Origin: a virus
Lineage: Duplodnaviria > Heunggongvirae > Uroviricota > Caudoviricetes
DNA length: 9,840 nucleotides
Strand: one strand, 5' to 3'
IMG/VR virus record: IMGVR_UViG_2693429623_000020
Part shown: in pieces, positions 1-9,840 of the stretch
Numbering within the stretch: the first letter of the stretch is position 1
Layout of the letters: every line of letters starts with the position of its first letter
The notes under the pieces: model-generated
Seen by the model: only the letters and a program-made list of their open reading frames with translations
What the model was told of the DNA's origin: nothing
The model's database searches: none
Program-made: the position numbers and the translations under genes

Positions 1-1239
1 ATGAGCAGCGCAATTCATAGACTTAGCGACACTCTTTTACGAAAATTAAGCGGATCACCAACCACAAAAAACGCCTTTTTTAATGACGGTGGCAATCTTA
101 GCGTAAGACATTCCACCAGCGGCCTGTTAACCTGGTATTTCACTTACAGGGCCGGAACTGGCAGGCAGGTATCACCGGAACGCCTGAGACTGGGCAACTA
201 TCCCGATCTGAGCCTGAAAGCAGCCAGGGAAAAAGCGGCACAGTGTCGCGCCTGGCTGGCGGAGGGGAAAAATCCACGCCATGAGCTTAATCACACAGTG
301 CAGGAAGCGTTAGCCCCTGTGACGGTTAAGGACGCGCTCACTTACTGGCTTGAGTCGTATGCGAAGGAAAAGCGCACTGACCACGAATCACTGAAAAGCC
401 GTATCAATAAGCACATAATCAGCCAGATTGGTGCTATGCCGCTGGATAAATGCGAGCTACGCCACTGGCTGGCCTGTTTTGACCAGCTTGCTAAGCGTAA
501 TCCGGTATCAGCCGGCTTTTTGTTGCAGGTATGCAAACAGGCGCTTAAGTACTGCCGTAAACGTCGCTACGCCGTCAGTAACGTTCTTGATGATATGGTC
601 GTAGGTGATGTGGGAAAAAAAGCAGAAATAAGCGAGCGAGTGCTAACAAACAAGGAGCTTGGCGAGCTACTCCGCGCACTGGATGAAAAAATTTTCCCGC
701 CGTACTACAGCGCTTTAATTCGCCTTCTGATTGTCTTCGGATGCCGCACCACTGAGCTAAGACGCTCCGAGGTTCGGGAATGGGATTTTAAAGAAATGCT
801 CTGGACTGTGCCGAAAGAACACAGCAAAACGAAGGTAGCAATATTCAGGCCAATACCGGAAGCGATCTTGCCGTTCGTCATGAAGCTGGTGGAGCAGAAC
901 AGGCACACGGGCTTATTGCTTGGAGAACTGAAAGGGCAATCATCCGTAGCAGAGTACGGAAGAACGGCACACAGACGCATTAATCAAACCCCCTGGTCGT
1001 TGCACGACATCCGGCACACATTTACAACCATGCTGAACGATTTAGGCGTGGATCCGCATATTGTCGAACAGCTTACTGCCCACCAGATGCCAGGAATGCA
1101 ACGCGTCTATAACCACTCCCGTTATCTCGATGCAAAGCGTGACGCTCTTAATCTATGGGTAGACCGTCTCGAGCTTCTCCAGAACAATGATGAAAAAATC
1201 GTTGTTATGACCCCGCGAATTTACCCCCAAAATTCTTGA
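1..1239 (+). CDS. int: Tyrosine recombinase / site-specific integrase, P4-type (412 aa)
   Basis: N-terminus LSDT..K.....DGGNL.....SG...W.F.YR fits the P4-type integrase N-terminal domain; C-terminal region has HDIRHTF and RVYNHSRY consistent with the His/Arg/Tyr catalytic residues. ATG at position 1, stop at 1237-1239. Confidence 0.9.
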   Translation: MSSAIHRLSDTLLRKLSGSPTTKNAFFNDGGNLSVRHSTSGLLTWYFTYRAGTGRQVSPERLRLGNYPDLSLKAAREKAAQCRAWLAEGKNPRHELNHTVQEALAPVTVKDALTYWLESYAKEKRTDHESLKSRINKHIISQIGAMPLDKCELRHWLACFDQLAKRNPVSAGFLLQVCKQALKYCRKRRYAVSNVLDDMVVGDVGKKAEISERVLTNKELGELLRALDEKIFPPYYSALIRLLIVFGCRTTELRRSEVREWDFKEMLWTVPKEHSKTKVAIFRPIPEAILPFVMKLVEQNRHTGLLLGELKGQSSVAEYGRTAHRRINQTPWSLHDIRHTFTTMLNDLGVDPHIVEQLTAHQMPGMQRVYNHSRYLDAKRDALNLWVDRLELLQNNDEKIVVMTPRIYPQNS

Positions 1240-1245
1240 CAAATT

Positions 1246-1317
1246 ACGGCTGTTTTTTCTTTAAGAGATTACAGCCGTGAATAAATCGTAGAATATCGGA
1301 AAATATCTGCAAATATC
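1246..1317. promoter_or_regulatory. int-alpA intergenic regulatory cluster: 8-bp inverted repeat ACGGCTGT/ACAGCCGT (1246-1253 / 1271-1278) plus three AATATC direct repeats at 10-bp phasing (1292-1297, 1302-1307, 1312-1317)
   Basis: Repeats read directly from the sequence. The 10-bp spacing puts the repeats on one face of the helix, typical of recombination-directionality or regulator binding sites. No protein assignment is possible. Confidence 0.35.
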
Positions 1318-1656
1318 TTCGCTTTATATATGTCAACCATCAAAAAATTGGAATGTCTTCTTCTGAACTTTTATTCTCTGTTTCTTGATTGTTCCAACAC
1401 CTGATGGTTTATCTATTTGTTTTTAATGAGATAATTCAAGCGTAATGCCAAATAACGACATTTTTTGTTGCATCGATTAAAAACTCGTGACACGATTTTA
1501 AACACTAACGAGCTTCTACGAACCTTAGCGAACAAAGCCTTTAGCATGGTTGTGTTTTTAATTTAATAGGTGAAAAAGAATCTAAGTAATATCCGATCTC
1601 ATATATCTACAGCTAAGAGAAAAGTTTATATACGTAATTTTTATGTAGGTTTTTGT

Positions 1657-1866
1657 ATGCGTGAAATAAATGAAGATCGCGTAATCCGTGAGGATGAATG
1701 TCGTAAGTTAACTGGAGTGTGTCGCACTACACGCTACGAACTGGAGAAAAAAGGGAGCTTTCCGTCTCGCCGTAATCTTGGTGGGCGTTCTGTAGGTTGG
1801 CTGCTGTCCGAGGTTATGGAATGGGTTAAAAGCCGGGATCGCATTAATTCAGGTAAGGCAGCGTAA
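1657..1866 (+). CDS. alpA: AlpA-family phage regulatory protein (excisionase-like HTH), 69 aa
   Basis: Translation MREINEDRVIREDECRKLTGVCRTTRYELEKKGSFPSRRNLGGRSVGWLLSEVMEWVKSR follows the AlpA pattern (TG..R.T.Y......FP....LG.+SVGW...E...W). Start chosen at the internal ATG 1657 (AGG 7 nt upstream) rather than the ORF-track start 1570. Confidence 0.8.
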   Translation: MREINEDRVIREDECRKLTGVCRTTRYELEKKGSFPSRRNLGGRSVGWLLSEVMEWVKSRDRINSGKAA

Positions 1867-1883
1867 AGGGGAGCATATGACAT

Positions 1884-1913
1884 ATAAAACAAAGGCGACC
1901 GGGGGCGGTCGCC
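1884..1913 (-). terminator. Rho-independent terminator for the minus-strand operon
   Basis: Hairpin GGCGACCG-GGGG-CGGTCGCC (1894-1913); on the minus strand it is followed by TTTGTTTTAT. No U-run on the + strand. Confidence 0.55.
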
Positions 1914-1980
1914 AATGGATACACACTAAACTTGAACGCATCACCAACAATGCCACATTTGCGGCTGGTGGGCAATGTGA

Positions 1981-2160
1981 TCAGTCAGATTTGGTTCGTT
2001 CCAAGGTTTGCAACGAGAGCTTTTTCCTGTGCTCTTTAAGGAATTTCTCAAGAGCAAACGAACAAGGTGCGAATCTTTCTGATTCATGTTCATGCGCTAT
2101 ATTTTTGCGTCGTCTCTTACGAGTTGGTGATGGTGTTTTGGTTGATTCTGTGTCGCTCAT
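1981..2160 (-). CDS. Small basic hypothetical protein (59 aa), second gene of the divergent operon
   Basis: Minus-strand ORF below the ORF-track size cutoff, hand-translated as MSDTESTKTPSPTRKRRRKNIAHEHESERFAPCSFALEKFLKEHRKKLSLQTLERTKSD. AGGA lies 8-11 nt upstream of the ATG at 2160. It sits between the RHH gene and the minus-strand terminator. Confidence 0.4.
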   Translation of the reverse strand: MSDTESTKTPSPTRKRRRKNIAHEHESERFAPCSFALEKFLKEHRKKLSLQTLERTKSD

Positions 2161-2217
2161 GGTGCTGTCCTGTAAAGCAATGCGCCTGCGTTCCTCAAAC
2201 TATGGCGCTGATAGTGG

Positions 2218-2523
2218 CTATTCCTGCTCTTTGACCTTGCGTCGCTGGAGTTCTTCACGCGCGACGGTGACGAGTTGCCCGATCTCCTCGGCGGCTTTGA
2301 CTCCGATTTTTTCCACCTGCGCTAGGGCATCGAGCGAAGAAACCAGGAGGTTTTCTCCGCTTCCTTCTGCCTGGCGGCGGGCGATTTCACCGCGCATGGC
2401 GGTTACTATGAATCCGGCGTTGCTTTCACCGTCCAGTTTTACGGATTCCATGCCTTCAATAACATCATGCGGGATCCGAGCTGTCAGTGATTGTGATTTT
2501 GCGTTTTTTGAACCTGTAGCCAT
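2218..2523 (-). CDS. Ribbon-helix-helix (CopG/Arc/MetJ-like) putative transcriptional regulator, 101 aa
   Basis: N-terminal segment SLTARIPHDVIEGMESVKLDGESNAGFIVTAMRGEIARRQ has the strand-helix-helix pattern of RHH DNA-binding domains, followed by a charged helical tail. Start placed at the ATG at 2523 (GAGAGGA RBS 7 nt upstream) instead of the ORF-track start 2538. Divergent from the rightward genes. Confidence 0.6.
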   Translation of the reverse strand: MATGSKNAKSQSLTARIPHDVIEGMESVKLDGESNAGFIVTAMRGEIARRQAEGSGENLLVSSLDALAQVEKIGVKAAEEIGQLVTVAREELQRRKVKEQE

Positions 2524-2544
2524 CTGTAATCCTCTCAATGAAAG

Positions 2545-2621
2545 TGTAAGACAATATACACATAAAAAGTCTTACATAAAAGCATTGACATGTAAGCCAC
2601 CTATAAATAAAGTTACTTACA
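2545..2621. promoter_or_regulatory. Divergent promoter/operator region with four TGTAAG half-sites in two inverted pairs
   Basis: TGTAAG at 2545-2550 and 2591-2596; CTTACA at 2571-2576 and 2616-2621. TTGACA (2585-2590) and a -10-like TAAAGT (2608-2613) at 17-bp spacing lie between them. Sits between the divergent RHH gene and the rightward Icd-like gene. Confidence 0.45.
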
Positions 2622-2719
2622 CCTTGTTAATGCAAGGTGCAGAAACGACGAAACCCCGCACTGTAGGAGCAGTAACGGGGCTTCTAACCACCAACGATAG
2701 CAAGATTATCGAGGCAGCT

Positions 2720-2923
2720 ATGAGAAATCATACCATACACCCGCAAGGGCGGGACTCGTACAACCTGAATAAATACATCTGGCGTTTTATCGCCCTGAGC
2801 ACCGCACAACCGCGCGTGATTCACATCGTGGCCACCAGCGAACAGGAAGCACGCCAGCAATCCCCGGCTGGCTGCGTGATGGTATTCGCCGCCCGTATTC
2901 GTCAGGGGGTGTGCCATGCCTGA
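2720..2923 (+). CDS. Small protein resembling the host cell division inhibitor Icd-like family (67 aa)
   Basis: Only the 3' end of the 348-aa ORF-track entry is taken as coding, starting at the ATG at 2720 (GAGG 5 nt upstream). The pattern YIWRFIAL...ATSEQEARQQ....VMVFAARI resembles Icd-like small proteins of enterobacterial satellite prophages as I recall them; not verified by search. Confidence 0.45.
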   Translation: MRNHTIHPQGRDSYNLNKYIWRFIALSTAQPRVIHIVATSEQEARQQSPAGCVMVFAARIRQGVCHA

Positions 2924-3236
2924 TATGTCAAATTACCAGTACCTGATTAATCCGCATTTTAACTGTGAGCATGATATTGCTAAAAAGGTTTATTCCGCTG
3001 CGGATGGGGCTACTGACAATATATCAATGGCTGTTGCGTCAATTGGTAGCCTGATGTGGCATGCGTCAGAAAATGAGGACTATGACGAAAAGGCCATGCG
3101 CATTGATATGGGTAATATCGGTTTGTTACTGGCAATGCTTGGACATTTTGATATTTCGTTACGGTGCACCATTGAAAATGCCACAGATGCATTAAATGCT
3201 ATAAAGAAAGCGAATACTGATTCAAATCGGGGATAA
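2916..3236 (+). CDS. Hypothetical protein (106 aa)
   Basis: ORF with AGGGGG RBS; overlaps the preceding stop by 8 nt (translational coupling). No recognisable motif. Confidence 0.55.
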   Translation: MPDMSNYQYLINPHFNCEHDIAKKVYSAADGATDNISMAVASIGSLMWHASENEDYDEKAMRIDMGNIGLLLAMLGHFDISLRCTIENATDALNAIKKANTDSNRG

Positions 3237-3242
3237 ATAATC

Positions 3243-3542
3243 ATGAGAACGTATTTATCTGGCTTGACTGCCAGCGGTTATGCACACCCCCAAATTATCC
3301 CCGGCGCTATTTATCTTGATAAGAACGGTAACAGAGTAACGGTAAAAGAACTGATGTTTGACCGTGTGTATTTTATTCGTGATGGCTATTCATTTCATAG
3401 TTCGCTGAACGTGGAGATCTTTATTAGCAGATTCAGGCGGGAAATCCCGCTTTCCAGAAATAACCATGTGTCACGTGTGGATGTGGATAAAAAACTACAG
3501 GAACTGAAAAACATGATTGCCGCGTGGAGAGAGCAGAAATGA
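3243..3542 (+). CDS. Hypothetical protein (99 aa), translationally coupled to the replication gene
   Basis: ORF whose stop overlaps the start of the next gene (ATGA at 3539-3542). No recognisable motif. Confidence 0.55.
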   Translation: MRTYLSGLTASGYAHPQIIPGAIYLDKNGNRVTVKELMFDRVYFIRDGYSFHSSLNVEIFISRFRREIPLSRNNHVSRVDVDKKLQELKNMIAAWREQK

Positions 3543-5356
3543 AAAAAGCGCCAAATTTAAAACACCAGCCGCGTGACAAAATGACGGAAGTCATCATTTT
3601 TGCGGGTAGTGATGCGTGGGCACATGCGAAACAGTGGCAGGAACAGGACGGGCGACTGGCTGGCGATAACGTGCCACCTGTCTGGCTTGGAGAGCAACAA
3701 CTTGTCGAACTGGACAACCTGCAAATCGTACCGGACGGACGCTATCGCGTGCGTCTCTATCAGGCGGGGTTATTGCGTCCGGGGCTTGTTAATACCATCG
3801 GGCAGAAACTGGCAGAGGCAGGTGTCAGGGATGCTGATTATTACCCTGAAGGAATGCACAGCCAGAAACGGGAGAACTGGCGTGAATATCTGGAACGTGA
3901 ACGGGCAGAGCTGGCGGAAAAGAAAAAGGTAGTTGAACTGCCTGTAAAGAAAAAAGAGCGGGTAAAAGACGATAACGCTTCATCACTGGCGCTTAACCAG
4001 ATGGGAGCAAGTCAACGCGGCGAAGTTCTCCTGGCACATTATGGCGGTGAACTGGCGATTCATGCTGACTCTGACACTGTTCACCATTACAACGGCATTG
4101 TATGGGAGCCAGTACAGGATAAAGAATTACAGCGAGCTATGGCGCAGATTTTCATTGATGCGGAGATCAGCTATTCGCAGAACGCCATTAAATCGGCGGT
4201 CGATACCATGAAGTTAAGTTTGCCTGTTATGGGGAATACAGCCCGTAACCTGATTGGATTCAGTAACGGGGTATTTGATACCAGAACAGGTAATTTTCGG
4301 GAGCATAACAAAAACGACTGGTTGTTAATTGCCAGTGAATTACCTTTCAGCCCACCAGCAGAGGGGGAAACGCTGGCAACACATGCGCCGAATTTCTGGA
4401 AGTGGTTACGCCGTTCGGTGGCTGAGAATGACCGCAAGGCGGATCGCGTACTGGCTGCATTATTCATGGTGCTGGCGAACCGGTACGACTGGCAGTTATT
4501 CATTGAGGTAACAGGTCCAGGGGGAAGTGGTAAAAGCGTGATGGCGGAGATTTGCACCATGCTGGCGGGTAAGGCCAACACAGTATCGGCAAGCATGAAG
4601 GCGCTGGAAGATGCAAGGGAACGCGCGTTAGTGGTTGGCTTTTCGCTGATTATCATGCCGGATATGACCCGCTACGCTGGTGATGGGGCAGGAATTAAGG
4701 CCATTACAGGCGGTGACAAGGTGGCAATTGACCCGAAACACAAAGCCCCCTACTCAACGCGTATTCCGGCAGTAGTGCTGGCGGTTAACAATAACGCCAT
4801 GTCATTCAGTGACCGCAGCGGGGGGATCTCACGTCGTCGGGTGATATTCAATTTTTCGGAAGTTGTACCGGAGAACGAACGCGATTCAATGCTGGCGGAA
4901 AAAATAGAAGGTGAGCTGGCGGTAGTGATTCGTCATCTGCTTACACGGTTTGCTGACCAGGACGAAGCCAGACGCCTTTTATATGAGCAGCAGAAATCAG
5001 AAGAAGCACTCGCGATAAAGCGTGAAGGTGATTCGCTGGTGGACTTCTGCGGCTATCTCATGGCGTCGGTAATGTGTGATGGCCTGTTAGTGGGTAATGC
5101 TGAAATTGTGCCATTCAGCCCGCGCAGGTATCTCTATCATGCCTATCTGGCTTATATGAAGGCACATGGGTTTGGTAAACCTGTAACACTGACGCGCTTC
5201 GGTAAAGATATGCCGGGGGCAATGGCGGAATATGGCAGGGAGTATATGAAACGGAAAACGAAGCACGGTTTGCGTTCAAACGTGACACTGACGGAGGAAT
5301 CAGAAGACTGGATGCCATCATGTGTATCGGTCACTAATGACGATAGCAAAAATTAA
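3539..5356 (+). CDS. Replication initiator, P4-alpha-like C-terminal region (D5_N-like plus SF3 helicase P-loop NTPase), 605 aa
   Basis: Walker A motif EVTGPGGSGKS; the surrounding NGVFD..TG...EH and FW.WL.R context is typical of the phage/plasmid primase P4-family C-terminal domain. Start set at the ATG at 3539 (ATGA overlap, GGAGAG RBS) rather than the track start 3524. A canonical primase domain is not obvious in the N-terminal 250 aa. Confidence 0.85.
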   Translation: MKKAPNLKHQPRDKMTEVIIFAGSDAWAHAKQWQEQDGRLAGDNVPPVWLGEQQLVELDNLQIVPDGRYRVRLYQAGLLRPGLVNTIGQKLAEAGVRDADYYPEGMHSQKRENWREYLERERAELAEKKKVVELPVKKKERVKDDNASSLALNQMGASQRGEVLLAHYGGELAIHADSDTVHHYNGIVWEPVQDKELQRAMAQIFIDAEISYSQNAIKSAVDTMKLSLPVMGNTARNLIGFSNGVFDTRTGNFREHNKNDWLLIASELPFSPPAEGETLATHAPNFWKWLRRSVAENDRKADRVLAALFMVLANRYDWQLFIEVTGPGGSGKSVMAEICTMLAGKANTVSASMKALEDARERALVVGFSLIIMPDMTRYAGDGAGIKAITGGDKVAIDPKHKAPYSTRIPAVVLAVNNNAMSFSDRSGGISRRRVIFNFSEVVPENERDSMLAEKIEGELAVVIRHLLTRFADQDEARRLLYEQQKSEEALAIKREGDSLVDFCGYLMASVMCDGLLVGNAEIVPFSPRRYLYHAYLAYMKAHGFGKPVTLTRFGKDMPGAMAEYGREYMKRKTKHGLRSNVTLTEESEDWMPSCVSVTNDDSKN

Positions 5357-5369
5357 ACTTATGGAATAA

Positions 5370-5592
5370 CTGTTCACCACTGTTCACCCTGTCATAAATA
5401 TCTTTTGTATCAGTATGTTATAGGGTGAACAGTTATTTATGAACTGTTCACCAAACTATTCACTGTTCACCTTTTTGATTGTTTATTGAGCTTCAAGGGT
5501 GAACAGTGGTGAACAGTTGGTGAATAGTTTTTGTGAAACTGTTCACCCCTTAACATTATGAATTAAAAGATAAAATATCAAAAGGTGAACAG
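5370..5592. repeat. Replication origin: at least nine 9-bp iterons CTGTTCACC / GGTGAACAG in both orientations in an AT-rich background
   Basis: CTGTTCACC at 5370, 5380, 5444, 5463, 5539; GGTGAACAG at 5424, 5498, 5508, 5584; degenerate copies near 5454 and 5518. The core TGTTCACC is the type I iteron bound by P4 alpha (from memory). Located directly after the alpha-like gene. Confidence 0.8.
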
Positions 5593-5643
5593 GTGAAGGG
5601 TTAAAACGCAAAAATTTTAATTTACTGCTGTGAGATAAAGCCT

Positions 5644-5889
5644 ATGACAGCGAAGCACACAAAAAAATCACAATCGCACGCCCTTGATTTGACGGAACAC
5701 TGGTTAAGGGTGTCGATAAAAATCATCGACCGCAACGCCGGGGAAGGATATGCGAAAGCACATCCCGAACTGATTAGCTCATTCATGACAACGGCAGCTG
5801 CAAACTTTGCCACGCTGACAGAACGGGAGATTGCCGAAGCGGAACAGGTGACAACCATCAACGTTAAAACCGGAGAGCAGACAGCATGA
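5644..5889 (+). CDS. Hypothetical protein (81 aa)
   Basis: ORF whose stop overlaps the start of the SSB-like gene (ATGA at 5886-5889). Weak RBS; no recognisable motif. Confidence 0.45.
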   Translation: MTAKHTKKSQSHALDLTEHWLRVSIKIIDRNAGEGYAKAHPELISSFMTTAAANFATLTEREIAEAEQVTTINVKTGEQTA

Positions 5890-6269
5890 CAGCACAGATA
5901 GCGGCTTACGGGCGGCTGGTGGCTGACCCGCAGTTAAAGACCACCAGCAAGGGTACACAAATGACGATGGCGAGTATGGCGGTCCCACTTCCGTGCAGCC
6001 AGGCAGATGACGGAACGGCGACGATGTGGTTATCCGTCCTGGCGTTTGGCAGACAGGCCGAAGCACTGGCAAAGCACCGCAAGGGCGAACTCCTGAGCGT
6101 GGCGGGTAACATGCAGGTGAGCCAGTGGACCGGACAGAACGGGGAGACGCGGCAGGGCTGGCAGGTTATCGCAGACAGCGTAATCAGTGCGAGAACGGCG
6201 CGACCGGGCGGCAAAAAAGGCCAACAGGCGGGAAATGATGATCCGTACGGGGATAACATACCGTTTTAA
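5886..6269 (+). CDS. ssb: Single-stranded DNA-binding protein-like (OB fold with SSB-type acidic C-terminal tip), 127 aa
   Basis: Ends in DDPYGDNIPF (E. coli SSB ends DDDIPF). The core pattern G.L..DP...W..V..FG..AE.....KG....V.G.......W....G..R matches the SSB OB fold. Confidence 0.65.
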   Translation: MTAQIAAYGRLVADPQLKTTSKGTQMTMASMAVPLPCSQADDGTATMWLSVLAFGRQAEALAKHRKGELLSVAGNMQVSQWTGQNGETRQGWQVIADSVISARTARPGGKKGQQAGNDDPYGDNIPF

Positions 6270-6284
6270 GCAACGAGTAACAGA

Positions 6285-6307
6285 AGCCGGAGCAATCCGG
6301 CTTTTTT
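6285..6307 (+). terminator. Rho-independent terminator after the SSB-like gene
   Basis: Hairpin AGCCGGA-GCAA-TCCGGCT followed by TTTTTT. Confidence 0.7.
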
Positions 6308-6309
6308 AT

Positions 6310-6381
6310 GGGTCCTCCCGGTGTAGTGACCTGCCACGGGGCGGGAGCGTCGCGGAAAAAGGCTGGTTTTTGCATTTTCAT
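6310..6381 (+). other. cos-like element, copy A (lambda cosQ-cosN-like), upstream of the capsid module
   Basis: GGGTCCTCCCGGTG...CCACG GGGCGGGAGCGT CGCGG...TTTTCAT. Lambda's right end/left end junction as I recall it is TTTACGGGTCCTTTCCGGTG...GTTACG | GGGCGGCGACCT | CGCGGGTTTTCGC. 66/72 identical to copy B. Putative 12-nt cohesive end at 6339-6350. Confidence 0.55.
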
Positions 6382-6427
6382 GGCGGCGGCAGCATGTGTA
6401 GTAATTTATTGATAATTAAAAGTTATT

Positions 6428-6525
6428 TCTGTTTTCACCTGTACAATATTTTTTTCTCCCTGTCATTAGACCAGTTTGCAATTAATTGAAATATATAAAT
6501 AAATCTGTTTTTCACCTGCCAGGTG
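6428..6525. promoter_or_regulatory. Capsid-operon leader motifs: two CTGTTTT(T)CACCTG iteron-like repeats and a 13-bp palindrome CACCTGCCAGGTG
   Basis: TCTGTTTTCACCTG at 6428-6441 and TCTGTTTTTCACCTG at 6504-6518; palindrome at 6513-6525. The motifs resemble the ori iteron CTGTTCACC with a T-insertion. Confidence 0.35.
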
Positions 6526-6568
6526 GAGTTGCCTGTGTCAAAACGTGTTCAGATGGCGGGATATTTAT

Positions 6569-6591
6569 GCCGGATTTTATCCGGCTTTTTT
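6569..6591 (+). terminator. Intrinsic terminator-like hairpin inside the capsid-operon leader
   Basis: GCCGGA-TTTTA-TCCGGC followed by TTTTTT; about 100 bp upstream of the capsid-operon start. Confidence 0.5.
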
Positions 6592-6693
6592 GTGTCTGAA
6601 TCTCATTAATCTATTTTTATGATAGAAATATGTTTATCTACCACTTTTATCGATCAATAATGTGCACAGTTTAGTCAGTAAGAGGAAGTTACT

Positions 6694-6900
6694 GTGAGTT
6701 GTATTAATGACCTGAACACGGGCGATATCAGGGGTGGTTCCGTTCATCTGGATGCGCAGACCGTTATGCGCCTTAAGCAGTACAGGATCGACCATATAAA
6801 TCATCATCCTGACAAACCATTACCAGGTGTGGCGCAGATTGTCAGACATGCCGTAAACACCTGGCTTAATCAGAATGGTTTTGCATCGGTGGGGGAATAA
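6694..6900 (+). CDS. Small RHH-like putative DNA-binding protein (68 aa), first gene of the capsid operon
   Basis: GTG start with AGAGGAAG RBS. SVHLDAQTVMRLKQY...VAQIVRHAVNTWLNQ fits a strand-helix-helix pattern. Its stop overlaps the start of the capsid gene (TAATG). Confidence 0.5.
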   Translation: MSCINDLNTGDIRGGSVHLDAQTVMRLKQYRIDHINHHPDKPLPGVAQIVRHAVNTWLNQNGFASVGE

Positions 6901-8813
6901 TGAATCGCTGGTACACCATTAAGGCGGCGGATGTTCGTGGAGCGGCGGATATATCTATCTATGAGGAGATTGGCGGCTTCGGTGTTACTGCAAAGCAGTT
7001 CGCGGAAGACCTGAAAGCCCTTGGCGATGTTTCACATATCAATCTGAGGATCCATTCACCAGGTGGTGATGTGTTTGAAGGCATCGCCATCTATAACCTG
7101 CTACGGAATCATCCGGCAGACATTACGGTTTATATCGATGGTGTTGCGGCTTCAATGGCTTCGGTGGTCGCAATGGCTGGCGATCGTGTAGTGATGCCGG
7201 AGAACGCCATGATGATGATCCATAAACCGTGGGGGATCTCTGGCGGAAATGCTGGCGATATGCGTGATTATGCTGATTTGCTGGATAAGGTGGAAACCGT
7301 GTTAATCCCTGCTTATGCCAGAAAAACGGGCAAATCAGCACAGGAAATTACCGCCATGCTGGAGGATGAAACCTGGATGGATGGGAAAGAATGCCTTAAG
7401 CACGGTTTTGCTGATGAATTGTTGCCATCCGTCAGAGCAATGGCGCGAATTGAATCGAAACGCACAGGAGATTTTTTACATATGCCGGAAACCATTAAAG
7501 GAATGATTACACCGCCACAGGGAGCGGCAAATATTGCTGGTAATGAACAGAAGCGCATCAATGGAATAAGTGAAGTGTTTAGCCTGTTCGGCAGTCGTTA
7601 CGACGGGATCAAAATGGCGTGTCTGGAAGATGCATCATGTACACCGGAAATGGCCCGTGAAAAGCTGTTGAACGAGCTGGGGCGCGAGTCCACGCCATCC
7701 AATAAAAATACCCCGCCTCATATCTATGCTGGAAACGGAAACATAACAGGTGATGCAATTCGTCAGGGGCTTTATTCCCGTCTTGGGTATGAACGGCCTG
7801 AACGAGGCAACCCTTACGCGATGATGAGTCTTTTTGAAATGGCCCAGGCATCACTGGTTGATCGTGGTATCACTGTGAGCGGTTTTATTAATCGCTCGCA
7901 GGTTGTTAATGCGGCTTTTACACACAGCAGCAGTGATTTTTCTCATATTCTGGCTGGTGGGGCTGAAAAATCTGTACTGAAAGGCTGGCAGGACAGCGGC
8001 GAAACGTTCCAGAAATGGACGCGTACCGGTTCGCTTTCAAACTTTCATGAAGCAAAGCGCGTTGGTCTGAATGGTTTTTCAAAGCTGGATAAAGTACCGG
8101 AAGGTGCGGAATATAAATACATCACCACCAGCGATAAAGGTGTACCTATTGCGCTGGCCACGTACGGGAATATATTTTCCGTTACCCGTCAGGCCATTAT
8201 CAACGATGACCTGACCCAGTTAACTACAATCCCCATGGCGATGGGACGCGCAGCTGCCAGAACAGTTGGCAATCTGGTTTATCTCCTGTTAACCAGCAAC
8301 GGCAAGTTTACGGATGGTAAAGCGTTATTCCATGCCGATCATAAAAATCTTATTGCGAAGGATATGGACATGGAGGGGCTTAACGAAGCCCGTAAGCTGA
8401 TGCGCCTCCAGGAAGACGCTAACGGCGATTCGCTGAATATTACCCCTGCATTTGTCCTGGTCCCCGCCGCGCTGGAGTCTGCCGCACATCGCGCCATTCT
8501 GTCATCGTCATCACTCTTTCCGGTTGATGGCGTGGGCACTATCAATCAGAACCCCGGCATCATTAACGTGGTGAAAGATATGGCGGAGGTAATCGTTGAG
8601 CCACGTCTTGATAAAGCCAATAACAAGGAGTGGTATGTGGCAGCGGCGAAGGGTATGGACACGATAGAGGTCGCTTATCTTGATGGTATTGATACGCCAT
8701 ATCTTGAGGAGCAGGAGGGCTTTACTGTTGATGGCGTCGCCTGGAAGGTGCGCATAGATGCAGGTGTAGCGGCCCTCGACTATCGCGGATTACTGAAATC
8801 GAGTGGAGCATGA
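6900..8813 (+). CDS. ClpP-like (S14) prohead protease fused to an HK97-fold major capsid protein (637 aa)
   Basis: N-terminal about 190 aa contain DGVAASMASVVAMAG and MMIHKPWGISGG, matching the ClpP active-site Ser and His motifs (GQAASMGAF / MIHQPLGG). The C-terminal 350 aa (..TIEVAYLDG..FTVDGVAWKVRIDAGVAALDYRG) resemble HK97-like major capsid proteins. GGGGGAA RBS. Confidence 0.85.
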   Translation: MNRWYTIKAADVRGAADISIYEEIGGFGVTAKQFAEDLKALGDVSHINLRIHSPGGDVFEGIAIYNLLRNHPADITVYIDGVAASMASVVAMAGDRVVMPENAMMMIHKPWGISGGNAGDMRDYADLLDKVETVLIPAYARKTGKSAQEITAMLEDETWMDGKECLKHGFADELLPSVRAMARIESKRTGDFLHMPETIKGMITPPQGAANIAGNEQKRINGISEVFSLFGSRYDGIKMACLEDASCTPEMAREKLLNELGRESTPSNKNTPPHIYAGNGNITGDAIRQGLYSRLGYERPERGNPYAMMSLFEMAQASLVDRGITVSGFINRSQVVNAAFTHSSSDFSHILAGGAEKSVLKGWQDSGETFQKWTRTGSLSNFHEAKRVGLNGFSKLDKVPEGAEYKYITTSDKGVPIALATYGNIFSVTRQAIINDDLTQLTTIPMAMGRAAARTVGNLVYLLLTSNGKFTDGKALFHADHKNLIAKDMDMEGLNEARKLMRLQEDANGDSLNITPAFVLVPAALESAAHRAILSSSSLFPVDGVGTINQNPGIINVVKDMAEVIVEPRLDKANNKEWYVAAAKGMDTIEVAYLDGIDTPYLEEQEGFTVDGVAWKVRIDAGVAALDYRGLLKSSGA

Positions 8814-8820
8814 CAACAAG

Positions 8821-8843
8821 GGCGGCGATAGCCGCCTTTTTTT
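8821..8843 (+). terminator. Rho-independent terminator after the capsid gene
   Basis: Hairpin GGCGGC-GATA-GCCGCC followed by TTTTTTT. Confidence 0.7.
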
Positions 8844-8845
8844 AC

Positions 8846-8917
8846 GGGTCCTCCCGGTGGGGTGGTCTGCCACGGGGCGGGAGCGGCGCGGAAAAAGGCT
8901 AGTTTTTGCATTTTCAT
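8846..8917 (+). other. cos-like element, copy B (lambda cosQ-cosN-like), about 150 bp upstream of the Nu1-like terminase gene
   Basis: TTTACGGGTCCTCCCGGTG...CCACG GGGCGGGAGCGG CGCGG...TTTTCAT. Same arrangement as lambda, where cos precedes Nu1. Putative 12-nt cohesive end at 8875-8886. Confidence 0.6.
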
Positions 8918-9070
8918 TCGTCATCATCATCTTCATATTGTATTGAATTTTAAGTATTTTTATTTTTGGTATGTTAATTTTGCTTGTTTTATGCTCAACA
9001 TATAGCGCATTTTTTGACCTCTTCTGAAAGTTGTTCGCAAGATGCATGTTTAAAACATTCTGGAGCGGGT

Positions 9071-9556
9071 ATGGATCGAGAACTGAAAAATCTGATGCTG
9101 AACATTAATCAACTGGCGGCGATAGCGGGAATATGTCGTCAGACTGCGGCGGCAAGGCTGAAAAACATCCAGCCAGCCGGAGGGCATGACAAGCTGAAAC
9201 TCTATCGGGTGACTGACATTCTGACCTGTTTTCTTGATCTTCCCGTTCCGGCATCACTGGAAGAAATGGAGCCACATGACCGTAAGGCCTGGTATCAGTC
9301 CGAACGTGAACGCCTCAAGTTCGAACAGGAAACGGCGCAACTCATACCCGCCGATGATGTGCGAAAAGAGATGGCTATATGGGGAGAAATCGTAAGCGAG
9401 GAACTGGCAAAACTCCCCAATATTCTGGCACGTGATGCCGGGCTTAAACCGATGGCAGTAAACAGAGTGCAGTCAATTATTGACGATTTGTGTAATCAGA
9501 TTATCAGCCGGATGGTAAAAAATGACGTAGTGAATGAGGTCGCAAAACAGGCATGA
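9071..9556 (+). CDS. Terminase small subunit-like protein (lambda Nu1-like N-terminal winged HTH), 161 aa
   Basis: Start at the internal ATG 9071 (GGAG 5 nt upstream). LNINQLAAIAGICRQTAAARLKNIQPAGGHDKLKLYRVTDILTCF parallels Nu1 VNKKQLADIFGASIRTIQNWQEQGMPVLRGGGKGNEVLYDSAAVIKWY, and it sits just downstream of a cos-like site. It could instead be a packaging-redirection factor (Rpp-like). Confidence 0.6.
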   Translation: MDRELKNLMLNINQLAAIAGICRQTAAARLKNIQPAGGHDKLKLYRVTDILTCFLDLPVPASLEEMEPHDRKAWYQSERERLKFEQETAQLIPADDVRKEMAIWGEIVSEELAKLPNILARDAGLKPMAVNRVQSIIDDLCNQIISRMVKNDVVNEVAKQA

Positions 9557-9840
9557 TAATGACCGAATCTGAAATACTGCGATTAATCCGCTGTGCTGGT
9601 GGAATTAGCCAGTTGGCTGACGAACAGGCCGCGCAGCCAGATACAGTCACCGCTGAAAATTACGCGCGTGTGGTGGCTGAGGTGATGCGCCGTGACGGTA
9701 TTGAGCTTAACGGCGTGGATATGCGCAACATACGAACCAGAGTCCTTGAGTTGCTGGCATACCGTCACCGTTCTCAACAACGGAGGGAGAGCGCGAAAAA
9801 TACTTATCAGTGGAAGAAGCCGGAATGGTTGCGGCGGTAA
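9553..9840 (+). CDS. Hypothetical protein (95 aa), translationally coupled to the terminase-like gene
   Basis: ATGA overlap at 9553-9556; stop at the last base of the window. No recognisable motif. Occupies the position where a large terminase would follow Nu1 in lambda. Confidence 0.5.
   Translation: MIMTESEILRLIRCAGGISQLADEQAAQPDTVTAENYARVVAEVMRRDGIELNGVDMRNIRTRVLELLAYRHRSQQRRESAKNTYQWKKPEWLRR

Follow-up and report, generated by a model that had tools for sequence, protein, structure and literature searches.

The stretch of DNA analysed here (9,840 nucleotides, hereafter the window) joins P4-related int, alpA and replicase genes to a lambdoid cos packaging region and a capsid-gene homologue of its own, raising the question of which kind of element it represents. 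A sequence-only reading had recognised this mosaic, which is borne out, and had placed it in a possibly undescribed family between P4-like satellites, PICIs and capsid-forming PICIs (cf-PICIs). This placement is not sustained, since enterobacterial PICIs are defined in the literature by just this combination, and near-identity to EcCI224 and EcCIIHE3034 assigns all the genes to a well-characterised satellite family, an outcome that the sequence-only reading had itself named as refuting it. Thus, the element is a classical Gram-negative PICI of E. coli, already catalogued, and not an undescribed intermediate. The whole reading, which we regard as highly probable, combines this identity with a proposed lambdoid-helper life cycle, a cos/TerS packaging model and a diverged but maintained capsid gene.

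Identity and Limits of the Element

The whole window is present at 98% identity in 52 complete E. coli genomes, and it comprises nearly the entire 10.6 kb island, including all its genes. In a complete-genome locus (L001), the island ends 535 bp past the window and is followed by clpS and clpA. The att sites sought by extending the contig were found there, the core ATGATAGTTAT being repeated at 14817 and 25416, 10,599 bp apart, and bounding the island; attL lies about 184 bp upstream of int, outside the window. The insertion site, between cspD/yljB and clpS, and its core are those published for EcCIIHE3034. The island is a recombinant, with an int/alpA end of the EcCIIHE3034 type (positions 1-2248, 91.5% nucleotide identity) and a remainder of the EcCI224 type (1674-5665 and 6222-9840, 98.6-98.9% nucleotide identity), and both of these elements are listed as PICIs by Fillol-Salom et al. 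(2018), EcCI224 in their Table S1.

The features by which Gram-negative PICIs are recognised are all found: int at the left end, rightward transcription with every gene on the + strand except YlcI, alpA, pri-rep followed by an iteron origin, a capsid homologue, terS with a helper-type cos, a size of about 10 kb, and att repeats at a PICI-specific site. The gene order is syntenic with that of EcCICFT073. The set int, alpA, pri-rep, capsid and terS defines the 'type A' PICI of SatelliteFinder, 97% of such elements coming from E. coli, and a capsid gene is carried by 21 of the 29 reference Gram-negative PICIs. As had been noted from the letters of the window, it contains neither large terminase nor portal; tail, lysis and head-tail genes are also absent from it, and no terL or portal was found beyond it in the L001 context. 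The element is a satellite, predicted to depend on a helper, rather than a prophage.

The exact TerS protein occurs in 6375 collection blocks. Among the TerS matches listed, 8 of 8 places correspond to an island of about 10 kb with the order int...pri-rep...fusion...TerS...orf93, distributed over three att sites, and two other loci (L012 and L013) add two further att sites for the same architecture.

The cos Region and a Hybrid Small Terminase

A cosQ (GGGTCCT) and a cosN-like site (CACG|GGGCGGGAGCGG) are located at 8844-8907 on the + strand, with 64 of 65 positions identical to mEp460. They are followed by a cosB-equivalent, the putative TerS-binding region (8908-9070, + strand), which is 99% identical to that of prophages L008 and L010 and 50-77% identical to other alleles, and by the gene for a DUF1441 protein (9071-9556, + strand; phrog_141 'terminase small subunit', E=6.7e-57). 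The cosQ core GGGTCCT stands 29 nt before the CACG|GGGCGG cosN-like site (30 in lambda), within which the nick would fall by analogy with lambda, and the terS start lies 196 nt downstream of this site (190 in lambda). Thus, the description of these signals as lambda-like holds for their architecture; however, their true relatives are lambdoids of the mEp460/cdtI/Gifsy type, and the lambda cos 12-mer is absent from the window. The proposal of a Nu1-like small terminase proved correct in the sense of a distant homology, revealed by reciprocal weak profile matches (the Nu1 family phrog_57, E=5e-7; Nu1 to phrog_141, E=5.6e-8), a BLASTP comparison of the DUF1441 protein with Nu1 having returned nothing.

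This TerS is a hybrid: it has its N-terminal winged-HTH module in common with the helper, and its C-terminal half, from codon 97 onwards, is peculiar to satellites. The segment 8844-9293, which covers cosQ, cosN, cosB and TerS codons 1-74, matches the E. coli prophage L008 at 448 of 450 positions (99.6%), after which identity decays to about 60%. When the alleles of five PICIs and four phages were compared, cosQ-cosN was 84-100% identical throughout, and cosB was seen to co-vary with the TerS DNA-binding domain: the window shares the L008/L010 allele at 99-100%, while the PICI at L026 shares that of the phage at L028 at 98-99%. Over the C-terminal half, at the nucleotide level, PICIs agree with one another at 95-99% and phages at 99-100%, whereas a PICI and a phage agree at 61-63%. 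CosB and the DNA-binding domain would constitute a specificity cassette exchanged with resident prophages, and against helpers in which both are identical the predicted TerS cannot discriminate island from phage DNA. The likeliest model is that the satellite TerS would recruit the helper TerL to the island cos regardless of the helper cosB allele, its C-terminal half being presumably, by analogy with lambda Nu1, the part for oligomerisation and TerL contact. As for the origin of the mosaic, gene conversion between two stretches of homology, cosQ-cosN and codons 66-96, could have produced it neutrally, without selection for the C-terminal half.

A different role for the same protein, which we consider unlikely although it is the strongest of the alternatives, is that of an Rpp-like modulator. 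According to this proposal, the DUF1441 protein would not be an autonomous TerS, and it would mix with the helper TerS through the DNA-binding domain, blocking or redirecting packaging, in an island that needs the helper TerS; the cassette would be kept identical to the helper's because of this dependence. Two independent exact matches of cosB/DNA-binding alleles between PICIs and prophages are consistent with it, as is a satellite C-terminus that differs from the phage one and lacks its acidic tail, and RppA and RppC, found in sister PICIs, are precedents for TerS-derived proteins. However, comparisons with RppA and with PDB entries containing RppC revealed no sequence similarity, DUF1441 is a full-length protein that aligns collinearly with the phage TerS, conserved middle region included, and neutral gene conversion also predicts the sharing of the cassette. 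A TerS acting on the island's own cos is preferred.

A Maintained Protease-Capsid Fusion

The protease-capsid fusion proposed from the sequence is indeed encoded by a single gene (6900-8813, + strand), the 637-aa product of which joins a ClpP-like prohead protease (CLP_protease, E=1.6e-35; ClpP matches in PDB for residues 42-176), a linker-scaffold and an HK97-type major capsid protein (Phage_capsid_4, E=1.7e-53). It is collinear with the mEp460/prophage protein, with 57% aa identity, and keeps the catalytic motifs S85, H108 and D156; the linker is 29 aa shorter than that of the helper, and the capsid domain is about 55% identical. The gene is intact, full-length and under purifying selection, with dN/dS values of 0.06-0.16 at dS 0.23-0.35 among PICI copies. 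It is a diverged, selectively maintained copy of the single-gene shell builder of the helper, and its product is probably a factor of capsid morphogenesis or interference. Since four copies of the island add up to 42.4 kb, about one helper genome, packaging of tetramers in full-size heads, as seen for EcCICFT073, is equally possible.

The fusion gene start overlaps by 1 nt an ORF of 68 aa (6694-6900, + strand; phrog_4934), which is satellite-specific, with no match among 50,697 phage records; at this position EcCICFT073 and EcCIIHE3034 carry an ORF of equal size that is not homologous to it. A Rho-independent terminator-like hairpin, GGGCGGCGATAGCCGCC followed by T7 (8815-8842, + strand), ends the capsid gene. 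The last gene of the island (9553-9840, + strand; likely start 9559; phrog_1561), the start of which overlaps the terS stop codon, is a conserved terminal PICI gene of 93-95 aa. Its identity to the final ORFs of EcCICFT073 and EcCIIHE3034 is 72-76%, phage records practically lack it, and it shows no similarity to TerL.

Judged by its sequence, this late module matches phages of the mEp460/cdtI/Gifsy type rather than lambda. Identity to the counterparts in mEp460, PhiR40_1, VT1-Sakai and Stx2 phages is 65-71% for TerS and 57% for the fusion protein, and these phages have the order TerS-TerL-gpW-portal-fusion. A literature search found no paper on this type of late module.

Somewhat less probable still than an Rpp-like role is that of a semi-capsid-forming satellite, in which the polyprotein would assemble small shells of the island's own around the helper portal and the TerS C-terminus would couple the helper TerL to them; the element would then be functionally intermediate between classical PICIs and cf-PICIs, as the sequence-only reading had suggested. 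One gene for protease, linker and capsid, collinear with the only shell gene of the helper, its conserved length, motifs and selection, and the fact that the shorter linker and the capsid domain concentrate the main differences from the helper would all agree with this. A satellite capsid homologue that alters head size has a precedent in the Ccm protein of SaPIbov5. Against this role, the portal, terL and head-tail genes are absent, and the element does not belong to the cf-PICIs; in EcCICFT073 the capsid homologue has no detectable role and the DNA is phage-sized; and a full helper head has room for four copies of the island (42.4 kb). We would give the same low probability to a minimal two-gene capsid-redirecting satellite, in which the polyprotein would join, or wholly form, satellite-sized shells, the TerS C-terminal half would favour the helper TerL, and the cassette, through exchange with resident prophages, would track whichever mEp460- or Stx-type helper is at hand; if this were true, the element would link classical PICIs and cf-PICIs as a functional step.

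Early Genes, Replication and the Relationship with P4

The P4-like int, alpA, alpha-like replicase and iterons announced by the sequence-only reading are all in the window. The integrase (1-1239, + strand) is a P4-family tyrosine integrase with Pfam domains Arm-DNA-bind_3 and Phage_integrase, 95% identical in amino acids to that of EcCIIHE3034 and 23.6% to that of P4. It is followed by alpA (1657-1866, + strand; PF05930, E=4.8e-16; phrog_2790), a PICI activator and excisionase-type regulator, which has been demonstrated to act as the inducer in EcCICFT073 (PMC6092414). The sole minus-strand gene belongs to the YlcI/YnfO family (2218-2523, - strand; RefSeq name in L001; phrog_6522, E=1.5e-57). 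A promoter-like site, TTGACA-17-TAAAGT, was located at 2585-2613 by a promoter scan, upstream of a gene for an Icd-like small protein (2720-2923, + strand; RefSeq name; phrog_6196). Next come a conserved PICI early gene (2916-3236, + strand; phrog_15327, E=2e-71), also present in L001, L014 and L017, and a gene for a 99-aa DUF4222 protein of the RgdR family (3243-3542, + strand; PF13973). The latter is 34% identical to the 99-aa DUF4222 protein of CFT073, presumably C1493, which has RGD at residues 20-22 as reported for that RgdR orthologue; the window protein has PGA at this place.

Pri-Rep (3524-5356, + strand; likely start 3539; Pfam D5_N, DUF5906 and Pox_D5) consists of a PICI-type N-domain followed by D5_N, an SF3 helicase and a Pox_D5 ori-binding domain. 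Its identity to P4 alpha is 50.4% over residues 320-771 of the latter, which make up the helicase and ori-binding region, and its identity to the alleles of EcCICFT073 and EcCIIHE3034 is 48%; nothing in Pri-Rep corresponds to the primase N-domain of P4 alpha (residues 1-320). Directly 3' of pri-rep, AT-rich DNA contains the replication origin (5371-5591), with nine exact TGTTCACC iterons and one TATTCACC variant in both orientations, a placement that fits the PICI ori rule (PMC6092414). The window has ten exact copies of TGTTCACC, nine of them within these limits, and 20 matches when one mismatch is allowed, against 7.8 expected and a figure reached by 0 of 200 shuffles. Beyond the origin lie a conserved hypothetical gene, orf81 (5644-5889, + strand; phrog_1231), which is deleted together with ssb in EcCI224, ssb itself (5886-6269, + strand; PF00436, E=6e-16), encoding a single-stranded DNA-binding protein, and a terminator-like hairpin with a T run (6569-6595, + strand) between the replication and late modules.

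These likenesses would suit a P4-like satellite with a swapped hijacking module: the alpha-type helicase and ori-binding domain, an octamer identical to the annotated P4 'ori type 1 repeat' (type-1 ori/crr), the integrase family and an AlpA related to Vis are common to both. However, P4 has sid, psu, delta, epsilon, the CI RNA, the P2 cos and the alpha primase domain, and the island has none of them. No homologues of these hijacking genes were detected with Pfam or PHROG, the 19-nt cos of P2/P4 gave 0 matches at up to 3 mismatches, the CI/C4 RNA was absent at Rfam E<=0.1 (with one chance lncRNA match), and the gene order is that of PICIs. Membership among P4-like satellites is thus refuted and we hold it very improbable. 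Fillol-Salom et al. (2018) state that in enterobacterial PICIs only AlpA, Pri-Rep and Int are distantly homologous to P4. A decaying lambdoid prophage remnant, to which the phage origin of the capsid, TerS and cos sequences might point, is more improbable still, being contradicted by intact att repeats, the same compact 10 kb architecture in every examined locus (at least five att sites and four replicase types), ORFs that are all intact and under purifying selection, and satellite-specific flanking genes with no tail or lysis fragments.

Proposed Life Cycle

By analogy with EcCICFT073, a lambdoid helper would switch alpA on, Int would excise the island, and Pri-Rep would fire the TGTTCACC-iteron origin 3' of its own gene, giving rise to concatemers. 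With a complete cos of the helper type and a TerS of its own, the island would still have to obtain TerL, portal, head-completion proteins and tails from a helper. These would come from lambdoids with a head module of the mEp460/cdtI/Gifsy type, some Stx-converting phages among them; the cosQ-cosN signal is common to this whole group.

Comparison with Known Systems

A cf-PICI of the EcCIEDL933 type shares with the island the int-alpA-rep left half and likewise encodes a capsid and a protease itself; however, at about 15 kb it also has portal, head-tail connectors, HNH and TerL, whereas none of the window ORFs corresponds to a large terminase, portal, head-tail adaptor or connector, or HNH gene. 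Phages of the mEp460/cdtI/Gifsy type (e.g., PhiR40_1 and the L008 prophage) are the source of the late module and have the same TerS and fusion families, but they are complete, with TerL, portal, decoration, tail and lysis genes.

Among PICIs, EcCIIHE3034/EcCI18098, the cspD-clpS PICIs of Fillol-Salom et al. (2018), have the att site, core and gene order of the window. Unlike it, EcCIIHE3034 has a late module of the lambda type (gpE-like capsid, gpD-like decoration protein and Nu1-type TerS) and a Pri-Rep allele without TGTTCACC iterons; in the 2018 study it was not mobilised by its own resident prophages. EcCI224 (E. coli Ecol_224, CP018948.1:1961620-1972242), known from the catalogue alone, shares the YlcI, icd-like, DUF4222, pri-rep, fusion, cos, DUF1441 and terminal genes, and differs in its integrase, alpA and att site (frmR-thiM) and in lacking the orf81 and ssb segment (window 5666-6221). 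Finally, the experimentally characterised EcCICFT073 has RppA, which binds the helper TerS, in place of a TerS, non-homologous capsid and decoration genes, and lambda and phi80, not mEp460-type phages, as helpers; its architecture is nevertheless that of the window, with AlpA induction, a Pri-Rep/ori replicon, lambdoid cos packaging and a terminal ORF at 72% identity.

Gene Organisation of the Island

The window contains a single compact gene array, nearly all of it rightward, as established from the ORF list and comparisons against Pfam, PHROG and RefSeq. On the plus strand, the integrase gene int (1-1239) is followed by alpA (1657-1866); a YlcI/YnfO gene then lies on the minus strand (2218-2523), after which the plus strand carries an icd-like gene (2720-2923), a hypothetical gene (2916-3236), a DUF4222 gene (3243-3542) and a D5_N/DUF5906/Pox_D5 replicase gene (3524-5356). 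An iteron block with no assigned strand (5371-5591) precedes a second hypothetical gene (5644-5889), ssb (5886-6269), a 68-aa ORF (orf68, 6694-6900), a ClpP-protease/major-capsid fusion gene (6900-8813), a terminator-like hairpin (8815-8842), the cos region (8844-9070), a DUF1441 gene (terS, 9071-9556) and a terminal 95-aa ORF (orf95, 9553-9840), all of them on the plus strand. Neither tRNA genes nor Rfam families were found in the window, and PADLOC gave no defence-system match among its small ORFs. A 348-aa plus-strand ORF (1877-2923), extending across the YlcI gene of the opposite strand and a region of divergent promoters, was discarded as spurious; the icd-like gene comprises only its last 67 codons.

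The phage-derived genes are bracketed by two small ORFs, orf68 and orf95, that are essentially missing from 50,697 phage records, and orf95 is common to PICIs of all three packaging-module types. The possibility that orf95 is an N-terminal remnant of TerL was rejected, no similarity to the TerL of mEp460, PhiR40_1 or lambda being found. Annotation around orf68 differs between records: RefSeq annotates in several genomes an opposing 57-aa minus-strand ORF (6634-6807), whereas orf68, which shares 1 nt with the start of the capsid gene, is favoured by other gene callers and by an analogous position in the PICIs EcCICFT073 and EcCIIHE3034.

Two further observations concern accessory genes. The 99-aa DUF4222 product is a member of RgdR, a family of LEE/motility regulators. 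Its CFT073 homologue (99 aa) carries RGD at residues 20-22, matching the description of the RgdR orthologue C1493; the window protein, only 34% identical to this homologue and with PGA where RGD stands, may therefore not share the regulatory activity. The segment carrying orf81 and ssb (5666-6221) is a presence/absence polymorphism, missing in the PICI EcCI224 and in loci L020 and L023, so that ssb appears dispensable for the island.

Limits of the Island

In the complete genome of E. coli A1_181, a near-identical element (98.0% identity across the whole window) is inserted with cspD/yljB on one side and clpS on the other; the direct repeats ATGATAGTTAT that delimit it are 10,599 bp apart, and the whole island spans L001 14817-25426. 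The window, which starts with the first codon of int and ends with the last codon of the final ORF, falls short of the full island by about 184 bp at its left end and 535 bp at its right end, and nothing phage-like follows in A1_181. In the other island copies examined, occupying at least five att sites, the terminal ORF is likewise followed directly by chromosomal genes (flanks of L001, the A1_181 locus, and of L013, L014 and L018-L030). Because chromosomal genes directly adjoin this ORF and nothing phage-like follows, the element is neither a prophage nor a cf-PICI, which within about 15 kb would have a portal, head-tail connectors, HNH and TerL. The satellite interpretation of the sequence-only reading was right.

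Tandem GGTGTAGTTAATGGTGTAGTTAATTTT and TTGTTCG repeats occur inside both island ends, just outside the window (L001 14955-14980 and 25322-25347), and are probably integrase arm sites. The sequence GGTGTAGTTAATGGTGTAGTTAATTTT is given as the 'att core' of EcCIDI14 in a table of Fillol-Salom et al. (2018).

P4-like Integration and Replication Functions

The integrase belongs to the P4 family, yet it shares only 23.6% identity with P4 Int. The replicase is 50.4% identical to residues 320-771 of P4 alpha, the helicase and ori-binding part, and comparison with alpha revealed no counterpart of the primase N-domain. The iteron TGTTCACC, an octamer annotated in P4 as 'ori type 1 repeat', is present in 10 exact copies, 9 of them within the 220 bp that adjoin the replicase gene on its 3' side; allowing one mismatch, 20 matches were found against 7.8 expected, a number reached in none of 200 shuffles. 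Membership of the P4-like satellites fails, the window having no sid, psu, delta or epsilon, no match to the P2/P4 cos and no Rfam match to CI RNA. According to the literature, distant P4 homology in Gram-negative PICIs is limited to AlpA, Pri-Rep and Int.

The Capsid Fusion

The fusion protein is collinear with its phage counterpart, the protease part being about 70% identical and the capsid domain about 55%, with a linker 29 aa shorter and an 85%-identical stretch at residues 252-291. ClpP-type motifs are kept: GVAASMAS (S85), MIHKP (H108) and DETWM (D156). With no stop codons and a dN/dS of 0.06-0.16 at dS 0.23-0.35 among PICI copies, the fusion gene is a maintained one.

A 90-bp patch of this gene (window 7652-7741, aa 251-281) retains 91-94% nucleotide identity to prophage fusion genes in many genomes, unlike the rest of the gene, which has diverged to 57% amino acid identity. 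This patch, where linker and capsid domain join, encodes AREKLLNELGRESTPSNKNTPPHIYAGNGN and might serve as a site of maturation cleavage, as a contact with the scaffold or as an anchor for recombination.

The cos Region and a Hybrid Small Terminase

The cos region had been described as lambda-type, and this holds for its layout: the cosQ motif GGGTCCT lies 29 nt before CACG|GGGCGG (30 nt in lambda), and terS starts 196 nt downstream (190 nt in lambda). It does not hold for the sequence, whose kin are mEp460-type phages; the lambda cohesive-end 12-mer GGGCGGCGACCT is not in the window, where four matches at 3 mismatches correspond to chance level.

The DUF1441 protein matches phrog_141 (terS; E=6.7e-57) and the Nu1 family phrog_57 (E=5e-7), and lambda Nu1 in return matches phrog_141 (E=5.6e-8). 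BLASTP against lambda Nu1 gave nothing, and one further match sits amid many non-specific helical-bundle matches. The protein is a distant homologue of Nu1. Its identification as an Rpp was rejected, BLASTP against RppA and phmmer against the PDB having given no match.

Against mEp460, the cosQ-cosN stretch is identical at 64/65 positions and the cosB region is diverged, a comparison which, taken alone, suggested an island with its own cosB, unlike that of its helper. That model was dropped because of a 99.6%-identical tract in an E. coli prophage (L008, encoding TerS P0014), which leads to a cassette model instead. This tract (window 8844-9293, 448/450 identical), which begins exactly at cosQ, includes cosQ, cosN, cosB and the first 74 codons of TerS; the adjoining stretch 9294-9353 is 87% identical, and the 3' half of terS about 60%.

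Segment-wise nucleotide comparison of five PICIs and four phages revealed three regimes. The cosQ-cosN segment is 84-100% identical throughout. The cosB and DNA-binding domain segments vary together, as cassettes shared between PICIs and phages, with 99-100% identity between the window and prophages L008/L010 and 98-99% between PICI L026 and phage L028, other pairs showing 50-84% save two PICI copies of the window's allele (88-97%). From TerS codon 97 to the end, identity is 95-99% between PICIs, 99-100% between phages and only 61-63% between PICIs and phages. The protein alignment splits in the same way, the phage acidic tail DDEEELQQEE being replaced by KNDVVNEVAKQA in all PICI copies. TerS is therefore a hybrid, with a helper-identical cosB/DNA-binding cassette and a satellite-specific C-terminal half. 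In lambda Nu1, DNA binding resides in an N-terminal domain, self-association in a central region and gpA binding in a C-terminal one; by analogy, the satellite-specific half should hold the self-association and TerL-binding regions.

The Predicted Helper Group

The TerS proteins of PhiR40_1, Ayreon and mEp460 are 65-71% identical to that of the window, and the fusion proteins of mEp460, mEp043, mEp213, VT1-Sakai and several Stx2 phages are 57% identical. In these phages the gene order is cos-TerS(DUF1441)-TerL(GpA)-gpW-portal-fusion-decoration-tails, and in the mEp460 lineage the fusion gene is the sole major capsid gene. The matches fall within one phage lineage, and the late module is keyed to another helper group than lambda; mEp460/cdtI/Gifsy-type lambdoids, including Stx-converting phages, are the predicted helpers. 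The module is joined to four replicase types (D5-like, DUF927, RepA and DUF5906), and no paper characterising it was found in the literature.

Two observations concern individual records. In L020 (9118-9690) and L023 (9088-9690), otherwise identical islands, an additional ORF (190-200 aa, with a Lambda_tail_I domain) lies between the fusion gene and cos, a position equivalent to that between 8813 and 8844, and is missing from the window; hit H13 is likewise annotated 'tail assembly protein'. In the mEp460 record (L003 1-519), the annotated terS start precedes the conserved ATG, a codon given as ACG there, and the tblastn match leaves out the first four residues; the start codon or frame, as deposited, looks doubtful.

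Proposed Life Cycle

The window presents the anatomy of a Gram-negative PICI, with an alpha-type replicon, a complete helper-type cos and a hybrid TerS, other virion genes being absent. By analogy with the EcCICFT073 experiments, a helper would activate alpA, and the island would then be excised, replicate and form concatemers. The helper TerL would cut at the group-wide cosN/cosQ, recruited by the island TerS bound to its co-inherited cosB. Any helper of the head-module group could be exploited in this way, regardless of its cosB allele; where the helper is mismatched, its TerS would face competition from that of the satellite, and with helpers carrying an identical cassette there would be no discrimination. 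Alternatively, the TerS mosaic could reflect neutral gene conversion between two homology anchors. Less probably, the satellite TerS may act as an Rpp-like modulator.

The capsid protein could act in capsid-size redirection or assembly interference. Four copies of the 10.6-kb island amount to 42.4 kb, candidate helper genomes being 42-45 kb long, and EcCICFT073 is packaged as tetramers in full-size heads (4 x 11.4 kb vs lambda). Such packaging would be an alternative for this island requiring no size redirection, since four copies equal one helper genome.

The element is ordinary, and its remaining interest is mechanistic, residing in the hybrid TerS and the conserved capsid fusion. The TerS mosaic provides a testable hypothesis on how cos-packaged PICIs keep pace with helper specificity, and it bears on the role of widely conserved, so far functionless PICI capsid genes. 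As the predicted helper group includes Stx-converting phages, interference with these phages or transfer by them would be clinically relevant.

Comparison with Catalogued PICIs

The features noted in the sequence-only reading (iterons, alpha-like replicase, int, lambda-like cos, capsid fusion and Nu1-like TerS) are all real, but its placement of the element between families, as possibly undescribed, was wrong. Table S1 of Fillol-Salom et al. (2018) places EcCIIHE3034 and EcCI18098 at cspD-clpS, with att core ATGATAGTTAT, and EcCI224 at frmR-thiM. The integrase of EcCIIHE3034 is 95% identical to that of the window, with 91.5% nucleotide identity over 1-2248, and EcCI224 is 98.6-98.9% identical over 1674-5665 and 6222-9840, sharing the fusion gene, the DUF1441 gene and the terminal ORF and lacking only the orf81-ssb segment. 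The combination of int/alpA/pri-rep, capsid and terS genes is already in the literature: it defines the type A PICI of SatelliteFinder, 97% of such elements being in E. coli, and 21 of 29 reference Gram-negative PICIs carry a major-capsid gene. The exact recombinant, at about 98% identity, was found in 52 of 5426 complete E. coli genomes, the late module in 187 of them and the TerS protein in thousands of assemblies. As an enterobacterial PICI, the element is very common and has already been catalogued. Its gene order is that of EcCICFT073. In EcCICFT073 and EcCIIHE3034, genes like those for lambda gpE and gpD are accompanied by RppA or a Nu1-type TerS; the window fusion protein and TerS show no BLAST similarity to these products.

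Follow-up and report, generated by a model that had tools for sequence, protein, structure and literature searches.

A candidate RHH immunity repressor and its putative operators nested antisense within an alpA-coupled reading frame of a capsid-forming PICI-type satellite

The DNA analysed here (the window, i.e. the whole stretch of 9,840 nucleotides) was assigned, from the genes within it, to a capsid-forming PICI-type phage satellite; the island is one of E. coli. An integrase, an AlpA and a D5/DUF5906 primase were identified with Pfam, and the window also carries cf-PICI genes (i.e. SSB, a ClpP-protease/major-capsid fusion and DUF1441). The list of open reading frames and profile searches gave the gene order int, alpA and a minus-strand RHH gene, followed on the plus strand by icd-like, DUF4222 and primase genes, an order identical to that of EcCICFT073. 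The alpA gene (1657..1866, plus strand) encodes an AlpA-family activator/excisionase-type regulator (Pfam Phage_AlpA, E = 4.8e-16 on the 1570-1866 ORF) and is located upstream of, and coupled to, a long plus-strand frame. The rightward block opens with the icd-like gene (2720..2923; NCBIfam phage_ICD_like, E = 5.3e-20), whose product belongs to phrog_1743 (E = 5.6e-24), and continues on the plus strand with an ORF without assignment (2916-3236), the DUF4222 gene (3243-3542) and the D5-type primase gene (3524-5356). The module is common: 1016 out of 5426 complete E. coli genomes contain a DNA match to it, and many other Enterobacterales also carry the module. A tblastn search of phages with the Icd-like protein returned a single record, which is itself satellite-like DNA.

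Between alpA and the icd-like gene, the first-pass annotation had described a minus-strand operon of an RHH gene and a basic 59-aa ORF ending at a terminator, and each of these elements was found. The RHH gene occupies 2218..2523 and is preceded by a good ribosome-binding site; its 101 codons are counted from the ATG, the start in the mechanical ORF list being a TTG at 2538. The small ORF (1981..2160, minus strand) lies downstream in the same frame, with 57 nt between the two and an AGGA ribosome-binding site of its own. A terminator-like hairpin at 1894..1913 (minus strand; an 8-bp stem with 7 GC pairs, GGCGACCGCCCCCGGTCGCC, followed by the tail TTTGTTTTAT with a T run) ends the leftward operon; the T run is absent after the plus-strand copy of this hairpin.

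The product of the 101-codon gene matched the NCBIfam family YlcI_YnfO_N (NF041551) over residues 9-50 with 71.4 bits, the curated cut-off being 30 (E = 4.7e-20), and its homologues are likewise named YlcI/YnfO by PGAP. In the AlphaFold2 monomer (pLDDT 80.6), an extended beta-strand (about residues 10-17) is followed by two helices (19-28 and 35-54) and then by a long helix that makes up the C-terminus (59-100). The beta-alpha-alpha fold of about 45 residues, by which the MetJ/Arc/CopG superfamily is recognised, is present. By family profile and modelled fold, the protein is of the RHH type, as had been proposed. In hhalign, residues 9-53 paired with Arc residues 6-43 (E = 0.0097, probability 4%) in a register that sets S12, T14 and R16 opposite Q9, N11 and R13, the base-contacting residues of Arc; the comparison with Mnt gave E = 0.14 and a probability below 5%. 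Pfam returned no match for the window protein, and PF07704 matched 25 of 33 homologues, all below threshold (best E = 0.00098). Helix-turn-helix families were not matched in Pfam or NCBIfam, no structural match was obtained with Foldseek, and tblastn against the phage collection was negative. A weak resemblance of the C-terminal domain to the Hef helix-hairpin-helix (E = 0.0055) was dropped, as AlphaFold2 gives one continuous helix. Searches of the literature yielded nothing relevant on the function of YlcI, YnfO or DUF3950 or on RHH regulators in PICIs, and a description of the present candidate repressor was not found.

The first-pass annotation had offered an RHH antitoxin with a small toxin as an alternative. 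The RHH protein would then be the autoregulating antitoxin of a type II toxin-antitoxin pair, the 59-aa protein the toxin and the nearby repeats an operator of that operon only. The 59-aa ORF is basic and helical, and was found in 29 protein clusters, with Escherichia in all of the named ones, and in just 10 representatives among 1.84 billion proteins. In Xenorhabdus, Photorhabdus, Serratia, Yersinia, Erwinia, Klebsiella and Pectobacterium it was missing, and no conserved partner follows the RHH gene; the two-gene operon holds for Escherichia only, and the RHH gene occurs alone in these seven other genera, without the conserved neighbouring toxin that a type II system has. The small protein matched no toxin family in Pfam, NCBIfam or PADLOC, its single PHROG being phrog_21027 (function not known), and PADLOC was negative for all four proteins submitted. 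AlphaFold2 predicted two helices (mean pLDDT 69) in a protein much below the size of known type II toxins. The ORF has acquired in-frame indels and an excess of third-position changes, an excess that is uninformative on strand because a plus-strand frame shares the third positions. Two of the four repeats described below lie on the divergent promoter, where a toxin-antitoxin operator would not need them, and the module keeps a constant slot between alpA and the icd-like/primase genes. The toxin-antitoxin reading is weak on account of the Escherichia-only distribution, the failure to match a toxin and the solitary RHH gene elsewhere, and we consider it very improbable.

The region between the divergent genes contains four TGTAAG half-sites, at 2545 (plus), 2571 (minus), 2591 (plus) and 2616 (minus), out of six in the window on both strands. 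They form two inverted pairs, TGTAAGAC-N16-GTCTTACA and TGTAAG-N19-CTTACA, in a cluster (2545-2621) around a TTGACA, in agreement with the first-pass annotation. An 80-bp stretch with four copies did not occur in any of 3000 dinucleotide-preserving shuffles, the maximum being three copies, in three shuffles. The half-sites exceed the 6 nt first noted, extending to about (G/A)TGTAAG(A/C/T), and the 9-nt cores are (G/A)TGTAAGNN. The predicted rightward promoter (P_R, 2585..2613, plus strand) consists of TTGACA (2585-2590), a 17-nt spacer and TAAAGT (2608-2613), is situated between the pairs as well as within them, and agrees with the consensus at 10 of 12 positions; homologous promoters were predicted at the same place in CFT073 (TTGACG-18-TATAGT) and in a Xenorhabdus locus, L003 (TTGACG-17-TAACAT). 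A leftward promoter for the RHH gene is suggested by a -10-like block, TATATT at 2553..2558 (minus strand), which corresponds to a conserved TATA(A/C/T)T block in an alignment of 30 loci; it was not called by a consensus promoter scan because its -35 is weak. The putative operator sites are numbered from the right. Site 1 (2614..2623; TACTTACACC, the reverse complement of GGTGTAAGTA) lies at or just past the P_R -10/+1, and site 2 (2590..2598; ATGTAAGCC) adjoins the P_R -35 within the spacer. Site 3 (2568..2576; GTCTTACAT, the reverse complement of ATGTAAGAC) falls in the leftward spacer/-35 region and site 4 (2544..2552; GTGTAAGAC) just downstream of the leftward -10. RHH proteins usually occupy neighbouring sites separated by about one helical turn, so that the centre-to-centre spacings of 25-26, 20 and 25 bp are unusual.

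Two further elements lie in the P_R leader. A small hairpin (CACCTTG/CAAGGTG, 2620..2639, plus strand; inverted repeat I4) overlaps site 1, contains an in-frame ATG at 2630 and was present in many loci but not all. A GC-rich stem-loop (2654..2680, plus strand), followed by a conserved CTTCTAACCACC, was present in every locus examined; RNAalifold gave 7 pairs, 3 of them with compensatory changes. This stem-loop may be an attenuator that is melted by translation. Neither C4 nor isrK RNA was detected when the whole window was scanned with Rfam at E values up to 1, and the only two hits, both outside the leader, were due to chance.

To relate the sites to the RHH protein, about 30 related islands, drawn from many Enterobacterales, were compared. 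Their alignment (30 loci) has a conserved -35, conserved -10-like blocks and a conserved leader, with four segments at fixed positions that differ by class. The repeated 9-nt cores in these segments vary together with the RHH beta-strand residues (11-15), defining at least 12 classes on a conserved promoter scaffold. A per-locus test for the best 8-mer (one mismatch at most, mononucleotide shuffles) was too weak in this AT-rich region of 113 nt and did not pick the operators in the window; sites were therefore extracted by anchoring, and the classes were compared in a permutation test. For 17 beta-strand classes, the site-4 core agreed more closely with its own locus than with other classes, with a mean summed identity of 21.3 versus 18.6 and no equal among 20000 permutations. 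Pairs of the same class from different genera were more alike in the cores than in the rest of the region (0.97 versus 0.77, 0.94 versus 0.64 and 0.89 versus 0.64), and the relation was reversed for pairs of different classes (0.46 versus 0.54 and 0.36 versus 0.56). Another class, with the residues SQLTTVR, is paired with GTGTGTTTC operators.

Natural swaps separate the sites from the other regulators. L001 and L031 share an AlpA (WP_000953274.1) and differ in RHH proteins and sites. The window and L026 have identical AlpA products (69 aa, PGAP annotation) and the same Icd N-terminus, with TGTAAG sites in the one and GTGTTTC in the other. Conversely, L026 and L028 share an RHH protein (WP_000179579.1) and sites and differ in AlpA and integrase. 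The cores thus track the RHH beta-strand class and not the AlpA or Icd type. The co-variation of operators with N-terminal codons is partly confounded by the physical linkage of these neighbouring sequences, but linkage alone is hard to reconcile with a core that recurs four times in each locus. This repetition, the fixed positions relative to both divergent promoters and the beta-strand co-variation support the view that the four sites behave like operators of the RHH protein. As the comparison among islands shows, the beta-strand and the site cores have diversified in step into specificity classes on a conserved scaffold, which is the pattern of heteroimmunity groups.

The whole of this arrangement lies inside another reading frame. 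The long plus-strand frame, here termed orfX (1877..2923, 348 codons), begins with an ATG 10 nt past the alpA stop, has a GGGGAG Shine-Dalgarno sequence and is in phase with icd-like; it runs antisense across the 59-aa ORF, the RHH gene and the promoter/operator region, and it takes in the GC-rich stem-loop of the leader. Among 32 loci, stops in the three plus-strand frames numbered 123, 1 and 180 antisense to the RHH gene and 163, 18 and 155 across the 185-nt intergenic region. The near-absence of stops from orfX in these loci, promoter region included, clearly points to selection for an open frame. Tyrosine accounts for only 28 of 12144 residues across the RHH homologues, as would be expected if selection acts against plus-strand stops. 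Upstream of the icd ATG, 17 of 27 loci had an open stretch of 600 nt or more, and in most loci the frame starts -13 to +14 nt from alpA or from an intervening gene (AntA/AntB in L030). In about a third of the loci the frame closes 4-39 nt before icd and then restarts, and in two (L004 and L007) it has been lost. The layout is the same in vB_KppS-Ant, a DNA obtained from an induced lysate. The 'ORF3' reporter of Fillol-Salom et al. (2018; PMC6092414), the expression of which was AlpA-dependent, could be placed at an in-frame Met in the long frame of CFT073, about 480 nt beyond the alpA gene; primer rep-3cB of the 2018 supplement gave no exact mapping to L001.

A frame so clearly selected to stay open raises the question of whether the minus-strand ORFs are expressed at all. 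The real gene could be the plus-strand ORF, which depositors and the PICI field annotate ('ORF3', 'gene downstream of alpA'), with the repeats either structural or bound by another factor, for instance AlpA, a replication protein or the product of orfX; the two frames share third codon positions, so that codon-position statistics cannot separate them. However, the score of the minus-strand product exceeds by far the curated cut-off of a family defined from the independent K-12 genes ylcI and ynfO, the product is modelled confidently with an RHH fold, and its gene is equipped with a good ribosome-binding site. Outside the Icd-like C-terminus, no protein family was matched by the plus-strand translation, and the repeats follow the RHH beta-strand class rather than AlpA or Icd type. 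A silent minus strand thus appears highly unlikely.

The orfX product could itself be a functional multi-domain protein of the Bro/Eta type, whose middle part is dual-coded with the RHH operon. Such a protein would combine an N-terminal Ant-like part, in some islands, with a C-terminal Icd/Ash-like domain, and is compatible with RHH binding, repression and class diversification, so that it competes only with the read-through step of the mechanism set out below. The CFT073 long frame encodes 428 aa, the N-terminal part of which weakly matches anti-repressor Ant PHROGs (E = 6e-5 to 6e-4). The match of the C-terminal part to phrog_6196 rises from 144.7 to 168.9 bits when the query also takes in the 24 residues that precede the annotated start of icd, and P4 Eta is a real protein (PMC10111431). 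Conversely, in the window the 281 residues upstream of icd match no family, and the part that crosses the operators differs completely between classes. That the frame ends and restarts before icd in about a third of the loci agrees less well with an obligatory fusion protein than with translational coupling. A functional orfX protein is, on balance, doubtful.

The cores follow the RHH class and not AlpA or Icd, from which the RHH protein is read as the autoregulated immunity repressor of P_R, the predicted promoter of icd-like and primase. The beta-strand (about residues 10-17, SQSLTARI) would read the 9-nt cores, the invariant Arg16 probably touching the near-constant GTG, and the long C-terminal helix probably links dimers at separate sites. 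For an RHH dimer whose antiparallel beta-ribbon enters the major groove at repeated sites, the co-variation of residues 11-15 with the cores is indirect support. From the geometry, sites 1 and 2 would flank the P_R -10 and sites 3 and 4 the leftward -10, so that their occupancy would silence icd-like, DUF4222 and primase and limit RHH synthesis. Without a helper phage, the island would stay silent. Induction may not require a classical anti-repressor. Transcription from the AlpA-activated alpA promoter would run on rightward and be translated as the long alpA-coupled frame, antisense over the repressor operon and its operators, so that RNA polymerase and ribosomes would enter icd-like and the genes for replication. 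Translation of orfX would, on the analogy of eta in P4, block premature termination. Convergent transcription would also cut repressor output and so free P_R as well. Repression by the RHH protein and read-through driven by AlpA probably form two layers of a single circuit. The first-pass annotation had set a repressor switch against the AlpA control described for E. coli islands; this contrast does not hold. The switch does not compete with AlpA and is nested in the alpA-coupled frame (1877-2923).

AlpA is needed for induction of EcCICFT073, and its overexpression is enough (PMC6092414), indicating that the repressor, if real, is insufficient to hold the island off against AlpA. The same result favours a different role, in which the RHH protein binds the sites as a Cro-like or late modulator, or as a roadblock to read-through, and silence is simply the lack of AlpA; the weak appearance of the leftward promoter and the position of the sites in the path of the alpA-coupled frame point the same way. 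Against such a role, P_R, with its near-consensus -35 and good spacer (10 of 12 positions), would be constitutive unless repressed, the operators flank both -10 elements in the layout of a default-on autoregulated repressor, and immunity repressors typically diversify into specificity classes as seen here. We regard the non-maintenance role as unlikely. Repression remains the best reading for the icd-to-primase block, and the full explanation, in which the region 1877-2923 would be the immunity and commitment switch of the island and the RHH protein its autoregulated repressor, is given slightly better than even odds (a probability of about 0.55). The 'master repressor' role first proposed for the protein is a putative one. 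A wider proposal is put forward tentatively and at somewhat less than even odds: that Gram-negative PICIs and cf-PICIs have an RHH immunity repressor nested antisense in an alpA-coupled frame, that these cassettes constitute a dozen or more heteroimmunity groups, and that on induction the repressor is both bypassed and extinguished by convergent read-through that is translated.

The contrast between Gram-negative and Gram-positive islands has been called 'a mystery' (PMC6092414), and the RHH protein is a candidate for the repressor that Gram-negative PICIs were thought to lack; annotation of the plus-strand ORF in the field would be the reason that its gene stayed hidden. What is new here is the finding, from sequence comparison, of a putative repressor operon and its operators antisense inside a 348-codon frame. 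The region thereby gains concrete content in the form of a candidate repressor, operators and a specificity code set out as a class table, and immunity groups would account for its variability. The region is also a clear natural example of an overlapping translated frame that constrains a putative repressor gene and its operators. If the reading is true, repressor-operator cassettes decide which islands coexist or cross-silence, as a protein-based counterpart of the P4 RNA immunity, with a bearing on the prediction of satellite responses to signals and on the engineering of PICI-based delivery vehicles.

Among known proteins, YlcI (DLP12) and YnfO (Qin) of E. coli K-12 (DUF3950) share the NCBIfam N-terminal family of the window protein and are likewise small mobile-element proteins, and YlcI is transcribed divergently from its neighbour, nohD. 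Identity to the window protein is just 22%, and the setting of YlcI is the nohD neighbourhood in a lambdoid prophage and not an alpA-primase regulatory slot. Stl proteins are helix-turn-helix repressors that are inactivated by helper-protein binding and have a divergent str partner. The likeness to an Stl/Str switch that had been noted for the window is only a functional one: the window is also PICI-type, with a candidate repressor gene divergent from an excision/replication block and with presumed silencing. The fold, however, is RHH and not that of a helix-turn-helix homologue of Stl, there is no Str-like divergent partner, and induction is known to go through AlpA, an anti-repressor being neither known nor needed in the model. 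In the Stl/Rpr system of Gram-positive PICIs (SaPI), the repressor is divergent from the excision/replication block and is presumed to keep the island silent until a helper arrives (PMC6092414).

In design, the window switch comes closest to the Mnt/Pant switch of P22 and to the vis-eta immunity region of P4. In P22 immI, the RHH repressor Mnt has a C-terminal helical oligomerisation domain, its gene is divergent from the repressed operon, and its operators (O_mnt) overlap both promoters (P_ant and P_mnt). The beta-strand of P22 Arc is in register with that of the window protein, although the sequence similarity is not significant. The window differs from P22 in having four dispersed, non-palindromic 9-nt cores instead of one compact operator, in a target that consists of replication genes and not an anti-repressor, and in the location of the switch inside an antisense reading frame. 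P4 is, like the window, a satellite with an alpA-type gene, a coupled long ORF, an internal early promoter, an immunity determinant and an adjacent primase operon. In the P4 region (P_LL, vis, eta/kil), the eta gene is coupled to an alpA homologue and contains an internal promoter (P_LE) and an immunity element, and eta translation prevents termination (PMC10111431). A coupled long ORF leading into the primase operon is present in the window, with conserved coupling and depleted stops, and the predicted P_R supplies a promoter internal to that ORF; a CI/C4/isrK RNA with a seqA-like target was not detected by the Rfam scan. The C-terminal part of the old P4 'cI ORF' (8168-8584; eta/kil region) belongs, like the Icd-like protein, to phrog_1743 (E = 7.5e-21), and the link between the two is through this shared family, direct BLASTP being not significant. 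The immunity factor of P4 is a cis-encoded CI RNA that acts via transcription termination, whereas that proposed for the window is the product of an opposite-strand protein gene, with four putative operators over a promoter internal to the long frame.

The window carries, all on the plus strand, genes for a tyrosine integrase (1-1239), an AlpA-family regulator (alpA, 1657-1866) and an Icd-like protein (2720-2923), followed by a DUF4222 gene, a D5/DUF5906 primase gene (3524-5356) and, further, an SSB gene, a ClpP-protease/major-capsid fusion (6900-8813) and the gene of a DUF1441 protein. Judged by sequence, this gene order is that of the Gram-negative phage-inducible chromosomal islands (PICIs); with a capsid gene of its own, the window fits the capsid-forming type. 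Genes are arranged in this way in the prototype island EcCICFT073 too. Of 5426 complete E. coli genomes, 1016 contained a match to region 1870-2730, and in 257 of them it spanned at least 80% of the region. A 68-aa ORF without a Pfam match (6694-6900) abuts the protease-capsid fusion gene from upstream. Repeated GTTCACC / GGTGAACAG-type units, both direct and inverted, are located 3' of the primase gene (5441-5530); these first surfaced as a spurious microRNA match and are probably the replication-origin iterons of the island.

A minus-strand 101-aa ORF (2218-2523; ATG at 2523, GAGAGGA upstream) was confirmed, and its product is identified by profile and structural model as a ribbon-helix-helix (RHH) protein. 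The score against the NCBIfam YlcI/YnfO N-terminal model was 71.4 bits (cut-off 30), and AlphaFold2 predicted an extended segment (~10-17), two helices (19-28 and 35-54) and a long helix (59-100) with a mean pLDDT of 80.6. Curated Pfam RHH families matched the protein family below threshold only, and a Foldseek search gave no match. In a profile comparison with Arc, residues 9-53 aligned to Arc 6-43, placing S12, T14 and R16 opposite Q9, N11 and R13, the base-contacting residues of Arc. In architecture the 101-aa protein resembles P22 Mnt, whose RHH domain precedes an oligomerising helix; sequence similarity to Mnt is not significant. Homologues occur in Escherichia, Salmonella, Citrobacter, Klebsiella, Enterobacter, Yersinia, Serratia, Erwinia, Pectobacterium, Xenorhabdus, Photorhabdus and Edwardsiella, with a well conserved C-terminal half and residues 9-17 split into discrete classes. 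The conserved C-terminal domain (LDALAQVEKIGVKAAEEI, residues ~60-87, window 2218-2400) weakly resembles the helix-hairpin-helix of Hef (profile E = 0.0055), and one HHH_2 match was obtained; AlphaFold2 instead predicts a single long helix (pLDDT ~95), which argues against a helix-hairpin-helix. Some short-form proteins (59-64 aa) that lack this helix have a different site layout, which on informal comparison fits a C-terminal helix that bridges sites. In K-12, ylcI (DLP12, 6252-6840 of the locus) and nohD are divergent with a 388-bp gap, and the founding family member is therefore likewise in a divergent arrangement.

The first-pass annotation joined the RHH gene and a 59-aa ORF into a terminated operon, with an antitoxin-toxin pair as the alternative. 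The ORF is present 57 nt downstream of the 101-aa ORF and in the same frame, as is the terminator (hairpin and T run at 1913..1894, terminator-like on the minus strand only). The ORF was found in 29 clusters of a large protein collection, the named ones all from Escherichia, and had only 10 representatives among 1.84 billion proteins. Among the loci compared, no conserved ORF follows the RHH gene in genera other than Escherichia, so that the two-gene operon holds in Escherichia at most and fails elsewhere. Indels in the ORF keep the reading frame and changes are in excess at third positions; as an overlapping plus-strand frame shares these third positions, this is no proof of minus-strand coding. 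Searches of Pfam, NCBIfam and PADLOC matched no family, the sole match being a PHROG without assigned function, and the structure model comprised two helices at low confidence. A toxin-antitoxin pair is unlikely given the lack of a toxin-family match and the restriction of the ORF to Escherichia.

Upstream of the RHH gene, TGTAAG sites were confirmed at 2545(+), 2571(-), 2591(+) and 2616(-) (i.e. sites 4, 3, 2 and 1; 2544-2623), out of six copies in the whole window. Their arrangement as two inverted pairs was borne out by inverted-repeat analysis, and four copies within 80 bp were reached in none of 3000 dinucleotide-preserving shuffles. The promoter-like TTGACA-17-TAAAGT is present at 2585-2613 with 10 of 12 consensus positions, and this rightward promoter, P_R, was also predicted at the homologous position in CFT073 and one Xenorhabdus locus. 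The -35 lies directly to the left of site 2 and abuts it, the -10 falls between sites 2 and 1, and site 1 extends over the start region. A leftward -10-like block is flanked by sites 3 and 4; no leftward (RHH) promoter was called in a consensus promoter scan, so this apparently weak promoter is inferred. A protein bound at all four sites would repress both P_R and its own gene. The site spacings (~25, 20 and 25 bp) are atypical of RHH proteins. The P_R leader contains a GC-rich stem-loop (2654-2680) in every locus examined, with compensatory changes in three of seven predicted pairs, a conserved CTTCTAACCACC beside it (2682-2693) and a T-rich tail next on the minus strand. Possible roles of the stem-loop are attenuation, termination of leftward transcription or, as RNA, the binding of a protein. 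Immediately 3' of site 1, a perfect DnaA-box-like TTATCCACA is found in L012, L016, L013, L004, L021, L007 and L009 and not in the window, which, together with some other loci, has a CACCTTG/CAAGGTG hairpin at this place.

From a set of 24 loci of species-representative genomes and eight of E. coli, the sequences 5' of the RHH start were aligned over 150 nt. The alignment contained a conserved scaffold (i.e. P_R -35, a TATA(A/C/T)T block, a T-rich stretch and the leader), the TATA(A/C/T)T block being the putative -10 of the leftward promoter. Within this scaffold, a class-specific 9-nt core, usually starting GTGT, occupied four segments at fixed positions. According to the RHH beta-strand residues, the core was GTGTAAG for SQSLTAR (the window and Enterobacter soli), GTGTGTTTC for SQLTTVR, GTGTATTTC for SQMTTVR, GTGTGATT for S(K/R)QISIR, GTGTGTATT or GTGTGCAT for SQ(L/I/V)KN(I/V)R, GGTGGCAT for SQQIVSR, GGTGCGAT for SQQLNAR and GGTGTGGCCCAC for SQALKAR (EcCICFT073). 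Used as a probe across 17 classes, the site-4 core scored 21.3 in its own locus as compared to 18.6 in other classes, and not one label permutation out of 20000 attained the observed mean. Across genera, loci of one class were more alike in cores than in surrounding sequence (0.97 vs 0.77, 0.94 vs 0.64 and 0.89 vs 0.64), whereas this was reversed for different-class loci (0.46 vs 0.54 and 0.36 vs 0.56). Three natural swaps separate the candidate binding proteins (AlpA, Icd-like and RHH). Between EcCICFT073 and L031, AlpA is unchanged but RHH protein and sites both differ. The window agrees with L026 in AlpA, which is identical, and in the Icd N-terminus, but not in RHH class or in sites. L026 and L028 share RHH and sites while AlpA and integrase differ. 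Linkage to the adjacent N-terminal codons cannot account for a core that is repeated three to four times per locus. Together these comparisons strongly support binding of the RHH protein to the four cores, and the central proposal of the first-pass annotation, an RHH repressor with operators, is upheld by site cluster, predicted fold and co-variation.

That annotation was right on the RHH gene and operators but missed a plus-strand frame in which they are nested. This frame is open from 1877 to 2923 (348 codons), in phase with the Icd-like gene, with an ATG 10 nt past the alpA stop and GGGGAG upstream, and runs antisense to the terminator hairpin, the 59-aa ORF, the RHH gene and the entire 196-nt promoter/operator region. 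Stop counts indicate that its openness is not due to chance: in 32 loci, the three plus-strand frames contained 123, 1 and 180 stops antisense to the RHH gene, and the counts for the 185-nt intergenic region were 163, 18 and 155. L004 and L007 contributed ten of these 18 stops; both loci look decayed, as neither has a closely coupled gene upstream and L007 has a transposase-like flanking ORF. Plus-strand stops in this phase need NNY-TAx or NNT-CAx on the RHH strand, and tyrosine is accordingly nearly absent from the RHH homologues (28 of 12144 residues). In 17 of 27 loci, at least 600 nt ahead of the icd ATG are open in phase; in most others the frame crossing the RHH gene ends only 4-39 nt short of the icd start, a gap compatible with termination and re-initiation. 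In most loci the long frame has its first ATG at or overlapping the stop of the gene before it (-13 to +14 nt); this gene is alpA or a longer ORF between alpA and the long frame (annotated as an AntA/AntB antirepressor in L030). The translation upstream of icd matched no protein family and varies with operator class. Selection appears to act for an open, translated frame and not for one particular protein, although the N-terminal part in CFT073 is weakly like Ant anti-repressors. Because the plus-strand frame is conserved open, RefSeq calls are inconsistent, PGAP having placed a partial 'Icd-like' pseudogene opposite the YlcI gene of one genome and an Icd-like start within the promoter region in others (L027 2385-2864; L030 3189-3554; L031 3055-3339).

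AlpA-dependent expression of an 'ORF3' reporter was described for EcCICFT073 (Fillol-Salom et al. 2018, PMC6092414). The supplement primers place this fusion inside the CFT073 long frame (3568-4854 of the locus), at a Met codon in phase with it that lies ~480 nt beyond alpA and shortly ahead of the RHH operon's 3' end; the plus-strand ORF is therefore the one annotated by the field. This is direct evidence that AlpA-dependent transcription enters the RHH region antisense in EcCICFT073. Building on predicted fold, site cluster, site-protein co-variation, conserved promoter scaffold, open alpA-coupled frame and AlpA-dependent plus-strand expression in this relative, we propose that the RHH protein would occupy the four cores, repress P_R and its own promoter and so hold the replication genes silent, with the RHH classes as putative immunity groups. 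A helper would trigger AlpA synthesis, and transcription from the alpA promoter would be translated through the long frame, which may shield it from premature termination, perhaps at the leader stem-loop. Read-through would then cross the repressor operon and operators and arrive at icd-like and primase, while convergent transcription would cut repressor output and free P_R. Such a mechanism would account for two published facts: AlpA is necessary and sufficient for induction, despite the putative repressor, and the region varies among otherwise identical islands. A global repressor in Gram-negative PICIs was termed 'unclear' (PMC6092414), and a 2025 cf-PICI study found the gene after alpA variable and assigned it no function; literature searches yielded no paper that deals with the function of YlcI/YnfO or with an RHH regulator in PICIs. 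The candidate switch offers a direct experimental way into this recognised gap in what is understood of PICIs.

The same design is present in vB_KppS-Ant (LR881103.1, 'Escherichia phage', 16.5 kb), deposited as a phage from an induced lysate/prophage. Its genes (i.e. integrase, AlpA-type regulator, long ORF with an Icd-like end, primase and capsid precursor) are satellite content. The depositors marked only the plus-strand ORF; an unannotated 67-aa YlcI-like RHH ORF lies antisense at 3191-3394, with GGTG(T/C)ACCCCCAC repeats upstream. Among known systems, the likeness to Stl/Str drawn by the first-pass annotation is imprecise for an RHH switch. In P4, translation of a long ORF from the upstream late promoter blocks termination (PMC10111431), a nested design that is a precedent for a switch inside a translated frame. 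No C4/isrK-type RNA was found in the window, unlike P4, but the old 'cI ORF' of P4 and the Icd-like domain match the same PHROG. The feature is classified as a putative RHH immunity switch combined with P4-type nested translation.

Follow-up and report, generated by a model that had tools for sequence, protein, structure and literature searches.

What do the three short ORFs immediately upstream of the replicase of this element do: do they act on a helper phage or on the host, or do they serve the replication of the element itself? The window, by which we mean the whole stretch of 9,840 nucleotides analyzed here, is by gene content a chromosomal phage satellite of ~ 10 kb (9.8 kb) of the Gram-negative PICI type. 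A first reading made from the letters alone (the sequence-only reading) had singled out positions 2720–3542 as the likely seat of helper-interaction or host-takeover factors. We assign this region, with a probability of about 0.6, to the early (replication) operon of such a satellite, as its promoter-proximal part, with an arrangement that follows the grammar of the P4 left operon.

The window has the layout of a Gram-negative PICI, a class of element that is abundant in E. coli: int, alpA and pri-rep are co-oriented, ori iterons lie 3′ of pri, and the length is ~ 10 kb. A 99% identical copy is found in E. coli Ecol_224 between rcnR and thiM, where the RefSeq coding sequences (Icd-like, hypothetical and DUF4222) match all three ORFs, so that their limits as originally given stand. 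Of 5,426 complete E. coli genomes, 376 carry the 1.1-kb region at nearly full length, whereas 50,697 phage records gave no match to it; the architecture is kept across 13 Enterobacterales genera. ARAGORN found no tRNA and no tmRNA. The features are collected in the table.

Table. Features of the satellite, in order of position in the window.
Feature	Coordinates	Strand	Remarks
Integrase	1–1239	+	
alpA, AlpA-family activator	1657–1866	+	Pfam Phage_AlpA 4.8e-16; stop 1864–1866; 5′ end of coupled chain
Eta-like long frame	1877–2923	+	348 codons; last 67 codons are the Icd-like gene
Hairpin terminator-like site	1894–1913		Goes with the minus-strand 59-aa ORF
59-aa ORF	1981–2160	-	3′ of ylcI; 57–100% identity in L001, L002, L004, L007
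YlcI/YnfO-family gene	2218–2538	-	NF041551 5.6e-20; divergent from Icd promoter
Control region	2546–2620		Sigma-70-like promoter, TTGACA 2585–2590, TAAAGT 2608–2613; GTAAG/CTTAC operator-like repeats at 2546, 2571, 2592, 2616
Structured leader RNA	2620–2714	+	~ 100 nt, three hairpins: HP1 2620–2639, HP2 2650–2684, HP3 2695–2711
SD of Icd-like gene	2711–2714	+	GAGG
Icd-like / P4 Kil-family gene	2720–2923	+	67 aa; NF033153
ORF106	2916–3236	+	106 aa; phrog_15327 / phrog_6805
ORF99	3243–3542	+	99 aa; Pfam DUF4222 (PF13973)
D5/P4-type primase–helicase (pri-rep)	3539–5356	+	Pfam D5_N, DUF5906, Pox_D5; TIGR01613; RefSeq start
Small ORF	5644–5889	+	
SSB	5886–6269	+	
ClpP-protease/major-capsid fusion	6900–8813	+	
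DUF1441 TerS-like gene	8984–9556	+	

Judged from their sequences, the three ORFs are genuine genes. Chance ORFs or annotation artifacts would fit with the lack of a Pfam family for ORF106 and its very few database relatives. Against this stand HMM matches, purifying selection (dN/dS of 0.06–0.25 for ORF106; 0.13–0.42 across genera for the Icd-like gene), kept SD and overlap junctions, and diverged homologues at the same position in other genera. The conservation data already refute the idea, and we give it practically no weight.

The first gene is, at the level of sequence, a homologue of the P4 Kil family. It matches the Icd-like model NF033153 with 71.2 bits (cutoff 25, E = 5.3e-20), which bears out the call made in the sequence-only reading, and P4 kil scores 73.9 bits against the same model. 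The Icd-like domain is also present in what used to be called the "cI ORF" of P4 (NF033153, 7.8e-21); kil corresponds to the last 65 codons of this ORF and has its own SD and ATG inside it. The "transcriptional repressor" label that PHROGs gives to the Icd-like family is explained by the presence of the same domain in the P4 "cI ORF". The product has a pI of 10.3. Its SD lies 5 nt before the ATG, and SD and ATG are both kept in 23 loci. Forti et al. reportedly found in 1999 that translation of eta in P4 prevents Rho-dependent termination and that overexpression of kil kills.

As with kil, the Icd-like gene is the end of a longer frame. The Icd frame is stop-free for 308 codons 5′ of the Icd ATG, as against 7–11 codons for the other frames. 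Within the 540 nt 5′ of Icd, 20 of 22 loci have no in-phase stop; summed over the 22 loci, the Icd frame has 16 stops versus 254 and 250 in the two other frames, each of which contains 6–16 per locus. In the window the long frame opens with AGGGGAG-N4-ATG (ATG at 1877), 10 nt 3′ of the alpA stop, and passes antisense through two minus-strand genes and also through promoter and leader. The frame contains no Pfam domain, and its N-terminal 281 residues resemble antisense translation. A real 348-aa domain protein was considered and rejected, there being no Pfam or PADLOC match. As the extension has no recognizable domain, we read it as a translated spacer and not as a functional domain; translation of 1877–2719 is predicted because an SD is present and stops are absent.

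Uninterrupted translation would continue beyond the Icd-like gene. The three small genes had been described as linked to each other and to the replicase by overlapping stop and start codons. This is correct for Icd/ORF106, which overlap by 8 nt (ATGCCTGA), and for ORF99/primase, which share 4 nt (ATGA; RefSeq likewise places the primase ATG at 3539), but not for ORF106/ORF99, which are separated by a 6-nt spacer (TAA ATAATC ATG). Seventeen related loci have between them 79 junctions from Icd to the replicase, of which 69 are overlaps, including 30 of 8 nt and another 30 of 4 nt. An 8-nt overlap follows Icd here and in 13 of the 17 loci, and the 3′ end of Icd typically encodes GGAGG 6–7 nt 5′ of the next ATG. 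To judge by these junctions, translational coupling is clearly under selection in the family.

Conservation is not uniform along the operon. Leader and icd are conserved together at the DNA level in 1,475 genomes of E. coli, and homology stops exactly at the Icd stop/ORF106 start, from which we infer that the downstream genes are swapped as cassettes. In other islands this interval, from Icd to the replicase, contains between one and five small helical ORFs that are unrelated. ORF106, ORF99 and residues 1–146 of the replicase travel together as a single inherited block, around which the Icd allele (54% identical in L006) and the replicase C-terminus (in L007) vary.

Upstream of the Icd-like gene, the operator-like repeats flank the promoter; their sequence varies between islands and their position is constant. 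The YlcI/YnfO gene is divergent from the Icd promoter in most related loci. Together, the position-kept repeats and this divergent gene suggest a protein repressor, and the YlcI/YnfO protein, for which PDB sequence and profile searches returned nothing below E = 0.2, is a candidate island regulator or repressor. A protein repressor would be something that Gram-negative PICIs are not known to have, as no master repressor has been identified in them (Fillol-Salom et al, PMC6092414).

The leader that follows is structured (MFE -35.1 kcal/mol, z = -3.7). HP2 consists of an interrupted stem of 13 bp, with TAACCACCAA after it, and HP3 adjoins the SD. RNAalifold found compensatory changes in 10 of 13 pairs. 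For HP2 and HP3, 91% of cells were paired and 11 of 17 pairs were changed on both sides, a level of covariation reached by 0 of 500 shuffles (slid controls, 33–43%). A conserved CU.ACCA stands directly after the HP2 stem, and the two together are reminiscent of a tRNA minihelix; that RNase P might process the leader, as for c4 and CI, is speculation by analogy. The leader matched no Rfam family. The families C4, isrK and c4-a1b1 (RF01695, RF01394 and RF03163) had no match in the window at E ≤ 10, and 15 related loci likewise had no C4/isrK-type match, while the positive control, P4, gave C4 and isrK matches of 74.9 and 60.8 bits; we therefore rejected these families as the leader RNA. With no C4/CI or isrK RNA, the immunity mechanism of P4 is not simply transferable to this island. 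When 9-mer complementarity was used to look within ~ 3 kb for RNAs or sites that the leader might pair with in antisense, no conserved target emerged, the sole complementarity being to the operator inverted repeats ~ 200 nt upstream.

ORF106 matches phrog_15327 end to end (2e-71) and has no Pfam, PDB or PADLOC relative. Exhaustive HMMER searches of 1.8 billion representatives recovered only ~ 10 true relatives, and a locus-based comparison widens the family to phrog_6805-type proteins of 100–107 aa. Diverged homologues (25–66% identity) occupy the same position in other genera, among them 25–42% identical ones in the same operon of Superficieibacter, Pantoea, Hafnia, Rahnella, Rosenbergiella and others. 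ORF106 is acidic (pI 4.8), as are 12 of 13 family members (pI 4.1–5.1; the remaining one, 6.5). These proteins form a small, satellite-restricted family, which we define here. Structure prediction and remote homology, which the sequence-only reading had proposed as checks, gave family and fold for ORF99 (below) and for ORF106 only a generic helical hairpin. The AlphaFold (AF2) model of ORF106 has helices at residues 19–51 and 58–104 (pLDDT 79); Foldseek against PDB and BFVD returned generic helical hairpins only (E > 0.1), and PDB sequence and profile searches nothing below E = 0.2. Two sets of apparent relatives were rejected: P0058 (TPR-like), P0060 and P0063, found by phmmer, are large repeat proteins and repeat-summed artifacts, and a 72–80-aa family of the same slot shares only a 16-column N-terminal "M.D.Y" match (probability 6%).

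The sequence-only reading had pointed to P4 epsilon, the derepressor of P2, as a precedent for these genes. ORF106 could accordingly be the functional counterpart of epsilon in P4 or of Ant in P1 or N15, that is, an antirepressor inactivating the repressor of a helper prophage. It lies in the epsilon slot, directly after the Icd/kil gene with the same 8-nt overlap of its start, and is small and acidic like many protein-binding inhibitors. The N15 genes coupled to the icd-like gp32, which we take to be ant genes, stand likewise. As a homologue of epsilon, however, ORF106 was rejected (hhalign probability 0.2%); helper derepression has position as its only basis. In other islands unrelated small ORFs fill the slot, and ORF106 and the YlcI allele of the same island do not vary together. 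The known helpers of Gram-negative PICIs are lambdoid, and signaling in these elements is known to run from helper to AlpA to island, opposite to the helper manipulation that had been envisaged (PMC6092414). We consider an antirepressor very unlikely.

ORF99 had been listed as an unknown, but belongs to a named and partly characterized family: it matches Pfam DUF4222 (PF13973) with 60.6 bits (cutoff 27). Described members are RgdR (99 aa), c1493 of CFT073 and ECED1_1787 of ED1a (PMC3378721; PMC10877973). RgdR (ECs1581, O-island 51) activates the LEE1 promoter and represses motility (PMC3378721; PMC10877973); its binding to DNA is weak and non-specific, and its activity depends on residue 20 of an RGD motif, which is important for LEE1 activation (PMC3378721). 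RgdR-type proteins with R-G-D at residues 20–22 are encoded directly upstream of pri in L002–L004. To these ORF99 is only 33–35% identical, and it has P20-G21-A22 at the motif. It is basic (pI 9.9) and is modeled as a Tudor/KOW-like barrel with a basic C-terminal helix; the modeled DUF4222 fold resembles RNAP-binding Tudor/KOW domains, and PDB sequence and profile searches with DUF4222 gave nothing below E = 0.2. The predicted fold and the pI are compatible with an RgdR-like effect on transcription and with weak DNA binding. The host-takeover proposal is thereby kept for one of the three genes, in that ORF99 belongs to a family with a member that reprograms host expression (PMC3378721). Homology of ORF99 to P4 orf106/DUF5375 was considered and rejected, as none was found.

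The genomic setting of ORF99 also admits another role. The long form of DUF4222 (80–99 aa) is ATGA-coupled to the replicase in the eight charted E. coli loci that carry it, for D5-primase and DUF927-type replicases alike. ORF106 and ORF99 might therefore be accessories of the replication module, concerned with loading of the primase–helicase at ori or with its regulation, and not effectors directed at host or helper. The joint travel of ORF106, ORF99 and replicase residues 1–146 fits this, as does the position of most ORF106-family genes, other genera included, just upstream of replication genes, and both families are essentially absent from the 50,697 phage records. Several points pull the other way: RgdR, encoded by an island that is not induced, acts in trans on promoters of the host (PMC3378721), the short DUF4222 form is not next to the primase in L017 and L022, L005, L013 and L019 share the N-terminus of the replicase but have no DUF4222, and comparison with known loaders and initiator partners brought up no similarity. 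A role as replication accessories is possible, though we lean against it.

An Icd-like gene with linked genes including a primase causes phage-triggered growth arrest in ECOR61 (bioRxiv 10.1101/2023.04.06.535777). The operon could thus serve mainly for abortive infection or superinfection exclusion, a phage protein acting as trigger and the Icd-like peptide with the linked genes stopping growth; the lethality of overexpressed P4 kil (PMC10111431) agrees with this. The ECOR61 locus is possibly of another island type, however, and PADLOC defence models had zero matches among the three proteins and the long frame, so that the anti-defence function proposed in the sequence-only reading likewise found no backing. 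The operon moreover includes the replicase on which the satellite's own spread depends, so that runaway replication may bring about the growth arrest as a side effect. We regard abortive infection as the main function as rather unlikely. This account, the replication-accessory one and the epsilon-like one are not mutually exclusive, and they cannot be separated computationally.

Assignment to a P4-like early operon, the reading we favor, can be put as a model. In Gram-negative PICIs, AlpA is a helper-dependent activator, and its overexpression leads to pri-dependent runaway replication (PMC6092414). In the quiescent island the internal promoter would be held down, with the YlcI/YnfO protein on the flanking repeats as candidate repressor. 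Once a helper phage turns on AlpA, transcripts from upstream would be translated without interruption through alpA, the Eta-like frame with Icd, ORF106, ORF99 and pri. By analogy with P4 eta, continuous translation would shield the message from Rho termination and drive expression of the replicase, and the AlpA-induced read-through would override the repressed internal promoter and the leader. At the 3′ end of Icd, the SD and 8-nt overlap would hand ribosomes to ORF106. The Kil/Icd peptide may act in two ways, in cis by serving as the coupling ORF and in trans by arresting the cell through toxicity or a block of division. ORF99 would be a basic Tudor/KOW-like modulator of transcription like RgdR, with RNA polymerase or, non-specifically, DNA as possible binding partners. 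ORF106, as an acidic helical hairpin, would most likely act by binding another protein.

A bolder proposal, which we think distinctly unlikely, is that ORF106 and DUF4222 form a satellite-specific effector pair that acts by binding proteins, a new antirepressor or inhibitor in the epsilon/Ant slot together with a cofactor of RNAP (or of the Rho/NusG pathway), expressed via a novel switch. DUF4222 would then rewire host transcription and keep the replicase message elongating, and the switch would be a 348-codon translated spacer running antisense through the island's own repressor gene and through a leader that resembles a tRNA minihelix and is absent from Rfam.

The P4-like early operon has consequences short of that. 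The P4 grammar seen here (Kil/Icd ORF, Eta-like nested frame, 8-nt coupling in the epsilon slot) provides a testable model leading from AlpA induction to the replicase, and ORF106 and the Rfam-absent leader RNA are well-defined experimental targets. RgdR, a regulator of virulence and motility in EHEC and UPEC, is placed in its native context, its gene being coupled to a satellite replicase. Already known were this type of operon, two of the three families and, for PICIs, the eta/kil logic (PMC10111431). New are the explicit Kil assignment, the identical geometry of the overlap, the demonstration of how large and how ubiquitous the stop-free frame antisense through the YlcI gene is, the covarying leader absent from Rfam, the modeled DUF4222 fold and the definition of the ORF106 family.

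Among known systems, the Gram-negative PICIs of the EcCICFT073 type, with their Integration, Bro, Replication and Late zones, likewise have int, alpA and pri co-oriented (PMC6092414, PMC10111431). The present island shares with them a chromosomal site, an SSB gene and ori iterons after pri, followed by capsid and TerS-like genes, but lacks a protein with a Bro-N domain. PMC6092414 and PMC10111431 contain no description of the small genes that lie between Icd and pri. RgdR of CP-933C, c1493 and ECED1_1787 resemble ORF99 in being basic DUF4222 proteins of 99 aa encoded in an island of P4 ancestry or a PICI; RgdR differs from it in sequence and in the residue 20–22 motif, as described above.

The immI-type operons of P1 and N15 follow the same grammar as the P4 left operon; that of P1 is laid out c4-icd-ant, an icd-family ORF followed by a translationally coupled gene. 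In N15 the icd-like gp32 is followed by 4-nt-coupled genes (gp32-gp31-gp30), an order of icd and then coupled genes also seen here. The P1 and N15 operons (CA RNA-icd-antA/B/C) are controlled by C4-type antisense RNA and end in antirepressor genes, whereas the present operon has no C4 RNA and ends in a replicase.

The remaining comparison is with P4; Fillol-Salom et al (PMC6092414) limited the P4 resemblance of Gram-negative PICIs to int, alpA and pri. P4 has C4/CI and isrK (seqA) RNA, in place of which a different covarying leader is found here; a YlcI/YnfO gene lies antisense inside the long frame of the present island; the Phage_ASH domain of P4 Eta is absent from this frame; epsilon, orf151 and P4 orf106 have no homologues here; and P4 has no DUF4222. 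What recurs of the P4 left operon (P_LE, CI RNA, kil in eta, epsilon, orf151, orf106, alpha) is a Kil/Icd ORF first after a regulated promoter and structured leader, and a D5/P4-type primase–helicase at the end. In P4, kil is the end of eta, which is translated only from upstream transcripts and prevents Rho-dependent termination (PMC10111431); in both elements the kil/Icd gene closes a longer in-frame ORF that starts upstream of the promoter, after an alpA/vis homologue (PMC10111431). The P4 analogy drawn in the sequence-only reading is upheld in the shared NF033153 family of Kil and the Icd-like protein and in the junction that follows, where the start of epsilon precedes the kil stop by 8 nt (GTGCGTAA) and ORF106 shows the same geometry.

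In phase with the Icd-like gene, a member of the P4 Kil family, and ending together with it, the window holds a long stop-free frame that opens 10 nt past alpA at a start codon with a good Shine–Dalgarno sequence. We call it Eta-like after P4 eta, in which kil is nested. Its antisense course crosses orf59 (a minus-strand 59-aa ORF), ylcI, the promoter and the leader, and such a frame is also found in 20 of 22 related loci; stops interrupt it only in L008 and L014. Both of these loci are helper-embedded islands, and L008, L014 and also L026 are inserted within prophage capsid, protease or terminase genes.

The product of the YlcI/YnfO-family gene looks ribbon-helix-helix-like by sequence pattern. 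The positions of the adjoining repeats at the Icd promoter are common to other islands, while the repeat sequences differ. The protein is a candidate for the so far missing repressor of PICIs.

We compared the leader RNA across 13 genera and observed compensatory changes in the second and third hairpins (HP2 and HP3), with HP2 followed by a conserved CU.ACCA. No Rfam family matched the leader, and neither C4 nor isrK was found there; it may be a novel PICI regulatory RNA motif. The Rfam int-alpA RNA motif (RF02996) was present in three related islands and was not detected in the window.

Features of the window and of related islands (L009, L010, L012, L024)
Feature	Position	Strand	Remark
Eta-like stop-free frame, 348 codons	1877-2923	+	in phase with the Icd-like gene
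YlcI/YnfO-family gene	2218-2538	-	divergently transcribed relative to the Icd promoter
GTAAG/CTTAC repeats	2546, 2571, 2592, 2616		within 2546-2620
Structured leader RNA, three hairpins	2620-2714	+	compensatory changes
TGTTCACC iteron sets	5355-5572		inverted orientation, flanking AT-rich stretch; just downstream of pri
80-nt direct repeat, two copies	6302-6381 and 8838-8917		91% identical
ClpP-protease/major-capsid fusion	6900-8813		
DUF1441 TerS-like gene	8984-9556		
RF02996	L009 1117-1185; L010 618-686; L024 1264-1329		between int and alpA
V-R-H-A/8-nt overlap junctions, examples	L012 4149, 4333, 4499		

In the arrays of L003–L024, many small ORFs terminate in V-R-H-A, and their 8-nt overlap with the following ATG comes with an embedded GGAGG. 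The joint recurs and may have a dual role in translational coupling and recombination-based cassette exchange.

One copy of the 80-nt repeat lies past the end of the SSB gene and the other past that of the capsid fusion, and each is followed by a late-type gene block (orf68/capsid and the TerS-like gene, respectively). The two copies could serve as a common regulatory element for late expression under helper control. The nearly identical island in L001 ends soon after the TerS-like gene, without portal or other head genes. Downstream of the primase-helicase gene pri, the iterons and AT-rich stretch match what has been published for the replication origins of PICIs in E. coli.

Follow-up and report, generated by a model that had tools for sequence, protein, structure and literature searches.

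A head-to-head array of P4 type I iterons 3' of an alpha-like rep gene as the probable replication origin of an Escherichia coli PICI

Gene content of the island and the iteron array 3' of rep

The stretch of DNA analysed here (9,840 bp; henceforth the window) belongs to a phage-inducible chromosomal island (PICI) and not to a P4-like satellite. Its genes follow each other in the order tyrosine integrase, AlpA, YlcI/YnfO, Icd-like, DUF4222, Rep, the putative origin, an 81-aa ORF and SSB, and then a ClpP-protease/major-capsid fusion and a DUF1441 protein (the names YlcI and Icd-like are taken from the RefSeq annotation). The int and alpA genes, the unidirectional transcription, the size of about 10 kb and a PICI-specific att site are all those of a PICI, and the P4 genes sid, delta and psu are not present in the element. 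E. coli A1_181 has a 10.6-kb island that matches the whole window at 98% identity, is flanked by ATGATAGTTAT repeats and lies between cspD/yljB and clpS. This cspD-clpS att site has been assigned to the PICIs EcCIIHE3034 and EcCI18098 (Table S1, PMC6092414).

Several further features of the island were recorded. The mechanical ORF list has a 348-aa ORF at 1877-2923 (+) that is unlikely to be a gene: in this area RefSeq places YlcI/YnfO on the opposite strand (~2218-2538) and a short Icd-like gene (~2722-2925). Short tandem repeats occur in two AT-rich intergenic regions, namely AATATCTGAA (x2.7, 1292-1318) between int and alpA and GGATTTTATGCC (x2.6, 6559-6589) upstream of the capsid operon, and both may be operator or arm-type sites. 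The capsid module comprises a 637-aa fusion of a ClpP-like prohead protease with an HK97-type major capsid protein (6900-8813) and, at 8984-9556, the DUF1441 protein, which matches a family of small terminase subunits; the window contains neither a portal gene nor one for a large terminase. At the position of the capsid module EcCICFT073 and EcCIIHE3034 encode a capsid-like protein on its own and, in addition, a head-decoration homologue. The island SSB, whose gene occupies the same position in EcCICFT073, EcCIIHE3034 and the islands L004 and L005, is likely an accessory of the replication module. It has 127 aa here as against 140 aa in the otherwise 98-99% identical islands E10 and A1_181, and this 39-bp length polymorphism of ssb accounts for BLAST alignments that come in two pieces.

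Table 1. Features of the rep gene, the putative origin and ssb in the 9,840-bp window
Feature	Coordinates	Strand	Description
rep ('pri-rep')	3539..5356	+	605 aa; alpha-like SF3 helicase and initiator
TOPRIM-like N-terminal domain of Rep	3539..3930	+	~130 aa
SF3 ATPase core of Rep	4511..4882	+	Walker A GPGGSGKS; Pfam DUF5906, PPV_E1_C at residues 329-453
Winged-helix origin-binding domain of Rep	5027..5317	+	wing KRKTKHGLRSNVTL
Left arm	5367..5471		iterons 5371+, 5381+, 5424-, 5445+, 5456+ (degenerate), 5464+
Left-arm spacer	5389-5423		35 bp, 74% AT
Central spacer	5472..5497		26 bp, 73% AT; symmetry axis between the arms
Right arm	5498..5603		iterons 5498-, 5508-, 5519- (degenerate), 5540+, 5584-, 5592- (degenerate)
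Right-arm spacer	5548-5583		36 bp, 83% AT
A/T tract AAAAATTTTAATTTAC	5609..5625		directly right of the last iteron; kept across genera (origin alignment)
Island SSB	5886..6269	+	two genes downstream of the putative origin; Pfam SSB E = 6e-16, PHROG 44

The first-pass annotation had described at least nine iteron copies in both orientations over about 220 bp of AT-rich DNA directly after the replicase gene, and each part of this description is borne out. An exact search of the window for the octamer TGTTCACC returned ten copies, the expectation from dinucleotide-preserving shuffles being 0.34 copies per window (the shuffle maximum was 2, and ten or more copies were seen in 0 of 200 shuffles). 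Nine of the ten fall within 223 bp, with five on the plus and four on the minus strand (the sites not marked as degenerate in Table 1), and the 9-mer CTGTTCACC is present at every one of them. A search that tolerated mismatches added three degenerate sites at mirror-image positions, CTATTCACT at 5456 (+), CTATTCACC at 5519 (-) and CCCTTCACC at 5592 (-), which brings the array to 12 sites within 5370-5600. All are copies, exact or degenerate, of one sequence, (A/C)ACTGTTCACC, which is the type I iteron of P4. The first iteron begins after a gap of 13 bp from the end of the rep stop codon at 5356, the GC content of the region is 34-36% as opposed to about 50% in the neighbouring genes, and no ORF of at least 50 aa was found on either strand of 5357-5621.

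The tenth exact copy lies within the rep coding sequence (4077-4085, +; octamer at 4078), where it faces an inverted partner with one mismatch at 4046-4054 (-). This pair is present in the near-identical E10 island; we considered it as a second site and rejected it as probably due to chance, given the number of copies expected per window and its absence from the rep genes of L004 and L005. Searches in and around the array found no DnaA boxes, IHF sites or GATC cluster, which leaves the iterons and the AT-richness as the sole origin hallmarks; sigma-70 promoter and intrinsic terminator consensus sequences and matches to Rfam families were likewise not found in and around it. A full-text literature search on TGTTCACC yielded nothing but unrelated primer lists.

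The 12 iterons are arranged with mirror symmetry around position ~5485, the left arm reading + + (43) - (21) + + + and the right arm - - - (21) + (44) - -, with start-to-start spacings across the whole array of 10, 43, 21, 11, 8, 34, 10, 11, 21, 44 and 8. The sites are in helical phase with a period of 10.6 bp (R = 0.89, equalled in 0.08% of random placements), which would put most of them on one face of the helix. The symmetry reaches beyond the iterons, since the two arms are 75% complementary across 56 nt (alignment I1); as single-stranded DNA, 5367-5603 is predicted to fold into a single long imperfect hairpin (-57.8 kcal/mol, z = -8 against shuffles) with the central spacer at its apex. 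This spacer is the least conserved part of the putative origin, yet it is T/A-rich in relatives, and it is a candidate melting site. The right-hand A/T tract is conserved and might serve either as another site of unwinding or as part of a promoter of orf81-ssb; a search of it for a sigma-70 consensus was negative.

Rep, a P4 alpha-like helicase with a degenerate TOPRIM-like domain

The mechanical ORF list starts rep at GTG 3524 (610 aa), whereas PGAP uses the 605-aa form in near-identical genomes; the start codon of the latter (ATG, 3539) and the stop codon of the preceding DUF4222 gene overlap. The protein matches D5_N, DUF5906 and Pox_D5 in Pfam and TIGR01613 in NCBIfam, and its residues 150-600 are 50% identical to residues 320-771 of P4 alpha. 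The Walker A motif of the helicase core is invariant in alignment A2, and the core is homologous to that of the PriRep of SaPI5 (PDB 7OLA, E = 2.6e-10). Residues 502-598 match the solved origin-binding domain of P4 alpha (PDB 1KA8) with E = 1.5e-24 in phmmer.

The N-terminal region of about 130 aa has no Pfam match but resembles the DnaG-type TOPRIM domain in fold, and MAFFT places it on the TOPRIM region of alpha. No counterpart of alpha residues 1 to ~190, which contain the CxxC zinc motifs, aligns in Rep, and the catalytic EG and DxD have become AG and AGL, with both substitutions invariant across the family. This N-terminus is probably an inactive TOPRIM-like relic, and, as Rep is devoid of the zinc finger, the catalytic Glu and the DxD, priming is probably carried out by the host.

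The same N-terminal domain, in which the motif TEVIIFAGSDAW.HAK is invariant (P0017, P0018, P0026, P0075, P0081 and P0083), occurs in E. coli islands in fusions with at least four different kinds of downstream module. One is the P4-alpha-type SF3 helicase and another the EcCICFT073-type helicase; further ones are RepA/AAA_25 (PF13481) helicases and a type marked by 'GVFWVTPK...'. The occurrence of the domain on such varied modules suggests a portable module with a role of its own, such as the recruitment of a host factor or primase; being common to PICI Reps with unrelated helicase modules, the degenerate TOPRIM may specifically be a domain that recruits the host primase.

Relationship to P4 and covariation of iterons with the Rep wing

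In the GenBank record of P4 (X51522), 'ori type 1 repeat' is annotated 16 times; the six instances within the P4 ori are all exactly TGTTCACC. In the same record, the 'cis required region for replication' (crr) directly follows the alpha gene, at a distance of 4.5 kb from ori; it consists of two 120-bp units and holds further type 1 copies, some of them degenerate. P4 alpha binds the type I iterons, with which both this annotation and PDB 1KA8 are consistent. In blastn, positions 5493-5565 of the window are 78.7% identical to P4 ori 9304-9378, and the right-arm iteron spacing of 10/11/21/44 is collinear with the 10/11/22/43 of P4 ori. A five-way alignment (A1) of the left arm, the reverse-complemented right arm, the reverse-complemented P4 ori and both crr units resolves all of them into one unit, which begins with a tandem pair of iterons and, after ~35 bp of AT-rich spacer, continues with an iteron in inverted orientation and then with further ones. 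The putative origin therefore consists of two units of the P4 ori/crr type, which meet head to head at the 26-bp AT-rich centre.

Thus, the window and P4 share an identical iteron core, a unit to which either arm, the P4 ori and each crr unit all belong, an iteron cluster directly 3' of the initiator gene, and initiators (47-50% identical) that are both SF3 helicases with a C-terminal winged-helix origin-binding domain. The differences lie in the arrangement and in the complement of parts. P4 needs two separate cis elements ~4.5 kb apart, whereas the window has a single compact locus with two adjacent inverted units; the crr of P4 is a direct duplication of the unit, whereas the units of the window form a head-to-head palindrome. 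Type II decamer repeats accompany the type I cluster in P4 ori, but a search of the window for them (YCAYTTAAAG, one mismatch allowed) gave only chance-level matches, none of which is near the putative origin. Finally, alpha has a zinc finger and an active DnaG-type primase, as opposed to the degenerate TOPRIM-like remnant of Rep. More speculatively, the fused head-to-head layout might be a compact, ancestral form of the split ori and crr requirement of P4, a long-standing puzzle.

We surveyed relatives at 80 loci, with one genome per GTDB species. Across them, the 470 bp that follow the rep stop codon on its 3' side hold 226 copies of TGTTCACC, as against 25 in the other 538 kb, a 131-fold ratio of densities; at least two copies are found 3' of rep in 60 of the 80 loci. 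P4-like elements of Xenorhabdus and Photorhabdus with a full-length alpha also have iterons 3' of the gene. When the origins are aligned end to end, the order and orientation of the sites are constant in Escherichia, Klebsiella, Kluyvera and Raoultella, and likewise in Pluralibacter, Citrobacter, Pectobacterium and Serratia, with column conservation of 0.92 in the iterons versus 0.73 in the spacers (Mann-Whitney p = 2e-12). The number of iterons varies slightly, L005 having one copy more.

Loci without TGTTCACC have another repeat at the equivalent place, together with an altered beta-hairpin 'wing' of the binding domain. The wing KR(K/H)TKxG(I/L)(R/Q)(S/T)N goes with TGTTCACC in the window, P4, L003, L009 and L017; CTKGPDKGRxI(T/S)N, which has a 5-residue insertion, goes with TGTCTACC in L011, L016 and L024; ESKKKATRGRIQSN goes with TGTCCGCC in L023; and STKGNMRSN goes with TCTCCACC in L022. 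Another alternative iteron, TGTATACC, occurs at the same site in relatives with an altered wing, and additional iteron types are present in L082, L083 and L080. The binding domains of the L011 type are 67-68% identical to that of the window and that of P4 only 47%, yet it is the L011-type iteron that differs. The closer domain thus goes with another iteron and the more distant one with the same iteron, which indicates that specificity tracks the wing and not the overall similarity.

A comparison with EcCIIHE3034 reveals how these parts move. This island uses the same att site as the one studied here, and the two are 91% identical in DNA over int and alpA and 84% over the orf81-ssb region; between them, however, 3883-5678, which runs from the helicase through the binding domain to the putative origin, gives no DNA alignment except for one 72-bp stretch. 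The N-terminal domain of Rep still aligns at 67%. The helicase, the binding domain and the origin are therefore swapped between islands as one module, in which the origin travels with the domain proposed to read its iterons. The first-pass annotation had identified the iteron core with that bound by P4 alpha, and had used this to tie an alpha-like protein with no evident canonical primase domain to the site. The core proves to be the annotated P4 repeat, the likeness to alpha holds over both the helicase and the C-terminus, and the tie between protein and site gains from the covariation of iteron type with the wing and from the exchange of helicase, binding domain and origin as a block; the statement on the primase stands, with the refinement that the N-terminus is TOPRIM-like.

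Sequences matching the putative origin are present in 687 of 5,426 complete E. coli genomes (~13%), and 182 of those matches are at least 99% identical. Positive genomes have a median of two matching places and up to 12, so that replicons with the TGTTCACC iteron often co-reside in one cell; the partial matches include the ori of the P4-like prophages L006 and L007. A homologous origin (74.8% identity) also follows a 'DNA primase' gene in vB_KppS-Ant, which encodes a capsid and was derived from particles.

Origin function, alternative readings and wider implications

The SF3 initiators SV40 large T and papillomavirus E1 assemble as head-to-head double hexamers on inverted-repeat sites next to AT-rich DNA that melts readily. 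The palindrome of the window fits the logic of these eukaryotic viruses, although the likeness is mechanistic only: their origin-binding domains and site sequences are unrelated to those described here. Closer precedents come from other satellites. Origins of such a layout are known from earlier work on E. coli PICIs (Fillol-Salom et al. 2018, PMC6092414), and the rep and origin region of EcCICFT073 maintains a temperature-sensitive plasmid, whereas rep or origin deletions do not (PMC6092414). EcCICFT073 has the same series of int, alpA, DUF4222, rep, origin, small ORF, ssb and capsid-related module, the same Rep N-terminal domain and the same origin layout, ++ .. - .. +++ followed by -- .. 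+ .. --, directly 3' of rep. It differs in its iteron (CTGTCTACC versus CTGTTCACC in the window), in a Rep that is only 48.7% identical and has a different helicase and binding-domain module, and in having a capsid protein and a decoration protein where the window has the ClpP-capsid fusion. The Reps of SaPIs are self-loading helicases, whose winged-helix domains bind iterons on either side of an AT-rich centre 3' of rep (Qiao et al. 2022, PMC9371898). The position of the origin immediately 3' of rep, the opposed iterons on either side of an AT-rich region and the C-terminal winged-helix reader on a hexameric self-loading helicase with a homologous core are common to SaPIs and the window. In contrast, SaPI iterons are of 5-6 bp and unrelated in sequence to those of the window, the SaPI primases are separate or fused proteins rather than TOPRIM remnants, and the host range is another one.

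Taken together, we consider it highly probable that 5367-5603 is the vegetative replication origin of the PICI integrated at cspD-clpS of E. coli. This reading draws on the statistics of the array, the identity of its iteron with that of P4, the homology of the units, their symmetry and phasing and the alpha-like nature of Rep; on conservation across genera, the position 3' of rep, the covariation with the wing and the exchange as a module; and on the plasmid precedent of EcCICFT073 (PMC6092414) and the SaPI blueprint (PMC9371898). PICI origins are a known kind of element, and the present allele is one that combines the P4 type I iteron with an alpha-type binding domain.

The strongest caution comes from P4 itself. 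There, the iterons that come directly after alpha are those of crr, which assists in cis and is not ori, so that position alone is no proof of an origin; the left arm aligns with the crr units, and the iterons of Xenorhabdus and Photorhabdus lie 3' of a full-length alpha in P4-like elements. The cluster might then be only a crr-like cis-acting enhancer, with the true start elsewhere in the island, but we give this little credence: the window holds no second iteron cluster, just the stray copy at 4078, the right arm is collinear with the P4 ori itself at 78.7% identity, and the homologous rep and 3' region of EcCICFT073 are enough to maintain a plasmid (PMC6092414). We regard it as just as improbable that the iterons mainly serve regulation or copy control, either as Rep operators acting on read-through into orf81-ssb or as handcuffing and incompatibility sites. 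What speaks for such a role is that rep, the putative origin, orf81 and ssb share one orientation, that neither a terminator nor a promoter is predicted to separate them, and that at least two such clusters are often found per genome. A second role in copy control is, moreover, common among plasmid iterons. However, the array has the features of an origin in its helical phasing, in its two symmetric arms with AT-rich DNA between them and in its homology with the mapped P4 ori, and a regulatory role would supplement origin function and not substitute for it.

It is also conceivable, in principle, that the cluster is a packaging site (pac or cos) read by the small-terminase-like protein of the island, given that satellites need a packaging signal and that a DUF1441 protein of the small-terminase family is encoded at hand. 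We see hardly any likelihood in this, because the repeat is the iteron bound by alpha and covaries with the binding domain of Rep rather than with the terminase module; origins of the same type occur alongside quite different packaging modules in L003, L004 and L005, and 3.4 kb separate the cluster from the terS-like gene.

If 5367-5603 is the origin, as we favour, replication may be envisaged as follows. After induction by a helper phage and excision, Rep would bind the iterons via its C-terminal winged-helix domain and oligomerise on the two oppositely oriented arms. It would then melt adjacent AT-rich DNA, for which the centre, the spacers within the arms and the right-hand A/T tract are candidates, and load itself as two opposed SF3 hexamers for bidirectional theta replication. 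Primers would be supplied by the host primase, host Pol III would join, and the island SSB would coat the unwound DNA. In this scheme we infer the binding of Rep to the iterons, the site of melting, the loading of a double hexamer and the source of the primers.

The identical type I iteron and the same wing motif in Rep and P4 alpha raise the more speculative and, in our estimate, rather unlikely possibility that P4-like and PICI satellites share initiator specificity, which might lead to cross-activation or interference between co-resident satellites. If so, the alpha of a P4-like element would fire or titrate a PICI origin, and the Rep of a PICI would do likewise on P4 origins.

In terms of what they add, these observations are incremental and leave the current understanding of such elements standing; the additions are the palindromic fusion of units, the wing-iteron series, the degenerate TOPRIM module and the possible cross-talk with P4. 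For annotation, they mark the origin and the cognate initiator of a widespread family of E. coli PICIs. An SF3 self-loading helicase that has been stripped of the primase catalytic residues poses the question of priming, and the matched wings and iterons offer a natural set from which the specificity of alpha-type initiators could be decoded or re-engineered. With regard to P4, the separate ori and crr are two copies of one unit that PICIs keep fused, which should make the role of crr easier to test.

Follow-up and report, generated by a model that had tools for sequence, protein, structure and literature searches.

The PICI-type phage satellites of Gram-negative bacteria are the closest described systems to the locus studied here. 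Their 'Replication' gene category consists of Primase, SSB and DUF5906 (PMC10111431). In the laboratory model EcCICFT073 the genes follow each other in the order DUF4222, primase, origin, an 85-aa ORF, a 136-aa SSB (WP_000126698.1, NC_004431 1384538-1384948), PerC and the capsid genes. According to its published description, in which ssb is not mentioned, the pri-ori segment of this island enables a plasmid to replicate in DH5alpha (PMC6092414). Replication of such plasmids without mention of ssb suggests that the host SSB is sufficient, at least for the copy numbers of a plasmid. A PICI of E. coli O157:H7 has a RepA-family helicase in place of the primase, yet it carries the same pair of small ORF and ssb. 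The gene family described below is already annotated, widespread and present in the model PICI, and is in this sense known in kind; no functional study of any PICI SSB was found in the searchable literature.

The bacterial-type SSBs of phages and plasmids are likewise mobile-element copies located in a replication or recombination module, and many of them have kept an acidic tail ending in Phe. Those of the F-type plasmids are closely related to the SSB of the host. The chromosomal SSB of E. coli (PDB 1EYG, 1EQQ) shares the OB fold, the disordered tail and the IPF C-terminus with the island protein, but is encoded by an essential host gene, whereas the island ssb is accessory and island-borne. 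For the E. coli protein it was reported that the 9-residue tip alone accounts for the binding of RecO, PriA, PriC and chi, and that large deletions in the linker lower RecO binding (PMC7145534).

Layout of the island

The window, i.e. the whole stretch of 9,840 nucleotides of viral DNA that was analysed, was compared with the layout described for Gram-negative PICIs (PMC6092414, PMC10111431). All elements of this layout were found: a length between 10 and 20 kb, a terminal integrase, AlpA, genes that mostly point in one direction, and an iteron origin downstream of a primase. The island is approximately 10.3 kb long, is bounded by an 18-bp direct repeat and lies between cspD and clpS; the public contig that carries the bounding repeat matches the whole window with a single mismatch. 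Judged by its gene content, the window is a Gram-negative PICI-type phage satellite.

One end of the island is occupied by a tyrosine integrase (1-1239, identified as an ORF with a domain match). Between the integrase and the primase lies a gene for an AlpA-family regulator (Pfam), which is followed by a small DUF4222 gene. The D5/P4-type primase-helicase (3539..5356, plus strand), called as a 605-aa protein in public assemblies, was recognized by the Pfam families D5_N, DUF5906 and Pox_D5, and its match to TIGR01613 ('phage/plasmid primase, P4 family'; E = 2e-27) scored 95.8 bits, which is below the cutoff of 108.7. This protein is the replication initiator of the island. Its gene is followed by the AT-rich iteron array of the origin (5370..5592), which contains 10 copies of GGTGAACAG/CTGTTCACC. 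The iteron GGTGAACAG had 14 matches in the window within one mismatch, compared with 1.8 expected, and none of 200 shuffled sequences reached this number; the GC content across the iteron region was 0.28-0.39. An array of this layout fits the origins of Gram-negative PICIs (PMC6092414).

The distal part of the island encodes a fusion of a ClpP-like prohead protease and a major capsid protein (6900-8813; NF045540, 904 bits), followed by a DUF1441 protein (Pfam), which matched phrog_141 'terminase small subunit'. No tail or lysis genes were found in the island, so that its virion genes are capsid and small-terminase-like genes and not a full set. The DUF1441 protein was considered as a homologue of RppA and was rejected, as BLASTP detected no similarity between the two. 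EcCICFT073 differs in this part, having a lambda-E-type capsid gene and RppA.

An intrinsic-terminator-like structure is located just downstream of ssb on the plus strand (6285..6308, RNA folding). Its hairpin (6285-6302) has a predicted folding energy of -16.1 kcal/mol (z = -4.4), none of 200 shuffled sequences folded as well, and it is followed by UUUUUU. A scan with consensus promoters and terminators did not return this hairpin, though direct folding shows it clearly; our guess is that an extension of the stem by A-U pairs uses up the T-run. The same scan found no promoter-like or terminator-like sites between the primase gene and ssb. The arrangement suggests that primase gene, origin, 81-aa ORF and ssb form an operon of early or replication genes with ssb as its last member, and that these genes would be co-transcribed. 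A search with Rfam yielded nothing credible in the window, an 80-nt repeat included.

The ORF at 5886-6269 encodes an SSB

The ssb gene (5886..6269, plus strand) starts with ATG and consists of 127 codons and a stop codon; it was assigned from the list of ORFs, Pfam, TIGR00621 and the RefSeq names of its homologues. Residues 5-99 of the product matched Pfam PF00436 SSB with E = 6e-16 and 58.8 bits (cutoff 26), the match to NCBIfam TIGR00621 reached 56.5 bits, exceeding the curated cutoff of 53.95, and PHROG 44 'single strand DNA binding protein' matched the 127-aa protein with E = 1e-37. When the protein was compared with PDB sequences by phmmer, almost only SSBs were retrieved (Thermus at about 2e-11, E. 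coli at about 1e-5). A search of 5.8 billion proteins yielded 766 homologous clusters at 90% identity, from Escherichia, Shigella, Salmonella and Citrobacter, nearly all of them named 'single-stranded DNA-binding protein', which is also the RefSeq label of the homologues. The exact 127-aa sequence is encoded by at least 24 independent public contigs, all of which share the insertion site between cspD and clpS, and carries Shigella sonnei names in public collections. The ORF thus encodes a genuine SSB and is far from being a chance ORF. The initial annotation had described it as a satellite-encoded SSB-like protein with a C-terminal tip ending in DNIPF; Pfam, TIGR00621, PHROG 44 and the predicted OB fold (see below) bear out the assignment, and the translated ORF does end in this tip (...AGNDDPYGDNIPF).

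The DNA-binding domain

A structure prediction for the OB fold had been proposed as a check of the assignment. The AlphaFold2 model, for which 103 family members served as input, had a mean pLDDT of 81.3 overall and approximately 90 for residues 1-103 (block means 82-95), which constitute the OB-fold DNA-binding domain (5886..6194, plus strand; AlphaFold2, Foldseek). The model has strands at residues 2-11, 16-19, 25-36 and 44-54, a helix at 55-62, and two more strands at 69-82 and 88-101. When it was compared with the PDB by Foldseek, all 50 of the top 50 matches were bacterial SSBs, with probability 1.00 and target-normalised TM values of up to 0.79. The features of the SSB-type OB fold, namely a five-stranded barrel, a helix between strands 3 and 4 and a long hairpin formed by strands 4 and 5, were present in the predicted structure. 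The fold was thus predicted with confidence, and the outcome that had been named as refuting the assignment, that no OB fold is predicted, did not occur.

The OB domain is 26% identical to that of E. coli SSB. Three of the four aromatic residues that stack with ssDNA in the E. coli protein are kept: W48, F54 and W81 align with W54, F60 and W88, whereas W40 of E. coli SSB is replaced by Q39 in the island protein. Among the 103 family members W48 is fully invariant, and F54 and W81 are invariant or nearly so. His55, a residue of the E. coli tetramer interface, aligns with Leu49, which is invariant in the island SSB family. The island SSB is predicted to bind ssDNA, and it may or may not form a homotetramer as E. 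coli SSB does.

The C-terminal tip

The family comparison showed that the C-terminal tip is conserved, while the linker preceding it varies. In the island protein the tip is DDPYGDNIPF (residues 118-127; 6237..6266, plus strand), as delimited by the family alignment and by counts of tip sequences. All of the 103 aligned sequences have D123 and F127, and D118, D119, P120, I125 and P126 are conserved to 90% or more, but position 124 (-4), which is N here, varies freely between N, D, G, E and S. When the last six residues were counted in 120 cluster representatives, GDNIPF was found in 48, GDDIPF in 19 and GDGIPF in 17; EDEIPF (8) and SDDIPF (5) were less common and were followed by rarer forms. 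The DNIPF ending had been regarded as a variant tip; within its own family it is, on the contrary, the commonest one.

Like the tip of E. coli SSB (MDFDDDIPF), that of the island protein ends in IPF, with D in position -5 and an aromatic residue in position -7. The two tips differ in the number of Asp residues among the last six, of which there is one in GDNIPF and three in the DDDIPF of the host protein. A disordered linker followed by an acidic tip ending in Pro-Phe, as expected for this protein family, is thus present, but the tail is less acidic and much shorter than that of E. coli SSB. In other Enterobacterales the tails mostly consist of an acidic run and Phe (DDEIPF, DDQIPF, DDE[AT]PF, DDDIPF, ...DDDF, ...HEDDF or NDEPEF); a few enterobacterial copies have a different ending or a shortened tail, and two alphaproteobacterial homologues have no tip. 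We also considered whether the tip is tailored to the island's own primase and rejected this, as no covariation between tip and replicase was seen by eye: loci of the Toprim/DUF927 type and loci of the D5 type both carry DDEAPF or DDF-type tips.

Counted together, linker and tip of the island SSB amount to approximately 24 residues, whereas the tail of E. coli SSB has 65 (a 56-residue linker and the 9-residue tip). Because the tail is so short, and because linker deletions reduce RecO binding in the E. coli protein, recruitment of partners by the island SSB may be weak. Taking these points together, the island SSB can probably dock host partners, though more weakly than the host SSB and in a manner that would depend more on DNA binding.

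A 39-bp deletion in the linker

The basic linker TARPGGKKGQQAGN (residues 104-117; 6195..6236, plus strand) is predicted to be disordered, pLDDT being below 50 for residues 104-119, and it contains the junction of a deletion. The nearest relatives of the protein are 140 aa long and 99.7-99.9% identical at the DNA level. Relative to this 140-aa form, 39 bp (13 codons, GQATDALSRAKQQ) are missing in frame. The lost segment lay between two direct repeats of CAACAGG, the surviving copy of which is at 6222-6228, and a loss flanked in this way bears the signature of slippage or of a microhomology deletion. The short linker had been noted in the initial annotation; it reflects a lineage-specific deletion and is neither typical of the family nor a feature of the protein's design, and this lineage-restricted loss of 13 linker codons is the only feature specific to the window.

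The short form was found in none of 5,426 complete E. coli genomes, in which the best matches all align in two pieces, and it occurs on 15 contigs, whereas the commonest of the 140-aa forms is on at least 1,000. The rarity of the deleted allele could mean that ssb is a dispensable passenger that hitch-hikes with the module and decays in this lineage, the 39-bp deletion reflecting relaxed constraint. The numerous sporadic variants of the family with indels or truncated tails would fit such a decay, as would the replication of the EcCICFT073 pri-ori segment alone (PMC6092414). However, the reading frame survives the deletion and neither the OB domain nor the tip is affected; the remainder of the gene is 99.7% identical to its nearest counterpart in a complete genome, and family and tip are conserved across many genera. 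Moreover, although the deleted motif is kept in several genera, it is missing in others and in the 136-aa E. coli type, EcCICFT073 included, so that intact family members naturally exist without it. For this last reason the loss of 13 linker residues is probably tolerated, and we consider it unlikely that the gene is a decaying passenger.

Distribution and synteny of the SSB family

DNA matching ssb was detected in 1,571 of the 5,426 complete E. coli genomes. When one genome per species was scanned, 42 loci with relatives of ssb were found, in Escherichia albertii, Klebsiella, Leclercia, Enterobacter, Buttiauxella, Kluyvera, Pectobacterium, Edwardsiella, Pantoea, Erwinia, Rahnella, Budvicia and others, and in a few Alphaproteobacteria. 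Forty of these loci from other genera were examined for synteny. A large ORF was located 170-1,100 bp upstream of ssb in 31 of them, and among these 31 ORFs Pfam recognized Toprim in 28, a Zn-ribbon in 25, DUF927 in 23 and D5_N/DUF5906/Pox_D5 in 8.

The 136-aa SSB of EcCICFT073 is 74% identical to the island SSB and has the same OB domain and a tip of the D-x-IPF type, but its linker is different (RRKTTGTQGNQPPAGG) and its tip reads GDDIPF. Its gene occupies the same position as here. The D5-type primases of the two islands are only 49% identical and their iterons differ. With an identity of 74% for the SSB and 49% for the primase, and with unrelated packaging modules, the SSB is not specialised for a single replicase. 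The SSB lineage is better conserved than the replicases of the islands and was found in company with at least three replicase types. That the gene belongs to the replication module of the island was substantiated, since ssb keeps its place downstream of replicase and origin both in EcCICFT073 and in the O157 PICI with its different replicase, as well as in the 31 loci from other Enterobacterales. Judged by this synteny, the family is a replication-module gene of PICI-like islands, irrespective of the type of replicase.

A tblastn search of 50,697 phage genomes detected no relative with more than 35% identity, the best matches being mostly to phages of Firmicutes. Acquisition of the gene from a known helper phage was therefore rejected, and the protein appears to be satellite-specific rather than helper-borne. 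Relatives at 56-73% identity are present on only a handful of enterobacterial plasmids; the one plasmid match that is higher (87%) is to a 4.9-Mb record, which resembles a chromosome that was deposited as a plasmid. Identity with an F-type plasmid SSB was also rejected, on account of the few enterobacterial plasmid relatives and the 26% identity to the host SSB. From the phage and plasmid searches the family looks specific to PICI-like islands of Enterobacterales. A conserved satellite-specific SSB is thus carried by Gram-negative PICIs, the laboratory model among them, and the natural series of tip and linker variants could be used to learn which features of an SSB C-terminus matter for the recruitment of host proteins.

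Proposed role

The features seen in silico, namely the OB fold, the conservation of the aromatic residues and of the tip, the terminator, and the synteny with replicase and origin, are consistent with an accessory SSB that serves island replication and possibly recruits host partners through its degenerate tip, and we regard this role as rather probable. Upon induction, transcription of the unidirectional early operon would pass the primase-helicase gene, then the origin and the 81-aa ORF and finally ssb, and would stop at the hairpin. The primase-helicase would melt and unwind the origin, and the exposed single strands would be coated by the island SSB through its classical SSB-type OB fold. 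The acidic tip terminated by IPF could then dock SSB-interacting proteins of the host, such as PriA or the chi subunit of the Pol III clamp loader. This docking might help host polymerase to assemble on island templates at a time when replication of the helper and of the island compete for host SSB. Recruitment of partners and any benefit to replication are inferred, and the island SSB is probably helpful rather than essential.

In a different reading the main role of the protein would be to act on the partners of host SSB, its IPF tip titrating or redirecting chi, PriA, ExoI, RecO, RecQ and others, so that the island is favoured to the detriment of the helper phage, itself dependent on host SSB, or of the repair pathways of the host. 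The IPF terminus and the acidic stretch are indeed conserved in spite of the low identity of the OB domain to host SSB, the protein is satellite-specific as judged from the phage genomes searched, and for a phage SSB-like protein with the tip FDDDIPF interference with SbcB/ExoI has been proposed (bioRxiv 10.64898/2026.04.29.721553). On the other hand, the weaker charge of the tip would make the island protein a poor competitor against the abundant host SSB. In addition, when the post-origin genes of EcCICFT073 were singly expressed from pBAD18, only c1503 (RppA) cut the plaques of lambda (PMC6739421); the region cloned in that work spans the position of the ssb homologue, although the clones are not itemised in the text. 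The competition with host SSB for partner proteins, which the initial annotation had listed among the possible functions, thus found no support, and the single-gene expression data argue against a strong role in phage interference. Taking both sides into account, an activity of this kind seems improbable.

A broader version of this idea is that the PICIs of Enterobacterales possess an SSB lineage of their own whose role goes beyond the coating of ssDNA, and which acts as a conflict factor. If this were true, a 'detuned' tip (G-D-x-IPF, or ...DDDF elsewhere) would recruit a subset of the host partners, proteins of the host replisome or of host repair would be diverted from the helper upon induction of the satellite, and SSB-sensing immunity (Retron-Eco8, AbpAB, DARNA, DRT10) would be set off or blunted. 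We hold this to be quite improbable. Nevertheless, given the existence of anti-phage systems that sense foreign SSBs, an SSB borne by a satellite is a candidate for cross-talk between satellite, helper and host immunity. The SSB of phage T7, gp2.5, is of a different type from bacterial SSBs. That the island SSB influences such defences, as trigger or as decoy for the sensors Retron-Eco8, AbpAB, DARNA and DRT10, is very improbable: several defence systems are activated by phage SSBs, and the island protein would be a non-host SSB made only on induction, but Retron-Eco8 responds to gp2.5 and not to the bacterial-type host SSB, the C-tail being dispensable, and no PADLOC family matched the SSB or eight neighbouring proteins at E <= 1e-3, for which reason the SSB was also rejected as a defence component itself.

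The small ORF upstream of ssb

Returning to the accessory replication SSB and its presumed operon, ssb had been described as lying directly after the origin. An 81-aa ORF (5644..5889, plus strand; phrog_1231, E = 8e-49) sits between the iterons and ssb. Its TGA overlaps the ATG of ssb in the sequence ATGA (5886-5889), and a GGAGAG Shine-Dalgarno sequence (5872-5877) is located 8 nt upstream of the ssb ATG. Through this overlap the 81-aa ORF is predicted to be translationally coupled to ssb.

The product of the ORF had no matches in Pfam, NCBIfam or among PDB sequences. Its AlphaFold2 model is a helical hairpin (pLDDT 72), for which the PDB contained no fold match. A profile search of 1.8 billion representatives yielded 758 small relatives, and in ten of these, taken as a sample, no informative Pfam domain was found. 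An HMM search upstream of ssb detected no copy of the 81-aa ORF in the 42 non-E. coli loci, one of which is from Escherichia albertii. The small protein is therefore no general partner of the SSB family. The ORF is confined to Escherichia/Shigella, and the proteins encoded in the O157 PICI and in EcCICFT073 are 71% and 86% identical, respectively, to the one described here.

Sequence context of the ssb gene

The acidic tip of the SSB varies among the homologues encoded outside E. coli. Those of Klebsiella, Rosenbergiella, Enterobacter and Pantoea islands (loci L013, L016, L020, L021, L037 and L051) end in ...DDDF or ...HEDDF and differ from the canonical tip in lacking Ile-Pro, and in two Sphingomonadales homologues (L045 and L047) the acidic tip is wholly absent.

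The ssb gene is also distinguished from its surroundings by base composition. Its GC content (0.54-0.64, window 5850-6300) is well above both that of the adjacent origin (0.28-0.39, window 5350-5650) and that of the flanking primase 3' end and 81-aa ORF (0.47-0.52). The stop codon of this ORF (window 5644-5889) overlaps the ssb start in an ATGA motif. The ORF is conserved in other E. coli PICIs with 71-86% identity, and its range is confined to Escherichia/Shigella. A helical hairpin is predicted for the product, which did not match any known domain or fold; a profile search returned 758 small remote relatives.

A strong terminator hairpin is located 3' of ssb (6285-6302), and another 3' of the protease-capsid gene (8818-8838). 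It was observed that an 80-nt direct repeat (window 6302-6381 and 8838-8917, copies 91% identical) starts inside the U-run of each hairpin, and that both copies lie upstream of the next late/packaging gene block. The repeat, for which no match was found in Rfam, may be a late promoter or a regulatory module present in two copies.

Capsid and packaging genes

The window encodes a 637-aa fusion of a ClpP-like prohead protease and a major capsid protein (6900-8813; NF045540, 904 bits). In the island of another assembly, L005, this gene and the preceding 68-aa ORF are absent and the island is otherwise identical, so the island can be maintained without its capsid gene. Further downstream (window 8984-9556) lies a gene for a DUF1441 protein matching the small-terminase PHROG phrog_141. 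Since BLASTP found this protein similar neither to RppA of the model PICI EcCICFT073 nor to the O157 PICI protein annotated as a small terminase, the packaging or interference module of the island differs from the characterised PICI module.

Probable island boundaries and a doubtful reading frame

In contig L004, which carries the island between cspD and clpS and in which the window corresponds to 4116-13955, the island is flanked by an 18-bp direct repeat, AATGGTGTAGTTAATTTT (L004 4078-4095 and 14404-14421). The two copies are probably the attachment sites; taken as such, they define an island of about 10.3 kb, whose right end is located about 450 bp past the end of the window.

A 348-aa ORF on the + strand (window 1877-2923), which some assemblies (L003 and L007) count among their genes, is probably spurious. 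It has no family match and overlaps the genes that other assemblies call in its place; at the equivalent positions of locus H1, RefSeq gives these the names YlcI/YnfO family (- strand) and Icd-like (+ strand).

Follow-up and report, generated by a model that had tools for sequence, protein, structure and literature searches.

Two predicted cos sites with different recognition regions bracket the capsid module of an Escherichia coli PICI

Why should a small replicon carry two copies of what looks like a phage packaging site, in the same orientation and on either side of its capsid gene? The question is raised by a stretch of 9,840 nucleotides from IMG/VR virus record IMGVR_UViG_2693429623_000020 (the window), in which a first-pass annotation had described a 72-bp cos-like element occurring twice in direct orientation (copy A and copy B), with 66/72 positions identical. 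Repeat search and base comparison bore out this description. A single long direct repeat is present in the window, 6302-6381 against 8838-8917, with 91% identity over 80 nt; the copies match at 66/72 positions between 6310-6381 and 8846-8917 and at 73/80 over the extended repeat, and the seven differences fall at 6309, 6324, 6325, 6329, 6330, 6350 and 6365. Because no other repeat family of comparable identity in the 9.8-kb window is longer than 38 nt, a chance origin of the 80-nt repeat is excluded. The annotation had also placed an intrinsic terminator before each copy, and a G+C hairpin with a U-run indeed lies ahead of both. The two plus-strand terminators adjoining the copies were absent from the output of a consensus terminator scanner, and they were therefore checked by RNA folding against shuffled sequences. 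The elements around the two cores are as follows.

6286 to 6307, plus strand: intrinsic terminator 3′ of ssb, hairpin at 6286-6301 followed by T6; -16.1 kcal/mol, z -4.2 against shuffles.
6310 to 6381, plus strand: core of cos A, with cosQ at 6310-6316, a predicted top-strand nick at 6338/6339 and the 12-nt cohesive-end sequence GGGCGGGAGCGT at 6339-6350.
6569 to 6594, plus strand: second terminator-like hairpin and T-run, between cos A and the small ORF; fold z -2.9.
8821 to 8843, plus strand: intrinsic terminator 3′ of the capsid gene, hairpin at 8821-8836 followed by T7; -16.2 kcal/mol, z -4.2.
8846 to 8917, plus strand: core of cos B, with cosQ at 8846-8852, a predicted nick at 8874/8875 and GGGCGGGAGCGG at 8875-8886.

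Both copies were aligned without gaps from the predicted nick with lambda cos and with the ends of phage Tritos. The heptamer GGGTCCT present in both is identical to lambda cosQ and is invariant in the alignment of island and phage cos sites; both copies also share with lambda the bases at the nick (...ACG before it, GGGCGG... after it) and CGCGG behind the 12-nt stretch, and in cos A the conserved stretch that follows the 12-nt sequence, up to 6381, occupies the position of lambda I2. The distance from the nick to the small-terminase gene, ∼185-200 nt, is again as in lambda. The likeness is not complete: cosN is similar only, the overhang differs from that of lambda at 4/12 positions, cosQ lies one base nearer the nick, and the small terminase belongs to a different family (DUF1441/PHROG 141, against Nu1/PHROG 57 in lambda). 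Searching 50,697 phage records with copy A matched 36 lambdoid phages, and the linear records of Tritos and cdtI start exactly at the base equivalent to 6339, that is, at the predicted nick. The Tritos record ends at its 3′ side with ...CTGCCACG, and the terminus site of Tritos and cdtI is predicted to be GGGCGGGAGCG. The position of the nick thus rests on lambda homology and on these record termini, the second nick being placed purely by analogy; such termini may reflect homology rather than end mapping, the genome note of phage Ayreon having set the record start by prediction. In the literature we found no experimentally mapped cohesive ends for phages of the cdtI or mEp460 type, only a genome note predicting cos. 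With cosQ and cosN matching lambda and the predicted nick coinciding with the Tritos and cdtI record starts, the suspected cos-like element is a lambdoid cosQ-cosN core: the repeat of 72-80 bp is predicted to be the part of cos that is cut by the large terminase, and by homology it is common to all lambdoid phages of one head-module group, defined by a DUF1441-type TerS and a ClpP-capsid fusion.

The two 12-nt stretches differ at the last base, as had been noted (GGGCGGGAGCGT at 6339-6350 and GGGCGGGAGCGG at 8875-8886). A functional distinction of A from B by this T/G difference was rejected, because comparison of island and phage cores showed both states at both positions, and in phages as well. 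Patterns of single-base differences in the core are likewise mosaic between positions A and B. Hence, the mosaic pattern together with the polymorphic last base shows that the copies exchange sequence, by recombination or gene conversion.

A repeat that sits after terminators and before two operons could also be a structured RNA, a regulatory element or a small protein gene. The annotation had argued for conservation at the nucleic acid level because the overlapping ORFs were in different frames in the two copies; this is correct for the plus strand and wrong for the minus strand, where an ATG ORF (MKMQK...) is in the same register in both, which would speak for a peptide. All five of its codons that differ between copies A and B change the amino acid, however, which argues for conservation of the repeat at the DNA level, and the small minus-strand ORF was rejected as a gene on this ground. 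A structured RNA element was rejected as well: scanning the full window against Rfam at E<=1 placed no family over either copy, folding was no better than that of shuffled sequences (z -0.8 and -1.6), and copies A and B fold differently. Moreover, phage genome records have this sequence at their ends. We regard the RNA, regulatory or small-protein explanation as effectively refuted, with a negligible chance of being right.

The replicon itself could be identified from its surroundings. In E. coli AR_0011, a segment lying between cspD/yljB and clpS shares 99.8% identity with the window, and 10,861 bp at cspD-clpS are flanked there by the att core ATGATAGTTAT; the catalogue gives the same att sequence and site for EcCIIHE3034. 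The gene order is integrase, AlpA, Icd-like, DUF4222, D5-type primase, SSB, copy A, small ORF, capsid fusion, copy B, DUF1441 and 95-aa ORF, with Pfam matches to integrase, AlpA and D5-type primase. Behind the 95-aa gene the island continues for another 535 bp (in the sequence L003 the gene ends at 12780 and the right att core begins at 13315). Within the 10.9-kb island no portal, connector, HNH or TerL gene was found. Judged by gene content and order, the window is a 10.9-kb classical cos-type PICI of E. coli of the EcCICFT073 family. It resembles the cf-PICI EcCIEDL933, likewise an E. coli PICI with int, alpA, rep, capsid protein and protease, whereas cf-PICIs are ∼15.4 kb long and carry in addition portal, head-tail connectors, HNH, TerS and TerL (bioRxiv 10.1101/2022.09.08.507074). 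A cf-PICI identity was rejected on the absence of portal, connectors, HNH and TerL from the island. Just 3′ of the primase gene, at 5355-5600, lies a dense cluster of direct and inverted GGTGAACAG / CTGTTCACC iterons, which is probably the replication origin of the island. The ssb region is variable: three sister islands (L011, L017 and L024) join 5665 to 6222, without 5666-6221, and keep cos A. The genes of the right-hand part are the following.

6694 to 6900, plus strand: 68-aa protein, labelled RHH in the first-pass annotation; PHROG 4934 (function not assigned there), its stop overlapping the start of the capsid gene.
6900 to 8813, plus strand: fusion of a ClpP-like prohead protease and an HK97-type major capsid protein; Pfam PF00574 and PF25209.
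9071 to 9556, plus strand: island TerS-like protein, DUF1441; PHROG 141, ‘terminase small subunit’.
9553 to 9840, plus strand: 95-aa protein, the last island gene; PHROG 1561 (function not assigned there), 72% identical to the last gene of EcCICFT073.

Copy A had been placed about 310 bp upstream of an RHH/protease-capsid operon. The distance is right (313 nt to the ORF at 6694) and the RHH label is not confirmed, the 68-aa protein giving no Pfam match; nor has it any similarity to the equally placed 68-aa ORF of EcCICFT073. Copy B, which ends 154 nt before 9071, had been placed upstream of a Nu1-like gene; as in lambda, it sits ∼200 nt ahead of a gene of the small-terminase family, whose product belongs to DUF1441/PHROG 141 and not to Nu1/PHROG 57. 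In tblastn searches against phages the capsid fusion is ∼57% identical to the fusion proteins of all candidate helpers, those of type I and of type II (defined below) alike, and it is an old island-specific lineage and not a recent capture. Deletion of the capsid homologue of EcCICFT073 left its interference with phage unrelieved (PMC6092414).

The sequences that follow the two cores are different, and both are related to phages.

6382 to 6542, plus strand: cosB of type I (the type of Tritos, cdtI and HannyBb), by homology to phage cos regions.
8918 to 9070, plus strand: cosB of type II, 99% identical to a 50-kb IMG/VR phage contig (L046).

For cos A, identity over 6310-6542 is 93.1% to a prophage cos in strain 95-3322 and 92.7% to HannyBb, and over 6339-6542 it is 94.6% to Tritos and cdtI. 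Homology to the type I phages runs from cosQ to 2-3 codons into the phage terS and ends abruptly at 6542, where GTG TCA AA at 6535-6542 is what remains of the start of the phage terS. Inside cos A lie the sole exact IHF consensus of the window (6402-6414, minus strand; chance expectation 0.54 per whole window) and two direct TCTGTTTT(T)CACCTG motifs at 6428-6441 and 6504-6518. For cos B, the match to phage L046 continues into the DUF1441 gene, and identity over 8844-9100 is 82% to a prophage of E. coli 042 and 78% to mEp460. Homology thus places a cosB, the putative TerS- and IHF-binding region between cosN and the small-terminase gene, behind both copies. We conclude that the repeat is the shared part of two complete predicted cos sites, cos A at 6310-6542 and cos B at 8846-9070.

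Comparison of the phages that carry these two types showed that their TerS proteins differ in the N-terminal DNA-binding half and share the C-terminal half; TerL is 87% identical and the portals are 99-100% identical between them, and only one cos is present in each of the phage loci examined. Lambda and phage 21 form a pair of this kind, with a common cutting core and TerL and a different cosB and TerS DNA-binding domain. The type I and type II phages have, in these terms, a common cutting enzyme and core together with different recognition modules, which parallels lambda and 21.

The first-pass annotation had proposed that one copy might be a termination-only or decoy site, cos A for instance providing cosQ and cosN for the terminal cut or soaking up helper terminase. 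In lambda, termination needs cosQ, cosN and I2, and cosB is not needed. That dispensability, which is outlined in PMC6739421, would suit such a role, as would the intact state of both cores, and with a cutting point 2.5 kb away, 40.9 and 46.0 kb would become possible as packaged lengths beside the 43.4 kb of four island units. A termination-only site, however, has no need of the full 160-bp, phage-identical cosB of cos A with its IHF consensus and repeated motifs; a decoy and a site of packaging initiation look alike at the sequence level. With a full-length, phage-identical cosB after both copies the proposal is not supported, and we think it quite improbable.

The gene behind cos B bears on which terminase would act there. 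Residues 1-94 of the island TerS-like protein are 100% identical to TerS of phage L046, and its C-terminal 67 residues (95-161) are island-specific and without the acidic tail (...EAGADDEEELQQEE or ...ELIPDEEGESL) found in every phage TerS compared. By these alignments the protein is a chimera of a phage L046 N-terminal part and an island-specific C-terminus. Membership of the Rpp family was rejected: BLASTP against RppA showed no similarity, a PDB sequence search with the DUF1441 protein for RppC or Nu1 gave nothing meaningful and no RppC match at E<=1, and the protein is a small-terminase homologue of PHROG 141/DUF1441. A way of working like that of Rpp is nevertheless possible by analogy, in which the TerS-like DNA-binding domain would redirect the terminase of the helper. 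Recruitment of TerL by this protein is in doubt because the acidic tail of phage TerS is missing.

The annotation had called two cos sites in one replicon unusual. This was overstated, since EcCICFT073 has two cos sites that were shown experimentally to be functional in a 2018 ISME J and a 2019 Mol Cell paper by Fillol-Salom et al. (PMC6092414, PMC6739421), where SaPIbov4 is cited as a further case. In EcCICFT073, cos1 is essential and recognised by the RppA-TerS complex, and removal of both cos sites abolished transfer (PMC6092414, PMC6739421); cos2 is dispensable, and its deletion increased lambda-mediated transfer (PMC6092414). The authors could not identify a phage cosB in either site (PMC6092414, PMC6739421). 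The two islands are alike in gene order (int, alpA, icd-like, DUF4222, primase, ssb, small ORF, capsid homologue, cos, small DNA-binding packaging protein, conserved last gene), and both have two cos sites with phage-like cosQ and cosN; in each island one of the two immediately follows a terminator and precedes the gene for the packaging protein. We located cos1 and cos2 with the sequences from the supplement of that paper. They lie in inverted orientation on either side of rppA, 0.8 kb from each other (10529 plus and 11339 minus in L006), whereas the window has its sites in direct orientation on either side of the capsid module, at a distance of 2.5 kb. EcCICFT073 further has a lambda-type cosN (GGGCGGCGACCT) where the window island has GGGCGGGAGCGT/G, and an Rpp protein where the window island has the TerS chimera; unlike in EcCICFT073, each cosB of the window island is 93-99% identical to an extant phage lineage. 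By position, cos1 (after a terminator and upstream of rppA) is the equivalent of copy B, and copy A has no counterpart in EcCICFT073, whose cos2 is inverted and downstream of rppA. The satellites SaPIbov4 and SaPIbov5 carry the cos of their helper, SaPIbov4 with two putative cos sites and SaPIbov5 with the capsid homologue Ccm, according to the account cited in PMC6092414; the likeness is drawn through that citation only, and unlike the window island they have unrelated sequences, other hosts and HNH-dependent cos phages as helpers. A multi-cos PICI has therefore been published already, and the window island is a new configuration; what goes beyond the EcCICFT073 case is the two complete cos sites, the chimeric small terminase and the natural variants described below.

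EcCIIHE3034 (L090) carries three cos sites, at 6728 (plus), 9170 (plus) and 10109 (minus). The one after the ssb terminator, in the position of copy A, is 91% identical over 170 nt to an Stx-phage cos; a lambda-type cos sits upstream of its TerS-like gene; and the inverted one matches, with 90% identity across 94 nt, the cos of phi4, the lambdoid CFT073 prophage near the EcCICFT073 island that served as reference. The junction of terminator and cosQ seen in copy A also occurs at cos1 of EcCICFT073 and at two cos sites of EcCIIHE3034. The three sites of EcCIIHE3034 thus indicate that extra cos sites matching other helper lineages recur in this PICI family.

To see how stable the arrangement is in nature we turn to related islands. 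Among 5426 complete E. coli genomes, with a match defined as at least 80% query coverage, the query 6100-9840 (cos A, capsid module, cos B and DUF1441) matched 176, cos A in its island context (query 6270-6720) matched 163, and a contiguous ssb-cos-DUF1441 junction without the capsid module matched three; a query containing the cos core matched ∼2,200 of the 5426, mostly in prophages. Two cos sites, mostly 2,535-2,536 bp apart, are present in 20 of the ∼32 sister islands in IMG/VR, cos B only with the capsid module in 10, and a cos-to-cos deletion in two, the class of one island (L025) having been reassigned by inspection. Loss of the segment between the copies, for which the first-pass annotation had suggested comparing related islands, was therefore found in two IMG/VR islands (L020 and L027) and in the three complete genomes. 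These variants (L020 at ∼6347, L027 at ∼962, NZ_AP027844.1 at 3007339-3008139) are essentially the same island without the capsid module, and the single core of the deletion form is A-type left of the nick and B-type right of it. The hybrid junction in L020 fits both cos joining and homologous recombination.

A second kind of loss concerns cos A itself, whose cassette is absent from about a third of the IMG/VR sister islands. A 16-nt direct repeat, ATCCGGCTTTTTTRTG, at 6295-6310 and 6579-6594 bounds this cassette exactly, and its arms are the 3′ halves of the two terminators. Four islands with cos B only (L036, L038, L021 and L032) lack exactly 6311-6578, 6310 being joined to 6579, and have one terminator. 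Such a structure would be expected if cos A were a non-functional relic, a neutral recombination scar left by a type I phage fragment captured at the terminator-cosQ junction, so that only cos B works. This is the main rival to the reading that we prefer below. In its favour are also the abrupt end of phage homology 2-3 codons into terS, the 10 of ∼32 IMG/VR sister islands that have cos B only, and the dispensable cos2 of EcCICFT073 (PMC6092414). Against a relic, the captured fragment is exactly one complete cos and nothing more, and cos A is kept at 86-100% identity in diverged islands, whose capsid identity is 93-97%, and in 163 complete genomes. Moreover, an independent and different phage-type cos stands at the same post-ssb position in EcCIIHE3034, which argues for repeated selection for a cos there. 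On balance we consider a relic unlikely, while giving it more weight than any other rival.

One group of sister islands (L023, L025, L030, L042, L045 and L083) carries the same cosA-capsid-cosB-DUF1441 module with an integrase that is 22% identical. This sister island lies inside a prophage terL (for example, L083 at 8165-9103 and from 9307 onward, L023 at 2-412 and 11130-12254): terL residues to 332 are encoded upstream of the integrase and residues 325-699 after the last gene, followed by the portal gene. From this layout it is taken to be a satellite integrated in terL of a helper-type prophage.

We therefore return to the question of what two complete cos sites may be for. Their best reading, and in our judgement a fairly probable one, is dual helper specificity. 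The terminase of a type I helper would use its own TerS to initiate at cos A, while initiation at cos B would fall to the TerS of a type II helper or to a terminase redirected by the island TerS-like protein. Packaging would then proceed rightward on island concatemers, and either core could receive the terminal cut when a head of phage size has almost been filled, after about four island units. Four units of 10,861 bp amount to 43.4 kb, against helper genomes of 44.5-47.0 kb, and a start at one cos with an end at the other gives, by arithmetic, 40.9 or 46.0 kb. With the pair, the island could thereby use more kinds of helper. A by-product would be that the capsid module, lying between the copies, becomes deletable, by cos-to-cos joining or by recombination, and cross-site packaging followed by end joining would produce the type of deletion that was observed. 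Dual specificity is favoured because cos A and cos B match the whole cos of different phage lineages, because the phage loci examined have a single cos while the EcCICFT073 and EcCIIHE3034 islands carry two or three, and because cos A, found in 163/5426 genomes, persists in diverged islands. It is weakened because cos A resembles a truncated phage fragment that is bounded by the 16-nt repeat and missing in ∼1/3 of sister islands, and because deletion of the dispensable second cos of EcCICFT073 raised lambda-mediated transfer (PMC6092414).

Extra cos sites in PICIs have been reported before, and those reports left their role open. As a tentative generalisation, which we hold to be possible rather than probable, cos-type PICIs of E. 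coli may carry a small set of complete cos sites, two or three in number, every one of which was copied from another lineage of lambdoid helpers; in the window island these would be types I and II, and in EcCIIHE3034 the Stx-phage, lambda and phi4 types. If so, one island could be packaged by several otherwise incompatible terminases, the second cos of EcCICFT073 would be explained, and direct repeats together with cos-to-cos packaging would give rise to natural capsid-less deletion variants. Such cos-to-cos deletion would be a simple route for the gain and loss of modules in satellites. The window island and its helpers would also offer a natural system, like that of lambda and 21, for the specificity of TerS for cosB, a TerS chimera included. 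Moreover, if each cos is specific to one lineage, the helper range of an island could be read from its DNA, and the mobilisation of islands by prophages would become predictable from sequence.

Follow-up and report, generated by a model that had tools for sequence, protein, structure and literature searches.

Satellites that carry packaging sites of the type of their helper phages are already known. The PICI EcCICFT073 has two functional cos sites with cosQ and cosN of the helper type (PMC6092414, PMC6739421), and the SaPIs have a helper-type cos and/or a TerS of their own, together with a homologue of a capsid protein (Ccm in the case of SaPIbov5; PMC6092414, PMC5052747). The TerS-encoding branch of E. 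coli PICIs, in which EcCIIHE3034 and EcCI18098 are listed (Fillol-Salom et al. 2018, PMC6092414, Table S1), has been catalogued without a helper or a described cos, and the islands of IHE3034 and 18098 showed poor transfer, with no helper identified (PMC6092414). To this branch we add a probable helper class and a second cos, as well as the finding that the modularity of the satellite TerS is reversed.

The DNA analyzed here (hereafter, the window) is a stretch of 9,840 nucleotides from the IMG/VR virus record IMGVR_UViG_2693429623_000020. It is a PICI-type satellite of E. coli with the gene order int, alpA, primase, probable iteron origin, SSB, protease/capsid fusion, cos and terS. The stretch flagged in an earlier note, which had been made from the letters alone, is a lambda-type cos with a non-lambda cosN class and an expected feature of an already catalogued PICI family. 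The genes of the window are as follows.

1-1239, tyrosine integrase
1570-1866, AlpA
between AlpA and the primase in the gene order, DUF4222 protein
3524-5356, D5-type primase
5886-6269, SSB
6900-8813, + strand, fusion of a ClpP-like prohead protease and a major capsid protein, the satellite's own homologue of a helper-type head protein
9071-9556, + strand, 161-aa small-terminase-like protein (Pfam DUF1441; PHROG 141, 'terminase small subunit')
9553-9840, + strand, 95-aa ORF (PHROG 1561) with a basic C-terminus, overlapping the terS stop

The only morphogenesis genes found in the window are terS and the protease/capsid fusion, the latter sharing 58% identity with its counterpart in phage vB_EcoS-606R10. 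A large terminase, a portal and head-tail connectors of its own are absent, and the island therefore falls outside the cf-PICIs. In E. coli AR_0011, the island is flanked by cspD/yljB and clpS, and its end is located about 0.6 kb past the 95-aa ORF; cspD-clpS is also the att site of EcCIIHE3034 and EcCI18098. The EcCIIHE3034 locus (NC_017628.1, 920000-931100) carries the lambda cosN GGGCGGCGACCT at about locus positions 8970-9030. Since its backbone is shared and its packaging module is different, the window represents a sibling island whose packaging module has been exchanged, and from this comparison of sequences it appears that sibling islands at one att site exchange whole helper-matching packaging modules on one backbone. 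The small ORF at the end (93-95 aa) is retained in EcCIIHE3034 behind a TerS from another family and therefore belongs to the satellite backbone, not to the swapped module. The possibility that this ORF is a mimic or a fragment of the TerL N-terminus was rejected, as BLASTP shows no similarity to TerL.

Some further observations concern the backbone. Immediately downstream of the primase gene, an AT-rich region (5350-5605) contains at least 11 copies of the iteron GGTGAACAGT, in both orientations. Since origins of replication occupy this position in PICIs, the array is probably the satellite ori. A 348-aa ORF at 1877-2923 matches a PHROG 'transcriptional repressor' family only with its last ~90 residues; in related islands, the same region is annotated as short Icd-like, BRO-N or YlcI/YnfO genes or as pseudogenes, and it is therefore a variable or rearranged part of the island. 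A closely related island is present in a complete E. coli genome as the 10,790-bp circular 'plasmid' pZ1323HEC0475-3 (NZ_CP148328.1), and this circular record suggests an excised, replicating form of the island. In NZ_CP148328.1, fragments of tail-protein genes separate the capsid gene from cos, and GGGCGGGAGCGG is present in each of its two cos sites.

We consider it likely that 8844-9070 is a working cos site (cosQ-cosN-cosB) serving both the initiation and the termination of packaging of this PICI-type satellite. Its parts, including the terminator that precedes it, are listed below.

8821-8843, + strand, terminator-like hairpin GGCGGC-GATA-GCCGCC with a run of seven T, read from the sequence, which ends the capsid gene
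8844-8859, + strand, cosQ region ACGGGTCCTCCCGGTG, near-invariant across 58 unique sequences of the family
8870-8891, + strand, cosN CCACG/GGGCGGGAGCGG/CGCGG (CCACG 8870-8874, 12-mer 8875-8886, CGCGG 8887-8891)
8887-8917, + strand, conserved right flank of cosN, CGCGGAAAAAGGCTAGTTTTTGCATTTTCAT, colinear with lambda bases 13-40
8918-9070, + strand, AT-rich cosB-equivalent, 99% identical to prophage L052, a putative binding region
8918-8931, + strand, TCGTCATCATCATC block within the cosB-equivalent
8936-8948, + strand, IHF-like TATTGTATTGAAT, a weak match
9028-9056, + strand, 29-nt near-invariant imperfect palindrome AAGTTGTTCGCAAGATGCATGTTTAAAAC, found by repeat search

The earlier note had aligned the element to the lambda cos junction. 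In the lambda reference (NC_001416), the junction reads ...CACTTTACGGGTCCTTTCCGGTGATCCGACAGGTTACG/GGGCGGCGACCT/CGCGGGTTTTCGC, the ends being ...CTTTACGGGTCCTTTCCGGTGATCCGACAGGTTACG and GGGCGGCGACCTCGCGGGTTTTCGC..., and TTTACGGGTCCT, CCGGTG, ACG/GGGCGG and CGCGG are all present and colinear, so that the lambda sequence used in the earlier note was accurate. The 12-mer TTTACGGGTCCT (8841-8852) is identical in lambda, as is the cosQ heptamer GGGTCCT at 8846-8852 (lambda 48473-48479); the T-run of the capsid-gene hairpin abuts cosQ and provides the TTT of TTTACGGGTCCT. The start at 8846 given previously is thus that of the heptamer, but the lambda-identical stretch begins five bases earlier, at 8841. 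Between cosQ and cosN, CCCGGTG is also present and colinear, and the spacer from cosQ to the predicted nick measures 22 nt in the window versus 23 nt in lambda. Around the center of the 12-mer, CCACG and CGCGG (CCGCG when reverse-complemented) form flanks with two-fold symmetry: 6 of 11 position pairs are symmetric in the window versus 5 of 11 in lambda, as counted by hand. Throughout the family, these flanks are invariant. The last six bases of the 12-mer had all been thought to differ from lambda; five of them do (positions 7, 8, 9, 11 and 12 of GGGCGGGAGCGG), but C10 is common to both.

A colinear local alignment of 8841-8917 with the lambda cos junction gave a score of 20, although stringent scoring (+2/-3) aligns the cosQ block only and a softer scheme is needed for the full colinear match. 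In dinucleotide shuffles, the control that had been proposed for this similarity, scores averaged 10.0 +/- 1.7 and none of the 2000 reached 20 (z = 6.0). When both strands of the window were searched with the lambda cos core, the two best matches were the present site and another cos, at ~6300.

The alignment to lambda stops ~40 nt past the nick, and cosB here goes with a different family of terminase small subunits from that of lambda. In agreement with the earlier reading that a lambda-like R-site array is missing, a repeat search of 8887-9075 recovered no repeat resembling the lambda R sites (R1-R3), only the one imperfect palindrome at 9028-9056, which is the strongest candidate binding site of TerS. 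The IHF-like stretch has two mismatches to the consensus YAANNNNTTGATW, in an AT-rich region where chance matches are likely. A conserved ATTGA core is located ~65-70 nt from the nick, and the perfect consensus occurs in phi458, 569R4 and cdtI.

The search for relatives of the cos region by BLAST against phage genomes retrieved mEp460, phi458, vB_EcoS-569R4, vB_EcoS-606R10 and PhiR40/47/55, and further cdtI, Tritos, Fels-1, VT1-Sakai and Stx2 phages; lambda was not among the matches. The closest relatives of this cos are lambdoid prophages and phages with DUF1441 small terminases, not lambda. In the relatives (seven phages and a complete prophage), the cos region is found between the Rz lysis gene and terS/terL. 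The proposal that cosQ-cosN lies just upstream of a small-terminase gene is borne out by a base-for-base alignment with these lambdoid cos regions, in which cosQ and CCACG/GGGCGG../CGCGGAAAAAGGCTAGTTTTTG are shared and are followed by lineage-specific, AT-rich cosB types. A comparison of 58 unique sequences from satellites and phages shows a near-invariant cosQ, cosN and right flank, and it is the cosB types that vary.

The prophage most similar to the window (L052) encodes a lysozyme, Rz, cos, a DUF1441 TerS, a gpA-family TerL and a lambda-family portal; a complete prophage of this type, with a lambda-like order of head and tail genes, is present in E. coli CFSAN064035. Its identity to the window changes abruptly at two positions, as given below.

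8780-8842, upstream of the cassette, 43% identity to L052
8844-9319, cosQ to terS codon 83, 470/476 (98.7%) identity to L052
9320-9553, 3' half of terS, 63% identity to L052

Phage homology thus begins exactly at cosQ (8844), after the capsid-gene terminator. In a satellite context, the cassette was identified in ~190-210 of 5426 complete E. coli genomes. The phage version matched at 100% is present in two of the 5426, and more distant phage versions are found in more than 1200. The cassette of the window is ~80-90% identical to those of the far commoner prophages of the 606R10, phi458 and mEp460 types.

By analogy with lambda, nicks are predicted at 8874/8875 on the top strand and at 8886/8887 on the bottom strand, which would leave GGGCGGGAGCGG (8875-8886) as a 12-nt 5' cohesive end. 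The records of cdtI (circular numbering) and Tritos (linear) both start with GGGCGGGAGCGT at the base homologous to 8875, exactly where the earlier note had placed the nick, and end in ...CCTGCCACG, i.e., in CCACG; the numbering of these records may itself have followed the analogy with lambda. Among IMG/VR and JGI/ENA metagenome contigs scanned for the cosN pattern, no contig starts at the predicted nick, and the matches at ~20 nt from contig ends look like breaks of the assembly graph caused by repeats (IMG/VR, metagenomes). A literature search returned no report of GGGCGGGAGCG as a phage end, and nothing useful on EcCIIHE3034/EcCI18098 or Tritos. Within a set of 110 cos sites (GTDB, IMG/VR loci), phages almost always have GGGCGGGAGCGT and the terS-proximal cos of satellites usually ends in ...GCGG; that is, overhang position 12 is T in most phages and G in most satellite terS-proximal sites. 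As there are exceptions in both directions, position 12 is a G/T polymorphism in phages and satellites alike.

The TerL of L052 matches PF05876 and PF20454 (GpA_ATPase, GpA_nuclease). Since the TerL of the cognate phages is only 25% identical to lambda gpA, the 12-nt stagger carried over from lambda is an extrapolation. The TerLs of L052 (4492-6591) and of cdtI (L002 733-2829) share 88% identity overall, with practically no differences from residue 381 to the end. Their first ~20 residues diverge, and the N-terminal third is more variable. This divergence parallels the differing C-termini of the corresponding TerS proteins, suggesting co-varying contact surfaces between TerS and TerL, and it is the N-terminus of TerL to which TerS would be expected to bind.

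Given that near-identical cos sites are found in this lambda-like prophage family, its members are the probable helpers. For the terS-proximal cos, sequence comparison predicts helpers of the CFSAN064035 prophage, mEp460, phi458 and 606R10 types, and not lambda, phi80 or 21. The earlier note had expected a cohesive end distinct from that of lambda to matter for helper compatibility. The connection between cosN class and helper is supported by the sibling EcCIIHE3034, which pairs the lambda-type GGGCGGCGACCT with a Nu1-like TerS, but compatibility depends on recognition of cosN and cosB by the TerL and TerS of the helper and not on the overhang as such.

A second cos, missed in the earlier note, occupies 6285-6540.

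6285-6307, + strand, terminator ending the SSB gene, a GC-rich hairpin with a T-run
6310-6316, + strand, second cosQ, GGGTCCT
6339-6350, + strand, 12-mer of the second cosN, CCACG/GGGCGGGAGCGT/CGCGG
to 6540, + strand, second cosB of the cdtI/Tritos type, running into a decayed terS start

This site is located 2536 bp upstream of the first, in the same orientation, and no terS follows it. Its identity to cdtI and Tritos, measured over 190 nt starting at the nick, amounts to 95.3%. Both cassettes start directly after a GC-rich hairpin with a T-run (that of the capsid gene and that of the SSB gene, respectively), and their joints are equally placed relative to cosQ. Thus, the two cassettes of the window have cosQ and cosN in common and take cosB from two TerS lineages. 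For the second cos, the predicted helpers, again based on similarity, are of the cdtI and Tritos types. As the nuclease half of the cdtI/Tritos-type TerL is identical to that of the L052 type, the satellite is probably able to exploit two helper lineages with different TerS/cosB specificity.

Beyond homology and conservation, the steps of packaging described here are modeled on lambda biology. After induction of the helper prophage, the satellite would be excised and replicated from its iteron origin. A DUF1441 small terminase, be it that of the satellite, that of the helper or both, would then bring the gpA-family large terminase of the helper to cosB, the winged-helix domain of DUF1441 binding within 8918-9070; cleavage is attributed to the helper-encoded TerL because the island encodes none. 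The terminase would nick the top strand of cosN behind CCACG and the bottom strand behind CCGCG, with a stagger of 12 bp, and packaging would proceed rightwards through terS until a second cut at the next cos, made with the help of cosQ (8846-8852), for which a role in termination is proposed, and leaving the 5' overhang GGGCGGGAGCGG.

The gene behind the first site had been described in the earlier note as a Nu1-like small terminase. In Pfam, the 161-aa protein matches only PF07278 DUF1441 (E 1.3e-35), and no match to PF07471 Phage_Nu1 was obtained even at E up to 5. At the level of PHROGs, lambda Nu1 matches PHROG 141 at 6e-8 and the 161-aa protein matches the PHROG of Nu1, number 57, at 5e-7; in addition, a Nu1-type N-terminal winged helix-turn-helix is present. 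Considering these remote matches together with the lack of a Phage_Nu1 match, the description is true as regards the fold and remote homology, but the Pfam family is DUF1441 instead. A PDB sequence search with both small proteins for Rpp or Nu1 gave no match (RppC, E up to 1).

The two halves of this protein have different relationships. Residues 1-83 (9071-9319) are 100% identical to L052, and this half occurs in the same variants in phages and satellites, with that of another satellite matching L053/L054 at 98-99%. From residue 84 onward (9320-9553), the proteins form two clades, with identities of 96-100% within the phage clade and 92-100% within the satellite clade, versus only 56-59% between the two. 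The charge of the tail was compared in 102 full-length homologues, including 81 of phage type and 13 of satellite type. In the 81 phage-type TerS, the tail is acidic, its last 16 residues carrying a mean charge of -6.2, whereas the 13 satellite-type proteins end in ...SRMVKNDVVNEVAKQA, with a charge of 0 to +1 over the same residues and no acidic tail. These 13 C-terminal halves are paired with at least five N-terminal types, including those of phi458 and VT1-Sakai. The central conserved motifs LP.IL.RD and RVQSIIDD are kept in the satellite TerS.

Owing to the absence of the acidic tail, the satellite TerS may not recruit TerL on its own. The reading that we prefer is that it does so by itself, to which we would give roughly an even chance. 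A less probable alternative is that cos is functional and the DUF1441 protein is not autonomous, being an Rpp-like factor or a decoy that acts with or against the TerS of the helper. Its DNA-binding domain, identical to that of the helper, could conceivably occupy cosB or co-assemble with helper TerS, and the divergent, non-acidic C-terminal half might, just as tentatively, alter or block the recruitment of helper TerL, leading to redirected packaging or to phage interference. Such a role would be consistent with an N-terminal half and a cosB identical to those of the phage joined to a C-terminal half that is ~57% identical and forms a separate clade, with the difference in tail charge described above, and with Rpp as an established precedent in sibling PICIs (PMC6739421). 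However, no sequence similarity to RppC is detectable in the PDB (E up to 1), the cosB of the satellite is the same as that of the matching phage, unlike in the Rpp system, and the retained LP.IL.RD and RVQSIIDD motifs could be a real contact with TerL.

It is improbable that the locus is an inert prophage remnant, in which cos and the 5' half of terS were recombined into the integrated island and are neither cut nor used. The 98.7% identity of the cassette to a prophage and its boundaries, which are sharp recombination joints, would fit such an origin, as would the decayed terS start after the second cos and the almost complete lack of transfer of related islands in the sole published test (PMC6092414). 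However, the homology begins exactly at cosQ and not at an arbitrary point, and cosQ, cosN and the right flank are intact in both cassettes, with flanking phage DNA absent. Moreover, terS is open, its satellite-specific half is 92-100% conserved across dozens of islands, and the presence of at least five phage-type N-terminal domains on one C-terminal half argues for repeated, selected exchange and not for decay; the element is also found as a circular replicon. Finally, that the G-rich stretch 8846-8891 is a transcriptional or regulatory element for terS (terminator read-through, attenuator or G-quadruplex) and not a cleavage site is most unlikely, since, despite its several G runs and its position between terS and a terminator hairpin, which it directly follows, a promoter scan of the + strand found none here, the conserved blocks coincide with the functionally defined cosQ and cosN of lambda and with no promoter or terminator consensus, and the second copy in the window has no gene behind it.

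With a working cos as the preferred reading of the locus, the private C-terminal half of TerS and the two cos cassettes might together represent an undescribed strategy of packaging hijack, which we put forward as a speculative proposal. According to it, the lineage would keep a conserved, non-acidic C-terminal half and repeatedly swap in the DNA-binding half and the cosB of circulating lambdoid phages, a doubtful but possible scenario; the second, protein-less cos could, with similar reservation, mimic the other helper lineage with the same TerL nuclease. If true, this would be the mirror image of the SaPI TerS and distinct from Rpp, and the private C-terminal half would have a specific task: it might provide insulation from the TerS rings of the helper, change the recruitment of TerL or establish a coupling to capsids made by the satellite. 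The modular TerS also bears on why some PICIs carry two cos sites. The predictions that follow from the analysis are a cut at 8874/8875 and 8886/8887, the overhang GGGCGGGAGCGG, and helpers among lambdoid prophages that have a DUF1441 TerS and this cosN; these cosB sites are not expected to be recognized by lambda or phi80, which served as helpers for EcCICFT073.

Compared with known systems, the locus shares with lambda cos the order and orientation relative to terS and the AT-rich cosB between cosN and terS. Lambda differs at 5 of the 12 overhang positions, in a spacer that is 1 nt longer, in its R1-R3 sites and in its Phage_Nu1 TerS. The phages with a DUF1441 TerS are true homologues, with near-identical cosQ, cosN and right flank. 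In them, however, Rz precedes the site and a full terS and terL come behind it, whereas in the window the site comes after the capsid-gene terminator and is followed by a terS with a different C-terminal half, without terL.

Among the satellites, EcCIIHE3034 has the same att site, the same int/alpA/DUF4222/primase/SSB backbone, a cos directly upstream of its own terS and the small ORF after terS. It differs in having a lambda-type major capsid protein with a decoration protein, a Nu1-like TerS of 180 aa and the cosN GGGCGGCGACCT. With EcCICFT073, the window has in common the int-alpA-pri backbone, a size of ~11 kb, two cos sites with cosQ and cosN copied from helper phages, and, encoded beside cos, a small protein whose DNA-binding domain is TerS-like. 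In EcCICFT073, the cosN is the lambda GGGCGGCGACCT and the cosB is unlike that of any helper, and the island depends on Rpp; in contrast, the window has the GGGCGGGAGCGG class and phage-like cosB sites (99% identical to L052 and, for the second, 95% to cdtI/Tritos), no Rpp-encoding gene is present in the window, and its DUF1441 protein has no sequence similarity to Rpp. The SaPIs, including SaPIbov5, resemble the window as satellites with a helper-type cos and/or a TerS of their own, plus a capsid homologue. The TerS of SaPIs differs from that of the helper in DNA recognition and still works with the helper TerL. The TerS of the window reverses this pattern, its DNA-binding half being identical to that of the phage and its C-terminal half divergent.

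Follow-up and report, generated by a model that had tools for sequence, protein, structure and literature searches.

The right end of the stretch of DNA analysed here (9,840 nucleotides, referred to below as the window) raises the question of how an element is packaged whose small terminase gene stands behind a cos-like site and is followed by a 95-aa open reading frame at the place where related phages carry their large terminase gene. This region is the packaging end of an approximately 10.5-kb phage satellite of E. coli of the PICI type, an already known kind of system in which the DUF1441-type small terminase (TerS) with its hybrid make-up is a new detail. Our preferred reading, to which we assign a probability of roughly 0.6, is that the region forms the 3' end of a PICI packaging module, whose TerS binds a cos site matched to that of a helper phage and recruits the large terminase (TerL) of this helper. 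PICIs with terS and capsid homologues have been noted before (PMC6092414; 10.1101/2022.07.18.500453); the DUF1441-type satellite TerS, its domain chimerism and the product of the last gene of the island, here called protein X, are described in no paper of the literature searched. The features discussed are listed in Table 1.

Table 1. Features of the island within the window
Feature	Position	Strand	Description
Tyrosine integrase (int)	1-1239		Co-oriented with the rest of the island
AlpA	about 1660-1866		Pfam Phage_AlpA, 3.6e-16
DUF4222 protein			Among the island backbone genes; co-oriented
Primase	3524-5356		Pfam profile matches D5_N/DUF5906/Pox_D5
SSB	5886-6269		Co-oriented
cos1	6302-6381	+	Direct second cosQ-cosN copy, 2536 bp upstream of cos2
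ClpP-like prohead protease/major capsid protein (MCP) fusion	6900-8813	+	637 aa; CLP_protease and Phage_capsid_4 (Pfam); scaf_prot_MCP1, 6.8e-272 (NCBIfam)
Terminator-like hairpin and T-run	8821-8845	+	GGCGGCGATAGCCGCC then T7; ends the capsid gene, directly before cos2
cos2	8846-8917	+	cosQ GGGTCCT at 8846-8852; predicted cosN GGGCGGGAGCGG at 8875-8886; conserved right flank
cosB-like AT-rich spacer	8887-9070	+	Between cosN and terS; presumed TerS-binding region
Satellite TerS	9071-9556	+	161 aa, DUF1441 family; DUF1441 1.3e-35; phrog_141 6.7e-57
TerS, N-terminal part	residues 1-~65		Winged-helix DNA-binding domain
TerS, central part	residues ~66-96		Conserved central helix
TerS, C-terminal half	residues ~97-161		Satellite-specific
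Protein X	9553-9840	+	95 aa from ATG 9553; phrog_1561 8e-51; no Pfam match

At the sequence level, this island conforms to the definition of a Gram-negative PICI (PMC6092414); alpA and a primase/replication module lie downstream of int in uniform orientation. The capsid fusion and TerS are its only virion or packaging genes, and no genes for TerL, portal, tail or lysis functions were found in the island by means of the ORF list, profile searches and an annotated copy; the island must therefore borrow TerL, portal and tails from a helper. The first-pass annotation thus correctly proposed a helper-dependent element that supplies DNA recognition in the form of cos and TerS. Nor does a large terminase gene follow beyond position 9840. 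In a 99.6% identical island copy, which is located between cspD/yljB and clpS in E. coli AR_0011 (NZ_CP024855), the protein X gene is followed by 535 bp of non-coding DNA, the att core ATGATAGTTATYTATCAT and clpS. This 18-mer is also present upstream of int, with the two cores 10.86 kb apart in L001, and a circular 10,790-bp record, deposited as a 'plasmid' within a complete genome, contains the same island type closed through only one att core and evidently represents the excised form of the island, which is indirect evidence for its induction, replication and transfer by a helper. An earlier assignment of AATGGTGTAGTTAATTTT as the att core was overruled by the junction of this circular form. 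The arrangement of cos2, TerS and protein X was found in 192 of 5426 complete E. coli genomes (approximately 3.5%, at a coverage of at least 80%), and an island with this layout is also found at another chromosomal site, where it is accompanied by a different integrase. An Rfam scan of the whole window gave no matches.

The cos-like site that had been suspected upstream of TerS is real. With its cosQ and the cosN-like sequence GGGCGGGAGCGG, cos2 has a nearly identical counterpart ahead of terS in phi458, mEp460 and prophage L016, and it parallels the lambda-type cos of L011. Together with cos1 it forms an 80-nt direct repeat (positions 6302-6381 versus 8838-8917, 91% identical), in which GGGTCCT is followed 22 nt later by GGGCGGGAGCG(G/T)CGCGG. 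The lambda-type sites of Rpp-type PICIs and of a lambda-like EDL933 prophage have the form GGGTCCT-N23-GGGCGGCGACCTCGCGG; the island repeat matches this layout and is therefore regarded as a cosQ-cosN unit of a sister type. The position of the cosN cut is predicted by analogy with lambda, and the linear assembly of mEp460_4F5, which begins with CCACG directly before GGGCGGGAGCG and ends with ...GGGTCCTCCCGGTGGGGTGGCCTG, has its termini 5 nt left of this prediction. The start of the mEp460 RefSeq record was rejected as a physical genome end because this record opens at an over-extended terS call. For the cosB-like spacer, identity amounts to 98-100% with prophage L016 and to no more than 60-75% with phi458; the spacer co-varies with the DNA-binding domain of TerS, as seen in the comparison of island L018 with phi458. 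No sigma-70-like promoter was found on the plus strand upstream of terS. The capsid fusion is part of the same packaging module as cos2 and TerS, and it shows only 64-71% DNA identity to its 652-675-aa orthologue in the helper. A hairpin equivalent to that at 8821-8845 was also found on the minus strand.

The 161-aa protein matches Pfam DUF1441 with 122.9 bits (cutoff 35.1) over residues 10-148 and the phrog_141 profile 'terminase small subunit' with 192.8 bits, is 67% identical to the annotated TerS of phi458 over residues 1-151, and has 57 homologues in the phage collection, including those of mEp460, mEp213, Stx phages and Gifsy-2. In the annotated records of phi458, mEp460 and prophage L016, a GpA-type TerL (700 aa in L016) is encoded directly after terS; the island does not share this order, its terS being followed by protein X, att and clpS. 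The protein is thus a small terminase, but its designation as 'Nu1-like' can be retained only with respect to gene position and, weakly, to the fold of the winged-helix domain. TerS gave no match to Pfam Phage_Nu1 (PF07471) at E<=0.1, and a PDB sequence search with TerS returned no match to solved Nu1, Rpp or TerS chains. An AF2 model of TerS (pLDDT 79) comprises an N-terminal helix-turn-helix and a beta-hairpin followed by long helices, for which the top Foldseek matches were the MerR-family proteins BrlR, MtaN and BmrR as well as 6hn7_B, a lambda TerS/Rpp entry, all at E>0.1 (0.28 for 6hn7_B). The model is consistent with a DNA-binding domain that is Nu1-like in fold. The difference in length to Nu1 (161 versus 181 aa), which had been taken as meaningful, carries no weight because the helper-phage orthologues themselves comprise only 163-166 aa.

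Judged by nucleotide and codon comparisons, the island TerS is a chimera of a helper-type recognition half and a C-terminal half found in satellites only. From position 8880 to 9279, a segment that runs from the right half of cosN through cosB to TerS codon 70, the window shows approximately 100% DNA identity to L016/L017, a lambdoid prophage that carries TerS, a 700-aa GpA TerL, portal, a 675-aa ClpP/MCP fusion and tail genes; identity is down to 52-65% from position 9360 onward. Between island L018 and the isolated phage phi458, identity is 95-100% through cosB and the DNA-binding domain and 52-68% thereafter. For TerS residues 1-65, both dN and dS are 0 in each of the two comparisons (window versus L016, L018 versus phi458), while dS between the two types of DNA-binding domain is approximately 1.1. 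For residues 97-150, dS is at most 0.03 among islands, and the same holds among phages, whereas islands and phages differ from each other by a dN of approximately 0.34 with dS saturated. The same C-terminal half (...AKLPNILARDAGLKPMAVNRVQSIIDDLCNQIISRMVKNDVVNEVAKQA) is present in three islands with three different DNA-binding domains. Phage TerS across Enterobacterales end in an acidic tail, for example ...LRVTEAGADDEEELQQEE; among the best 120 TerS homologues, 17 show the island-type tail and 89 the phage-type acidic tail, and none of the 57 phage-database homologues could be aligned beyond residue ~150-157. The acidic tail is replaced and not deleted in the island TerS (161 aa versus 163-164 aa). 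In lambda, residues 100-181 of Nu1 bind TerL (PMC6739421, citing Frackman 1985 and Wu 1988), so that the half private to satellites coincides with the region in which contact with the packaging motor is expected.

According to the preferred reading, in which the island TerS acts together with the helper TerL, the winged-helix domain of TerS would bind the cosB region beside cos2 after excision and replication of the island, and the bound TerS would recruit the GpA-type large terminase of the helper prophage, which would then cut cosN and pump island DNA from cos to cos into heads. These would probably be small capsids, formed by the protease-capsid fusion of the island on the helper portal. 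The recognition cassette, consisting of cosB and the DNA-binding domain of TerS, may be exchanged with helper phages by recombination, which would keep the island readable to the machinery of the local helper; a helper-type terminase is encoded in 1953 of the 5426 E. coli genomes (approximately 36%). Since cosB and the DNA-binding domain are identical to those of the helper, TerS alone cannot distinguish island DNA from phage DNA. The C-terminal half, whose counterpart in lambda Nu1 is responsible for oligomerisation and TerL binding and which is kept here in satellites only, would be the likely seat of the advantage of the island, conceivably through capture of TerL, avoidance of mixed oligomers or choice of proheads. 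We put forward only tentatively, as a possibility about which we are rather doubtful, that this satellite-only half, perhaps in conjunction with protein X, is a new packaging-piracy device that combines a recognition cassette copied by recombination with a private domain for TerL binding or oligomerisation.

The first-pass annotation described the small gene downstream of terS accurately with respect to its ATGA overlap, in which ATG 9553 overlaps the TGA stop codon of TerS. RefSeq and most homologues start this gene at a second in-frame ATG at 9559, 2 nt after the TerS stop, and a protein of 93 aa is more likely; the spacing is tight with either start. The absence of an ATPase motif was also confirmed, as no Walker A motif was found, and, given also the lack of similarity to the TerL of the helper-type phage phi458, a large terminase or a remnant of a TerL N-terminus was rejected as the identity of protein X. 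Protein X is basic (pI 9.7), with 9 lysine and arginine residues within its last 30 residues, and an AF2 model of moderate confidence (pLDDT 73) predicts three helices. A fold search with this model against PDB and BFVD found no neighbour (best E 0.35-0.74), and a PDB sequence search yielded nothing credible. Weak DARPin matches and two significant matches to giant proteins, the latter with SEA and TPR repeats, were taken as compositional and spurious, and an ankyrin-like or other repeat protein was dismissed; a role as a defence protein, suggested solely by a weak match to BrxA (E 0.007, 14 bits), was likewise discounted. With a dN/dS of 0.2-0.5 at a dS of up to 0.85, protein X is evidently a real gene under purifying selection.

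In three kinds of islands, the final gene ahead of attR encodes a homologue of protein X (72-87% identity). In Rpp-type PICIs, with EcCICFT073 as their prototype, this gene follows rppA and an inverted cos site; in capsid-forming PICIs, with EcCIEDL933 as their prototype, it follows the island's own TerL gene, sometimes with an ATGA overlap; and in the present lineage it follows the DUF1441-type TerS. DNA homology to the other two island types resumes exactly at the start codon of protein X. The packaging module (~6270-9552) has therefore been swapped as a block between conserved flanks, and protein X is part of the backbone common to the island types, outside the exchanged block, so that by its genomic context it is a PICI backbone gene which is not specific to this TerS. 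The family is narrow, with 35 representatives, many of them fragments, at 50% identity clustering; only three loci (in Shigella, Pluralibacter and Cedecea) were detected in a scan of one genome per species, and isolated phages lack protein X except for one partial match. In EcCIEDL933, mutation of the hypothetical gene 1792 severely reduced transfer. Protein X was considered as this gene and set aside, because locus-tag arithmetic, using the annotation of L012 and PMC5120812, in which EDL933_1785 is a 9-kDa protein of CP-933C with an upstream gap of ~400 nt, would place protein X at about 1795-1798; gene 1792 probably corresponds to the head-closure gene or to the 60-aa ORF that precedes terS. 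Protein X closes the late operon in every E. coli PICI lineage examined, and most likely it contributes to a step shared by all of these lineages.

The main rival to recruitment of the helper TerL by the island TerS is an Rpp-like redirector, that is, an island TerS which retains the DNA-binding and central domains but has no TerL-binding tail and works only when hetero-oligomerised with the helper TerS, the latter providing the TerL contact, and which would poison phage packaging yet still permit packaging of the island. The location of terS directly downstream of cos, like that of rpp in EcCICFT073 (PMC9026076), fits such a redirector, as do the replacement in all island copies of the acidic tail conserved in Enterobacterales phage TerS, the loss of which could leave the island TerS unable to bind TerL at all, and the central helix RKAWYQSERERLKFEQETAQLIP, which differs hardly at all between island and phage TerS and might hold mixed oligomers together. 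Rpps, however, comprise 139-154 aa, being 30-40 residues shorter than helper TerS, and are combined with a cosB that differs from that of the helper (PMC9026076, PMC6739421), whereas the island TerS is of full length (161 aa compared to 163-164 aa), and both cosB and the DNA-binding domain are identical to those of the helper-type prophage, so that specificity is not redirected. Furthermore, solved Rpp or TerS chains were not matched at the sequence level, and the fold match to 6hn7_B is weak. We therefore consider this redirector unlikely; the Rpp-type factor proposed in the first-pass annotation holds with respect to the rpp-like position and the lost helper-type tail, but not with respect to length, recognition elements and similarity to Rpp or Nu1.

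It is still less probable that protein X is a partner of TerS, be it a Ppi- or Gpi-like blocker of helper TerS/TerL or an adaptor between TerS and TerL. Its gene is tightly coupled to terS by the overlap or the 2-nt gap and always follows an island-type TerS, the protein is basic whereas the tail of helper TerS is acidic, and there are precedents in the SaPI TerS with Ppi and in the PLE Gpi with GpsA/B (PMC6739421, PMC11417361). Yet protein X is equally the last gene in Rpp-type and capsid-forming PICIs with unrelated terminases, and for this reason the earlier proposal of a partner or interference factor of this particular TerS is not upheld. When each gene after ori of EcCICFT073 was expressed separately, only rppA inhibited lambda and the other genes left lambda plaques unreduced (PMC6739421), which, provided that the clones included protein X, speaks against a general role in interference. 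A preprint states that the proteins of capsid-forming PICIs have no part in helper packaging, on the basis of mutants that left helper transfer unchanged (10.1101/2022.09.08.507074); this bears on protein X only indirectly, as it was probably not among the mutants. We give hardly any credence to the view that terS and the small ORF are functionless leftovers of a lambdoid head operon from which terL was deleted. Homologues of the capsid fusion, cos and terS are present in mEp460-type phages, and one island variant contains tail-gene fragments, but the backbone of int, alpA, primase and SSB is that of a PICI and not of a prophage, and the architecture is kept in 192 genomes and at different att sites. 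All ORFs are intact, protein X is under purifying selection, the island-type half of TerS is conserved across islands that differ elsewhere, and an excised circular form exists.

With the Rpp-type PICIs (EcCICFT073; Fillol-Salom 2018/2019, PMC6092414, PMC6739421) the present island has in common the backbone of int, alpA, DUF4222, primase and SSB, integration sites shared in relatives, two cosQ-cosN copies, a TerS-like gene right after cos, a capsid homologue, the lack of TerL and, in EcCICFT073, the same last gene (protein X 72% identical). In contrast to the truncated Nu1-like Rpp, private cosB, lambda-type cos GGGCGGCGACCT and gpE-like and gpD-like capsid genes of these PICIs, it encodes a full-length DUF1441 TerS and a ClpP/MCP fusion and contains a helper-identical cosB and an mEp460-type cos (GGGCGGGAGCGG). 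Capsid-forming PICIs (EcCIEDL933; 10.1101/2022.09.08.507074) resemble it in their backbone, in having their own major capsid protein and in the last gene (72% identical in EcCIEDL933). Their genes additionally specify portal, connectors, HNH, a P27-type TerS and a TerL of their own, and tails are all that they obtain from the helper, whereas the present island, compared with L008-L010 and L012, has only the protease-capsid fusion and TerS of such a gene set. The TerS of mEp460/phi458/Gifsy-2-type phages (DUF1441, phrog_141) are homologous to the island TerS up to residue ~150 and occupy the same position after cos, and some members possess a DNA-binding domain and cosB identical to those of the island; residues ~97-161 of the island TerS, however, form a separate lineage that has no acidic tail, and no GpA TerL follows.

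Beyond the Enterobacterales elements, a similar logic is known from SaPIs, where the satellite provides TerS and/or a helper cos together with a capsid homologue, and the helper provides TerL, portal and tails: SaPI1/SaPIbov1-type SaPIs use their own TerS and Ppi with the helper TerL, and the cos-type SaPIbov5 uses a helper cos and the capsid homologue Ccm. However, the proteins are unrelated, the hosts are Gram-positive, and the SaPI TerS reads a private pac site, whereas the recognition cassette of the present island is common to island and helper; no Ppi homologue was identified in the present island. The PLE, with Gpi, GpsA, GpsB and pac mimicry (PMC11417361), is likewise characterized by mimicry of the helper packaging site and by packaging specifiers of its own, but it shows no sequence relationship, it depends on a virulent Vibrio phage as its helper, and only for the PLE has an inhibitor of TerL been demonstrated.

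PICIs carry virulence and defence genes between enterobacteria, and the mode by which each PICI lineage captures the packaging motor of its helper decides which phages mobilise the island. The uncharacterised last gene, conserved in three E. coli PICI lineages, is a target for knock-out. The checkerboard of a recognition half common to satellites and helpers and a C-terminal half private to satellites represents a clear natural domain-swap experiment, which points to the portion that a satellite has to retain as its own in a lambda-like small terminase. If the tentatively suggested piracy device is real, the private domain would bias the borrowed motor towards island DNA or towards the small capsids built by the island, and it would constitute a third solution beside the changed specificity of Rpp and the combination of TerS and Ppi in SaPIs with their private pac site and inhibitor.

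In the island, the capsid gene is bracketed by two direct copies of cosQ-cosN, and only cos2 is followed on its 3' side by a helper-like cosB and by terS. The prototype Rpp-type island EcCICFT073 likewise carries two cos sites, but there they are inverted and flank rppA. A further arrangement was found in two Rpp-type PICIs occupying the cspD-clpS site (L006 and L007), where a lambda-type cos lies 5' of a Nu1-like gene and an mEp460-type cos, which is inverted, immediately 5' of the terminal gene X. The presence of two cos types within one island may make two helper families usable. The N-terminal extension MQKLAFFRDAPAPWQ... in the proteins P0095 and P0109 is explained by ORF callers running through the inverted cos.

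The bracketed gene encodes a protease-capsid fusion of 637 aa (652-675 aa in the helper orthologue), with a DNA identity to the latter of only 64-71%. Together with the absence of a portal gene from the island, this suggests a Ccm-like role in redirecting capsid size. The packaging module apparently begins with a 68-aa ORF, whose end overlaps the capsid start codon (TAATG). We detected the same island type as an excised circle in L028 (NZ_CP148328.1, 1-10790), deposited as 'plasmid pZ1323HEC0475-3', which has one att core at the circle junction; in this variant, the stretch from the capsid gene to cos2 additionally contains a gene for tail assembly and a fragment of a tail gene.

Coordinates of features in the island and in compared loci
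Feature	Sequence	Position	Strand or orientation	Remark
cosQ-cosN copies	window	6302-6381; 8838-8917	direct	2536 bp apart
cos sites	EcCICFT073 (L025)	13529; 14339	+; -	
cos sites	L006/L007	~10066; 9122	-; +	
Protease-capsid fusion	window	6900-8813		
68-aa ORF	window	6694-6900		phrog_4934, function unknown
Replication gene	window	3524-5356		D5_N/Pox_D5 primase, 610 aa
Replication gene	AR_0011 (L001)	6307-8430		DUF927 protein, 707 aa
348-aa ORF	window	1877-2923	+	spans Icd-like/YlcI region
Repeat AATGGTGTAGTTAATTTT	L001	2861; 13490		
Repeat AATGGTGTAGTTAATTTT	window	about -38		
terS, third type	L021	445-1011		P0170

Close to both ends, but inside the element, the repeat AATGGTGTAGTTAATTTT occurs with TTGTTCG motifs nearby; these are probably arm-type binding sites of the integrase rather than the crossover core. 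The 348-aa ORF lies in a region with only short genes in the RefSeq annotation and is probably spurious; a search for a C4/IsrK-type immunity RNA gave no Rfam match at the gathering threshold.

A third C-terminal type of TerS (182-188 aa, with a different tail) is encoded on the short metagenomic contigs L021 and L023 (P0173) and may represent another satellite lineage. On L021, neither TerL nor X is encoded within 800 bp 3' of the TerS gene, and the DNA there resembles the window at ~1844-1975. Finally, the replication gene has been swapped between the otherwise near-identical islands of the window and E. coli AR_0011, which is further evidence for modular mosaicism.
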